Sequence record: SRR22947725_499
Strand: one strand, 5' to 3'
Length of the DNA: 52,806 nucleotides
In this document: positions 1 through 52,806 of the stretch, in pieces
Layout: the number at the start of each line of letters is the position of its first letter
Numbering within the stretch: position 1 is the first letter of the stretch
The notes under the pieces: generated by a model
The model's input: only the letters and a program-made list of their open reading frames with translations
Database searches by the model: none
Told to the model about the DNA's origin: nothing
Made by a program: the position numbers and the translations under genes

Positions 1-69
1 CCTACTAGGGCTCGAACCTAGACTCTTCTGAACCAAAATCAGACGTGTTGCCAGTTACACCATAGGCCA
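1..69 (-). tRNA. tRNA-Gln(UUG), last few 3' bases cut by window edge
   Basis: Minus strand reads TGGCCTA TG GTGTAACTGGCAACAC G TCTGA-TT-TTG-GT-TCAGA AGAGT CTAGG-TTCGAGC-CCTAG TAGG; D, anticodon and T arms all pair. Confidence 0.95.
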
Positions 70-116
70 AAATTTCAAATTCCGTTTTAAGTCGGAAAAA
101 CACTCACTTCAAAAAC

Positions 117-200
117 GGTCTGATTTTGAATCAGACCTGCCTGCGGCAGGCAGGCGTGTTGCCCGCTTGGCTGCCTTTGGTAGCTTACACCATAGGCCAA
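117..200 (-). pseudogene. Degenerate duplicate of the tRNA-Gln 5' half, interrupted by two hairpin insertions
   Basis: Plus-strand blocks TTACACCATAGGCCAA (185-200), CGTGTTGCC (155-163) and AATCAGA (129-135) match 55-70, 44-52 and 37-43. Inserts at 136-154 and 164-184; no T arm. Confidence 0.9.
136..154. repeat. Perfect GC-rich palindrome CCTGCCTGC-G-GCAGGCAGG (REP-like)
   Basis: 9-bp arms with a 1-nt centre; absent at the equivalent position of the intact tRNA. Confidence 0.9.
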
Positions 201-208
201 TGAGGCTG

Positions 209-216
209 CAAAAATA
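209..216 (-). promoter_or_regulatory. Bacteroidota -7 promoter element for the pseudo-tRNA/tRNA-Gln unit
   Basis: TATTTTTG (TAnnTTTG) on the minus strand, 8 nt before the tRNA-like copy. Confidence 0.7.
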
Positions 217-301
217 AGATAAAGTTTTTGTTGCACCAATAGTTTAAAAAATCTTGTGTGTGTTTTTATAGAAATTGTACTTTTATCCCTTAACTAAATC
301 T

Positions 302-3300
302 ATGAATTTTAGAACGGGGAACTCCCTTTCAGGTTGGTTTGTGTTTTTTGTAGCACTCACCACCTATTACCTTACCGTTGAGCCCACTGCAAGCTACTGG
401 GATTGTAGTGAGTATATTGCCACTTCGGCAAAATTACAGGTTGGGCATCCCCCAGGCGCTCCATTATTCCAAATGATTGGTGCGGTCTTATCCTCTTTTG
501 CAAGTAGCCCCGAAAGCGTGGCTTTCTGGGTGAATATGATGTCAGTACTTGCTAGTGCATTCACCATTTTATTTTTGTTCTGGTCCACTACGCGTGTCAT
601 TACACGTTTTGTGATTAAAGACGAGAATCCCACGGGAACAACTGCCTTTTTAGTTTTAGGCGCAGGGGTTGTAGGAGCCCTAAGCTATACCTTTTCGGAT
701 AGTTTCTGGTTTAACGCTGTTGAGGCCGAAGTTTATGCCATGGCCATGCTTATTACTTCAGCCATGTTTTGGTTGGGGTTACGCTGGGAGGCAGACATGC
801 TAAAACCACGGGGTGATCGCTGGTTGGTACTTATCGCTTTTTTGATTGGCCTTTGTTTTGGCGTACACTTTATGGGCTTGCTCACTGTTCCTGCCATCGG
901 TATGCTCTACTACTTTAGGCATTATCCGTTTACATGGAAGTCGTTTGTCATTGCCAATGCAGTATCAATTGCTGTACTACTTTTTATCTTTAAATTGTTA
1001 TTACCGCTAACTCTCGCTTACTTCGCAAATGCTGAGGTATTTTTTATAAACTCATTTGGCCTACCCTTTAACTCAGGAACAATCATTGCTGGGATTTCTA
1101 TTGTCGCATTTTTTGTTTGGATTTTGCGTCTTACACATCAAAAAAAATGGGTACAAGTCAACACAGGCTTGTGGTGTGTGGTCTTTATTTTGATAGGCTT
1201 TTCATCGTGGATTATGCTCCCTATTCGAGCTAACGCCAATACAGTCATTAATGAGAATGCCCCTACAGACGCACGGGCATTACTAGCGTATTATAACTTA
1301 GAACAGTATCCAGAAACGCACTTATTCTATGGTCCTATGTATACCGACATGTATGCGGGGCAAGACGAAGACGACCCTTACAAAGACGACAAGCCCAAGT
1401 ATGAAAAAGATTTTAAAAAAGGGCGTTACGTTATTGTAAATCCGTGGAAAGACGCAAGAATAAACGCAAATAGTGAGCATACTGGATTATTGCCCCGTAT
1501 GTGGAGTACGGGGAATACCGTCAACTACATTACCTATTATGGTGCGCCCAATTTTGACGTCAAACCGGAATACCGCAATCAAGAGAAACTTATTGATGCA
1601 ATAAATGATTTTATTGGGCAGGTAAATAACCAAGAGGTAGATGCCAATGGTTATCACCAATTTTTACAACGGTTTGGTTCTTACCTAGACATTGAAAAGC
1701 CAAGTTTACTGGATAACCTAAACTACTTGTTTACCTTTCAGATAAACTATATGTACTTCCGCTATTTTATGTGGAATTTTGCTGGAAAGCAAAACGATGA
1801 ACAGGGAAAACTCGATCCATTTAATGGAAACTGGATAAGTGGAATTTCATGGCTGGATAGCTTTCGTTTAGGGCCTCAAAACAATCTTTATGAGGATGCC
1901 AAAAACAATAAAGGCCGCAACACCTATTATATGTTACCCCTCTTTTTGGGGCTATTGGGGGCGTTGTTTTTATATCAGCAAGACAAAAAACGCTTTTGGG
2001 TGTTGTTGGTGTTTTTTCTGTTTACAGGGCTAGCATTAAAAGTATACCTTAATGAACGTGTTTTTGAACCTCGAGAACGCGACTATGCTTTAGTGGGTTC
2101 GTTTTACGTATTTGCCATGTGTATTGGTATTGGTGTAGTTGCCCTTGCGGATAGTCTAAAGAAATTCCTATCGGTTCGTGTGGCAGTGCCAAGTGCAGTC
2201 ATTCTTTGCCTACTAGCAGTGCCCGTACTTATGGGATCGCAAAACTGGGACGATCACAATCGCTCTGGGCGCTACACGGCACAATCAACCGCAAAAGCCT
2301 ACCTCGACTCGATTGAAGAGGATAAAGATGCCATGATTTTTACCATTGGTGACAACGACACCTTTGCGTTGTGGTATGCCCAAGAAATTGAGGAATATCG
2401 TACCGATGTACGCAGCATCAATACCCAGCTACTGGCTACAGATTGGTACATCGACCAACTCAAGCGAAAAACCTATGAAAGTTCTCCGATTCCATCGCAA
2501 CTTACCCATAGTCAATATACCCACGGCACGCGAGATTATGTAAAGTACGAAGCACTTATTGACAGTGTTCGTTGGGATTTGGGTGATTTTATGGATTGGG
2601 TGGCTAGTGACAACCCCCGCACACGGTATAAACATCTACTTCAACAATACGAAGTAGACATTGAAAGAATTCCTGAAGGGACTCAACAAATGGTGTATTA
2701 TCCTACCAATAAAATTAGGGTGCCTGTCAATAAAGAAAATGTACTCAAAAGCGGTGTGGTAAAACTCGAGGATGCGGATCTTATTGTAGATTACATTGAC
2801 ATTGATTTACCCGAATCTGGCATGTATAAAAACCGGATTATGATGCTCGATATGTTGCGAAATAACGACTGGAAACGTCCTATTTACTTTACTGGAGGCA
2901 GCTATGATGACGCAGAATATATATGGATGAAGGAATACCTTCAATTAGAAGGATTGGTTTACAAGCTTGTTCCCATCAAAACTCCTGAAAATCCAAAAAA
3001 TCCTTACCAAATGGGACGGATAGACACAGACAATATGTACGAAATTGTCAAAAAATGGGATTGGGGAAATGCGAATAGCCCAGATATTTACCACGATCCT
3101 GAAACGCGTAAAAACAGCATTTCATTTCGCAGCAACTTGGCGCGCTTAGCAGAACAGTTAGTTGAAGAAAACAAAGCTGAAAAAGCCATTGAAATTTTAG
3201 ATTTGGCAATGGAGCAAATGCCCCTTGATTACTTTGGTTATTACAGCTTGGTTACCCCAATAGCTGCAACCTACTATCAAGCTGGGGAATCCGAAAAAGG

Positions 3301-3823
3301 AGGTGCGTTAACAGCCCAACTTGCTGAAAAGTACAGCGATAGACTACGCTATTACACCTCGTTTAGTACTGCAGAGCAGCAGCGTTATACAGAAACTATA
3401 TTAATCGATGTAGAACGTTATCGTGCGGTAGTTGATGTGGCCGTTAGTGCTGAAGACACTAATCAAGCACATCAATTGGTTCAGGGTTTTATTGAAAACA
3501 CCCGTGCAACAGCACCGCTATATTCGGCCTACGATTATTATACTCCATTGATGCCCTACATGGGTGTGCTATTTGATGCAGCTATGCCCGAATCTGGGCG
3601 CTTGTTATTCGATGCCATTGCTCAAGTTTACAGCAACAGACTATCGCTATTTAGTCAAGTTCCAGAAGAAGAACTAACTTATTATAAAGAAAGTATTTAC
3701 GTTGAAATTAGTGGATATAAGGATCTTTTGGAGGCCTACCAATCTCTTGAGCCCGATTTGGAACGGGTAGCAAAAGCGAATGCGGCATTTAAAAAGTCTG
3801 TTGGGCCGTATATAGGAGACTAA
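302..3823 (+). CDS. DUF2723 membrane protein (TMEM260-like GT-C glycosyltransferase)
   Basis: WDCSEYIA..LQVGHPPGAPLF, AVEAEVYA, PRERDYA and GDNDTFALWY motifs; many TM helices. ATG at 302 preferred over TTG at 275. Confidence 0.85.
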   Translation: MNFRTGNSLSGWFVFFVALTTYYLTVEPTASYWDCSEYIATSAKLQVGHPPGAPLFQMIGAVLSSFASSPESVAFWVNMMSVLASAFTILFLFWSTTRVITRFVIKDENPTGTTAFLVLGAGVVGALSYTFSDSFWFNAVEAEVYAMAMLITSAMFWLGLRWEADMLKPRGDRWLVLIAFLIGLCFGVHFMGLLTVPAIGMLYYFRHYPFTWKSFVIANAVSIAVLLFIFKLLLPLTLAYFANAEVFFINSFGLPFNSGTIIAGISIVAFFVWILRLTHQKKWVQVNTGLWCVVFILIGFSSWIMLPIRANANTVINENAPTDARALLAYYNLEQYPETHLFYGPMYTDMYAGQDEDDPYKDDKPKYEKDFKKGRYVIVNPWKDARINANSEHTGLLPRMWSTGNTVNYITYYGAPNFDVKPEYRNQEKLIDAINDFIGQVNNQEVDANGYHQFLQRFGSYLDIEKPSLLDNLNYLFTFQINYMYFRYFMWNFAGKQNDEQGKLDPFNGNWISGISWLDSFRLGPQNNLYEDAKNNKGRNTYYMLPLFLGLLGALFLYQQDKKRFWVLLVFFLFTGLALKVYLNERVFEPRERDYALVGSFYVFAMCIGIGVVALADSLKKFLSVRVAVPSAVILCLLAVPVLMGSQNWDDHNRSGRYTAQSTAKAYLDSIEEDKDAMIFTIGDNDTFALWYAQEIEEYRTDVRSINTQLLATDWYIDQLKRKTYESSPIPSQLTHSQYTHGTRDYVKYEALIDSVRWDLGDFMDWVASDNPRTRYKHLLQQYEVDIERIPEGTQQMVYYPTNKIRVPVNKENVLKSGVVKLEDADLIVDYIDIDLPESGMYKNRIMMLDMLRNNDWKRPIYFTGGSYDDAEYIWMKEYLQLEGLVYKLVPIKTPENPKNPYQMGRIDTDNMYEIVKKWDWGNANSPDIYHDPETRKNSISFRSNLARLAEQLVEENKAEKAIEILDLAMEQMPLDYFGYYSLVTPIAATYYQAGESEKGGALTAQLAEKYSDRLRYYTSFSTAEQQRYTETILIDVERYRAVVDVAVSAEDTNQAHQLVQGFIENTRATAPLYSAYDYYTPLMPYMGVLFDAAMPESGRLLFDAIAQVYSNRLSLFSQVPEEELTYYKESIYVEISGYKDLLEAYQSLEPDLERVAKANAAFKKSVGPYIGD

Positions 3824-4116
3824 ACAAAGTCTTTCATCAAGCCGATTAATGTATTGGCATCTTGTTCTCCGCTCTGGCGCCATACCATCTCTCCCGATTT
3901 ATAAATCATGAGCGTTGGAAGCCCCTTTACACGCAATGCTTCGGCAAGCTTTGGGTTTTTGTCCACATCTATTTTAACGACTTTACCAGCATCGCCCATT
4001 GCAGCAGCTACATCACGAAGTACCGCATGCATTTGAACGGATGGGTCATTCCAGTCTGTATAAAAGCTTAACAGAATGGGCGCATTTGCGTCAATTAATT
4101 CACCAAACTTAGACAT
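3820..4116 (-). CDS. Thioredoxin-fold protein lacking CXXC (WNDPS)
   Basis: LLSFYTDW, VVKIDVDKNPKLA and VKGLPTLMIYK Trx signature. A -7 element TATTTTTG at 4135-4142 supports the start at 4116. Confidence 0.85.
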   Translation of the reverse strand: MSKFGELIDANAPILLSFYTDWNDPSVQMHAVLRDVAAAMGDAGKVVKIDVDKNPKLAEALRVKGLPTLMIYKSGEMVWRQSGEQDANTLIGLMKDFV

Positions 4117-4267
4117 AGTGTCGGTTTTACAGTACAAAAATACGTTTTTTCCACAACTCAATGAATTCTGATAAAATCTGCCAATAGGAAAAGTACACCC
4201 TACAAAACGTTTCGTTTTTTTACCTTTACCAATAGTTCTTAGTATTTGCATAACTCTTTTCTATTCC

Positions 4268-7069
4268 ATGGCACAAAAACGACTATTTCTTTTAGATGCA
4301 TTTGCACTTATTTTTCGTGGGTATTATGCTTTTATCAAAAACCCACGTATCAATTCTAAAGGCATGGATACCAGTGCCATATTGGGCTTTACCAATTCGC
4401 TGTTCGACGTTATTAAGCGCGAACGCCCCGACTATTTGGCCGTAGCTTTTGACAAAGGAGGTTCTAAAGTACGTAACGAGCTTTTTACAGACTACAAAGC
4501 CAATCGGTCAGAGACCCCAGAGGCCATAAAAATTGCTGTTCCCTACATCCAAAACTTACTAAGAGCCTTGAATATTCCTGTTGTTGAATTGGAAGGCTTT
4601 GAAGCAGATGACATCATTGGAACACTCGCCAAACAAGCCGAAAAAGAAGCTTTTCAAGTATTTATGGTAACCCCCGACAAAGATTTCGCGCAATTGGTTT
4701 CAGAAAATATTTTTATGTACCGCCCAGCACGCATGGGAAATGGGATTGAAATTTGGGGGATTCCTGAAGTACAAAAGAAGTTTGAAGTAGAGCGCCCCGA
4801 ACAAGTCATTGATTATTTGGGCATGATGGGCGATGCGGTAGACAACATTCCAGGACTTCCTGGAGTTGGCGACAAAACCGCAAAAAAGTTTTTAGCGCAA
4901 TACGGCAGTATGGAAACGCTTTTAGAAAATACGGCTGACTTAAAGGGTAAAATGAAAGAACGCGTTGAGGCCAATAAAGAATTGGGGGTCTTGTCCAAAA
5001 AACTCGCCCGGATTTTACTAGATGTTCCCGTACAGTTTGATGCCGAATCTTATATTCTTAGTGAACCAGATGTGGAAGCCGTACGCTCCATTTTTTTGGA
5101 ACTTGAATTTAGACGACTTAGCGAATCTTTTGTGAAAATATTTAATCCTGCGCAAGCCGTTGAATCACCCAAAGAAGCTGAGAAACAGGCACCTGCAATG
5201 GCCTTTGACTTATTTAATCAACCAGGAGGAGGGCAAGCCGAAAGCGTTTCAGCATTTAAGTCGTTAACCTCCACAGCGCACCACTACCAATGTGTTGGTA
5301 CTGAAATGGAACGCATGTTGTTGCTTAAAACCCTTATGCAGCAAAAAAGCGTGTGCTTTGATACAGAAACTACCGGCCTTGACCCCATAACAGCTGAACT
5401 TGTGGGAATCGCTTTTAGTTGGCAAGCGCATACGGGATACTATGTGCCCATACCAGAAAACGAAGCAGAACGTAACATTATCCTTGAAGCCTTAAAGCCG
5501 TTCTTTGCCGATGCTGCAATAGAAAAGGTTGGGCAAAATTTAAAGTTTGACATTAAAGTCATGCAGCAACACGGCGTAGTGGTAAAAGGCCCACTGTTTG
5601 ATACCATGCTTGCACATTATATCATCAACCCCGATATGCGCCACAATATGGATATTTTGGCTGAAACCTATTTGGGTTATCGGCCCAAGCCCATTACAGA
5701 TTTGATTGGTAAAAAGGGTAAAAATCAAGGTTCGATGCGCGATGTCCCTTTGGATCAACAAACGGAGTACGCTGCCGAAGATGCCGATATTACTTGGCAA
5801 CTTAAAGAGCATTTTGAAGTCGAGCTAGGTAAAACCGAACAAAGAAAGCTATTGGACGAGGTAGAACATCCGTTGGTGGGTGTTCTTGCTGCTATGGAAC
5901 TGGCAGGAATTGGGATTGATGTACCGTACTTGAATACCATGGCTACACAATTAGAACAAGAAGCAAAGGCATTAGAAGCGCGTGTTTTTGAACAAGCGGG
6001 TGAAGCATTTAACCTTGCTTCCCCAAAACAATTGGGTGTCATTTTGTTTGACAAACTAAAACTTGTAGACAAACCCAAGAAAACAAAAACAGGACAGTAT
6101 TCCACGGCAGAAGACGTCTTGTCTTTCTTAGCCAAGGATCACCCTATAATCGCGGATATTTTGGAATGGCGAAGTGTCCAAAAACTAAACAATACCTATG
6201 TTTCAGCTTTGCCTGAAGATGTAAATCCAAAAACCCAACGTATCCATACGATATATAACCAAGCGGTAGCTGCAACGGGCAGGCTCAGTAGCAACCACCC
6301 CAACTTGCAAAATATACCTATTAGAACCCCACGTGGGCAACAAGTGCGAAAAGCCTTTATAGCCAAAGATGCAAACCATGTATTGGTCGCTGCGGATTAC
6401 TCTCAAATTGAGCTCCGTATTATCGCATCACTAAGCGAAGATCCAAATATGTTGGCTGCTTTTCAAAACAACGAAGACATTCATGCGGCTACAGCTGCTC
6501 GAGTTTTTGGTGTTCCACTAGGCGAAGTAACCCGAGAACAACGTAGCCAAGCCAAAACGGTAAACTTTGGAATCATATATGGCGTGTCTGCATTTGGGCT
6601 TAGTAACCAAACGACGCTTAACCGCACTGAAGCCAAAGCGCTTATCGATGCCTATTATGAAAGTTATCCCAAGCTTAGAGAATACATGAGCGATCAAGTA
6701 AACTTTGCTCGTGAGAACGGCTATGTGGCAACGGTTTTGGGTAGAAGACGTTATCTAAAAGACATCAACTCACAGAATGCTATTGTTCGCGGAGCTGCTG
6801 AGCGGAATGCTGTAAATGCGCCCATCCAAGGAAGTGCTGCAGATATTATTAAACTTGCCATGCTGCAGATTCATGATCGTATGCAACAAGAGCCATTTAA
6901 AGCTCAAATGTTACTACAAGTACATGATGAATTGGTCTTTGAGTGTCCAAAAACAGAACTAGAATCCTTAAAAAAACTCATAAAAACAGCGATGGAAGAG
7001 GCCTATTCACTTCGAGTGCCATTGACTGTAGATATTGGGATTGGGGACAATTGGCTGGAGGCGCATTGA
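4268..7069 (+). CDS. polA: DNA polymerase I
   Basis: 5'-3' exo N-terminus, FDTETTGL, DYSQIELR, AKTVNFGIIYG, LQVHDELVFE. Confidence 0.98.
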   Translation: MAQKRLFLLDAFALIFRGYYAFIKNPRINSKGMDTSAILGFTNSLFDVIKRERPDYLAVAFDKGGSKVRNELFTDYKANRSETPEAIKIAVPYIQNLLRALNIPVVELEGFEADDIIGTLAKQAEKEAFQVFMVTPDKDFAQLVSENIFMYRPARMGNGIEIWGIPEVQKKFEVERPEQVIDYLGMMGDAVDNIPGLPGVGDKTAKKFLAQYGSMETLLENTADLKGKMKERVEANKELGVLSKKLARILLDVPVQFDAESYILSEPDVEAVRSIFLELEFRRLSESFVKIFNPAQAVESPKEAEKQAPAMAFDLFNQPGGGQAESVSAFKSLTSTAHHYQCVGTEMERMLLLKTLMQQKSVCFDTETTGLDPITAELVGIAFSWQAHTGYYVPIPENEAERNIILEALKPFFADAAIEKVGQNLKFDIKVMQQHGVVVKGPLFDTMLAHYIINPDMRHNMDILAETYLGYRPKPITDLIGKKGKNQGSMRDVPLDQQTEYAAEDADITWQLKEHFEVELGKTEQRKLLDEVEHPLVGVLAAMELAGIGIDVPYLNTMATQLEQEAKALEARVFEQAGEAFNLASPKQLGVILFDKLKLVDKPKKTKTGQYSTAEDVLSFLAKDHPIIADILEWRSVQKLNNTYVSALPEDVNPKTQRIHTIYNQAVAATGRLSSNHPNLQNIPIRTPRGQQVRKAFIAKDANHVLVAADYSQIELRIIASLSEDPNMLAAFQNNEDIHAATAARVFGVPLGEVTREQRSQAKTVNFGIIYGVSAFGLSNQTTLNRTEAKALIDAYYESYPKLREYMSDQVNFARENGYVATVLGRRRYLKDINSQNAIVRGAAERNAVNAPIQGSAADIIKLAMLQIHDRMQQEPFKAQMLLQVHDELVFECPKTELESLKKLIKTAMEEAYSLRVPLTVDIGIGDNWLEAH

Positions 7070-7097
7070 TACATCAAAAACAAATCCAAAAAATGGG

Positions 7098-7128
7098 TTT
7101 GCATTATTGGGGATAGTTTGTACATTTG
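7098..7128 (+). promoter_or_regulatory. rplM operon promoter (-33 TTTG, -7 TACATTTG)
   Basis: TTTG 7098-7101, 19-bp spacer, TACATTTG 7121-7128. Confidence 0.75.
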
Positions 7129-7184
7129 CAGCCCGCTAAACAGAGCTATTTTCTGTTTTGTGGTAACGAGCAAAAACATATCCT

Positions 7185-7640
7185 GTGGACTCATTAAGTT
7201 ATAAAACCGTATCCATCAACAAGCAAAACGCTGATAAACAGTGGGTTGTGGTTGATGCCGCCGACCAAATTTTAGGTCGCTTTTCGTCTAAAGTAGCCAA
7301 GCTGCTACGTGGTAAGTACAAGCCTAGCTTTACCCCTCACGTAGATTGTGGCGATAACGTAATTGTTATCAATGCAGAAAAAATCAAGCTTACCGGCAAC
7401 AAATGGACCGATAAAACCTATATCCGCCACACAGGCTATCCTGGAGGACAACGTTCGCTAACTGCTACTGAAGTGTTTGAGAAAGATCCAAACCGCGTAG
7501 TTGAAAAATCCGTTAAGGGTATGCTTCCAAAAAACAAATTAGGCGCTGAATTGTTCCGTAACTTATACGTTGTTACTGGTGCAGAGCACGCTCACGGGGG
7601 TCAAAAGCCTACAGAACTAAACATCAACGAGTTAAACTAA
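7185..7640 (+). CDS. rplM: 50S ribosomal protein L13 (GTG start)
   Basis: LRGKYKPSFTPHVDCGD, HTGYPGG, VKGMLPKN. Confidence 0.98.
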   Translation: MDSLSYKTVSINKQNADKQWVVVDAADQILGRFSSKVAKLLRGKYKPSFTPHVDCGDNVIVINAEKIKLTGNKWTDKTYIRHTGYPGGQRSLTATEVFEKDPNRVVEKSVKGMLPKNKLGAELFRNLYVVTGAEHAHGGQKPTELNINELN

Positions 7641-7641
7641 T

Positions 7642-8028
7642 ATGGAAACCATCCACAAAATTGGTCGTCGCAAAAAAGCCATAGCCAGAGTATTTCTTTC
7701 AGAAGGAAAAGGCGAAATCACGGTAAACAAAAAGCCACTGGCTGAGTACTTTGCACCAGCGATTCTACAATATAAAGTAAATCAACCTTTTGCCTTAACA
7801 GAAACTGCAGGTCAGTATAACCTAAAAGTAACTGTTGTTGGTGGAGGACCTAACGGTCAAGCTGAAGCAGTCCGCTTAGCAATATCCCGTGCGCTTTGTA
7901 CTATTGACGAAGAATATCGTATCGTACTCAAGCCTGAAGGATTGCTTACCCGTGATCCTAGAATGGTTGAGCGTAAGAAATTCGGTCAAAAGAAAGCAAG
8001 GAAAAAATTCCAATTCTCGAAACGTTAA
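7642..8028 (+). CDS. rpsI: 30S ribosomal protein S9
   Basis: GRRKKAIARV, LTRDPRMVERKKFG, FQFSKR. Confidence 0.98.
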   Translation: METIHKIGRRKKAIARVFLSEGKGEITVNKKPLAEYFAPAILQYKVNQPFALTETAGQYNLKVTVVGGGPNGQAEAVRLAISRALCTIDEEYRIVLKPEGLLTRDPRMVERKKFGQKKARKKFQFSKR

Positions 8029-8035
8029 GAGTACC

Positions 8036-8167
8036 ATTGCGTTTACGCAATATCAAGTTCATTTAAATACCATTAATTTGTTGCCATTAGTTTAGCATCT
8101 AAATAGCCAAGGCCGAATAACTCGCCACTTGGATATTGCTAATCAGGGAACGTAAACTATTACAACA
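8036..8167 (+). promoter_or_regulatory. Candidate structured rpsB leader RNA
   Basis: Nested pairings TTAGCA(8092-97)/TGCTAA(8137-42) and CCAAG(8107-11)/CTTGG(8128-32); hairpin ATTGCG/CGCAAT at 8036-8051. Confidence 0.5.
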
Positions 8168-9088
8168 ATGTCTAAAATAGAAGTCAAAGACCTATTAAAT
8201 GCCGGTGTGCATTTCGGTCACCTTACCCGCAAGTGGAACCCCAATATGGCCCCATACATTTATATGGAGCGTAATGGAATTCACATTATCAACCTTTACA
8301 AATCGGTTGCTAAAATTGAAGAAGCAAACGAAGCTTTAAAGAAAATCGCTGCTTCTGGTCGCAAAATCTTATTTGTTGCCACAAAAAAACAAGCAAAAGA
8401 TATCGTTTCTGAAAAAGTAGCAAACGTAAACATGCCTTATATCACAGAGCGCTGGCCTGGAGGGATGCTTACCAACTTTGTTACCATCCGTAAAGCTGTT
8501 AAAAAAATGGCTGCTATCGATAAAATGAAAGCTGATGGAACTTTTGAAACACTTTCTAAAAAAGAAAAATTACAAGTAAGCCGTTTACGCGCTAAGCTAG
8601 AAAAGAACCTTGGTTCTATTTCTGACATGACACGTTTGCCTGGAGCATTATTCATTGTAGATACACGCCGTGAGCATATTGCTGTCAAAGAAGCACAAAA
8701 ACTGAACATTCCCATTTTTGCGATGGTTGATACCAATGCAGATCCTAGAGAAGTAGATTATATCATCCCAGCAAACGATGATGCATCTAAGTCAATTGAT
8801 AAAATCATGGGGCTGGTTACAGCTGCTGTTGCAGAAGGACTTAAAGAACGTCAAAATGACAAAACAGAAGCTGATGCTGCTGCTACTGAAGGTGAAGTTG
8901 TAACGCCAACTGCCAAAGAAGTGGTTGCTGAAGCCGCTCAAGTTGCTGAAACAGAAGCTGTAGAGCCTGTTGAAGTCGCTGAAGAATCTGCTCCTGCTGA
9001 AGAAGCTGCTCCTGAACTTGAAGCTGCTCCTGCTGAAGAAGCTGCTCCTGAAGTAGAAACAGAAGAACCAACTGAAGAAGACAAATAA
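8168..9088 (+). CDS. rpsB: 30S ribosomal protein S2 with acidic Ala/Glu/Pro tail
   Basis: AGVHFGH..KWNPNM, ERWPGGMLTNF, IPANDDA. Confidence 0.98.
   Translation: MSKIEVKDLLNAGVHFGHLTRKWNPNMAPYIYMERNGIHIINLYKSVAKIEEANEALKKIAASGRKILFVATKKQAKDIVSEKVANVNMPYITERWPGGMLTNFVTIRKAVKKMAAIDKMKADGTFETLSKKEKLQVSRLRAKLEKNLGSISDMTRLPGALFIVDTRREHIAVKEAQKLNIPIFAMVDTNADPREVDYIIPANDDASKSIDKIMGLVTAAVAEGLKERQNDKTEADAAATEGEVVTPTAKEVVAEAAQVAETEAVEPVEVAEESAPAEEAAPELEAAPAEEAAPEVETEEPTEEDK
8988..9052 (+). repeat. 36-bp-period tandem repeat in the rpsB tail
   Basis: CTGCTCCTGCTGAAGAAGCTGCTCCTGAA at 8988-9016 and 9024-9052 (APAEEAAPE twice). Confidence 0.85.
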
Positions 9089-9099
9089 TACAAAAAGCT

Positions 9100-9927
9100 A
9101 TGTCAAAAATTACTGCTGCTGAAGTAAATAAACTGCGCAAATCAACTGGTGCAGGTATGATGGACTGTAAAAAAGCCTTGGTAGAAGCTGGAGGTGACTT
9201 TGAAGCTGCTATCGAATTCCTTCGTAAGAAAGGACAGAAAGTAGCCGCAAACCGTGCAGATCGCGAATCGTCTGAAGGAGCTGTCATCGCTCGTGTAAAC
9301 GATGATGCAACCGCCGGTGTTGTGGTTTCCATCAATTGTGAAACAGATTTTGTTGCTAAAAACGACACCTATTTAGAGCTGGCTAATAAAATGGCTGATA
9401 TCGCTCTTGCACACAGCTCACAAGAATCTTTTTTGGCAGCTACCTTTGAAGAGGGACTTACCGTTTCCGAAAAGCTAACTGAACAAACTGGTGTTATTGG
9501 AGAGAAAGTGGAAATCGGAGGATTCGAGCGTTTAGAGGCTCCTTTTGTTGGGTCGTATATCCACGCAGGAAACAGAATTGCAACGCTAGTGAGTCTTTCA
9601 GCATCTGTTGAAGGAGCTGCTGAAGCTGCAAAAAACGTTGCCATGCAAGCGGCGGCTATGAACCCCATAGCGCTTAATGAAGATGGCGTTGATGCTGCGG
9701 TGATCGAAAAAGAAATTGAAATTGCAAAAGATCAATTGCGTCAAGAGGGAAAACCAGAAGCAATGCTTGATAATATTGCAAAAGGTAAAATCAAACGTTT
9801 CTTTAAAGACAACACCTTGGTAAATCAAGACTTTATCAAAGATAGCAAGCAAAGCGTTTCGGCCTATGTTCAATCGGTACACGCCGATCTTACCGTAACA
9901 GGCTTTAAGCGTTTGGCGCTGGGATAA
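9100..9927 (+). CDS. tsf: Elongation factor Ts
   Basis: LRKSTGAGMMDCKKAL, NCETDFVAKN. Confidence 0.98.
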   Translation: MSKITAAEVNKLRKSTGAGMMDCKKALVEAGGDFEAAIEFLRKKGQKVAANRADRESSEGAVIARVNDDATAGVVVSINCETDFVAKNDTYLELANKMADIALAHSSQESFLAATFEEGLTVSEKLTEQTGVIGEKVEIGGFERLEAPFVGSYIHAGNRIATLVSLSASVEGAAEAAKNVAMQAAAMNPIALNEDGVDAAVIEKEIEIAKDQLRQEGKPEAMLDNIAKGKIKRFFKDNTLVNQDFIKDSKQSVSAYVQSVHADLTVTGFKRLALG

Positions 9928-9953
9928 TCCCAAAACCATGTTAAACTATTAGT

Positions 9954-9982
9954 AAAGACCTCCAAAATGGAGGTCTTTTTTT
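9954..9982 (+). terminator. Intrinsic terminator after tsf
   Basis: AAAGACCTCCA-AAA-TGGAGGTCTTT followed by a T run. Confidence 0.9.
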
Positions 9983-10011
9983 ATATTAGAGATTCCAAAT
10001 TATTTAACCTA

Positions 10012-11439
10012 ATGAAAAACACTATTTTCTTTTTATGCTTTTTTTCGTTGATTAGTTCCTATGGTCAGCACATAACCGTTTTGGATAGCTTAACACAATC
10101 TCCAATACCATTTGTTCACGTATTCGACGGTACAAGAGGAGTCATCGCCAGTGCAAATGGAAGATTGTATTGGGATAAACGTGAGCAAGCTGACTCCTTG
10201 ATCTTATCCTGTATGGGCTATGCCCCAAAAACAATTGGCGTTTTACACCTAAAAGACAGCATTTACCTACTCCCAAAAACAGTAGCATTAACAGAAGTTG
10301 TGGTGTCAAATAGGGTGCTGAGTGGAAAAGAAATTATTGAACGGGCAATCCAAAATACCGCACAGAATATGGATTTTGGTCTGTCTTCAAGCGAGGTATT
10401 TATCCGCACAAAGGGGAGTAACGACATCCAAAAAATGGATATTGAAATTAATAAGTCAACGATAAAAGAATTAGATCAATCTTTTGTGGATGAAATCTTA
10501 CAAGAAGTACCAAAAAATGACCATTGGACGTCTTTTTCTAGAAGCAAATGGTTACGAGACAATAGTGGGTTAAAACTCCATAAACTCGAAGTATTACAGG
10601 CTGCAAACTTACAAGACTCTCTCAATAATTCGACCTACAGTTCTATGGAAGAAACCATTTCAAGGGTGCTTAAAAAAAGAGTGAAAAAGGACTCCTATTT
10701 TAAGGTAAAATCGGGGCCCTTTATTACAACTAAAATTGAAAATGATTTTGATGAACCAGTAGATTCGATAGCCAATGACAGCAATGCACTTACGCCTAAA
10801 AAATATGCCCAAGCACAACTTGGCAACCTTCAGTCGTCGGCCATCACAAATTTATTCGAGGGTGAAACCTGGGCGTTGCCCTTTTTAGTTAAGCTCCGAA
10901 AATACAGTTTTGTTAACGAAGGGATTGTCTACGATTTAGGAACTCCAACCTATAAGGTACGATTTATCTCAAGCAATAAAAAAGATTATAGCGGATACCT
11001 CTTAGTTGATGTTGAAGACTTTGGAGTTCACAAAATATCCTACCAAAGTAACGAACGCGAAATAAGAATTAAATTATTTGGGCTATATTTTGAAGCGAAA
11101 CTAAACAATCGGACCTGTCTGTTTGTCAAAAATCAATTGGACAAATACACTTTATATTATCTTGGAGATGAATATCAAACCCATTTTGGGCTGAAAAGAC
11201 CGATTAAAATCATTGAAAAAAATAAAGTGGTAAAGGGAAGAAACAGACAAAATGTGCTGTCCATGGATTTAAACATACTTTTGAAACAAGTAGTACAAAA
11301 AAGCATCTATTTTAATTCATTTACTTCTATCTCCAAAGAAGAATTTGATGCTTTTACATTTGAGCATACCGTAACACCTATTGATTTCTTCTCACTTGAA
11401 GCCATTCGTGAATCCATGCCTAGTTTTCCTACAGAATAA
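10012..11439 (+). CDS. Secreted protein with carboxypeptidase-regulatory-like N-terminal domain
   Basis: Signal peptide MKNTIFF..; VLDSLTQSPIPFVHV, LILSCMGY and LTEVVVS pattern. Confidence 0.7.
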   Translation: MKNTIFFLCFFSLISSYGQHITVLDSLTQSPIPFVHVFDGTRGVIASANGRLYWDKREQADSLILSCMGYAPKTIGVLHLKDSIYLLPKTVALTEVVVSNRVLSGKEIIERAIQNTAQNMDFGLSSSEVFIRTKGSNDIQKMDIEINKSTIKELDQSFVDEILQEVPKNDHWTSFSRSKWLRDNSGLKLHKLEVLQAANLQDSLNNSTYSSMEETISRVLKKRVKKDSYFKVKSGPFITTKIENDFDEPVDSIANDSNALTPKKYAQAQLGNLQSSAITNLFEGETWALPFLVKLRKYSFVNEGIVYDLGTPTYKVRFISSNKKDYSGYLLVDVEDFGVHKISYQSNEREIRIKLFGLYFEAKLNNRTCLFVKNQLDKYTLYYLGDEYQTHFGLKRPIKIIEKNKVVKGRNRQNVLSMDLNILLKQVVQKSIYFNSFTSISKEEFDAFTFEHTVTPIDFFSLEAIRESMPSFPTE

Positions 11440-11513
11440 AGTATCGTGAAATCACAAAACCTGCTTTCATTACGTATCCCCACGAACTTGTTATATTTGC
11501 ATAAATTCATTTC

Positions 11514-12221
11514 ATGCAATACAAACGAATTCTCCTAAAGTTAAGCGGTGAAGCCCTAATGGGTGATCGCACCCACGGTATAGACCCAAAACGTTTGTCC
11601 GAATACGCACAAGACATTAAAGGAATTGTAGGCATGGGTGTTGAAGTAGCTATTGTTATTGGAGGAGGTAATATTTTCCGTGGCGTTGCTGCAGCAAGCA
11701 ACGGCATGGATCGTGTACAAGGCGATTATATGGGCATGCTTGCTACTTGTATCAACGGGATGGCCTTGCAAAGTGCGTTAGAAGATGCCGAAGTTCCCAC
11801 CCGACTACAAACTGCACTTAAAATTGAAGCGATTGCCGAACCTTATATTAAACGCCGCGCCGTACGCCATTTAGAAAAAGGACGTGTGGTAATCTTTGGT
11901 GCAGGTACAGGTAATCCATTTTTTACAACCGATTCCGCAGCCGTTCTACGCGCTATAGAAGTAGGCGCTGATGTAATCCTAAAAGGAACCCGTGTTGATG
12001 GTATTTATACTGCTGACCCTGAAAAAGATAAATCGGCTGAAAAATTTGAAAATATCTCATTTAAAGATGTGTTAAGCAAGGGGCTAAAAGTTATGGATAT
12101 GACGGCCTTTACACTAAGTCAAGAAAACGAGTTGCCTATTATTGTGTTTGATATGAATAAGCCTGGTAACCTAAAAAAAGCTGTTATGGGGGAACCCATT
12201 GGAACGCTTGTAAACCTATAA
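11514..12221 (+). CDS. pyrH: UMP kinase
   Basis: [28 protein letters not shown]; -7 element TATATTTG at 11492-11499. Confidence 0.98.
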
Positions 12222-12224
12222 TTT

Positions 12225-12779
12225 ATGGAAGAAGAATTATCCTTTGTACTTGAAACCATAGAAGAGGCCATGAACAAGGCCCTTGAACATTTAGATAAAT
12301 CATTTATCAATATCCGTGCAGGCAAGGCTAATCCTGTGATGCTCTCTACAGTAAAAGTAGATTATTATGGGACCCTAACTTCTTTGAGTCAGGTAGCCAA
12401 CGTGAATACCCCCGATGCGCAAACCCTTTCTGTGCAGCCTTGGGAAAAAAGCCTTATCCCTGAAATTGAAAAGGCCATTATGGTGGCCAATTTGGGCTTT
12501 AATCCCATGAATAATGGGGAGTCGATTATCATTAGTATACCTCCACTTACTGAAGAACGTAGACGTGAGTTAGTAAAACTAGCCAAGGCCGAGGCCGAAC
12601 ATGCTAAGGTTGGTATCCGCAACGCTCGAAAAGAGGGAAATACGGAATTAAAAAAATTGGAGCTTTCGGAAGATGAACTTAAAAATGCTGAGGTTGATGT
12701 ACAAGAAACTACCAATCGTTTTATTTCCTCAATTGACGAGAAGTATCAAGTGAAAGAAAAAGAAATCATGACCGTATAA
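12225..12779 (+). CDS. frr: Ribosome recycling factor
   Basis: IRAGKAN, VDYYG, PPLTEERR. Confidence 0.98.
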   Translation: MEEELSFVLETIEEAMNKALEHLDKSFINIRAGKANPVMLSTVKVDYYGTLTSLSQVANVNTPDAQTLSVQPWEKSLIPEIEKAIMVANLGFNPMNNGESIIISIPPLTEERRRELVKLAKAEAEHAKVGIRNARKEGNTELKKLELSEDELKNAEVDVQETTNRFISSIDEKYQVKEKEIMTV

Positions 12780-12800
12780 AGGTTGTGAATAACCATTGCT

Positions 12801-15185
12801 ATGATTAAATGGATAAATACACGCTTCTGGGGAAGCGTGGCACGGATTATCCTTAGGAACCGTATTGCCCTTTTGTTGGCCATTGTGGCAACAACCCTTT
12901 TCCTCTCAACACAATGGAGCAACATTCGATTTAGCTTTACTGAAGCCAACCTGCTGCCCGACAATCACCCTTTTAATGCTTTTTATGAGCAATTCCTAGA
13001 GCGTTTTGGTGAAGAAGGAAATATGGTGGCCATTGCCATTGAGGACCAGCAGTTCTTCGTCCCTGAAAAATTAGCAGCTTGGCAACGGCTTGGCGATAGT
13101 CTTGCAGCATCTCCAAGTATAGATAATGTAGTAGGTATTAGTAGCCTTACACAACTCAAACGGAATGTTAAGAAGCGCATTTTTGAAGTGGCGCCTATTC
13201 CATTTCAAAATCCTAAGACTCAAGAAGAAGCTAGGGCGCTTAAACAATGGCTGTATGAGCAACAACCGCTCTATAACGACCTCTTATTCAACAAAGAAAC
13301 AGGAGTAATACAAACTGGGGTTTACTTACACCCTGAGGTAGTAAATAGTGGTGAACGACAGGCTTTTGTGGATCAAGTACTACTGCCGCAAATAGCAGCA
13401 TTTGAAAAAGAAACTGGTTTGAAAGTTCGTGTGTCAGGGATGCCATACATACGTACTATTAATGCCAAAATGATTATTGAGGAAATTGGGCTCTTTGTTC
13501 TAATGGCAACCCTAGTGACCACACTTATTTTCTTTTTCTTTTTCAGGTCTTACAGGGCTACATTTATTTCCATGTCCATTGTAGTCATAGGCGTCATGTG
13601 GGCTTTTGGAATTATTGGGTTATTAGGCTTTGAGATAACGGTACTAACAGCGCTAATTCCCCCTATAATAATTGTTATTGGTGTCCCGAATTGTATTTTT
13701 CTTATCAATAAATACCAAAACGAAATAAAGAAACACGGGAATCAAGCACGGTCACTACAGCGCGTAATTTCAAAAATTGGAAATGCTACGTTAATGACCA
13801 ACATGACTACCGCTAGTGGTTTTGCGACATTTATGTTAACCAATAGTACGTTGATGCGAGAATTTGGATTGGTAGCTTCCATAAATATCATGATGCTATT
13901 TCTGCTTTCATTATTGATGATTCCTATTATTTACAGCTATATGTCTATTCCAAAAGAAAAGCACCTTCAACACCTTAGTCGTAAATGGATGTCTGGGTTT
14001 GTTGATTGGATGGAGCGTATTGTTCGAAAACGACGGGTTTCAATTTACTTCGTTTCTGTGGGCATCTTAATGCTGAGCATTGTTGGCATGTATCAAATTC
14101 GACTATCGGGAACCATCATAGATGACATGCCCAAAAAAGCAGCTTTTTATAAGGATATTCGATTTTTTGAAACCCATTTTAAAGGAGTAATGCCTATTGA
14201 AATTATGGTAGATACTAAGCGAAAAAATGGTGCTACACGCCTTAGTACACTTACCCGTATGAATCGTTTTGAAAATGACTTACGTGAAATTCCAGAACTT
14301 TCAAATCCTATTTCAGCGGTAGCAGTAGCCAAATACCTCAAGCAATCTTTTTACAATGGAAACCCAAAATATTTTCAACTCCCTACCAATCAAGAAAACA
14401 ACTTTATACGTGCGCATGCAAAAAATTTAGGTGGCGAAGCTAATTTCTTAACCCGTTTGGTAGATTCAACAGGGCAGTTTGCTCGTATAACCGTAATGCT
14501 TCAAGATGTTACAACCGAACGTATGGAGGCTATTGAAAAAGAAATAGAAACTAGTATTGACAAATACTTTCCAGCGCAGCAGTTTGAGGTTTCCATGACG
14601 GGAAAAGCATTAGGATATCTAAAAGGCACCCGATTTTTGGTTCGTAATTTAGTGGTGTCACTCAGCTTAGCAATTTTACTTATTGCGCTATTTATGGCTT
14701 ATATGTTTCGTTCTTTTAAGATGATTCTCATTTCACTACTTCCTAATGTAATTCCGCTAATTCTTACGGCAGGAATGATGGGCTTTTTGGGCATTGCCAT
14801 CAAGCCTTCCACTATTTTGGTGTTTAGTGTTGCGTTTGGAATTTCTGTGGACGATACCATCCACTATCTAGTCAAATACCGACAAGAGCTACAAGCTACA
14901 CAATGGAATATCAAAAAGTCAGTGTACGCTGCGCTACGTGAAACAGGTGTAAGTATGTTTTACACATCAGTTGTGCTCTTTTTTGGATTCTCTGTATTTA
15001 TGATTTCAAGTTATGGTGGGACTGTTGCCTTAGGCGGTTTGGTCTCGGCAACCTTGCTTTTTGCTATGCTGGCCAATTTAATTTTACTTCCCTCTTTATT
15101 GCTTTCTCTAGAGAGTAAAATTGCAAACAAGCGAACCTTGAAAGAACCCAAATTCAATATTTTACCTGATAACGAAGCAGAATAA
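12801..15185 (+). CDS. MMPL/RND family transporter
   Basis: Two TM bundles separated by large loops; GISVDDTIH. Confidence 0.85.
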   Translation: MIKWINTRFWGSVARIILRNRIALLLAIVATTLFLSTQWSNIRFSFTEANLLPDNHPFNAFYEQFLERFGEEGNMVAIAIEDQQFFVPEKLAAWQRLGDSLAASPSIDNVVGISSLTQLKRNVKKRIFEVAPIPFQNPKTQEEARALKQWLYEQQPLYNDLLFNKETGVIQTGVYLHPEVVNSGERQAFVDQVLLPQIAAFEKETGLKVRVSGMPYIRTINAKMIIEEIGLFVLMATLVTTLIFFFFFRSYRATFISMSIVVIGVMWAFGIIGLLGFEITVLTALIPPIIIVIGVPNCIFLINKYQNEIKKHGNQARSLQRVISKIGNATLMTNMTTASGFATFMLTNSTLMREFGLVASINIMMLFLLSLLMIPIIYSYMSIPKEKHLQHLSRKWMSGFVDWMERIVRKRRVSIYFVSVGILMLSIVGMYQIRLSGTIIDDMPKKAAFYKDIRFFETHFKGVMPIEIMVDTKRKNGATRLSTLTRMNRFENDLREIPELSNPISAVAVAKYLKQSFYNGNPKYFQLPTNQENNFIRAHAKNLGGEANFLTRLVDSTGQFARITVMLQDVTTERMEAIEKEIETSIDKYFPAQQFEVSMTGKALGYLKGTRFLVRNLVVSLSLAILLIALFMAYMFRSFKMILISLLPNVIPLILTAGMMGFLGIAIKPSTILVFSVAFGISVDDTIHYLVKYRQELQATQWNIKKSVYAALRETGVSMFYTSVVLFFGFSVFMISSYGGTVALGGLVSATLLFAMLANLILLPSLLLSLESKIANKRTLKEPKFNILPDNEAE

Positions 15186-15220
15186 TTGCATTATATTTGC
15201 TTGCATAAATGCAAGAGTAA

Positions 15221-16621
15221 ATGGACATACGTCAGCTTTTTTTAGGAGAACATGTCAATGAAATCGTTACAGTAAAGGGTTGGGTGCGCACCTTCCGTGC
15301 AAATCGATTTATTGCGCTTAATGACGGTTCCTGTTTAGGTAATATGCAATGCGTTGTAGATTTTGAACAAATGCCAGAAGAAATTCTTGCAGAAATTAAT
15401 ACTGGTGCTGCGTTAGAGGTACAAGGCACCCTAGTAGAAAGTCAAGGAAAGGGGCAAAAATTTGAAGTTCAAGTTGTCGATTTAAAAGTACTTGGAACAT
15501 CTAATCCTGATGAATACCCAATACAACCCAAAAAACATTCCCTTGAGTTTCTGCGTGAAAAAGCACACCTTCGCATTCGTACAAATACCTTTGCTGCAGT
15601 CATGCGTGTGCGTGCTGCACTTTCATTTGCTGTACATCAATACTTTACTCAAAATGGATTTTACCAAGCGCATACTCCCATCATTACCGGAAGTGATGCA
15701 GAAGGTGCTGGAGAAATGTTTCGTGTAACAACAAAAGAACCAAGCCAAGCCTCGGACGAACCTGATTTTTTTGGTAAAGAAACCAATCTAACAGTTTCTG
15801 GTCAACTTGAAGCCGAAACCTACGCAATGGCACTTGGAAAAGTATACACTTTTGGACCTACGTTTAGAGCCGAAAATTCAAATACTTCCCGTCATTTAGC
15901 CGAATTTTGGATGATTGAACCCGAGGTTGCCTTTAACGATCTTGATGACAATATGGATTTGGCCGAGGACTTTATTAAAGGAGTGTTGGCGTATGTGCTC
16001 GAAAACTGTCAAGAAGATTTAACTTTCTTAGATCAACGCTTTGCCCAAGAAGAAGCGAAGAAACCACAACTAGAACGCAGTCCGATGGGGCTTTTAGAGC
16101 GACTTCAGTTTGTAACTCAAAATGAGTTTAAACGAATTTCTTACACTGAAGCCATTGATATTTTGCGTAACTCTAAACCCAATAAAAAGAAAAAATTTAA
16201 ATACCCGATTGACAATTGGGGAGCCGACTTGCAAAGCGAACACGAACGCTATTTGGTAGAAAAGCACTTCTCATGTCCAGTTATTTTATTTGATTACCCA
16301 GCCGAAATAAAGGCATTTTATATGCGCATGAATGAGGATGGTAAAACCGTTCGTGCCATGGACGTCTTGTTCCCTGGTGTGGGAGAGATGGTTGGTGGTG
16401 CTCAACGAGAAGAACGTCTAGATAAACTTATAGAACGTATGCGCGCCATGGACGTAGATGAAAAAGAGTTGTGGTGGTATATAGATCTTCGACGATTTGG
16501 CACGGCTGTTCACTCTGGCTTTGGCCTTGGTTTTGAACGATTGGTACTATACACAACGGGGATGAGTAATATACGGGATGTAATTCCTTACCCACGAACT
16601 CCGTTAAGTGCCGATTTTTAA
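15221..16621 (+). CDS. asnS: Asparagine--tRNA ligase
   Basis: [40 protein letters not shown]. Confidence 0.97.
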
Positions 16622-16670
16622 GATGCTTTGGCTCGAGTTTTTGTATTTTTATAGCACCCAATCCTAACAA

Positions 16671-18119
16671 ATGCTCAAACAACACCTTCAATTCAAGCTT
16701 TCTCAAAAGCTCTCACCGCAGCAGATTCAGTTAATGAAACTGATTCAATTGCCTATACAATCCTTTGAGCAACAAATACTCCGTGAGATTGAAGAAAATC
16801 CTGCACTTGATTCAGGTAAAGAAAATGAAGCTGAACAAGATGAGTATGGAGCAACAGATGACGACAATAGAGAGGTCATTGAAACTGAAGATATAGACAT
16901 TGATGCGTATTTAAGTGATGATGAAATTCCTGAATACCGCCTCCGTGCACAAAATTATAGCACAGACGATGAAGAAAAACACGTGCCCTATGCCGCTGGT
17001 ATAAGTTTTCATCAACAATTAATGGGGCAGTTAGACACCTTTACTTTTACAGACGAAGAGTACCGTATTGCAGCCTTTTTGGTAGGAAGTATAGATAGTA
17101 GTGGCTATATCAGAAGAGAACTTATTGACATTGTCGATGACTTAGCCTTTACCGAAAACATTTATTCGGATGAAGAAAAAATACGCCAAGTGCTCGACTC
17201 CGTACAACAGCTAGACCCTGCCGGTGTAGGAGCGCTAGACCTTCAAGACTGTTTGCTAATTCAGTTAAAGCGGAAAGCAAAATCCCCAGATGTCAGTAAT
17301 GCCATTGAGCTCATAGCAAATTTATTTGATGCTTTTACCAAAAAGCACTTTAGTAAGATAAAAGCAAAGCTTAAAATTGATGATGAGGCTTTAAAGGATT
17401 GCATGCGCGAAATTGAAAAACTCAATCCCAAGCCTGGAGCAGCCTACGGAAGCAATACCAAAATGAATGCGCAAATAGTTCCTGATTTTAGCATTCAGCT
17501 TCTAGAAGGTCAGCTTCAACTGACGTTGAACGGCCGAAATGCACCCGAACTGCATGTGTCGGGAGAATATAAAAACATGCTATCCGGGTATAAAGAAGCC
17601 AAGAATAAAAACAAAGAACAACAAAAAGCAGTGCAGTTTATTAAGCAAAAGCTGGATGCCGCTCGTTGGTTTATTGATGCCATAAAGCAGCGTCAACACA
17701 CGCTTTTTGAAACCATGAACGCCATCATGACTTTTCAAGAGGAATACTTCCTTTCGGGAGACGAACAAAAGCTTAAACCGATGATTTTAAAAGACATCGC
17801 TGATCGCATTGGCATGGATATATCTACGGTTTCTCGTGTTGCAAACAGCAAATATGTAGATACGCCCTATGGGACCAAGTTAGTAAAGTGGTTTTTCTCC
17901 GAAGGTATTACCAACGATGCCGGTGAGGATGTCTCTACCATAGAGGTTAAAAAAGCGCTAGGCGATGTGATTGATGCAGAAGATAAATCAATCCCCCTGT
18001 CCGATGAACAGCTTATGAAGGTTATGAATAAAAAAGGCTATCCCATTGCGCGGCGAACCGTAGCCAAGTACCGCGAAATGATTGGGGCGCCTGTGGCGCG
18101 ACTACGAAAAGAATTATAG
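16671..18119 (+). CDS. rpoN: RNA polymerase sigma-54 factor
   Basis: Q/L-rich region I, STVSRV, RpoN box ARRTVAKYRE. Confidence 0.97.
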   Translation: MLKQHLQFKLSQKLSPQQIQLMKLIQLPIQSFEQQILREIEENPALDSGKENEAEQDEYGATDDDNREVIETEDIDIDAYLSDDEIPEYRLRAQNYSTDDEEKHVPYAAGISFHQQLMGQLDTFTFTDEEYRIAAFLVGSIDSSGYIRRELIDIVDDLAFTENIYSDEEKIRQVLDSVQQLDPAGVGALDLQDCLLIQLKRKAKSPDVSNAIELIANLFDAFTKKHFSKIKAKLKIDDEALKDCMREIEKLNPKPGAAYGSNTKMNAQIVPDFSIQLLEGQLQLTLNGRNAPELHVSGEYKNMLSGYKEAKNKNKEQQKAVQFIKQKLDAARWFIDAIKQRQHTLFETMNAIMTFQEEYFLSGDEQKLKPMILKDIADRIGMDISTVSRVANSKYVDTPYGTKLVKWFFSEGITNDAGEDVSTIEVKKALGDVIDAEDKSIPLSDEQLMKVMNKKGYPIARRTVAKYREMIGAPVARLRKEL

Positions 18120-18380
18120 GGGTTTATTTGGGCGCTCTAGCCAATTCACAACTAGATAGCCAAGTCCAACAATAATGTAAAGATATCCGCTTAAGGCACT
18201 CTCGCCTGAAGTCAAAAATATAATTCCTATCGCTATAAAAAATAGACTGTATACAAACCATAAAATTTTTCGCACTCTTTCCCTTTTGTGTTTAGGCAGT
18301 TTAAAGATTCTTAAGAAAAGCGTGTTTAACAATAAAACTGCAATTGCAGTAACTGCTAAGATAATTAGGCCTTTTTCCAT
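18114..18380 (-). CDS. Small membrane protein (3 predicted TM), unknown function
   Basis: 88-aa ORF with three hydrophobic stretches filling an intergenic gap. Confidence 0.65.
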   Translation of the reverse strand: MEKGLIILAVTAIAVLLLNTLFLRIFKLPKHKRERVRKILWFVYSLFFIAIGIIFLTSGESALSGYLYIIVGLGYLVVNWLERPNKPL

Positions 18381-18446
18381 ACTCTAAGGTAAAAAAAAAC
18401 CCAATAAAATTATATATGAACTAGTTGTAATCTATGAAGTACGTAA

Positions 18447-20162
18447 CTAATCTATCTCCGTATAAAATAGCTCGAGTTCGAGCTTTAAGTCCGCTAAATC
18501 GGGGTCTGATGGATTTGGCCCAACAAAAACTGCAGATTTAGGTGACGCTACAGTGCCAACTGGTATTTTACCTCCCTCAGGATCTTTAACATTTGCCAAT
18601 TGTACAGCGGTCTGATTAGAAAATACGTTTGTAAGCGACAATTGTAAAGGCACATTAGTCGAATCATTCGAAATTATATTTCTCAAATGGTCTGTGATTC
18701 GGATTTTATAATACTGCTTATCTTCTTCTTCAACAAGATAACCACCATATACAAGCTTACTAAGTGTGGAAGTAGCCGTAGCATCTTGGGCAAAATCAAT
18801 TATAGGAGCAGCATTATTGGCATTGGATAGATACAAACGTCGTGGCAATGACATATTGTAAAAATCCCTCTCTTGTTGATTAACGTAAATCGTGAGGTTG
18901 GCCTCATTTAATAGCCAGGGTTGACCTTTAAGGGCTTCCAGCACTTCATTGTCTTCAAACAAGTTTAGTGTGGCTACAGACCCCAAACCTCCACTAAGGG
19001 CAATATCTTCTTGTTGGGGTGAGGACACAATATCATTTAAGATTGCATCTGGTGTCGTAGATTGTGAAAGCGTGTTAAATTTTATAGCAGTGGCAGCATT
19101 CAATAAAAATTGATTGGTCTTAGTAACTACTACAGAAGTTCCTTCATCATTTGTTTCTTTGGCTTGATAATCATACTCCACGCGAACAAGCATGTTTCTT
19201 ACATCCAAAAGCATTAACAACGGTGTACTAAAATTACTAGTTTCTATAGCTATTGATCTAAAATAATCTTGCCAATTTTCAATAGATGACAATTCCGTAC
19301 TTCCTTCTTTGTCAATCAATGTCTGTTGGAAAAAATCGGAATCCAAAGCTATCCGCATTCGAGGAGCTATTTTAACAGTGTCTGTAGCAATAGCTACCTC
19401 ATCAAAATCAAGCTGAATAGATTCATTAAAGAGTGATGTTTCCTTATATGAGTTTATTGGAAAATCTGAATAATACGCTTGGTATTGCTCAAAATTCTTT
19501 TCAGGGTCTAGCTGACGAAGAAAGTAATTAAGTTTAGAAACCGCTACATTGAAAGTAGCCTCACGGTCCCCAAATAAGGAGTCTATTGTATAAAAATTTG
19601 GAAGTGCGACTGTAGCGTCATTCGTTTCGTCAACACCATCTAAAACACCATCCCCATCTGTATCTGGATTCGTAGGATCGGTACCATTATTTCGTTCAGT
19701 AATATCTGTAACTCCGTCGCCGTCAGAATCGCTATTCACATCTGTATCGTCTACATCCAATTCATCGATGAGGCCATCACCATCACTATCGAGTTGGTTT
19801 GTGAAAAATGGTATTTCTAACCATGCCTTGCTAACAGTTTCAAGCTCATTAAAACTAGAGTCAATTTCTTGAGCAGGAGTTAGTGTGCCAAATGTAGGCG
19901 AATAGCTAGCCAAGTTTAGTTGTGATACAATAGCTGCCGAGGTGTTTCCAAATAACTTATCCTCACGCTCCCCTAACTGCAATACCGAAGCGTTATTGGT
20001 CTGGACAACATCTATCGATGCATGAGAAATTGTAACAGGGTATGAAATGCTATTGGACTTGTACAAGTCTGTTGGCAATAGATCCGCACCAACTTCATTA
20101 AACTTTTTATCACAAGATACTATAGCAAGAACTAATGCGATTTGGAGGAGTTTTTTCGTCAT
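18447..20162 (-). CDS. DUF4270-family lipoprotein with DxDGDG Ca-binding repeats
   Basis: Lipobox LAIVSC then DKKFNEVGADL; YKIRITDH; C-terminal LELELFYTE; lies next to the glgA-like gene. Confidence 0.8.
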   Translation of the reverse strand: MTKKLLQIALVLAIVSCDKKFNEVGADLLPTDLYKSNSISYPVTISHASIDVVQTNNASVLQLGEREDKLFGNTSAAIVSQLNLASYSPTFGTLTPAQEIDSSFNELETVSKAWLEIPFFTNQLDSDGDGLIDELDVDDTDVNSDSDGDGVTDITERNNGTDPTNPDTDGDGVLDGVDETNDATVALPNFYTIDSLFGDREATFNVAVSKLNYFLRQLDPEKNFEQYQAYYSDFPINSYKETSLFNESIQLDFDEVAIATDTVKIAPRMRIALDSDFFQQTLIDKEGSTELSSIENWQDYFRSIAIETSNFSTPLLMLLDVRNMLVRVEYDYQAKETNDEGTSVVVTKTNQFLLNAATAIKFNTLSQSTTPDAILNDIVSSPQQEDIALSGGLGSVATLNLFEDNEVLEALKGQPWLLNEANLTIYVNQQERDFYNMSLPRRLYLSNANNAAPIIDFAQDATATSTLSKLVYGGYLVEEEDKQYYKIRITDHLRNIISNDSTNVPLQLSLTNVFSNQTAVQLANVKDPEGGKIPVGTVASPKSAVFVGPNPSDPDLADLKLELELFYTEID

Positions 20163-20169
20163 GGAAAGA

Positions 20170-20973
20170 TTAAAATTCAGTCTCGTAAAAGGTTTCATGG
20201 GCGGTAAGTACATCAATATCCTTACTTAATTCTAAGAGGGGTTTGGAAGAACTTTGTGCTGCCGTTTTAACGACATCACTTATACCCTCTGAAGCAAGAA
20301 CAATGCCATCCGAGTGTAAAATTGCATTTGTAAACATCGCATCAAGGGTAGATGTTTTTAATCCGGTCATATGTTCATCTTCAATACCATCAAACTTAAT
20401 CTTATCGAACAAGTCTCCTTCCATTTCACCAGTAAAAGGTGGCGTATAGAACGATGTGATAATTTTGGTGTTCGCAAGAAGTGGCTCGTCCTTGTAATAA
20501 AATTTACAATACAGCGGTACTAGCGAAGCAATCCATCCTTGAACATGAATGATATCAGGAGACCAATTTAATTTTTTTACTGTTTCAATAACTCCTTTTG
20601 CAAAAAATATAGCGCGCTCTTCGTTATCAGCATACAAAGTGCCGTCGTCTTCGGAAAACAATTTACGCCCTTTAAAATAGTCATCGTTATCTATAAAATA
20701 AACTTGCATACGTTCCTTCGGTATCGACGCTACTTTAATAATTAACGGCATATCTATGTCATTAACAACTAGATTCATCCCCGATAAGCGAATAACCTCG
20801 TGCAGTTGGTGACGACGTTCGTTAATAATACCGTATTTAGGAATAAAAATTCGGGTCTGTCCTCCGCGATCGTTAACCATTTTTGGAATCTCAAATGCCA
20901 AATTAGATAACTCGCTGTGAGGTAAATAAGGAACGACTTCAGAGGATATGTATAATATCTTTTTATCTTTCAT
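20170..20973 (-). CDS. Glycogen/starch synthase N-terminal-domain-only protein
   Basis: ILYISSEVVPYL, INERRHQLHEVIRLSG, WSPDIIHVQGW; only 267 aa. Confidence 0.85.
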   Translation of the reverse strand: MKDKKILYISSEVVPYLPHSELSNLAFEIPKMVNDRGGQTRIFIPKYGIINERRHQLHEVIRLSGMNLVVNDIDMPLIIKVASIPKERMQVYFIDNDDYFKGRKLFSEDDGTLYADNEERAIFFAKGVIETVKKLNWSPDIIHVQGWIASLVPLYCKFYYKDEPLLANTKIITSFYTPPFTGEMEGDLFDKIKFDGIEDEHMTGLKTSTLDAMFTNAILHSDGIVLASEGISDVVKTAAQSSSKPLLELSKDIDVLTAHETFYETEF

Positions 20974-21061
20974 GTGGAAGCAAGTCGTGTTTATAAATTA
21001 AAATACAAAATTACTAAAATTTAAGCGATTTTTGCCTCTACACATTTGTAACAAAATATAA

Positions 21062-21895
21062 ATGCCATTATTTCAAACATTAGCAGAACTCAAGCAGGTT
21101 CAAAAAGCCCAAACTGGGCAGTTGTGCGGGCTAGTCCCCACAATGGGAACCTTGCATCAAGGACACCTTGCATTGATTAAACAAGCGCAAAAGGAAAACG
21201 AATGTGTCTGGGTTAGCATTTTTGTAAATCCAACCCAATTTAACAATAAAAGTGACCTCTCATCATATCCTTCAAATTTGGCCGAAGACATAAAGGCGAT
21301 TCATGAAGTAGACCCATCGATCTGTATTTTTGCTCCAGCGACAACAGAGATGTATCCTCAAGAAGTTGTGTCTGCCACTTTTTTATTTGACGGACTTGAT
21401 GGAGTTATGGAAGGCGCAGACCGTCCAGGACATTTTCAGGGGGTTATCACTATTGTATCCAAGCTATTTGAAGCCATCCACCCTGATACTGCCTACTTTG
21501 GTGAAAAAGATTTTCAGCAACTACAGATTATAAAAAATTGGAGTAAAAAAGCAAGGGTGCCTACCAAAATTTTTGGCTGCCCTATTGTTCGTGAATCGCA
21601 TGGGTTAGCCATGAGCTCTAGAAATGAACTGCTTTCTACAGAAGCCAGAAAAGAAGCTGGGTTTATTTACCAAGCATTAATCGCTTGTAAAAACACAGAA
21701 AATAAAACATCTCTTAACGCCAACATTAAAAAGATTTTTGATGAGCATCCTACATTTGAGCTGCACTACTGCGTTTGTTTGGAGGAAGAAACACTATCCG
21801 AACTAGAAGACTTTCAAAACGCAACAAATTCTAGAATTTTTATTGCTGCATCGGTAGAGGGAGTTCGATTAATTGATAATATCGCATTAAAATAA
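21062..21895 (+). CDS. panC: Pantoate--beta-alanine ligase
   Basis: [44 protein letters not shown]. Confidence 0.97.
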
Positions 21896-21908
21896 GTACC
21901 TTTGTGCC

Positions 21909-22259
21909 ATGCAAATTGAGGTTTTAAAATCAAAGATTCATCGCGTAAGAGTTACAGGTGCAGAACTGGACTATATCGGGAGTATAACTATTGACAAAAC
22001 ATTGATGGAGGCCGCCAATATTTTACCCGGCGAAAAAGTTCAAGTGGTAAACATTAATAATGGCGAGCGTCTTGAAACCTATGTAATTGAAGGCGCTGCA
22101 AACTCGGGTGAAATTACGCTCAATGGTCCTGCTGCTAGAAAGGTGCAAAAAGGAGATGTAGTTATCATCATCAGCTATGCTATTGTTTCGTTAGAGGAAG
22201 CTAAAACCCTTAAACCTGCACTCATCTTTCCAAATACCGAAACCAATTCGCTTGACTAA
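21909..22259 (+). CDS. panD: Aspartate 1-decarboxylase
   Basis: [14 protein letters not shown] (Gly-Ser cleavage site), LNGPAAR; own -7 element TACCTTTG at 21897-21904. Confidence 0.97.
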
Positions 22260-22264
22260 ACTCC

Positions 22265-23227
22265 ATGGCTAAACTGCTCAAGTTTCTTAAAAAAGCAGCG
22301 CCATTGGCCCTGGGCTTTTATTTAATTTATTTTTCGTTTGCAACTACCACAGAAGAAGATAGAATACAAATTATCTCCGCCATAAAATTAGCCGATTTGC
22401 GCTTTGTTTTTTTGTCTTTGGTTTTTGGTGTACTAAGCCATCTATCACGTGCATACCGCTGGAATTACCTGTTACGACCACTTGGCTACCAACCTACATT
22501 TGTCATGCGAGTGCTTACTGTCATGATCTCCTATTTTTCTAATCTTGGAATCCCACGTTCAGGTGAATTCCTTCGAGCAACTGCGTTGGCAACTTATGCA
22601 AATGTCCCCTTTGAGAAAAGCTTTGGTACCATTGTTACTGAACGTATCATAGACCTCATTCTGTTGTTTAGTTTTATTGGTCTGGGTTTTGTACTCCACC
22701 GCGATTTATTACTTGGTGTTATAGGAAGCCCTTCCATAAGTGGATTATTCGTTTTTTGGATTATTCTAGTATTGACCATCTGTATCGTCTTGATTCGTCA
22801 ACTAAAACGTTCACATAAAGCAAGTGCTAAAAAAATTATTGCCTTCTTTCAAGGGCTATGGCTTGGGATGTTATCGGTACGTGATATAAAACACAAAGGA
22901 GCGTTTGTGTTTCACACTCTTTTTATTTGGATTATGTACCTCATGATGTTTTGGGCAGTAACCTTTGCGCTACCTGAAACTAGTGGGCTTTCACTCGTTG
23001 CCATCATCCCTGCATTTGTAGCAGGTGGGTTTGCCATGTCTGCAACCAACGGAGGTATTGGGCTTTATCCCTTAGCTGTTGCGGCTGTACTACAGGCATT
23101 TGACGTTCCTTATCCTCAGGCGCTTGCTTTTGGCTGGGTGATGTGGACTGCACAAACCATGATGGTTGTTCTATTTGGAAGTTTGTCTTTTTTACTTCTT
23201 CCTGTTTTGTCCAAAAATATTAATTAG
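22265..23227 (+). CDS. Lysylphosphatidylglycerol synthase TM-domain (flippase-like) protein
   Basis: RAYRW, PRSGEFLR, ERIID and GGIG motifs; multi-TM. Confidence 0.85.
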   Translation: MAKLLKFLKKAAPLALGFYLIYFSFATTTEEDRIQIISAIKLADLRFVFLSLVFGVLSHLSRAYRWNYLLRPLGYQPTFVMRVLTVMISYFSNLGIPRSGEFLRATALATYANVPFEKSFGTIVTERIIDLILLFSFIGLGFVLHRDLLLGVIGSPSISGLFVFWIILVLTICIVLIRQLKRSHKASAKKIIAFFQGLWLGMLSVRDIKHKGAFVFHTLFIWIMYLMMFWAVTFALPETSGLSLVAIIPAFVAGGFAMSATNGGIGLYPLAVAAVLQAFDVPYPQALAFGWVMWTAQTMMVVLFGSLSFLLLPVLSKNIN

Positions 23228-23236
23228 ATTCGCTTT

Positions 23237-24586
23237 ATGGCAAAAGTCAAAAAAGCTTTTTTCTGCACCAGTTGTGGAGCACAACACACCCAATGGCAGG
23301 GGCAATGCAGCACCTGTAAAAGTTGGAACACACTTCATGAGGAGGTGTTAGAAGCAGCCAAGCCAAAAGCATGGCAAGTAGACACTAAAGCTCCTTTAAA
23401 AGCAAAACCCATCCGAATTCAAGACATTGCAGTAGACAGGCTTTCACGTTTATCGGCTCAAGATCAAGAACTCAACCGCGTTTTGGGAGGTGGTATTGTC
23501 CCAGGTTCGGTAGTATTGGTAGGGGGTGAACCTGGAATCGGAAAATCAACCCTCTTGCTTCAAGTTGCGCTTGCTGTGTCAGGAAAAGTAGTTTATGTTT
23601 CAGGAGAGGAAAGCGAACAACAAATAAAACTTCGTAGTGCACGAGTCACCGAAGAATCGAGCGAGTGTTTTGTGTTGACAGAAACCCATACCCAGTCCCT
23701 CCTTCATCACTTAGGCGCACTAAACCCGGCCTTAGTTATCATTGATTCTATTCAAACGCTTCACTCCGATGTAGTAGACAGTACTGCTGGAAGCGTCTCA
23801 CAAATTCGAGCATGTACGGCAGAGCTTTTACATTTTGCAAAAAGCACTCAAACACCTGTTTTTTTAGTCGGTCACATTACTAAAGATGGCGCTATAGCAG
23901 GGCCAAAGATTTTAGAGCACATGGTTGATACAGTACTTCACTTTGAAGGCGATAGGAATCATGTGTACCGGATTTTACGTGCTCATAAAAACCGTTTTGG
24001 TACAACTGCAGAATTGGGAATATACACCATGGCACAAGAAGGACTTAAGGCAGTTTCCAACCCAAGTGCCTTACTCATTTCTAGCGAAAGTGTTGGGCTA
24101 AGCGGACATGCTATTGGTGCTACCGTTGAGGGTATCCGCCCGATGTTGATCGAGGTTCAATCCTTAGTTAGTTCTGCCGTTTATGGAACGCCACAACGCA
24201 GCAGCACCGGATTTGATAACAAGCGGCTTAATATGCTCTTGGCTGTATTGGAAAAACGAGCAGGTTTTCAGTTAGGAGCAAAAGATGTTTTCCTGAACCT
24301 TGCCGGTGGTATCCGCCTAGACGATCCTGGATTGGATTTAGCAATCATGGTGGCAGTATTGTCTAGCAGTTTAGACGTTGCTGTACCTAAAGGCTATACG
24401 TTTGCTGCTGAAGTCGGTCTTTCTGGGGAATTACGTAATGTGCCCAAAATGGAACAGCGCATGCAAGAGGCTGCCAAACTTGGCTTTGATCGAATGGTTG
24501 TTGCAAAGGGCGTTAAAAATGTCCCTAAAGGGCTTGAATTAATCCGACTAGCTACAATTCAAGAACTTGTAACACATTTGTTCTAA
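23237..24586 (+). CDS. radA: DNA repair protein RadA/Sms
   Basis: C4 zinc finger, GEPGIGKST, KNRFG, Lon-like C-terminus. Confidence 0.98.
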   Translation: MAKVKKAFFCTSCGAQHTQWQGQCSTCKSWNTLHEEVLEAAKPKAWQVDTKAPLKAKPIRIQDIAVDRLSRLSAQDQELNRVLGGGIVPGSVVLVGGEPGIGKSTLLLQVALAVSGKVVYVSGEESEQQIKLRSARVTEESSECFVLTETHTQSLLHHLGALNPALVIIDSIQTLHSDVVDSTAGSVSQIRACTAELLHFAKSTQTPVFLVGHITKDGAIAGPKILEHMVDTVLHFEGDRNHVYRILRAHKNRFGTTAELGIYTMAQEGLKAVSNPSALLISSESVGLSGHAIGATVEGIRPMLIEVQSLVSSAVYGTPQRSSTGFDNKRLNMLLAVLEKRAGFQLGAKDVFLNLAGGIRLDDPGLDLAIMVAVLSSSLDVAVPKGYTFAAEVGLSGELRNVPKMEQRMQEAAKLGFDRMVVAKGVKNVPKGLELIRLATIQELVTHLF

Positions 24587-25620
24587 GGAGCTGGGTTCGG
24601 GATGCTACTGTGTACCGCATCAATTTTTGATAGTATTTCATGGGATAATGTTATAGATGCAGAGGCTATGTTTTCTTCAAGTTGAGCCATCGTAGTTGCC
24701 CCAATGATATTGGATGTTACAAAAGGGCGATCTGTTACAAAAGCCAGTGAAAGTTGCGCTAATGATAGGTTGCTTTTTTCAGCAATTTCAGCATAATCTT
24801 CAGTAGCAGCCAACGACTCTTTGCTGTTGTATCGTGCCATTCTAGGGAATAGTTCCAAACGGCTGTTTTTTGGAAGATTTCCATTTCTATATTTTCCAGA
24901 TAATATACCAAAAGCCATCGGAGAATACGCTAATAGTCCCAACTCTTCTCTGTGAGAAACTTCTGCATTTCCAATCTCAAAGGTTCGGTTGAGCAACGAA
25001 TATGGATTTTGTATGGTTTTCATCCGAGGCAAGTTTTTATACGCTGCCAAAGCAAGGCATTTCATTGCTCCCCAAGGGGTTTCGTTAGACAAACCTATGT
25101 GCCTGATTTTTCCTTCTTTGATAAATCCATCAAGCGTTTCTAAAACCACTTGGAAATTATCTTCCCACTGTTCTTCAATATCTGGATCATAATCGCGCTT
25201 TCCAAAAAAATTAGTGGTGCGCTCAGGCCAATGCAACTGATACAGATCAATATAATCTGTTTTGAGTCGGGTAAGACTTCCTTCTAAAGCTTCTCGAATA
25301 CTAGCAGGGGTAAATCCTGAAGTTCGTATGTGTGCCGTATATGCGCCGGGGCCAGCTATTTTTGTGGCGAGTACTACCTTATCTCTATTATTTCTTTGCG
25401 CAAACCATTTGCCAATGATTCGTTCAGTTTCGGCATAGGTTTCAGCATTGGCCGGAACAGGATAAAGTTCTGCCGTGTCAAAAAAATTCACCCCATTATC
25501 AAGAGAATAATCCATTTGTTCAAAGCCCTCTTGTTCGGTATTTTGATTTCCCCAGGTCATAGTGCCTAGACATATTTTACTTACCCGAATATCGGTCTTA
25601 GGAATCGAAGTGTATTTCAT
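24583..25620 (-). CDS. Aldo/keto reductase (Tas-like)
   Basis: ICLGTMTWG, FFDTAELY, DLYQLHWP, IGLSNET; start placed at MKYTSIPK. Confidence 0.92.
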   Translation of the reverse strand: MKYTSIPKTDIRVSKICLGTMTWGNQNTEQEGFEQMDYSLDNGVNFFDTAELYPVPANAETYAETERIIGKWFAQRNNRDKVVLATKIAGPGAYTAHIRTSGFTPASIREALEGSLTRLKTDYIDLYQLHWPERTTNFFGKRDYDPDIEEQWEDNFQVVLETLDGFIKEGKIRHIGLSNETPWGAMKCLALAAYKNLPRMKTIQNPYSLLNRTFEIGNAEVSHREELGLLAYSPMAFGILSGKYRNGNLPKNSRLELFPRMARYNSKESLAATEDYAEIAEKSNLSLAQLSLAFVTDRPFVTSNIIGATTMAQLEENIASASITLSHEILSKIDAVHSSIPNPAP

Positions 25621-25622
25621 CG

Positions 25623-26387
25623 TTATAAATCTAATGTTACGCCAACTGGACAGTGATCCGAATGAACGGCTTGAGGTAAGATATAGGCACGAGAAATTGT
25701 GTTTTTTAGTGGTTCGCTTACCATAGCGTAATCTATCCGCCAACCCTTATTGTTGGCGCGTGAATTAGCGCGGTAACTCCACCAACTGTACTGATGTGGT
25801 TCTTTGTTTAAATGACGAAAGGAGTCGATAAAACCACTCCCAATAAATCCATCAATCCAAAGGCGCTCTTTAGGTAAAAAGCCCGAAACCTTAGCGTTTC
25901 TAACGGGATCATGAATGTCTATAGCCTCGTGACATATGTTGTAGTCTCCACAAATGACAAGGTTTGGGATCTCTTTTTTTAGAGCCTTTACGTAGTCCCT
26001 AAAATCATCCATGTAGGTAAACTTATAACTTAAACGATCTGGATTGGTGCCCGAAGGAAGGTATAAGCTCATCACAGAAACGGTATCGAAATCAACACGT
26101 ATATTCCGCCCCTCAAAATCCATATAATCGATTCCTGTGCCGTATGCTACATGCTTAGGTTTTTCTTTGCATAAGATGGCGACGGAGCTATAGCCCTTTT
26201 TCTGTGCTGAGAACCAATAATGATACGGATACCCTGCTTGTTCAAAAACAGTTAGATCGAGTTGATAGGGGTGCGCTTTTGTTTCTTGTAAACAAATAAC
26301 GTCTGGAGAAGCTGCTTCCAACCAATCTAAAAACCCTTTTTTAAGTGCGGCGCGAATGCCGTTTACATTATAAGAAATGATGTTCAT
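25623..26387 (-). CDS. xth: Exodeoxyribonuclease III
   Basis: SYNVNGIRA, CLQETK, GDYNICH, GWRIDY, SDHCP. Confidence 0.95.
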   Translation of the reverse strand: MNIISYNVNGIRAALKKGFLDWLEAASPDVICLQETKAHPYQLDLTVFEQAGYPYHYWFSAQKKGYSSVAILCKEKPKHVAYGTGIDYMDFEGRNIRVDFDTVSVMSLYLPSGTNPDRLSYKFTYMDDFRDYVKALKKEIPNLVICGDYNICHEAIDIHDPVRNAKVSGFLPKERLWIDGFIGSGFIDSFRHLNKEPHQYSWWSYRANSRANNKGWRIDYAMVSEPLKNTISRAYILPQAVHSDHCPVGVTLDL

Positions 26388-26455
26388 TCAAACAAAAATA
26401 CAAACTAAAACGACAAAAATTGCGTATTTTTGAAAGAACTAAATCCCACCAACTC

Positions 26456-27049
26456 ATGAAACAATTCTTACCATTTTTTGTAATTCTTTTTTCTTTTTTA
26501 GGAATTTATGCTCAAGAAGAAACCTACGGCGATGAAGTCACCAAAGTTGAAATTGTAAAAGACTCTTCTATCGGCTACGCAGAATCATTTGGCAAACACG
26601 AAGTTCGTCTTAATGCCCTTGACCTTATCCTTCATCCAGCGCTTCACGTATACTACGAACGTATTGTTGATGCTTCAAATGGGTATGGGGTTTCGGTATT
26701 TGCTAATTTTGGAGACAACGAGGCAACCTATCAAAATTTTGCAGTGACCCCCTATTACCGCTTTTATTTCTTAAATCGAAAAGACTTTGGTGCAAGCGGT
26801 CTTTTTGTTGAAGTCTTTAGCTCTTTTGCGTCAGTAAATTTTGATGAATACCATTACGATAATTCCATAAGATCAGATGATGAGTTTCAATTTTCCATGG
26901 GTGTTGGGCTAGGCAAGAAATGGGTAAATCGAAACGGCTTTTCATTTGAAGTCTTTGCAGGGTTTGGTCGCTACATGACCAAAAGTGACTCGGACCATGC
27001 TCCAGATGGCCACGGAAGGCTTGCCTTGGCAATTGGAAAGCGTTTCTAA
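26456..27049 (+). CDS. Putative small outer-membrane beta-barrel protein
   Basis: Signal peptide, amphipathic aromatic strands, C-terminal IGKRF. Confidence 0.7.
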   Translation: MKQFLPFFVILFSFLGIYAQEETYGDEVTKVEIVKDSSIGYAESFGKHEVRLNALDLILHPALHVYYERIVDASNGYGVSVFANFGDNEATYQNFAVTPYYRFYFLNRKDFGASGLFVEVFSSFASVNFDEYHYDNSIRSDDEFQFSMGVGLGKKWVNRNGFSFEVFAGFGRYMTKSDSDHAPDGHGRLALAIGKRF

Positions 27050-28584
27050 ACACCGGTTAACCACGTCTTAAACGACACAGCATTATCAATCTTTTCTTTT
27101 GCTTGGGCTAAGGTTACACGCTCTTGCTCCATACTATCACGGTGGCGGATGGTAACAGTTTTATCTTCTAGCGTTTGGTGGTCAACGGTAATACAAAAAG
27201 GCGTTCCAAGCGCATCTTGGCGTCTGTAACGACGGCCAACAGCATCTTTTTCATCATAGGCAACTGCCATGTCCCATTTGAGTTGCTCTACAAATGCTTT
27301 AGCAATATCGGGAAGTCCGTCTTTTTTTACCAAGGGCAAAACAGCAACTTTGGTAGGAGCCACTACGGCAGGCAAACGCAACACAGTTCGGCTAGATCCA
27401 TCTTCTAGAGTTTCCTCTTGTAGTGCATGTGAAAACACCGCCAAAAACAATCGATCTAAGCCAATAGAAGTTTCCAAAACATAAGGCACATAATTTTCTT
27501 GACGTTCCGTGTCAAAGTATTGTAGCTTTTTACCGGAAAATTTTTCGTGACTACTTAAATCGAAGTCCGTACGTGAATGAATCCCTTCGAGTTCTTTAAA
27601 TCCAAAAGGAAAACGAAACTCAATGTCACAGGCAGCATCTGCGTAGTGTGCTAGTTTTTCATGGTCGTGGAAACGGTAATTATCAGCTCCCAAACCTAAA
27701 GAATGATGCCATTTCAAACGGGTTTCTTTCCAGTGTGCATACCATTCTTTCTGTGTTCCAGGTGGAATAAAAAATTGCATTTCCATCTGTTCAAACTCAC
27801 GCATCCGAAAAATGAACTGACGGGCTACAATCTCATTTCGGAAGGCCTTCCCAGTTTGGGCAATACCAAATGGCAACTTCATGCGTCCTGTTTTTTGGAC
27901 ATTCAAGAAGTTGACAAAAATACCTTGTGCGGTTTCTGGACGTAAATAAAGCTCCGTTGCACTTTCAGCAGAAGCTCCTAGTTTGGTTCCGAACATTAAG
28001 TTAAATTGCTTGACTTCTGTCCAATTTCTAGATCCAGAAAGCGGGCAGGCGATTTCCAATTCTTCAATTAAAGCTTTTACATCTGCTAAATCTTCTTTTT
28101 CAAGCGACTTACCCAATCGTTTTAATATTGCATCGCCTTTTTCTTTGTGTCCAAGCACACGAGGATTGGTGTTTAAAAACTGTTCCTTATCAAAGGCATC
28201 GCCAAAGCGCTTGGCCGCTTTTTTTACTTCCTTTTCAATTTTGGCATCTAATTTCCCCACATAATCTTCTACCAATACATCGGCACGGTAGCGTTTCTTG
28301 GAGTCTTTATTGTCTATTAGTGGGTCGTTAAACGCATCAACGTGACCCGAAGCCTTCCAGGTTGTGGGGTGCATCAAAATAGCTGCATCTAACCCAACAA
28401 TATTGTCATTGAGTTGTACCATTGCTTTCCACCAATAATCCCGAAGATTTTTTTTAAGCGCCACACCCTGCTGTCCGTAATCGTAGACGGCACTTAACCC
28501 ATCGTAAATTTCACTTGAAGGGAAAACAAACCCATACTCTTTGGCATGGGACAATACTTTTTTAAACAACTCTTGATCTGCCAT
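27046..28584 (-). CDS. glyQS: Glycine--tRNA ligase (alpha2 type)
   Basis: YLRPETAQGIF, FRNEI, FRMREFEQME, ELEGIHSRTDFDL. Confidence 0.96.
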   Translation of the reverse strand: MADQELFKKVLSHAKEYGFVFPSSEIYDGLSAVYDYGQQGVALKKNLRDYWWKAMVQLNDNIVGLDAAILMHPTTWKASGHVDAFNDPLIDNKDSKKRYRADVLVEDYVGKLDAKIEKEVKKAAKRFGDAFDKEQFLNTNPRVLGHKEKGDAILKRLGKSLEKEDLADVKALIEELEIACPLSGSRNWTEVKQFNLMFGTKLGASAESATELYLRPETAQGIFVNFLNVQKTGRMKLPFGIAQTGKAFRNEIVARQFIFRMREFEQMEMQFFIPPGTQKEWYAHWKETRLKWHHSLGLGADNYRFHDHEKLAHYADAACDIEFRFPFGFKELEGIHSRTDFDLSSHEKFSGKKLQYFDTERQENYVPYVLETSIGLDRLFLAVFSHALQEETLEDGSSRTVLRLPAVVAPTKVAVLPLVKKDGLPDIAKAFVEQLKWDMAVAYDEKDAVGRRYRRQDALGTPFCITVDHQTLEDKTVTIRHRDSMEQERVTLAQAKEKIDNAVSFKTWLTGV

Positions 28585-28644
28585 GAAGCAAAAATAGGAT
28601 AAGTTTCGTAATTTATACGACCCTAATTTTCTTACATCCCTTAT

Positions 28645-29331
28645 ATGTTAAAGGATTTGCTTCAGGTTTGGTTTCCTAATAGTTGTTTGAATTGTGGAGA
28701 TGTACTCCCCAAATCGCTGCAATGGCTATGCCTTACATGTAAAATGCAAGTCCCCAGAACATATTTTGAACAAGATGTAAATAATCCCCTTAAAAATATG
28801 TTTTCGGAATCCCTTCCTTTAACGAGCGCTTATACCCCTTATTATTTTCATCAAGAAAACCCAATACAGCAGCTAATTCATGCATTAAAATATCAGGGTA
28901 AAAAAGATGTTGCTGCTTGGATAGCGCAACAGACAACTTCATTTATTCCGAAAACACACCCCATCTATTCTTGTGAAGCAATAATTCCTGTGCCGTTGCA
29001 CGCTGCGCGTGAACGAAAACGGGGTTATAATCAAGTAATGTTATTTGGACAGTTTTGGGCAAAGCAACTTGGAGTACCCTGCCTTGACTCACTTCTTTTT
29101 AGAAAGAGACCAACTAAAACACTTGTTCGGATGTCACATGAAGCGCGTTGGAATGAAGTTAAAGACGCTTTTGAAATTCGAGGGGAACATTGCTTTAAGC
29201 ATGTTTTAATTGTCGATGATGTTATTACTACTGGAGCAACGCTAACAGCATGTGGACAAACCCTATTGAAATATGTTTCAAAAAAAATATCGGTCTTGGG
29301 AATGGCTTATACACAAGACATTCTTCCGTAA
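28645..29331 (+). CDS. ComF-family phosphoribosyltransferase-domain protein
   Basis: CxxC..CxxC, IPVPLH, RGYNQ, VDDVITTGAT. Confidence 0.9.
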   Translation: MLKDLLQVWFPNSCLNCGDVLPKSLQWLCLTCKMQVPRTYFEQDVNNPLKNMFSESLPLTSAYTPYYFHQENPIQQLIHALKYQGKKDVAAWIAQQTTSFIPKTHPIYSCEAIIPVPLHAARERKRGYNQVMLFGQFWAKQLGVPCLDSLLFRKRPTKTLVRMSHEARWNEVKDAFEIRGEHCFKHVLIVDDVITTGATLTACGQTLLKYVSKKISVLGMAYTQDILP

Positions 29332-29358
29332 GCGAGAAAATAGTCGTTATTTTGTGTA

Positions 29359-30954
29359 ATGCTAAAGAAGCTATTTGCCGTACTGTTGCTTTGTGTGCTT
29401 TTTGTGCAATGTGCGCGTCGTGGCTCACCCACAGGTGGACCTAAAGACGAAACGCCACCTGTTATGCTACGAGCAGAGCCCCCTCAGAAAACAGTATCCT
29501 TTAAAAAGGATCAAATTCGAATCTATTTTGATGAGTATATAAAACTAAAGAAGCTAAACGATCAGCTGGTTATCTCCCCGCCGCTTGAGCAAAGCGCCTA
29601 TCTTATTTCGCCACAAAGTTTGGCGGCTAAATACCTTCAAATTGAATTCTTGGATTCTTTGGCCCCAAATACAACCTATACCTTCAATTTTGGAGAAAGT
29701 ATTGAAGATAATAACGAAGGAAATCCTTTCTCATTTTTTAGCTATGTGTTTTCTACTGGAGAAGCCATAGACTCTCTTTCTCTCCGAACATCTATTTCGG
29801 ATGCTTTATCACGAACTCCAGAGTCTTTTATCTCAGTGATGCTTTATCCAGTAGATAGCACCTTTTCCGATTCAATTATCTATAAGGATAAGCCACTTTA
29901 TTACACCAATACACTTGATAGCTTAACTGAAGTCACCCTTCCTAATCTTAAAGCTGGAAAATACCTGCTGGTTGCTCAAAAAGATGCTGCAAAAAACTAT
30001 CTGTTTAATCCATCTGTAGATAAAATTGATGTTGCCCAGAATATCATAACACTGCCTAACGATAGCCTATTTCAATTATCTCTCTTTAAAGAAACCCCTG
30101 CTTTTGCTTTTGGAAAAGCTTACCAAGCTGGGAAACAACGCATTGGCTTTGGCTTTACGGGAAGCGATGCTATTGATATTGAACTCAATGAAACAGTGAG
30201 CGATAGTTTCGCATCGATCATAACTCGAGATAGTGAAAAAGACACGCTGTATTATTGGTTTAAAGGGATTACAGCTGACTCACTTCGTTTTACACTAAGA
30301 CATAATACGCTCGAACAATCTTATGCCTATAGAGTGCGCAAGGCCGAACCTGACTCCCTCAAAATATCTTTTGCTCCAATGGGGATTTTACACCTAATGG
30401 ATACACTAAAACTTATTACAAACACCCCCATTCAAAAGATCGTACAAGATTCTATGCGCTTACGCACTAAAGACTCTACTCTTGTGCCATTTAAGATTTC
30501 GCAACGCGGTAAACACGAGTTACAACTCATCTTTGACCTTTTCCCCAAAGAAAAATACCTACTTGAAATGTTGCCCGGAGCCATTACTGACTTTTTTGAA
30601 ACACCTAATGACAGCGTATTAATTTCACTAAGCACAAAAAGTCGCGTTGATTATGGAAACCTATCATTACGTTTAGGTAATGCCCCTACACTTCCGCTTT
30701 TTATAGATTTATTAAATGAAAAAGAGGAAATTGTCCGTTCCATATACAGTATCGAACCAAAAGGACTTTACCGCTTTGAATATATTCTACCCAACAAATA
30801 CTACATACGGGTACGCATTGATGAAAATAAAAATGGAAAATGGGACACTGGAGACTACCTGAAAAAACAAAAACCTGAAGCCGTTTATCATTTTGATCCG
30901 TTATTGGATGTACGTGCCAATTGGGAATTACAAGAGCAGTTTATCCTAAAATAA
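29359..30954 (+). CDS. Ig-like-domain lipoprotein
   Basis: Lipobox-like FVQC then ARRGSPTGGPKDETPP; FDEYIKL; IEDNNEGN; VRANWE. Confidence 0.8.
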   Translation: MLKKLFAVLLLCVLFVQCARRGSPTGGPKDETPPVMLRAEPPQKTVSFKKDQIRIYFDEYIKLKKLNDQLVISPPLEQSAYLISPQSLAAKYLQIEFLDSLAPNTTYTFNFGESIEDNNEGNPFSFFSYVFSTGEAIDSLSLRTSISDALSRTPESFISVMLYPVDSTFSDSIIYKDKPLYYTNTLDSLTEVTLPNLKAGKYLLVAQKDAAKNYLFNPSVDKIDVAQNIITLPNDSLFQLSLFKETPAFAFGKAYQAGKQRIGFGFTGSDAIDIELNETVSDSFASIITRDSEKDTLYYWFKGITADSLRFTLRHNTLEQSYAYRVRKAEPDSLKISFAPMGILHLMDTLKLITNTPIQKIVQDSMRLRTKDSTLVPFKISQRGKHELQLIFDLFPKEKYLLEMLPGAITDFFETPNDSVLISLSTKSRVDYGNLSLRLGNAPTLPLFIDLLNEKEEIVRSIYSIEPKGLYRFEYILPNKYYIRVRIDENKNGKWDTGDYLKKQKPEAVYHFDPLLDVRANWELQEQFILK

Positions 30955-31714
30955 AGGCATCACGATCGTTTAAAAAAGGAAGCTTTTCTCGAACGGTATG
31001 CAGTTCCTTTAAATCAATCGAAACCAAAGCTATTTCTGTTTCAGTATCTAAAAAAGTCAATTCGTCTCCTAGGGCATTATAGGCCGCCGATGCTCCTGAA
31101 TAATTTAAACGGTATGCATCCTTTCCAGTTCGATTTACACCAATACAATACGCCATATTTTCAATAGCTCGAGCGCGTAAAAGTGCATTCCATGCTTGAG
31201 TGCGTGGAGCTGGCCAATTCGCTACGCAAAGTAACAAATCGTAATTGTCGGTGTTTCGAGCAAAAACAGGGAAGCGCAAATCATAACACACCAATGGACG
31301 GATGCGGAAGCCTGCATATTCAATTAACATACTTTCCTTTCCTGCTTTATATACCTTCGATTCCCCCGATGGGGTATATGGATGTACTTTGTCGTATGTA
31401 TTTAACGTTCCATTTGGATGGGCAAAAATAAAACGGTTAAAAAAAGAATCTCCTTCTTTAATAGCAAGGCTCCCGCAGACCGCTGTGTTATAGGTTTTAG
31501 CCGTATGCTGCATCCATTGTACTGATGCCCCGTCCATGGACTCGGCAACTTCTTGAGGCGTCATACTAAAGCCTGTGGCCCACATTTCAGGTAATACAAT
31601 TAAGTTGATTTCTTTCGTAAGAGATGCTATAGATTGGGAAAACTGCGCTTGGTTTGCTTTGGGGTTGTGCCAAATAAGATCGGATTGTAATAAGGCGATA
31701 TGCAGAAGTTTCAT
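30941..31714 (-). CDS. Nitrilase-family omega-amidase (YafV-like)
   Basis: E-K-C triad: VLPEMW, YDKVH, VCYDLRFP; ARAIEN. Confidence 0.9.
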   Translation of the reverse strand: MKLLHIALLQSDLIWHNPKANQAQFSQSIASLTKEINLIVLPEMWATGFSMTPQEVAESMDGASVQWMQHTAKTYNTAVCGSLAIKEGDSFFNRFIFAHPNGTLNTYDKVHPYTPSGESKVYKAGKESMLIEYAGFRIRPLVCYDLRFPVFARNTDNYDLLLCVANWPAPRTQAWNALLRARAIENMAYCIGVNRTGKDAYRLNYSGASAAYNALGDELTFLDTETEIALVSIDLKELHTVREKLPFLNDRDAFILG

Positions 31715-31763
31715 GTGTTAAATATAGTTTTTTGTACTTTTAATTTCCCTAAATCAAATATTC

Positions 31764-32192
31764 ATGAAATCCCTAAGTCTTTACCTCAACTTTGATGGCA
31801 ACTGTAAAGAAGCCTTTACTTACTATGCACAGATACTTAAAACAGCTGTTTCTGAAGCCATGACCTATGCAGAAGCACCTCCCAATTCTGGAATGCCTGA
31901 CGTAGGGGAAGCTTATCAAGACCTTATGATGCATTGTTCCATTTCCATAAACGAAAAGGTAGCACTTATGGGAAGTGATGTGGCGGGTGAATTTTGTCAA
32001 CAATTTAAGCCTGGAAACAACTATTCCATATCACTAGACGTTGAAAACAAGAAGGAAGCCGATCGGATATTTGCTGGCATGTCTGAAGATGGACAAGCCG
32101 TTATGCCGCTTTCAAAAACCTTTTGGGGTTGCTATTGGGGCATGTGTGTCGATAAATTTGGCATTCAGTGGATGATTAGCGCTCCGCTCTAA
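31764..32192 (+). CDS. VOC/PhnB-family protein
   Basis: [24 protein letters not shown]. Confidence 0.9.
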
Positions 32193-32935
32193 CCCTTAAC
32201 GTTTGCCGCTAAAAATTCACGGTTCATCCGAGCGATATTTTCGAGTGAAATACCTTTAGGACATTCTACTTCGCATGCTCCAGTGTTGGTACAATTACCA
32301 AAGCCCTCTTCGTCCATTTGCTTTACCATGTTTAGCACACGGTCGGTAGCTTCTACTTGGCCTTGAGGCAGTAACGCATACTGTGACACTTTTGCAGAAA
32401 CAAACAACATTGCTGAAGCATTTTTACAAGTTGCCACACAAGCGCCACACCCAATACAAGCTGCTGCGTCAAATGCCTTGTCGGCATCTGCCTTTTCGAT
32501 TGGAATTGCATTAGCATCTTGGGTATTCCCCGAGGTGTTTACTGAGACAAATCCTCCTGCATGCTGGATGCGATCGAAAGCCGTACGGTCTACCACCAAA
32601 TCTTTGATTACAGGAAATGGTTGGGCACGAAATGGCTCAATATGAATGGTATCCCCATCTTTAAACTTACGCATGTGCAATTGACAGGTAGTAACCAAAC
32701 GGTCTGGGCCGTGGGCTTCACCATTAATAAACATAGAGCATGCGCCACAAATTCCTTCACGACAATCGTGATCAAAGGCAACAGGGTCTATTCCTTGTTC
32801 CATAAGTTGTTCATTTAGCACATCCATCATTTCCAAAAACGACATATCGGGCGAAACGCCGTCAAGGGAATAGGTATGCATGCTTCCTTTTGCGTTGGCG
32901 TTTTCTTGACGCCAGATTTTTAGTGTCAGTTTCAT
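32189..32935 (-). CDS. sdhB: Succinate dehydrogenase/fumarate reductase Fe-S subunit
   Basis: [29 protein letters not shown]. Confidence 0.95.
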
Positions 32936-32937
32936 CG

Positions 32938-34941
32938 CTATTTGTATGATCGGGTTTTTAATTCAATATTCTCGTAATTCAGTGCTTCTTTATGCAGTTT
33001 TGCTTCGCTAGGTGTACCTTTATATTCCCAAGCCGAAACAAAGGTAAAGTTGGCATCGTCGCGTAAGGCCTCTCCTTCTGGGCTTCGTGATTCTTCTCGG
33101 AAATGACCTCCACAAGATTCGTTACGCTCCAAAGCATCTTTGGCAAACAACTCACCCAATTCTAAAAAATCGGCAACACGCAAGGCTTTTGCCAATGGCT
33201 CGTTGAAAGACTCGGATGTTCCAGGAACAAATACCTCTTTATAAAATTCTTCACGAAGTGCCTTAACTTCTTCTATAGCTTCGTTTAGCTCTTTTTCATT
33301 GCGGGACATTCCACATTTATTCCAAATAATTTTTCCCAATTTACGGTGAAAATAGTCTACAGTTTTAGACCCTTTATTAGTCATTAAGGCTTCAATTTGT
33401 GTGCGTACACCCTGTTCGGCTTCTTCAAATTCGGGAGTATCCGTAGCTATAGGGCCTGTACGAATATCATCTGCCAAGTAATCACCAATAGTATATGGCA
33501 ATACAAAATAGCCATCTGCCAAACCTTGCATTAGAGCAGAAGCTCCCAATCTATTAGCGCCGTGATCTGAGAAATTTGCCTCACCAATGGCAAAACAACC
33601 TGGAACAGTTGTCATTAAATTATAATCCACCCAAACGCCACCCATGGTGTAATGCACCGCAGGATAAATCATCATAGGAGTTTCGTAAGGGTTTTGATCT
33701 ACGATCTTTTCATACATCTGGAACAAGTTGCCATACTTGGATTTAATCACTTCCTTCCCTAGTTTTTGCACAAGTGCTAAATCGTCTTCGTTCAATCCTT
33801 TTACATGAGCCTTTTCTTTTCCATAACGCACAATAGCATCTGCAAAATCTAAATAAACTGCTTCGCCTGTTTTATTAACGCCATAGCCTTCATCGCAGCG
33901 CTCTTTAGCTGCACGAGAAGCCACATCACGAGGCACAAGATTACCAAAAGCTGGATAGCGTCGCTCTAAGTAGTAATCGCGATCGTCTTCTGCAAGATCG
34001 GTCGGCTTGAGTTTTCCATCTCGGATTGCAACGGCATCTTCTTTCTTTTTGGGAACCCAAATCCTGCCGTCATTCCGCAGCGACTCTGACATCAATGTTA
34101 GCTTCGATTGATGATCACCAGAAACAGGAATACAAGTTGGGTGGATTTGTGTAAAGCATGGGTTGGCAAAATATGCTCCCTTTTTATGAATCTTCCAAGA
34201 AGCCGACACATTGCTACCCATAGCATTGGTAGAAAGGTAAAACAAGTTACCGTATCCACCAGAAGCAATCACTACGGCGTGTGCCGCATGACGTTCAATT
34301 TCACCCGTAATTAAATTACGTGTGATGATACCCCGTGCTTTACCGTCTACTTTTACCAAATCTAGCATTTCGTGACGGTTGTACATTTTAATTTTCCCTC
34401 GGCCAATCTGGCGATTCATTGCTGAATAGGCACCAAGTAGTAATTGCTGCCCCGTTTGTCCTTTGGCATAAAAGGTTCGTGATACGAGCACGCCTCCAAA
34501 CGAGCGATTGTCAAGTAGCCCTCCGTAATCACGTGCAAAAGGAACTCCCTGTGCAACACACTGGTCAATAATATTGGTAGACACCTCGGCTAATCGGTAA
34601 ACATTGGCCTCTCTAGAACGGTAATCTCCACCTTTTACTGTATCGTAAAACAAGCGGTAGGTGGAGTCGCCATCACCTTGATAATTTTTTGCAGCATTGA
34701 TTCCTCCTTGAGCAGCAATGGAGTGTGCTCTTCGGGGAGAGTCTTGAAAACAAAACGCCTTTACATTATAACCCAACTCAGCGAGTGTGGCTGCGGCAGA
34801 ACCTCCTGCCAAACCAGTCCCTACGACAATAACGTCTATTTGACGCTTGTTGGCGGGGCTTACCAAACGGATATTATTTTTGTGATTAGTCCACTTTTCG
34901 GCTATTGGACCTTCGGGGATATTAGCGTCTAATTTGGCCAT
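32938..34941 (-). CDS. sdhA: Succinate dehydrogenase/fumarate reductase flavoprotein
   Basis: [31 protein letters not shown]. Confidence 0.96.
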
Positions 34942-34942
34942 G

Positions 34943-35602
34943 TTAGTGATTTAAAAAATGAAAAAAAGCGATAAAGGCAAACCCTACAGGAACTCCTATG
35001 GCGTATAGTTTTCCAAGAGTTTTGACAACTGATGTGTATTTGTTATTGAACCCCATAGATTGAAAGGCTGATGAAAAGCCGTGCGATAAGTGCAGCGACA
35101 AAAAGAAAAAAGAAATAACATAAATAATTACACGAATAAGGTCATCGAATTTATGTACCAGCTCCTCATAGTAACGATTCGGGTCTTCGGGAAGGACTTC
35201 AATGTATTTATAATTTATTTCTGGTACCCAAAAATCGTAAAAGTGAAGGCCCAAAAAAGCAAGAATTGTAGCGCCCGAAATAAGCATATTTCTCGAAACC
35301 CAGCTGGCGTTGGCATTTCCTTTATACACTGCGTACTTAGTGCCTCGAGCACGTTTGTTTTGCCAGTCAAGCACAAAACCCATTACAAAATGGAAAATAA
35401 CGCCACCTATAAGTATGGGCTGAAGCAAAAATTGCACAAGTGGGTTGTTTCCCATAAAATGGGAAATTTGATTAAACGTAGTTTCACTGAACACCGAGGT
35501 AACATTGATTACAAAGTGTTGCAGCAAGAAAACCATCAAAAAGATGCCAGACAGTGCCATGGCTACTTTCCGTAGGATCGTTGAGGATAAGGCAATACTC
35601 AT
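34943..35602 (-). CDS. sdhC: Succinate dehydrogenase cytochrome b subunit
   Basis: Five TM helices with His ligands; operon position. Confidence 0.92.
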
Positions 35603-35625
35603 GCGGATTGGTTTTTAGTATACTG

Positions 35626-35657
35626 CAAAATTAGGTGCTGAACGCCTGAACACCAAA
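35626..35657 (-). promoter_or_regulatory. sdhCAB promoter
   Basis: Minus-strand TTTG (35654-57), 20-bp spacer, TAATTTTG (35626-33). Confidence 0.75.
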
Positions 35658-35669
35658 GGTTTTCAGCTA

Positions 35670-35686
35670 TTTAGGATAATTCTAAC
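35670..35686. promoter_or_regulatory. Palindromic operator-like site (Fur-like) upstream of sdhC
   Basis: TTAGGAT-A-ATTCTAA near-palindrome; resembles the suf site at 39828-39844. Confidence 0.5.
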
Positions 35687-35774
35687 AACTGCGCTTTCTT
35701 ATGTTCAATAAAAACTACAACATACTGTAAAAGGACAAAGCAAAACAAAAGGTTTTATTTCGTTATTTTTAACC

Positions 35775-37058
35775 ATGAAATATTCCCAACTCCCTGCACA
35801 GGTGTTTTGTGATAACCGCAAGCGTTTTGCGCAACGTCTTAAACCCAACAGCATTGCAGTGTTTAACTCCAACGACATCTACCCCATTAGTGCCGATAGT
35901 ACGCTGCCCTTTGAACAGCATCGTGATATTTTTTACTTAAGTGGGATTGATCAAGAGGAAACAATTATAGTACTGTACCCAGATGCTAAAAATCCGGCGC
36001 ATCGCGAGATGGTTTTCGTACGCGAAACCAACGCACATATTGCTATTTGGGAAGGACATAAGCTCACACAAAAAGAGGCTACTAAAGTTTCAGGAATTGA
36101 TACGGTTTTGTGGACTTCGACCTTTGAGGAAACCTTTTCGCAATTAGCAAAAGAAGCAACGCATGTGTATATCAATACCAACGAACACTACCGTGCTAAG
36201 GTAGAAACACAAACACGGGAAGATCGGTTTATTGAATGGTGCAAAGCAGAGTTCCCAAAACACAATTACCAGAAAAGTAATCCCATTTTGCAACAATTAC
36301 GATCAGTAAAAGCTGATGAAGAAATTAAACAGATTAGCCGTGCCTGTGCCATCACGGAAAAAGGATTTCGGCGGGTATTGGAATTTGTACAACCTGGCGT
36401 TTGGGAGTACGAAATTGAGGCAGAATTTGCCCATGAGTTTTTACGTAACCGCTCGAAAGGGTTTGCTTACACACCCATCATCGCATCGGGGAATAACAGC
36501 AACGTGCTGCACTACATTGAAAACAACAAACAGTGTCAGGCAGGGGCATTGATTCTCATAGATGTTGGTGCTGAATACGGGAATTATTCTTCGGACATGA
36601 CCCGTACCATTCCTGTTTCAGGTAGATTTACAAAACGACAGCGTGCTGTTTACGATGCTGTTTTACATGTTAAAAATAGCGCTACACAACTGCTTGTCCC
36701 TGGTGTTCTATGGAAAGCATATCATGTTGAAGTAGGCAAGCTAATGAGTAGTGCGCTTGTAGACTTAAAACTTTTGAGTAAAAAGGATATTGCTGAAAAT
36801 CCCAATGCGTATAAAAAATACTTTATGCATGGAACCTCCCATCATTTGGGACTAGATACTCACGACTACGGACTGTTGGATGAGCCTATGCAAGCCAATA
36901 TGGTATTTACCGTTGAGCCGGGGATTTATATTCCTGACGAAGGTTTTGGTATTCGTTTAGAAGATGATGTGGTCGTACAGGCTTCGGGTGCGCCCAAAAA
37001 CCTTATGGCCAATATCCCTCTTGATCCCGATGAGATTGAGGATTTAATGCAGGCTTAA
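35775..37058 (+). CDS. Xaa-Pro aminopeptidase (M24B)
   Basis: VLHY, IDVGAE..SSDMTRT, HHLGLDTHD, TVEPGIY, GIRLEDD. Confidence 0.92.
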   Translation: MKYSQLPAQVFCDNRKRFAQRLKPNSIAVFNSNDIYPISADSTLPFEQHRDIFYLSGIDQEETIIVLYPDAKNPAHREMVFVRETNAHIAIWEGHKLTQKEATKVSGIDTVLWTSTFEETFSQLAKEATHVYINTNEHYRAKVETQTREDRFIEWCKAEFPKHNYQKSNPILQQLRSVKADEEIKQISRACAITEKGFRRVLEFVQPGVWEYEIEAEFAHEFLRNRSKGFAYTPIIASGNNSNVLHYIENNKQCQAGALILIDVGAEYGNYSSDMTRTIPVSGRFTKRQRAVYDAVLHVKNSATQLLVPGVLWKAYHVEVGKLMSSALVDLKLLSKKDIAENPNAYKKYFMHGTSHHLGLDTHDYGLLDEPMQANMVFTVEPGIYIPDEGFGIRLEDDVVVQASGAPKNLMANIPLDPDEIEDLMQA

Positions 37059-38092
37059 AATGCCTTCCAGCCTTGTGCTTTGAGAGGAATGACTTCATCC
37101 CCTCGAGTAACTAAATTGGTGCCCTGATCTTTTGAAGTCATATGACCAATAATACTCAAATTGGGATTCCCCTTTATTTTATCAAAATCCTCTTGTTTGA
37201 CGGTAAATAAAAGCTCGTAGTCCTCACCACCACTAAGGGCAATGGTTGTACTATCGATATTAAATTCCTCACATACCGATATAAACTGCGGATCCAAAGG
37301 AAGTTTGTCTTCATAAACCCTACAGCCTACCTCACTTTTTTGACATAAGTGCATCACTTCAGAAGACAACCCATCGCTAATGTCTATCATTGCTGTGGGT
37401 GTAACTTCAAGAGCTTCAAGAAGGCTTACGATATCTTTTCGGGCTTCGGGTTTTAGTTGGCGTTCAACCAAATAGCTATAAGGTTCTAGGTCTGGTTTGT
37501 GATTCGGGTTTACCTTAAAGACTTCATTTTCTCGTGCTAGAACCTGCAAGCCCATATAAGCTGCTCCGATATCACCTGAAACAACCAAAAGATCGTTATC
37601 GGAAGCACCACTTCGCAACACTGCACCAGTTTTGGGTGCTGTGCCCAAGGCTGTTACCGATAATTGAAGTCCTTGTTTGGATGATGTAGTATCCCCACCA
37701 ACCAAATCTATTCCATAGGTTTTACACGCCAAGTGTATGCCTGCATATAATTCCTCAACAGCCTCTAGCGAGAACCGGCTTGATACCGCTAAAGACACCA
37801 ATATTTGGGTAGCCTGAGCGCCCATGGCGTAAATATCTGAAAGGTTCACTACCACTGCCTTGTAGCCCAAATGCTTCAGGGGCATATAGCCCAAGTCAAA
37901 ATGAACACCCTCAATGAGCATGTCAGTGCTTACAACCGTTTCTCCATCGTGATTTATCACAGCTGCATCATCGCCAACGCCAAGAATTGTAGAAGGTAAG
38001 GCCGTTGTTGCTGTTTTTGTGAGGTGCTCTATTAAGGCAAATTCGCCCAGCGAATCAAGTGCTGTTTTAGAGGGGTTTTTCGGTTCTATCAT
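37055..38092 (-). CDS. thiL: Thiamine-monophosphate kinase
   Basis: GEFALI, GVGDDAA, VNLSDIYAMG, GGDT, DISDGL, GGEDYELL. Confidence 0.96.
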   Translation of the reverse strand: MIEPKNPSKTALDSLGEFALIEHLTKTATTALPSTILGVGDDAAVINHDGETVVSTDMLIEGVHFDLGYMPLKHLGYKAVVVNLSDIYAMGAQATQILVSLAVSSRFSLEAVEELYAGIHLACKTYGIDLVGGDTTSSKQGLQLSVTALGTAPKTGAVLRSGASDNDLLVVSGDIGAAYMGLQVLARENEVFKVNPNHKPDLEPYSYLVERQLKPEARKDIVSLLEALEVTPTAMIDISDGLSSEVMHLCQKSEVGCRVYEDKLPLDPQFISVCEEFNIDSTTIALSGGEDYELLFTVKQEDFDKIKGNPNLSIIGHMTSKDQGTNLVTRGDEVIPLKAQGWKAF

Positions 38093-38149
38093 GGCGCAAA
38101 ATTAGCCTATTTTGATGGGAATGTGTATGAAAATATTTAAATCTCATGT

Positions 38150-39493
38150 CTAGTCAACTACAGTAAAGTTGCGTTGTAGCTTATTCCCCAAATTATCAAT
38201 CAATGTTAATTTATGTGATCCAGGATTAACTTCCACAGCGATCTGATGGTTTTTTTCAGTTACTCCAACAAAAGATTGATCTAAGTGCCAAAAAATTTTG
38301 ATGTTGGGGGTTTGATGAGCTGCTTGAAACACCACAGTTCCGTAATTACCATCTTGACCTTTAGGAATTCGGATTTTTGCTTTTTTTTGTGGGTATAATA
38401 GCTGAATTTTTGCCACGGAAGCGCTGTTTTCACACCGATTGGTAAAGGGTGGTGCAGCTTCATAGTTTGGGTGATACTTTTTGTAATAATGCGATTGTAT
38501 GGGGCTTAACATAAAGTAGGTTTTTGAAACTGCATTAAAAAGATCATAACAATTACTGTTTACTTGATAGGTCTGCTCTACGTTTAATGTTACTGATTGA
38601 TGGTAGCTGCAATTTTTTGAGTTTATCATAAACTCATCCGTTAATAGTTTAAAAGATGTGTTTGGACAATTCTTTTTTGCAAGCATCCCAGAATCAATAC
38701 AAATACGCTCTGGGCTTCCCATTGGTGAGGGGTTAAGAATAGATTCTCCATCCAAAAAACTAAATAAATTAAACATTAAAGGGGCTGCTACGCGAGCACC
38801 TACGAGGTCTGGGCGCGGCTCACCATCCGCATTTCCTAACCAAACACCAACTACATATTTACTGTTAAGTCCAATTGCCCAAGCATCCTTATAGCCGTAG
38901 CTGGTTCCCGTTTTCCAAGCAATTTGTTTTTTGGAAAGAAATGATTCCCACCCTGATTCTTGCTCGGGGCGTGTTAATTGTTGCATAGCACTAAACGTTG
39001 CCTCAATGGCTGCAACGCTTAGTAAGCCTTGTTCTGCTAACACTTCAGTCTTTGGGGATGAAAGGGCTGGTTTTATATAGTTGTTTTTGTGGTAGTCCTG
39101 TTTTGAATACCCCAAATTCAAAGGGCTATCAAAATAGGCTTGATAGGATCTAGCAATACTTGCATACATGGATGATATTTCCCACAGTGTTGTTTCTGCA
39201 GTTCCCAAAATTAAGCTCAGCCCGTAGTGAGTAGGATAGTGATTAAGGTGTTTATACCCCATTTTTTTTAATAAGTAATAGAACTTTTCATAGCCGTAAG
39301 AAATAAGCAAATGAACAAAAGGTACATTTAGACTACTACTGAGTGCTTGGTCAATCGGCACAACGCCTCTAAATTCACGATCAAAGTTTTTGGGTATAAA
39401 TCCATTATAATACAATGGTATATCTTGAACTAGCTGTTGAGGTAGAGAAATACCGTCGTCTAAAACCGCAGCATACAAAAAGGGTTTTAGTGT
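38150..39493 (-). pseudogene. pbpC: 5'-truncated penicillin-binding protein 1C (partial transpeptidase plus C-terminal domain)
   Basis: TLKPFLYAA, PKNFD, SLNVP, KTGTSYGYKDAW and C-terminal FWHLD/GSHKLTLID present. No transglycosylase domain; SxxK Ser reads Ala; in-frame stop shortly upstream. Confidence 0.85.
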
Positions 39494-39623
39494 CGCAGCT
39501 GGTGCTTGTTGGTGCTGGAAGTGGTGTAGCAGCTGAAATGTTATTGTTCGCTGGAGGTGATTGCGCGTTTATTGATATCGAGAATATACCACAAACAAAA
39601 AAGGGAAGTAGATAAGGTTTCAT
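39494..39623 (-). pseudogene. N-terminal stub of a secreted protein joined out of frame to the pbpC remnant
   Basis: MKPYLLPFFVCGIFSISINA-QSPPANNNISAATPL: signal peptide plus mature N-terminus, then runs into pbpC DNA in another frame and stops at 39405. Confidence 0.6.
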
Positions 39624-39816
39624 AAAGTAGGTTTAAAGGCAGTTTAAATATACAAAATGCTAGCTTAGATAGCTTTATTAAATCGTGCATTTAATATGCT
39701 TAAATGGTTGTCGAAAAATTGGATGCATTTTAAGGGATAGAATACTTATCCTATAAAATGCTATAGCGCTACTTATAAAGCCTATAACATCACTATTCTA
39801 TCAACGGTAAATGCCT

Positions 39817-39844
39817 TATATTTGTACTTTGGAATTAATCCAAA
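39817..39844 (+). promoter_or_regulatory. suf operon -7 element with adjacent palindromic (Fur-like) operator
   Basis: TATATTTG 39817-24, then TTTGGAAT-T-AATCCAAA 39828-44. Confidence 0.6.
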
Positions 39845-39851
39845 TAAAGCA

Positions 39852-40181
39852 ATGATAAAAGTTTCTCCTCAAGCACGAGACCAAGTGGCGCAGATGATGC
39901 AAAACGACGGTGTAGACACAAACTCGCACTTTGTTCGCGTAGGCGTTAAAAGTGGCGGTTGTTCTGGGTTGTCGTATGAGCTTAAGTTTGATGCTAATCT
40001 CAACGAAAATGACAAGGTTTTTGAAGACAACAATGTGCGCATTGTCGTAGACAAAAAAAGTATTTTGTATCTTGTTGGAACCACCCTTGAATACTCTGGA
40101 GGTTTAAACGGTAAGGGGTTTGTATTTAACAACCCCAATGCCAACCGAACCTGTGGATGTGGAGAAAGTTTTTCGCTTTAA
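39852..40181 (+). CDS. sufA: A-type Fe-S carrier (IscA/SufA)
   Basis: GGCSGLSY, NPNANRTCGCGESF. Confidence 0.93.
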   Translation: MIKVSPQARDQVAQMMQNDGVDTNSHFVRVGVKSGGCSGLSYELKFDANLNENDKVFEDNNVRIVVDKKSILYLVGTTLEYSGGLNGKGFVFNNPNANRTCGCGESFSL

Positions 40182-40190
40182 AAACATGCT

Positions 40191-41636
40191 ATGGCATACA
40201 CAGAAGAAGAATTAAAAAAGGAGCTCGAAACCAAAGAGTACGAATATGGTTTTTATACGGATATCGATTCCGACACCTTTCCTATTGGATTAAGTGAAGA
40301 TGTTGTTCGTGCGATCTCTAAGCGCAAAAACGAGCCCAACTGGATGACGGAATGGCGTCTTGATGCCTATGAAAAATTCCTGAAAATGGAAGAACCCGAC
40401 TGGGCCAATGTTACCTACAAAAAACCAGATTTACAAAGCATCTCTTACTATTCAGCGCCCAAATCGCAAGTAAAATATGATAGCCTTGATGAGGTAGATC
40501 CAGAGCTACTTAAAACTTTTGAAAAACTAGGCATTTCGTTAGAAGAGCAAAAAAAACTGGCTGGTGTTGCCGTTGATATTGTAATGGATTCTGTTTCAGT
40601 TGCAACAACTTTCAAAGACACCTTGGCCGAAAAAGGGATTATTTTCTGTTCCATTTCTGAGGCAATTAAAGAACATCCTGAATTGGTAAAAAAATACATT
40701 GGTTCTGTAATTCCACGTACCGATAACTACTATGCTGCATTAAACTCTGCTGTGTTTTCCGATGGGTCATTTTGTTATATTCCAAAAGGAGTGCATTGCC
40801 CAATGGAGCTAAGTACGTATTTCCGCATCAATCAAGCGGGGACGGGGCAATTCGAGCGCACCCTAGTTATTGCTGACGAGGGTAGTTATGTAAGTTATTT
40901 GGAAGGCTGCACTGCACCTGCACGTGATGAAAATCAGCTGCACGCAGCCGTAGTTGAGCTTATTGCTCTTGACGATGCCGAAATAAAATATTCAACGGTA
41001 CAAAACTGGTTTCCTGGAGATAAAGACGGAAAAGGCGGCGTCTTCAATTTTGTAACCAAGCGTGGTATTTGCCATGAGCGTGCTAAAATTTCTTGGACTC
41101 AAGTAGAAACGGGTTCTGCAGTAACATGGAAATATCCTTCGTGTATCTTAAAGGGTAATGACAGTATTGGAGAGTTTTATTCTATTGCATTAACCAACAA
41201 CTACCAACAAGCCGATACAGGCACCAAAATGATCCACTTAGGAAAACGTACCAAAAGCACGATAATTTCTAAAGGGATTTCGGCGGGGCATTCTCAAAAT
41301 AGTTACCGTGGCTTGGTAAAAGTGGGCGCAAATGCAAAAAATGCACGAAACTTTTCGCAATGTGACTCGCTACTTATGGGCAACAGCTGTGGCGCACACA
41401 CCTTCCCTTACATTGAAGCAAAAAGTAAAACAGCCAAGATTGAACACGAGGCCACAACAAGTAAAATTGGTGAAGACCAAATTTTCTATTGCAACCAACG
41501 TGGAATAGATACCGAAAAAGCCATTGCGCTAATTGTAAATGGTTTTAGCAAAGAAGTCCTTAATAAACTACCAATGGAGTTTGCTGTGGAAGCTCAAAAA
41601 TTATTAGAAATTTCCCTAGAAGGTTCGGTTGGATAA
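40191..41636 (+). CDS. sufB: Fe-S assembly protein SufB
   Basis: [32 protein letters not shown]. Confidence 0.98.
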
Positions 41637-41647
41637 AATTTAGATGT

Positions 41648-41998
41648 ATGAAAGCTCCCTTATTAATTGTCACAATATTTCTCTTTGTTTCTTGTTCAAT
41701 GTCGCCGAAAAAAGGAACTAATGACCCCATGTTTAACGGCGAATTTCTATACTTGTCTGATGCTGCAGTTCTTAACACAGGATCCGAAATTTACGGCGTT
41801 GTTATCGACGAAAAAATGCATGCGTTAAACGAGTTGTGTTCTACCTTGAAAAGGGATGAATATGATATGATTCAAGTGTACATTAAAGGAATCGTAACAG
41901 ACAATCCAGAAGAAGACGGCTGGGAAAAAATTATTCGAATTACCTCAATCGACTCGATTGCTAACCCTGTCGATCGCTCAATTGTAAAACCTAATTAA
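41648..41998 (+). CDS. Hypothetical lipoprotein
   Basis: Lipobox LFVSC; 116 aa, tightly packed within the suf operon. Confidence 0.75.
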   Translation: MKAPLLIVTIFLFVSCSMSPKKGTNDPMFNGEFLYLSDAAVLNTGSEIYGVVIDEKMHALNELCSTLKRDEYDMIQVYIKGIVTDNPEEDGWEKIIRITSIDSIANPVDRSIVKPN

Positions 41999-42007
41999 AC
42001 CATACGA

Positions 42008-42754
42008 ATGCTAAGCATTGATAATTTACATGCCGGTTGTGAAGGCAAAACCATTCTCCAAGGAATAAATCTAGACGTAAAACCTGGTGAAGTACATGCC
42101 ATTATGGGGCCTAACGGTTCTGGAAAAAGCACGCTTTCTACGGTCATTGCCGGTCATGAGGAATACGAGGTCTCGCAAGGGTCTATCTTGTTTAATGGTG
42201 AAGATATTGCCGAACTAAGCGCAGACGAACGTGCCCATAAAGGCATCTTCTTATCGTTTCAATATCCGGTAGAAATTCCTGGTGTAACAGTTACAAACTT
42301 TATTAAAACGGCTATTAATCAAACCCGTAAAGCTCAAGGGCTTGAAGACATGCCCGCCAACGAGATGCTTAAGAAAATTCGAGAAAAGGCTGCCATGTTA
42401 GAAATCGATTCTCGTTTTTTATCACGCTCACTCAACGAAGGGTTTTCAGGTGGTGAAAAAAAACGAAATGAAATATTCCAAATGGCCATGCTTGAACCGA
42501 AACTTGCCATTTTAGATGAAACTGATTCTGGTCTTGATATCGATGCGTTGCGAATTGTTGCGAATGGCGTAAACAAGCTTAAAGGGGGAGAAAACGCTAT
42601 TGTCGTAATTACACATTACCAACGGCTATTGGATTATATCGTTCCCGATTTTGTACATGTACTACATGAAGGTAGAATTGTAAAGTCCGGAACGAAAGAT
42701 TTGGCACTTGAACTCGAAGAAAAGGGTTACGATTGGATAAAACAAGGAGCCTAA
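42008..42754 (+). CDS. sufC: Fe-S assembly ATPase SufC
   Basis: [26 protein letters not shown]. Confidence 0.98.
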
Positions 42755-44070
42755 TGGAACTTAAAGAAACATTATTGTCATCCTACATGGCCTTTGATGC
42801 GCAAGATGGTCCTCAACGCAAGTTGCAAGACCAGCGTGCTGATGCTATTGAAGTATTCGAACAGCAAGGGTTTCCAACCAACAAGGAAGAGGACTGGAAA
42901 TACACCTCTCTCCGTGCATTAACCAAAGGGGACTATTCTGTGTTTCCCAAGGAAGAAGTGAGTTTGAAACTCGAAGACGTTAAACAGTACATTCTACAAG
43001 ATGTCGATACCTATAAGATTGTTTTTGTTGACGGGATATATAACGCCTACCTCTCCGAAAAGACTCATGAAGGTGCAGACATTTGCCTTCTTTCCGCTGC
43101 ATTAACCAAGCGCAAATATGCGCCGATTATTAAAAAATATTTTAATCAAATTGCCGAAAAAGAAGCCTCGTTAACAGCACTCAATACTGCTTTTACAAAT
43201 GAAGGTGCTTTTATTTATGTGCCTGAGGGAAAACAAGTTGAAAAACCCGTTCAAATAATACACTTCGCTACCAGCAAAAACCCGAAACTATTATTGCAAC
43301 CTCGCAACCTTATTGTTTTAGAAAAAAATGCTGAATTGCAGGTTGTAGAGCGTCATCAAAGTTTAAGTGATAATACCACCTTTACCAATGTAGTAACGGA
43401 AATTTTTACTGAACAAAATGCCCAACTAGATTACTACAAAATTCAAAACGATCAATCGCAAGCGTCACTTATTGATAGCACGTATATTGCTCAACAAAAA
43501 CACAGTCACGCCAAGGTACACACGTTTTCACTAGGTGGAAAGTTGATTCGTAACAACCTAAATTTTTATCACAAAGCTCCTGAGATTATTTCCACAATGA
43601 AAGGAATAACTCTGATTGAGGGGGAGCAGTTTGTAGATCATCACACACTAGTACACCACGCGCATCCTAATAGCGAAAGCCATCAAGACTACAAAGGCAT
43701 ATATGCTGAAAAGGCAACGGGAATTTTTAATGGTAAAATAGTCGTTGAAAAAGAAGCGCAGAAAACAAATGCATTCCAAAAAAACAACAATATTTTGATG
43801 GATGACAAGGCGAGTATAAACACGAAACCGCAGCTTGAGATTTTTGCTGATGATGTAAAGTGTAGCCACGGCTGTACCATTGGACAACTTGACGAGGATG
43901 CCCTCTTTTACCTTCAAACACGTGGTATTCCCAAAAAAGAAGCACGTGGATTACTGACTTATGCCTTTGCCAACAACGTGTTGCAAAGCGTACAAATAGA
44001 CTCCGTTAAAAAGCGCATCAATAAATTGATTGCCGAAAAGTTGGGGGTAAATATTGGATTTGATGTTTAA
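42754..44070 (+). CDS. sufD: Fe-S assembly protein SufD
   Basis: EEDWKYT, KPQLEIFADDVKCSHG; ATG overlaps the sufC stop. Confidence 0.96.
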   Translation: MELKETLLSSYMAFDAQDGPQRKLQDQRADAIEVFEQQGFPTNKEEDWKYTSLRALTKGDYSVFPKEEVSLKLEDVKQYILQDVDTYKIVFVDGIYNAYLSEKTHEGADICLLSAALTKRKYAPIIKKYFNQIAEKEASLTALNTAFTNEGAFIYVPEGKQVEKPVQIIHFATSKNPKLLLQPRNLIVLEKNAELQVVERHQSLSDNTTFTNVVTEIFTEQNAQLDYYKIQNDQSQASLIDSTYIAQQKHSHAKVHTFSLGGKLIRNNLNFYHKAPEIISTMKGITLIEGEQFVDHHTLVHHAHPNSESHQDYKGIYAEKATGIFNGKIVVEKEAQKTNAFQKNNNILMDDKASINTKPQLEIFADDVKCSHGCTIGQLDEDALFYLQTRGIPKKEARGLLTYAFANNVLQSVQIDSVKKRINKLIAEKLGVNIGFDV

Positions 44071-45289
44071 AACAGCTTTGGACGTATCGCGTATAAGAAG
44101 TGATTTCCCCATTTTACATCGTCAAGTAAATGGGCAAGATTTAGTGTATTTAGATAATGCGGCAACTTCACAAACTCCACTCCCAGTAATAGATGCTATT
44201 AGCGATTATTACAAGCATACAAACGCCAATATCCATCGCGGTGTACACGCGCTAAGTCAAGAGGCTACCGATCAATTTGAACAAGCCCGTCAAAAAATTC
44301 AAGTGCATGTCAATGCTGCACACGCCCATGAAATTATTCTTACTTCAGGGACCACACACGCCATCAATCTTGTTGCAAGTGGTTTTACTTCACTGCTTCA
44401 AAAAGGGGATGAGTTAATCGTTTCGGCATTGGAGCACCATGCCAATATTGTACCGTGGCAAATGCTTTGCGAACGCACAGGAGCTAAACTTCTCGTCATT
44501 CCTATGACCGAGAACGGCACCCTTGATATGGAGGCTTATAAGGTGCTATTAAGCAGTCGAACAAAAGTGGTGTTTGTGAACCATGTTTCTAATGCCTTGG
44601 GGATAATCAACCCTATTGAATCCATTATATCACAAGCCCATGATGTAGGTGCTGCAGTTCTTATTGATGGTGCTCAAGCCACACCACACATGGTGCCAGA
44701 TGTGCAAGCCTTAGATGTGGAATTTTATACAACATCAGCACATAAAATTTGTGGGCCAACAGGAATTGGGATGTTGTATGGCAAAGAGGAATGGCTTCGC
44801 AAACTTCCGCCATACCAAGGAGGGGGCGAAATGATTGATCAAGTAACTTTTGAAAAAACTACCTACGCAGATTTACCCCATAAATTTGAAGCCGGTACTC
44901 CTAACATTGCTGGCGGAGTAGGCTTTGGTGCTGCTATTGACTATATGCAGGGAATTGGCTTTGATGCTATTGCTGCTCATGAAAACGATTTGTTACAATA
45001 TGCAACTGAGAAACTCAAGTGCATCGAGGGCTTACATATTTACGGCGATGTTACTCATAAAGTAGCTGTTATTTCATTTAATATAGCCGGTATTCATCCC
45101 TATGACATAGGTACATTGCTCGATAAAATGGGAATTGCAGTTCGAACAGGACATCACTGCTGCCAGCCCATTATGGACTACTACAAAATTCCTGGAACCA
45201 TACGCGCCTCTTTTGCTTTTTATAATACTCACGAAGAAGTAGAACGCTTTGTAGCGGGTGTAGAAAAGGCCGTTGATATGTTGCGTTAA
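44063..45289 (+). CDS. sufS: Cysteine desulfurase SufS
   Basis: YLDNAATSQ, SAHKICGP, RTGHHC. Confidence 0.96.
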   Translation: MFKTALDVSRIRSDFPILHRQVNGQDLVYLDNAATSQTPLPVIDAISDYYKHTNANIHRGVHALSQEATDQFEQARQKIQVHVNAAHAHEIILTSGTTHAINLVASGFTSLLQKGDELIVSALEHHANIVPWQMLCERTGAKLLVIPMTENGTLDMEAYKVLLSSRTKVVFVNHVSNALGIINPIESIISQAHDVGAAVLIDGAQATPHMVPDVQALDVEFYTTSAHKICGPTGIGMLYGKEEWLRKLPPYQGGGEMIDQVTFEKTTYADLPHKFEAGTPNIAGGVGFGAAIDYMQGIGFDAIAAHENDLLQYATEKLKCIEGLHIYGDVTHKVAVISFNIAGIHPYDIGTLLDKMGIAVRTGHHCCQPIMDYYKIPGTIRASFAFYNTHEEVERFVAGVEKAVDMLR

Positions 45290-45305
45290 TCCGTATCTTT
45301 ATCCT

Positions 45306-45728
45306 ATGAGTATTACTGAAAAACAACAGGAAATTGTAGCTGAATTTGCCCTCTTTGACGACTGGATGCAACGCTACGAATATATGATTGAACTTGGGAA
45401 GTCTTTACCGCTAATTTCACCTGAGTACAAAAACGATGATCATATCATAAAAGGGTGTCAAAGCAAGGTTTGGGTACACGCAACACTAGACGATGATAAA
45501 ATTGCTTTTACCGCAGATAGTGATGCCATAATTACAAAGGGGATTATTGCGATACTTATTCGAGTTTTTTCAAACCAACATCCAAAAGAAATTTTAACTT
45601 CCGAAACTGGGTTTATAGACGAAATTGGGCTAAAGGAACACCTTTCGCCTACGCGTGCCAACGGTTTGGTTTCAATGATAAAACAATTAAAAATGTACGC
45701 TCTTGCGTACCAAACACAACTTTCATAA
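45306..45728 (+). CDS. sufE: SufE sulfur acceptor
   Basis: IKGCQSKVW, ADSDA, LSPTRANGL. Confidence 0.95.
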   Translation: MSITEKQQEIVAEFALFDDWMQRYEYMIELGKSLPLISPEYKNDDHIIKGCQSKVWVHATLDDDKIAFTADSDAIITKGIIAILIRVFSNQHPKEILTSETGFIDEIGLKEHLSPTRANGLVSMIKQLKMYALAYQTQLS

Positions 45729-45730
45729 GC

Positions 45731-46042
45731 ATGGACACAGCAGCATTAGGAGACAAAATTGTACGGGTGTTAAAAACCATTTTTGACCCAGAAATCCCAG
45801 TTGATATTTACGAACTCGGTCTCATCTATGACGTTTTTGTCAATGAAGACAATGACGTTAAAATACTCATGACACTTACCACGCCAAACTGTCCGGTAGC
45901 AGAATCTTTACCGCAAGAAGTAAAAGAAAAAGTCCGTTCGCTAGACGAGGTAAACGAAGTTGAATTGGAGCTAACCTTCGATCCGCCTTGGACACGTGAT
46001 TTGATGAGTGAAGAGGCACAACTCGAACTCGGATTTTTATAA
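45731..46042 (+). CDS. DUF59/SufT-like Fe-S maturation protein
   Basis: DPEIPVDIYELGLIY, TLTTPNCP, FDPPW. Confidence 0.92.
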   Translation: MDTAALGDKIVRVLKTIFDPEIPVDIYELGLIYDVFVNEDNDVKILMTLTTPNCPVAESLPQEVKEKVRSLDEVNEVELELTFDPPWTRDLMSEEAQLELGFL

Positions 46043-46548
46043 TGGCTGATCTGATTGTTAATCGCGTTGCAAATAGTACGCTTCAAGTGATTGACTTGGA
46101 GGACTTGTACCAAGATGGAACCCGAACATTATTGTCTATTACTCCTTTTTTGGATGACGGCATCGTATTGCGTGAAAAAGCGTTTAGAGAACGCTTAAAG
46201 AACCACAACTGGACAGCATACCAAAACCATTTCGTAGCAATTGATTGTCCTAAAGATATTATCGTGCCACAATGGGCCACACTACTTATGGTAACCTATT
46301 TACAACCATTGGTAAAAAAAGTTGTCGTGGGAAGCTTGGAGACCTTGGAACAACAACTTTATTCAGAAACGCTTTTTGCTTTTGACACAACCCCCTACCA
46401 AAATGGGTTGGTCATGATAAAAGGATGTTCCAATAAGCCCGTACCCCAACTAGCATTGGGAATGTTAGCAGAGATATTAATCCCAATTGTACGCAAATTA
46501 TCATACGGAGAAGCATGTTCTTCTGTACCTTTATATAACAAATCTTAA
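46042..46548 (+). CDS. DUF2480-family protein
   Basis: IVNRVANS, IKGCS, YGEACSSVP. Confidence 0.85.
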   Translation: MADLIVNRVANSTLQVIDLEDLYQDGTRTLLSITPFLDDGIVLREKAFRERLKNHNWTAYQNHFVAIDCPKDIIVPQWATLLMVTYLQPLVKKVVVGSLETLEQQLYSETLFAFDTTPYQNGLVMIKGCSNKPVPQLALGMLAEILIPIVRKLSYGEACSSVPLYNKS

Positions 46549-46557
46549 AATACGCAC

Positions 46558-47445
46558 ATGAGAAACCCATTTTTTCTCCTATTAACAATACTTATTTCCG
46601 CCACACTTTATGCCCAAACGGATTCCATTCAAACGCCAGAACAAGATTGGAAAAGAGGGGGTGATGCAAAATTATTATTCAACCAGTCTGCTTTTAGTGA
46701 ATGGGCATCAGGGGGTCAAAATAGCATTTCGCTTAGCTTTCATATGGACTATGATCTTAGCTACAAGAAAAACGGTTGGAATTGGGATACTAAGTTTCTT
46801 GGAGATTTTGGTTTGACTAAAATCAGTGGAAGTAAGTTTGTGAGAAAAACAAACGACCGCTTTGATCTACAATCCTTTCTAGGGAAAAACTTCTCGGAAC
46901 AATGGAGTTACTCTACGGTTTTCGGGGTTAAAACGCAGTTTGCACGTGGCTATCAATATGGTGAAAATGAGGATGGCAATGAAATCCGTTCGTTGAGAAC
47001 CCATTTTTTCTCACCTGTATATGTTCAACTAGGTGTGGGGTTGTATTGGAAAAAATCCAAAAACCTTTGGGTAAACATTGCGCCTTTTACGCAACGACTT
47101 ACGTTGGTTAGTAGAAAGTTTACTATGGATTTAGAGGAAGGTAAAGAGTATTTTGGAGTACGTAAAGGAGATAACCACCGTTTTGAACTAGGAGCATCCG
47201 TTAATGCGTTTTATAAGTTTTCCCCTATGGAAAACATGACGCTTGAACAGCGTCTTGGTTTGTATTCAGATTATTTGGATAAAGCAAAAAACGTGGATAT
47301 GGACTACCAAGTTGCTGCAGAGCTAAAAGTAAATGACCATGTGTCTACCAATATCATTTTTCAATTGGTGTACGACGACAATGCAGTGCAACGCTTACAG
47401 GTCCGTGAGGTTTTTGGCGTAGGGGTCAGAATGACCCTTCAATAA
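46558..47445 (+). CDS. DUF3078-family outer-membrane protein
   Basis: FNQSAFSEWASGG, RKTNDR, YDDN, QVREVFGVG. Confidence 0.85.
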   Translation: MRNPFFLLLTILISATLYAQTDSIQTPEQDWKRGGDAKLLFNQSAFSEWASGGQNSISLSFHMDYDLSYKKNGWNWDTKFLGDFGLTKISGSKFVRKTNDRFDLQSFLGKNFSEQWSYSTVFGVKTQFARGYQYGENEDGNEIRSLRTHFFSPVYVQLGVGLYWKKSKNLWVNIAPFTQRLTLVSRKFTMDLEEGKEYFGVRKGDNHRFELGASVNAFYKFSPMENMTLEQRLGLYSDYLDKAKNVDMDYQVAAELKVNDHVSTNIIFQLVYDDNAVQRLQVREVFGVGVRMTLQ

Positions 47446-47525
47446 TACTTTTACTCGCCTAAAACGTCTTTACTGTCTGTTTTTTTTTTTGTATATTTAA
47501 CATTCCCCATTTAACTCATTAACAA

Positions 47526-48398
47526 ATGAAAAACTACTTATGGATACCCCTATTTTTTGGTACACTAATCTTTGCACAAACAGAAGAATCAATCAACAAC
47601 TGGAACAAAAGCGGAAAGGCTTCGTTGCTGTTCAACCAAGCTACATTTAGCAATTGGGTATTGGGCGGAGAAGATAATGTTTCCCTAAATTTTATTGCTG
47701 ACTACACATTCAATTACAAAAAAGAAACTTGGACATGGGACACGACCTTTTTATTGGACTACGGATTTGCTAAAAATAGCGGGAGTTCATTTTATAAAAA
47801 GACCAGTGATCGGTTTGAAATACAATCCTTGTTGGGAAAGCGTTTTGCCAAGCTCTGGAGCTACTCGGCATTTTTGGGCTTTAAAACACCTATTACAAAT
47901 GGATATGCGTACAGTATCGATTAAAATGGCGATGAATCCCGCATAAAAACCGCAGGTCTTTTATCCCCCGCCTATCTCCAATTTGGATTAGGAGTAAGCT
48001 GGAAAGAAACAGATGATTTATGGGTTAATATTGCGCCGATAAGTCCGCGAATTACGTTTGTAAACAAAACTTTTACTGAAAAATTGAGCGCTAACGAATC
48101 TTATTTTGGCGTCGATCAAGGCAAGAGTTCTCGCTTTGAGCTAGGTCCTTCAATAAATGGATATTGGCTTTGTGCAGTATTCGAAAACGTTACTCTAGAG
48201 CATCGGTTGGGACTTTATACAAACTACTTTGAAAAGATTAAAAATGTGGATTTGGACTATCAAGCAACGCTCAACTTAAAAGTGAATAAGCACATCTCTG
48301 CTAATGTTATTGTACACCTGCTTTATGATGATAATGCGGTTCAAGAGTTACAAGTCCGTGAAGTGTTTGGTGTTGGAATACAAATGGAATTGAAGTAG
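47526..48398 (+). pseudogene. Second DUF3078 paralog with a single in-frame TAA (47922-47924)
   Basis: ORFs 47526-47924 and 48084-48398 share a frame; the intervening codons (LLSPAYLQFGLG..LWVNIAP) align with the upstream paralog. Confidence 0.85.
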
Positions 48399-48404
48399 TA
48401 TGTA

Positions 48405-49616
48405 CTACTGCTCAATTTCAATTTCGGGGTATAAAAAGTGATTGTACGGAAAACGTGTGATATGTAACTCACGTACTTTCTGATATAATCGATTCCGAAA
48501 AGCATCCATGTGCTGTTTTTTTATAGCAGATACGAAAACGGCATCGCCTTGGGTTTTTGCCATCCATGTTTCTTTCCACTCTTCTAGGCTGTAGTGTGCG
48601 CTACCGCGCTCTATCATTAAATCGGTTTCATCAAAATCCTCAGCTTTGTAGGCGTCTATTTTATTAAATACCATAAGGGTGGGTTTGTCCTGTACCTTAA
48701 GTTCGGCAAGTAGCTCATTAACAGAGCTTATATGTGCCTCAAAATGCGGATGAGCAATATCAACAACGTGTAATAATAAATCTGCTTCGTGTACTTCGTC
48801 TAATGTGCTTTTAAAACTCTCTACCAACTGAGTTGGTAGCTTTCGAATAAACCCAACAGTATCGGACAACAAAAACGGAAGATTGCCTACAACTACTTTA
48901 CGAACCGTAGTATCTAAAGTGGCAAACAGTTTGTTTTCAGCAAACACATCGCTCTTACTGAGTACGTTCATTAAGGTCGATTTACCTACGTTGGTATAGC
49001 CCACTAAAGCTACACGAATCAATGAACCACGATTTCCTCGTTGGGTTGCCATTTGACGGTCTATGGTTGTAAGCTTCTTTTTAAGCAAGGAAATTTTATC
49101 ACGAACAATACGGCGATCCGTTTCTATTTCGGTCTCTCCAGGTCCTCGCATTCCAATACCCCCTTTTTGTCGTTCCAAGTGTGTCCAAAGGCCTTTTAGG
49201 CGCGGGAGTAGGTACTGATATTGTGCCAATTCTACTTGTGTCCGCGCATAACTCGTTTGGGCGCGCTGCGCAAAAATATCAAGGATAAGTCCAGTACGGT
49301 CGAGGATTTTACATTTGAGTAATTCTTCGATGTTTGCTTGTTGGGCTGGTGTAAGTTCGTCGTCAAAAATAACCGTGCTTACATCGTTGGCTTTTACGAA
49401 GGCTTCCACTTCTTCAATTTTTCCACTGCCTATAAACGTTTTAGGATGCGGCGTTTCAAGCTTTTGAGTATAGCGTTTAAGGACCTTGGCCCCTGCGGTT
49501 AGGGTCAAGAATTCAAGCTCGTCCATGTAGTCGCTGACCATCTTTGCGGTTTGTTCTTGGGTAATAATTCCAACAAGTACTGCGTATTCGTATTCGTGTT
49601 TTTTATGTTCAAGCAT
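48405..49616 (-). CDS. hflX: GTPase HflX
   Basis: GPGETEIETDRR, GYTNVGKST, LFATLDT, DTVGF, NKID. Confidence 0.97.
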   Translation of the reverse strand: MLEHKKHEYEYAVLVGIITQEQTAKMVSDYMDELEFLTLTAGAKVLKRYTQKLETPHPKTFIGSGKIEEVEAFVKANDVSTVIFDDELTPAQQANIEELLKCKILDRTGLILDIFAQRAQTSYARTQVELAQYQYLLPRLKGLWTHLERQKGGIGMRGPGETEIETDRRIVRDKISLLKKKLTTIDRQMATQRGNRGSLIRVALVGYTNVGKSTLMNVLSKSDVFAENKLFATLDTTVRKVVVGNLPFLLSDTVGFIRKLPTQLVESFKSTLDEVHEADLLLHVVDIAHPHFEAHISSVNELLAELKVQDKPTLMVFNKIDAYKAEDFDETDLMIERGSAHYSLEEWKETWMAKTQGDAVFVSAIKKQHMDAFRNRLYQKVRELHITRFPYNHFLYPEIEIEQ

Positions 49617-50367
49617 CTAAGGAGGTAAGGCTAAGGTTTTCGCCGTCAAATACAGCATACGTATTGTATTCAATCCAATCGCCTAGGTTTATATAGCGTG
49701 AATTTTTAGGTAACTCAATGTCTAGTGGCAGGTGACGGTGTCCAAACACAAAATAATCCATGCCTTGGGTCTCTAATTTTTTTCTGCAAAAATGTACCAG
49801 CCATTCGCTATCCGGGCCGTTGTACACTTTATCCTCATCGCCAGAAATCAATCGGTTTTTTAGGGACAAGTGTTGCGCAATACGAAGCCCTAAATCAGGA
49901 TGAATCCAACGGTATACCCATTGATTAAACCGATTACTAAGCATTTTTTTCATGCGCTTATAGCCCTTATCGCCTGGGCCTAACCCATCACCATGGCCGA
50001 TAAAAAACGTTTTATCATTAAGTGTAATTTGTTGGGGTTCATAAAAAACAGGGATTCCCAGTTCTTCCTGAAAGTAGTTTTTCATCCACATATCGTGGTT
50101 GCCAACAAAGAAATAAATCGGAATACCACTGTCTGTAAGTTCAGCCAGCTTCCCTAATACGCGAACAAAGCCTTTAGGAACAACACGCTTATACTCTATC
50201 CATAGATCAAATAAATCGCCCATTAAGTAAATGGCGGCGGCATCATGTCTTATGCTGTCAAGCCAAGCGACAAACTGCTTTTCTCGAATGCGACTTGCCG
50301 CAGCGTTGGGTGCTCCAAGATGGTTGTCGGATGCGAAGTAAACGTTTTTACCCTTGGGTATATTCAT
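49609..50367 (-). CDS. UDP-2,3-diacylglucosamine diphosphatase (LpxH-like)
   Basis: SDNHLG, GDLFD, GNHD, HGDG, GHRH, NLGDW; start placed at MNIPKGK. Confidence 0.88.
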   Translation of the reverse strand: MNIPKGKNVYFASDNHLGAPNAAASRIREKQFVAWLDSIRHDAAAIYLMGDLFDLWIEYKRVVPKGFVRVLGKLAELTDSGIPIYFFVGNHDMWMKNYFQEELGIPVFYEPQQITLNDKTFFIGHGDGLGPGDKGYKRMKKMLSNRFNQWVYRWIHPDLGLRIAQHLSLKNRLISGDEDKVYNGPDSEWLVHFCRKKLETQGMDYFVFGHRHLPLDIELPKNSRYINLGDWIEYNTYAVFDGENLSLTSLDA

Positions 50368-50383
50368 GTTGCAAAAGTACAAA

Positions 50384-50833
50384 TTACTGGTCGGAAGCGT
50401 ACCACTCCGCATAAGAAGTAGCCGTTTCTTGCAAACGCAAATGATGAAGTTGTATGTTTTTGGGGAGTTTAGCCTGAATTTTAGCGGAAAAATCAACAAC
50501 CATTTCTTCACTAGTAGGCTGGTAGTCAACGAGCAGCACCTTATGGCCATTCGCGGCAAGGGTGTTGGCAAGTTCAACATGCGGTGTATTTTGATTAAAC
50601 ACCGTCGCATGATCAAAAAGATCAACAATTTCCCCTTTTACTATTGTTTTTAAATCTTTAAAATCAATAACCATTCCGTACTTGACGTTGTTGGAATCGC
50701 TAATCGGCGAGCCGATGACCGTTACGTCGAGTTTGTAGCTGTGTCCATGAACGTTTTTGCATAGCCCGTCGTAGCCGTACAACGCATGGCCCGTTTCAAA
50801 GGTGAAACTTTTGGTTATTCGAATTGTACTCAT
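50384..50833 (-). CDS. queD: 6-carboxy-5,6,7,8-tetrahydropterin synthase
   Basis: CKNVHGHSY, MVIDF, FDHA, PTSE, QET. Confidence 0.88.
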   Translation of the reverse strand: MSTIRITKSFTFETGHALYGYDGLCKNVHGHSYKLDVTVIGSPISDSNNVKYGMVIDFKDLKTIVKGEIVDLFDHATVFNQNTPHVELANTLAANGHKVLLVDYQPTSEEMVVDFSAKIQAKLPKNIQLHHLRLQETATSYAEWYASDQ

Positions 50834-51603
50834 GACTTGGATTTAAGTTGTTGTAGCGTTTTTTGGGTTTCGGGTAAAAGCAATAACCTTCCCGAAATTT
50901 CAGCGTTTTTTGGGAGTTCTACTTCCCAATGATCCGTATTGTCCCACAAGGTCTTTTTAAGCGCTGCTACGGCTTCAGGTGCGTATTGCGCCAATTGTTC
51001 TGCGGTGCGAATTGCTGCTGTGTTTGCGGTTTCGTTTTCTGGGTGAACTTCAGCATACAAGCCGTGCTGTAAGGCCCAATCAGCACTTTTCCAAGTCGTA
51101 GGCTTTAATGCTAATGCTGCCAACGCAGCCGTCCCTATTTTACGTGAAACGGCTGGGGCAATAACAAAAGGCCCAATGCCAATGGCAAGTTCCGATAACC
51201 GAATTTGGGCTGCTTCTGAAGCAATGGCATAATCACAAGCTGCTATAATACCAACCCCTCCGCCAATTGCTTTCCCATGAATACGCCCAACAATGGGTTT
51301 AGGACATAGGCGCATAGCGTTAATAAGGTTGGCAAAACCCATAAAAAATATTTTTCCTTGTTCAGGAGTTTTAACGGCAAGTAGCTCGTCGAAAGAAGCG
51401 CCTGCACAAAAAGCTTTTGACAAATCGCTTTGGAGTAAAACAGCACGTACTTCAATGGTTGCTGCAGCTGTATTAATGGCTTCCGTAAGGGCGCTAAGTT
51501 GCGCCTGTGGAAAGCAATTCTGCTTGGGATGGGCGAACGTGATAGTCGATACTGCATTTTCTGTTTGAACATGCACCCCCTCTGTCATCAATAGATTCCC
51601 CAT
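50830..51603 (-). CDS. Enoyl-CoA hydratase/isomerase family protein
   Basis: AFCAGASF, GKAIGGG, LSELAIG; exact start uncertain. Confidence 0.9.
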   Translation of the reverse strand: MGNLLMTEGVHVQTENAVSTITFAHPKQNCFPQAQLSALTEAINTAAATIEVRAVLLQSDLSKAFCAGASFDELLAVKTPEQGKIFFMGFANLINAMRLCPKPIVGRIHGKAIGGGVGIIAACDYAIASEAAQIRLSELAIGIGPFVIAPAVSRKIGTAALAALALKPTTWKSADWALQHGLYAEVHPENETANTAAIRTAEQLAQYAPEAVAALKKTLWDNTDHWEVELPKNAEISGRLLLLPETQKTLQQLKSKS

Positions 51604-51655
51604 ATCTTTGCTATTAGTGAAAAAGCAAAAATACGGAATAAAGGATTGATAAGAT

Positions 51656-52432
51656 ATGAAACACATCAAAGGAATATTGTTTGATTTGGACGGCGTGTTT
51701 TATGTAGGCAGCACATTGATTGCTGGAGGTAATGAAACCCTAGCCTGGCTTCGAAGTCATGGTATTGGCTACCGTTTTGTCACAAACAATACCACCCTTT
51801 CACGAAGTGCCTTGACATCAAAACTACAAGGCTTAGGGCTTCACATAAAAGAGGATGAATTATTGAGCGCAAACTATGCCGGGGTGTTGCAACTCCGTAA
51901 ATTGGGCCTAAAACGCTGTCGGTTGGTGTTGCCACCAGAAGCACAAGCAGACTATCCCCCGTCTGTAATGGATAAGCCAGAGGCTATCGTCATTGGTGAT
52001 ATTGGGAATTCTTGGAATTATGACTTACTGAACAGTTTGATGAATCAATTGCTAGATGGCGCTGAACTTATTGCCTTGCACAAAGGGCGTTATTTTCAAA
52101 CCGACGTTGGCTTGCGTTTGGACAGCGGCGCTTTTGTAGCTGCATTGGAGCATGCAACAGGCAAAAAAGCGCATGTGGTGGGCAAACCCCACGCCGCTTT
52201 TTTTGAACTCGGTAGCGCGCAGCTAGATGCAAGCCCTGATGAAATGCTAATGGTTGGGGATGATTTAATCAATGACATTGAAGGAGCGCAAACAGTGGGC
52301 TATCACGCGGTGTTGGTGCAGACAGGGAAATACCGTCAAGATCTTGTAGATCTAAGCCCAATAAATCCCAATGGAATAATCGCTTCCGTGGCTGGGTTAC
52401 CCGATTATTTGTCATCTTTAGAACAGAGATAA
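51656..52432 (+). CDS. HAD-IIA family hydrolase (TIGR01458-like)
   Basis: DLDGV, TNNTT, GKP, MVGDDLINDIEGA, TGKY. Confidence 0.9.
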   Translation: MKHIKGILFDLDGVFYVGSTLIAGGNETLAWLRSHGIGYRFVTNNTTLSRSALTSKLQGLGLHIKEDELLSANYAGVLQLRKLGLKRCRLVLPPEAQADYPPSVMDKPEAIVIGDIGNSWNYDLLNSLMNQLLDGAELIALHKGRYFQTDVGLRLDSGAFVAALEHATGKKAHVVGKPHAAFFELGSAQLDASPDEMLMVGDDLINDIEGAQTVGYHAVLVQTGKYRQDLVDLSPINPNGIIASVAGLPDYLSSLEQR

Positions 52433-52447
52433 AACAAAAAAATGATT

Positions 52448-52455
52448 TACTTTTG
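52448..52455 (+). promoter_or_regulatory. -7 promoter element for the pseudo-tRNA/GIY-YIG/tRNA unit
   Basis: TACTTTTG, 9 nt before the tRNA-like copy. Confidence 0.7.
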
Positions 52456-52464
52456 TGGACTATC

Positions 52465-52524
52465 GGGGATGTAGCTCAGTTGGCTACCCGCCCGAACGTA
52501 GCGTTCGGTACGGGCGGGGAGCGC
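52465..52524 (+). pseudogene. Duplicate of the tRNA 5' 28 nt interrupted by a 32-nt palindrome
   Basis: GGGGATGTAGCTCAGTTGGCTA (52465-86) plus GAGCGC (52519-24) is identical to 52777-52804. Confidence 0.9.
52487..52518. repeat. GC-rich palindromic insert CCCGCCCG-AACGTAGCGTTCGGTA-CGGGCGGG (REP-like)
   Basis: 8-bp terminal inverted repeat; inner CCGAACG-TAG-CGTTCGG hairpin. Confidence 0.9.
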
Positions 52525-52543
52525 ACATTGAAATAGTGTAGAA

Positions 52544-52786
52544 ATGTATTTTGTGTATATATTGTACAGCGAAAAAGGTACTTGCTATTATGTTGGCATG
52601 TCGAGAAACGTATTACAACGCCTTAAAACACACAATAGCGGACAGGTGCAATCAATAAAACCGTATGTGCCATGGCGAGTGGTATATACAGAAACCCATT
52701 CAACTCAAGCTGAGGCTAGAGAAAGAGAAAAATACTTGAAATCAGCGGCTGGTCGCCGTTGGAGAAAAAAACATTTGGGGATGTAG
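52544..52786 (+). CDS. Small stand-alone GIY-YIG nuclease
   Basis: VYIL(Y5), YYVG(Y16,G18), R26, H30-N-S-G, PW, E62-KYLKS; stop codon lies inside the downstream tRNA. Confidence 0.92.
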   Translation: MYFVYILYSEKGTCYYVGMSRNVLQRLKTHNSGQVQSIKPYVPWRVVYTETHSTQAEAREREKYLKSAAGRRWRKKHLGM

Positions 52787-52806
52787 CTCAGTTGGCTAGA
52801 GCGCTT
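52777..52806 (+). tRNA. 5' 30 nt of a tRNA, probably Ala (anticodon outside window)
   Basis: GGGGATG TA GCTC AGTTGGCTA GAGC GCTT: acceptor 5' strand and a paired D arm; the GGG start is typical of tRNA-Ala. Confidence 0.8.

Follow-up and report, generated by a model that had tools for sequence, protein, structure and literature searches.

A hairpin-bearing GIY-YIG nuclease cassette nested in tRNA genes: a probable selfish element without an integrase

What kind of element is a small nuclease gene that lies between a broken copy of the start of a tRNA gene and that tRNA gene itself? The question is raised by the 3' end of the window, i.e. the whole stretch of 52,806 nucleotides (sequence record SRR22947725_499) that was analysed. 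All features, apart from the palindrome, are read there on the plus strand. The -7 promoter box of the tRNA gene, TACTTTTG (52448-52455), is followed by a pseudo-tRNA arm, the left part of which (52465-52486) is an exact copy of nt 1-22 of tRNA-Ala(GGC), and the right part of which (52519-52524) corresponds to nt 23-28 (GAGCGC). The two parts are separated by a GC-rich hairpin (palindrome) of 32 nt (52487-52518), inserted at the junction of D-loop and D-stem. An A-rich spacer of 19 nt (52525-52543), the presumed 5' UTR, is conserved in the related loci L001-L004 and L111 and still present in two remnants that have lost the ORF (L112 and L113). It leads to an ORF of 80 codons (52544-52786), found in the ORF listing and matching Pfam family PF01541, which encodes a single-domain GIY-YIG nuclease. 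The last 10 nt of the ORF, including its TAG stop codon, are nt 1-10 of the tRNA, of which the first 30 nt (52777-52806) are present before the window ends. ARAGORN reported no tRNA over the window, since the window end truncates the gene; at the corresponding place the complete tRNA-Ala(GGC) gene is present in the closest relative (L111) and in L001-L004. The coordinates of promoter, arms, palindrome, ORF and tRNA start that had been given in an earlier note on this DNA were all confirmed on reading. The perfect direct repeat of 28 bp that it described, bounding a unit of 312 bp once the palindrome is taken out, is also present, as is the gene content it reported: one GIY-YIG ORF of 80 residues and no visible integrase. 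This ORF is the only gene of the unit, which has no gene for a tyrosine or serine integrase.

Neither the repeat nor the palindrome can be attributed to chance. The tRNA 22-mer has exactly two copies in the window and none in 100 shuffled versions, and the palindrome pattern CCCGCCCG..CGGGCGGG has a single match in the window and none in shuffles. The motif of the -7 box, TANNTTTG, has 64 matches in the window, with 65.7 expected; it is not enriched, and a match to this box alone therefore means little. Its sequence is of the type TAnnTTTG, which we take to be the Bacteroidota-type -7 consensus. In orthologous loci of relatives, the same box recurs at a distance of 8-9 nt: at the six empty orthologous sites it precedes nt 1 of the tRNA, and at occupied sites the pseudo-copy. 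A scan of the window identified neither a terminator-like site nor a second -7 box inside the 312-bp unit, which makes use of the upstream promoter plausible, and the unit may thus be transcribed from the tRNA promoter. The position suggested in the earlier note, with the element lodged between the promoter of a tRNA gene and the tRNA, stands, and use of that promoter is plausible. An RNA-library contig of 270 nt (X14) corresponds to 52479-52746; such libraries may contain DNA, and the contig is only a hint at transcription of the cassette.

Three contigs from three sequencing runs and three studies (X2, X3 and X4) cover the gene for a HAD hydrolase, the tRNA fragment, the hairpin, the ORF and the tRNA start without joints and with 2-6 letters differing from the window, and all end inside the tRNA, as the window does. 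An excised circle, a joint or an empty allele was not found among the contigs of this organism, which is uninformative either way, as contigs drop rare forms.

Key residues of the GIY-YIG superfamily are the tyrosines of the GIY and YIG motifs, an Arg, a His or Tyr, and a metal-binding Glu. Profile score, key residues and fold all place the protein in this superfamily. Its match to PF01541 (residues 1-71) scores 62.2 bits with an E-value of 5.6e-17, compared to a curated cut-off of 22.6 bits, and an alignment of 27 homologs has invariant Y16, G18, R26, H30, N31 and E62, with Y5 conserved in at least 90%. The AF2 model (pLDDT 92.9) has the order strand-strand-helix-strand-helix-helix, in agreement with the GIY-YIG fold, in which helices flank a sheet of three strands. 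All 13 best Foldseek matches are GIY-YIG proteins (UPF0213, Slx1 and HIGLE) with probabilities of 0.95-1.00, none reaching E <= 0.001, and the folds closest to the model are those of UPF0213 and of the structure-specific Slx1 (TM 0.70, rmsd 2.1). The domain fills the entire protein, and no DNA-binding domain could be identified by Pfam or in the AF2 model. Among solved structures, the best sequence matches are the UPF0213/COG2827 proteins 1ywl (EF2693) and 1zg2 (BH0048), with E-values of 7e-7 and 2e-5. Slx1 is a structure-specific nuclease acting on branched DNA, and differs from the cassette protein in having a RING domain and a partner, Slx4. To our knowledge, the functions of UPF0213 proteins are not known, and we know of no link of either these proteins or Slx1 to tRNA genes. 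Searches of NCBIfam and PHROGs gave nothing specific for the cassette. The dN/dS ratio of the ORF is 0.11-0.17 compared to L111 and L001-L004, and 0.11-0.31 overall, which points to purifying selection and to a nuclease that has been kept functional.

The same arrangement recurs widely. Of 80 homologous loci, 61 have the end of the nuclease ORF within a tRNA gene, which may be one for Ala, Arg, Met, Val or Ile, and in 61 of the 80 an intact tRNA gene is regenerated beside the ORF. An upstream copy of the tRNA 5' part, split by a GC-rich hairpin of 20-70 nt, was found in 54 of 74 loci and in none of 72 control stretches; these counts were made by gap-tolerant alignment, as the hairpin breaks the arms and a search for ungapped repeats under-counts them. 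The enrichment at homologs of tRNA 5' copies with CCYGCCYG..CRGGCRGG inserts, which the earlier note had proposed as a check, is thus strong. Inserts are located after nt 22/23 (38), nt 7-9 (21) or nt 11 (6), and the right arm extends to nt 28 (13 loci), nt 35 (9 loci) and elsewhere as far as nt 60. Target tRNAs comprise Ala-GGC, Arg-ACG, Arg-TCG, Met, Val and Ile. Cassettes of this layout were found in Flavobacteriaceae, in two Planctomycetes and in one Peribacteria MAG, and extend over at least three phyla. Tandem arrays also occur, with four units of 315 bp that are 98.1-99.7% alike in L070 (the orthologous L051 has one unit), and three units of 327 bp in L086. Rfam scans of 11 loci gave tRNA only, plus two sub-threshold chance matches, and among IMG/VR viral contigs, scanned with the alignment, none of 23 pattern matches was confirmed and no viral copy was found.

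Duplication of the tRNA 5' end, as described in the earlier note, holds for the window, while elsewhere a mirror form duplicates the 3' part. Loci L005 and L024 have the order full tRNA, terminator, ORF, pseudo-copy and second terminator; their pseudo-copy comprises nt 10/15-22, the hairpin and nt 23-75, and ORF family and hairpin are the same as in the 5' form. Mirror forms of paralogous subfamilies are found at Met, Arg-TCT and Val-TAC tRNAs. The nuclease tree, which is based on 75 columns and has mostly weak forks, so that donor or order of events cannot be inferred from it, follows tRNA type, yet with at least 11 switches. Uninterrupted arms are identical to the tRNA of their own locus in 20 of 28 cases, whereas the upstream arms of L025, L028 and L031 have variants that are functional tRNA alleles elsewhere. 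The spacing to the promoter fits both an arm carried by the element and a displaced 5' end of the host gene, and the mismatched arms of these three loci are suggestive with respect to arm origin.

The hairpin is a constant, cassette-specific part of the arrangement and not a later accident. Within the 200 nt that precede the ATG, the 80 loci have 62 matches to its motif, compared to one in 231 kb farther off. In the window, it has an outer stem of 8 bp, an inner stem of 4 bp (AACG/CGTT) and a bulge of 5 nt (CGGTA), and its DNA is predicted to fold with -12 kcal/mol, whichever strand is taken. The hairpin sequence is conserved between loci at different tRNAs, and distinct ORF subfamilies pair with distinct palindromes. 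Both orientations occur (25 in A and 36 in B), and orientation shows hardly any link to the ORF tree, with 12 changes compared to 12-23 in shuffles. The sister ORFs L038 and L052 even have hairpins that are exact reverse complements at one and the same tRNA position.

Comparison with relatives indicates how the cassette behaves at one locus. Seventeen relatives are informative at the HAD hydrolase-to-tRNA-Ala-GGC locus, of which six are empty, five intact, one has a pseudogene and five have deletion remnants; an additional pseudogene is L015. Empty sites in close relatives, which the earlier note suggested looking for, thus exist. The empty, intact and decayed states are interleaved on the HAD tree, for which, with midpoint root only, about three precise losses and about four gains are similarly parsimonious. 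A homolog at E <= 1e-12 was found in 13 of 41 related genomes and none at that cut-off in the other 28, and the closest relative genome (G017) has one cassette copy. Between the window and L111, the cassette has 5 mismatches and 1 indel in 312 nt (1.9%), and the HAD gene 66 differences in 774 nt (8.5%); dS is 0.064 for the ORF, 0.256 for HAD and 0.361 for ECH, with similar dN/dS. The cassette is therefore about four times less diverged than the flanking genes, being either younger or slower. This would fit exchange between lineages after their split, but the low dS, from only 77 codons of the ORF, could instead mean constraint on DNA or RNA. The pattern at this locus can mostly be read as vertical descent with loss, and lineages sharing a resident cassette there have HAD proteins that differ by about 25%. 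In the lineage of the window, the cassette is a long-resident single copy and not a fresh insertion.

The closest functional parallel may be the Ssn family, which are single-domain GIY-YIG nucleases of single-stranded DNA associated with NTS/SRM hairpin repeats (Chenal et al. 2025, PMC11893778). They share with the cassette protein a lone GIY-YIG domain (about 80-95 residues, compared to 80) without extra domain, a gene adjoining a hairpin-forming inverted repeat of 20-50 nt, and protein subfamilies that each pair with their own hairpin. As described in that paper, they bind the hairpin in single-stranded DNA and cut site-specifically just upstream of it, being inactive on dsDNA and RNA, and its authors remark on the insertion sequence-like look of the order hairpin-gene-hairpin (PMC11893778). 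A homolog of cd10448 (GIY-YIG_unchar_3) is marked in its Supplementary Data 4 for genomes of Maribacter, Leeuwenhoekiella and Winogradskyella, genera also found among the cassette hosts, which is an indirect hint at most that the cassette protein belongs to this model. There are also differences: the published SRM motif HGTCWY..RNCYNB was found in 0 of 80 loci (-300 to +600 relative to the ATG) and nowhere in the window, Ssn hairpins occur in hundreds of copies whereas the cassette hairpin is essentially single-copy, and only in the cassette is the hairpin located inside a partial tRNA gene copy and does the nuclease gene overlap a tRNA. The word tRNA does not occur in the main text of the Ssn paper (PMC11893778).

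We propose, as the reading that we consider probable, that this is a selfish cassette without integrase, consisting of an Ssn-like GIY-YIG nuclease and its own hairpin in a tRNA-mimic arm, which spreads by homology to tRNA genes. Recurrence, empty sites and switches between tRNAs all favour the earlier note's view of a minimal selfish or regulatory element, of which the regulatory alternative has little in its favour. How the cassette would spread we infer as follows. Lying within the 5' region of the tRNA-Ala(GGC) gene, the cassette would have two parts that belong together, i.e. a single-domain nuclease of the Ssn/UPF0213/Slx1-like kind, and an arm in which a copy of the tRNA 5' part is split by the presumed cognate hairpin of this nuclease. 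The tRNA promoter would give a single RNA of arm, ORF and tRNA, from which RNase P would free the tRNA and thereby sever the ORF from its stop codon; full protein could then be made from unprocessed precursors only, and expression would be kept low. The nuclease would recognise the hairpin in extruded or single-stranded form and cut adjacent to it, inside the arm that is identical to the tRNA. The broken or circularised unit may then recombine with a tRNA gene through homology of the arm (Campbell or 'ends-in' type). Crossover on one side of the hairpin would give promoter, pseudo-5' arm, ORF and tRNA, as in the window, and on the other side the mirror form with tRNA, ORF and pseudo-3' copy; either product would retain one intact tRNA copy. 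Later recombination between the repeats could produce empty sites, tandem arrays and remnants. Hairpin binding and adjacent cutting by Ssn nucleases lend support, by analogy, to the idea that the donor is cut. Points against the proposal are that a stretch of 22 nt is short for homologous recombination, that the hairpin differs from the SRM motif, that the closest genome has only one copy, that the pattern at the HAD locus mostly agrees with vertical descent and loss, and that IMG/VR viral contigs gave no copy.

More tentatively, as a possibility to which we give clearly less than even weight, the cassette may represent a distinct class of one-gene mobile element, combining a cut adjacent to a hairpin, two-sided integration without recombinase, RNase P as a throttle on expression, and hairpins in flip and flop orientation that would originate from a hairpin-primed, single-stranded replicative intermediate. 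The terminal repeats of parvoviruses, with hairpin-primed replication and flip and flop orientations, provide an analogy for the two hairpin orientations.

Two kinds of known element resemble the cassette in part. Elements with a tyrosine integrase also insert in tRNA genes, carry a replacement piece through which the tRNA gene remains functional, and leave a direct repeat of tRNA sequence. The cassette differs from them in that it has no integrase, measures only 312 bp, duplicates the 5' part in the window, has a repeat interrupted by a hairpin, and is positioned between promoter and tRNA. IS200/IS605 and REP/RAYT systems employ hairpin-guided transposition of single-stranded DNA, with an HUH/Y1 enzyme and two subterminal hairpins. 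Common properties are the very small size, an imperfect hairpin with a conserved bulge, a small nuclease, and the importance of orientation or strand, whereas the cassette has a GIY-YIG rather than an HUH/Y1 enzyme, one hairpin rather than two subterminal ones, an arm with homology to tRNA, and tandem arrays. Both systems are discussed in the Ssn paper (PMC11893778).

Other explanations of the arrangement are less probable. The first is classical intronless homing, by which the nuclease would cut cassette-free tRNA genes as double-stranded DNA in the D-arm and repair would copy the cassette; the duplicated 5' part and the hairpin would then be by-products that spare the tRNA and make the old copy immune. 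Polymorphic presence and absence at one locus (occupied and empty alleles, six empty and five intact among 17) is a trait of homing-type genes, as are selfish behaviour and decay to pseudogenes of free-standing GIY-YIG homing enzymes, and the clustering of insert positions in the D-arm and the low divergence of the cassette relative to its flanks also agree with homing. A precedent is the free-standing GIY-YIG gene segB of phage T4, which is located in a tRNA gene cluster and drives inheritance of that cluster (PMC2330249). However, insertion of Seg or I-TevI genes removes their own double-stranded target site, whereas in all occupied genomes the presumed target is still complete in the restored tRNA, so that a resident nuclease would keep cutting it and the logic of destroying the site by insertion fails. 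Moreover, Seg and I-TevI-type enzymes have a DNA-binding domain and the cassette protein is a catalytic domain alone, and a constant hairpin-split pseudo-copy and a bacterial chromosome as host set the cassette apart from them. Since the ORF is not located at the point where the hairpin is inserted, hairpin and ORF are two separate insertions; the conservation of hairpins across different tRNAs also means that they are not repair scars. We consider homing of this kind unlikely.

Improbable, too, is a domesticated host module, in which an Ssn-like nuclease would restrict single-stranded DNA, limiting uptake or recombination of hairpin-bearing DNA, or protect tRNA genes from invaders, its linkage to a tRNA merely securing expression. 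Purifying selection on the ORF, residence at the same locus across the divergent lineages mentioned above and the single copy in the closest genome agree with such a role, and SsnA has been reported to modulate natural transformation in Neisseria (PMC11893778). It is difficult to reconcile with the frequent loss at one locus (six empty sites, five remnants and two pseudogenes), the lack of a homolog at E <= 1e-12 in 28 of 41 relatives, the nearly identical tandem arrays and the switches between tRNA species and phyla. As there is essentially one hairpin in the window and in the genome flanks, restriction would have little to act on, and PADLOC gave no convincing defence-system match for the cassette, only partial hits to PDC-S14 (E ~1e-3).

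An RNA-level leader is highly improbable, although the arm has been kept identical to its cognate tRNA (20 of 28 uninterrupted arms are perfect), all parts lie within one presumed transcript and the RNA-library contig spans 52479-52746. Here the pseudo-5' half and hairpin would control maturation of the tRNA or translation of the ORF, maybe by competing with the true 5' half for the 3' half of the tRNA. Against this, the hairpin is found in either orientation, nearly at random on the ORF tree, which points to DNA and not to a specific RNA structure; the mirror form has its pseudo-copy after a terminator; Rfam family matches are limited to tRNA; and the empty sites indicate that the tRNA needs no such leader. 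Finally, an assembly artefact or chance duplication has next to no probability: the window and all matching contigs do stop inside the tRNA, a sequence that is repeated in metagenome graphs, but three independent metagenome assemblies rebuild the whole unit, contradicting the misassembly that the earlier note named as a refuting case, the identical layout occurs in isolate genomes, e.g. Leeuwenhoekiella blandensis MED217 and Maribacter stanieri, and shuffles yield neither repeat nor palindrome.

The integrase-less selfish cassette is therefore the reading that we retain. No description of such a GIY-YIG tRNA cassette with hairpin and arm was found in a literature search, and it looks like an undescribed kind of selfish DNA. 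Islands that carry an integrase classically land in tRNA genes; the cassette, about 300 bp long and without recombinase, would do an island-type job from the other end of the tRNA gene. For annotators, a tRNA 5' fragment with a GC-rich palindrome would be a signature and not noise. If the proposed model holds, the cassette would add to mobile DNA a type that is new and very small, and would explain many annotations as 'GIY-YIG nuclease family protein', as well as the odd pseudo-tRNA fragments beside tRNA genes. It would also provide a natural selfish role for the recently described hairpin-guided single-strand nucleases, and its natural pairs of nuclease and hairpin, with targeting directed to tRNA genes, would be candidates for tools.

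All elements of the cassette listed in the earlier note were found in their places by reading of the sequence from 51800 to 52806. A promoter box TACTTTTG (52448–52455) is followed by a copy of tRNA nt 1–22 (52465–52486), a 32-nt palindrome (52487–52518), GAGCGC, which corresponds to tRNA nt 23–28 (52519–52524), and directly thereafter a 19-nt A-rich spacer. The 80-codon ORF of the ORF list (52544–52786) and the uninterrupted tRNA-Ala(GGC) gene, which starts at 52777 and is cut off by the window end at nt 30, overlap such that the final 10 nt of the ORF, including its TAG stop, are tRNA nt 1–10. The 22-mer of tRNA nt 1–22 occurs exactly twice in the window, compared to zero times in 100 shuffled sequences, and the palindrome once, compared to zero in the shuffles. 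The duplication is not a misassembly, since the whole layout is rebuilt by contigs of three runs, each from a different study, which reach from the upstream HAD hydrolase gene through tRNA fragment, hairpin and ORF to the tRNA start, with 2–6 letters different and no joints; all of them end in the tRNA, like the window. At two positions within the ORF, 52656 (T in the window) and 52763 (A), all three DNA runs compared have a C, as does an RNA contig at 52656. The minus strand further upstream carries a putative metallophosphoesterase-like ORF (49609–50628), a 149-aa ORF (50384–50833) overlapping it in the ORF list, and a putative enoyl-CoA hydratase-like ORF (ECH, 50830–51669; included solely as another flank in the dS comparison), the two names being based on reading of the translations.

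The encoded protein matches the Pfam GIY-YIG domain with 62.2 bits (cut-off 22.6), and residues Y16, G18, R26, H30, N31 and E62 are invariant among 27 aligned homologs. An AF2 model of the 80-aa protein is confident (pLDDT 92.9); in a fold search it came closest to UPF0213 proteins and to Slx1, a structure-specific nuclease (TM 0.70, rmsd 2.1 Å), with no match at E <= 0.001. Among proteins of solved structure, the UPF0213 proteins EF2693 and BH0048 are the most similar in sequence. In 11 pairs, dN/dS of the ORF was 0.11–0.31, showing that purifying selection maintains the nuclease.

A search of one genome per species with the alignment of 27 homologs identified 247 stretches encoding a relative of the nuclease, of which the best 80 were analyzed. 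Hosts are chiefly Flavobacteriaceae, with additionally two Planctomycetes (tRNA-Val) and one Peribacteria MAG (tRNA-Ile). ARAGORN found one tRNA in 76 of these best 80 loci; the other four are a 467-bp contig, two stretches ending right after the ORF, and one disrupted gene. The ORF stop codon lies inside the tRNA in 61 of the 80, either 9–10 nt into it (Ala-GGC in 27 loci, Val in two, Met and Ile in one each) or 22 nt into it (Arg-TCG in 16, Arg-ACG in 13, Ala in one), while the tRNA lies farther downstream in 13 loci and upstream in two. All strong homologs (E < 1e-17) in five genomes are at a tRNA, and weak GIY-YIG matches are not. Each tRNA was also aligned, allowing gaps, to the 170 nt preceding the ATG. 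A pseudo-copy beginning at tRNA nt 1–3 and split by an insert of 20–70 nt could be identified in 54 of 74 loci, compared to none of 72 control stretches 700 nt further upstream; most of the 20 loci missing this strict rule show a split copy on visual inspection. Inserts are found after nt 22/23 (38), nt 7–9 (21) or nt 11 (6), and the pseudo-copy extends up to nt 28 in 13 loci and nt 35 in nine, with a maximum of nt 60. On an ORF tree, weak with its 75 columns and excluding five truncated frames, the tRNA type changes 11 times, compared to 28–41 times in 300 shuffles (73 rows), so that the nuclease follows its tRNA, switching at least 11 times.

GC-rich hairpins make up the inserts, their outer stem being CCCGCCCG/CGGGCGGG or a near variant; they fold into an 8-bp outer stem and a 4-bp inner stem with a conserved 5-nt bulge. 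Within the 200 nt preceding the ATG, the motif has 62 matches, compared to one in 231 kb of farther flank. Two forms, A and B, are exact reverse complements of each other (A in 25 loci, B in 36, both in two, and 17 unclassified by the patterns used). Sister ORFs L038 and L052 have opposite forms at the identical tRNA position, and in L012, L020 and L052 a hairpin is nested within a hairpin. As orientation changes 12 times on the ORF tree, compared to 12–23 times in 300 shuffles (59 rows), it is labile. In the Planctomycetes loci L038 and L052, cassette and tRNA-Val are 83% identical, and a 1.5-kb flank is found on opposite sides and inverted between the two, suggesting a rearrangement that broke the DNA close to the cassette.

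The unit also occurs in arrays and in a mirror form. Locus L070 has four tandem units of 315 bp (98.1–99.7% alike), and the orthologous L051 a single one; L. blandensis has three units of 327 bp from a paralog subfamily, in which a different palindrome, CCTGCCTGCCGGCAGGCAGG, interrupts the pseudo-copy at its anticodon loop. Loci L005 and L024 contain the same ORF family and hairpin as the window type in reversed order, i.e. full tRNA, terminator, ORF, pseudo-copy (nt 10/15–22, hairpin, nt 23–75) and a second terminator. In relatives of the window, paralog subfamilies are nested at the tRNA 5' end (Leu-CAA, Arg-TCT) or are mirror forms (Met, Arg-TCT, Val-TAC) in which the downstream pseudo-copy has a hairpin in place of its anticodon arm.

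The orthologous locus was compared using the upstream HAD gene (Pfam; E <= 1e-40) as anchor, which is present in 19 of 41 relatives of a related genome and gave 17 informative loci. Six are empty, with the same promoter box 8–9 nt ahead of tRNA nt 1 (L115, L116, L118, L121, L123, L127). Five have an intact cassette (L111, L120, L124, L125, L126), L124 with a second, 5'-truncated ORF copy. One has a pseudogene (L119; L015 is a further one). Two have lost the ORF and retain the 5' UTR and an arm carrying two hairpins (L112, L113), two have only the final 30–40 nt of the ORF ahead of the tRNA (L114, L117), and in L122 a partial arm is fused to the ORF end. Any homolog at E <= 1e-12 was detected in 13 of the 41 relatives, the remainder counting as not found rather than absent since the MAGs are incomplete. 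In a HAD DNA tree these states are interleaved: one clade is empty throughout (three loci), one combines intact, pseudogene and remnant loci, and one has three empty loci with two kinds of remnant. With the midpoint as the only root, the states are equally compatible with some three precise losses and with some four gains.

Further differences were seen around this locus. In L114, L115, L116, L122 and L127, tRNA-Ala is followed by a stretch of ~175–230 nt ending in a second copy of its last ~20 nt (..TAATCCC.TCTTCTCCAC; e.g. about 180–250 nt past the tRNA end in HAD-oriented loci); it resembles a small insertion delimited by a duplicated tRNA 3' end, and no Rfam family was found for it. In L112, L113 and L119/L032, foreign DNA that opens like the start of a putative integrase-type gene breaks the variable region of the tRNA-Ala(GGC) behind the cassette or remnant, after ~nt 46, and ARAGORN found no tRNA there. 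One clade (L120, L125, L126, L002–L004) has an extra ~780-nt gene on the opposite strand between HAD and cassette, and its pseudo-arm nt 1–9 (GGCCGTGTA) are like an Arg-tRNA start and unlike Ala tRNA.

The window groups with L111, an intact locus with a 92% identical HAD gene. Their 312-nt cassettes differ by five mismatches and one indel (1.9%; ORF dS 0.064), compared to 66 differences in the 774 nt of HAD (8.5%; dS 0.256) and a dS of 0.361 for ECH. In the remaining pairs, ORF dS is 1.7–4 times below HAD dS, and dN is usually lower too. The cassette is thus younger or slower than its flanks. As dN/dS stays similar, this is better explained by a shorter divergence time than by extra constraint, although, with only 77 codons in the ORF, constraint may still account for it; a shorter divergence time would imply exchange of the cassette between lineages.

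Direct observation covers the anatomy, recurrence, polymorphism, arrays and mirror form of the cassette, the selection on its ORF and its low divergence, and the proposal that it is a selfish element is supported; its movement and mechanism are inferred. We propose that the tRNA promoter transcribes the whole unit, within which no terminator-like site or second -7 box was found. From what is established about RNase P and trans-translation, processing of the transcript by RNase P at tRNA nt 1 would strip the ORF of its last codons and stop, such that processed transcripts would be non-stop and protein would be made from precursors only. By analogy with the Slx1-like fold and with Ssn proteins, single-domain GIY-YIG nucleases described as binding an ssDNA hairpin and cleaving immediately upstream of it (PMC11893778), the nuclease may recognize its own hairpin as single-stranded or extruded DNA and cut beside it. 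Such a cut would fall within the tRNA-identical arm, enabling the unit to recombine with a tRNA gene. Crossover in the 5' arm would yield the form of the window and crossover in a long 3' arm the mirror form; any other product would be lost, its sole tRNA being dead and carrying a hairpin. Recombination between repeats would produce empty sites, arrays and remnants. The upstream arm may be either the displaced 5' end of the host or travel with the element: 20 of 28 uninterrupted arms are identical to their own tRNA, and the sequences of three mismatched ones (L025, L028, L031) occur as functional tRNA alleles in other hosts. Classical homing seems less likely, because the regenerated tRNA retains the entire presumed target and the nuclease has no DNA-binding domain.

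Ssn nucleases are paired with hairpin repeats, and an insertion-sequence-like layout has been pointed out; tRNA is absent from the main text of that paper as searched by term (PMC11893778), whereas the cassettes described here sit at tRNAs, and the published SRM hairpin motif is found in none of the 80 loci. The present proteins may count in the cd10448/Ssn family, as Maribacter, Leeuwenhoekiella and Winogradskyella genomes are marked cd10448-positive in Supplementary Data 4 of PMC11893778. In the full-text literature searched, with most subscription journals outside its coverage, no account of bacterial tRNA genes with a nested GIY-YIG cassette was found; the nearest items were phage T4 SegB (PMC2330249) and fungal mitochondrial endonuclease genes. 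The cassette is built from a known kind of nuclease-plus-hairpin pair, and may, with fair but less than even probability, represent a distinct class of recombinase-free mobile element.
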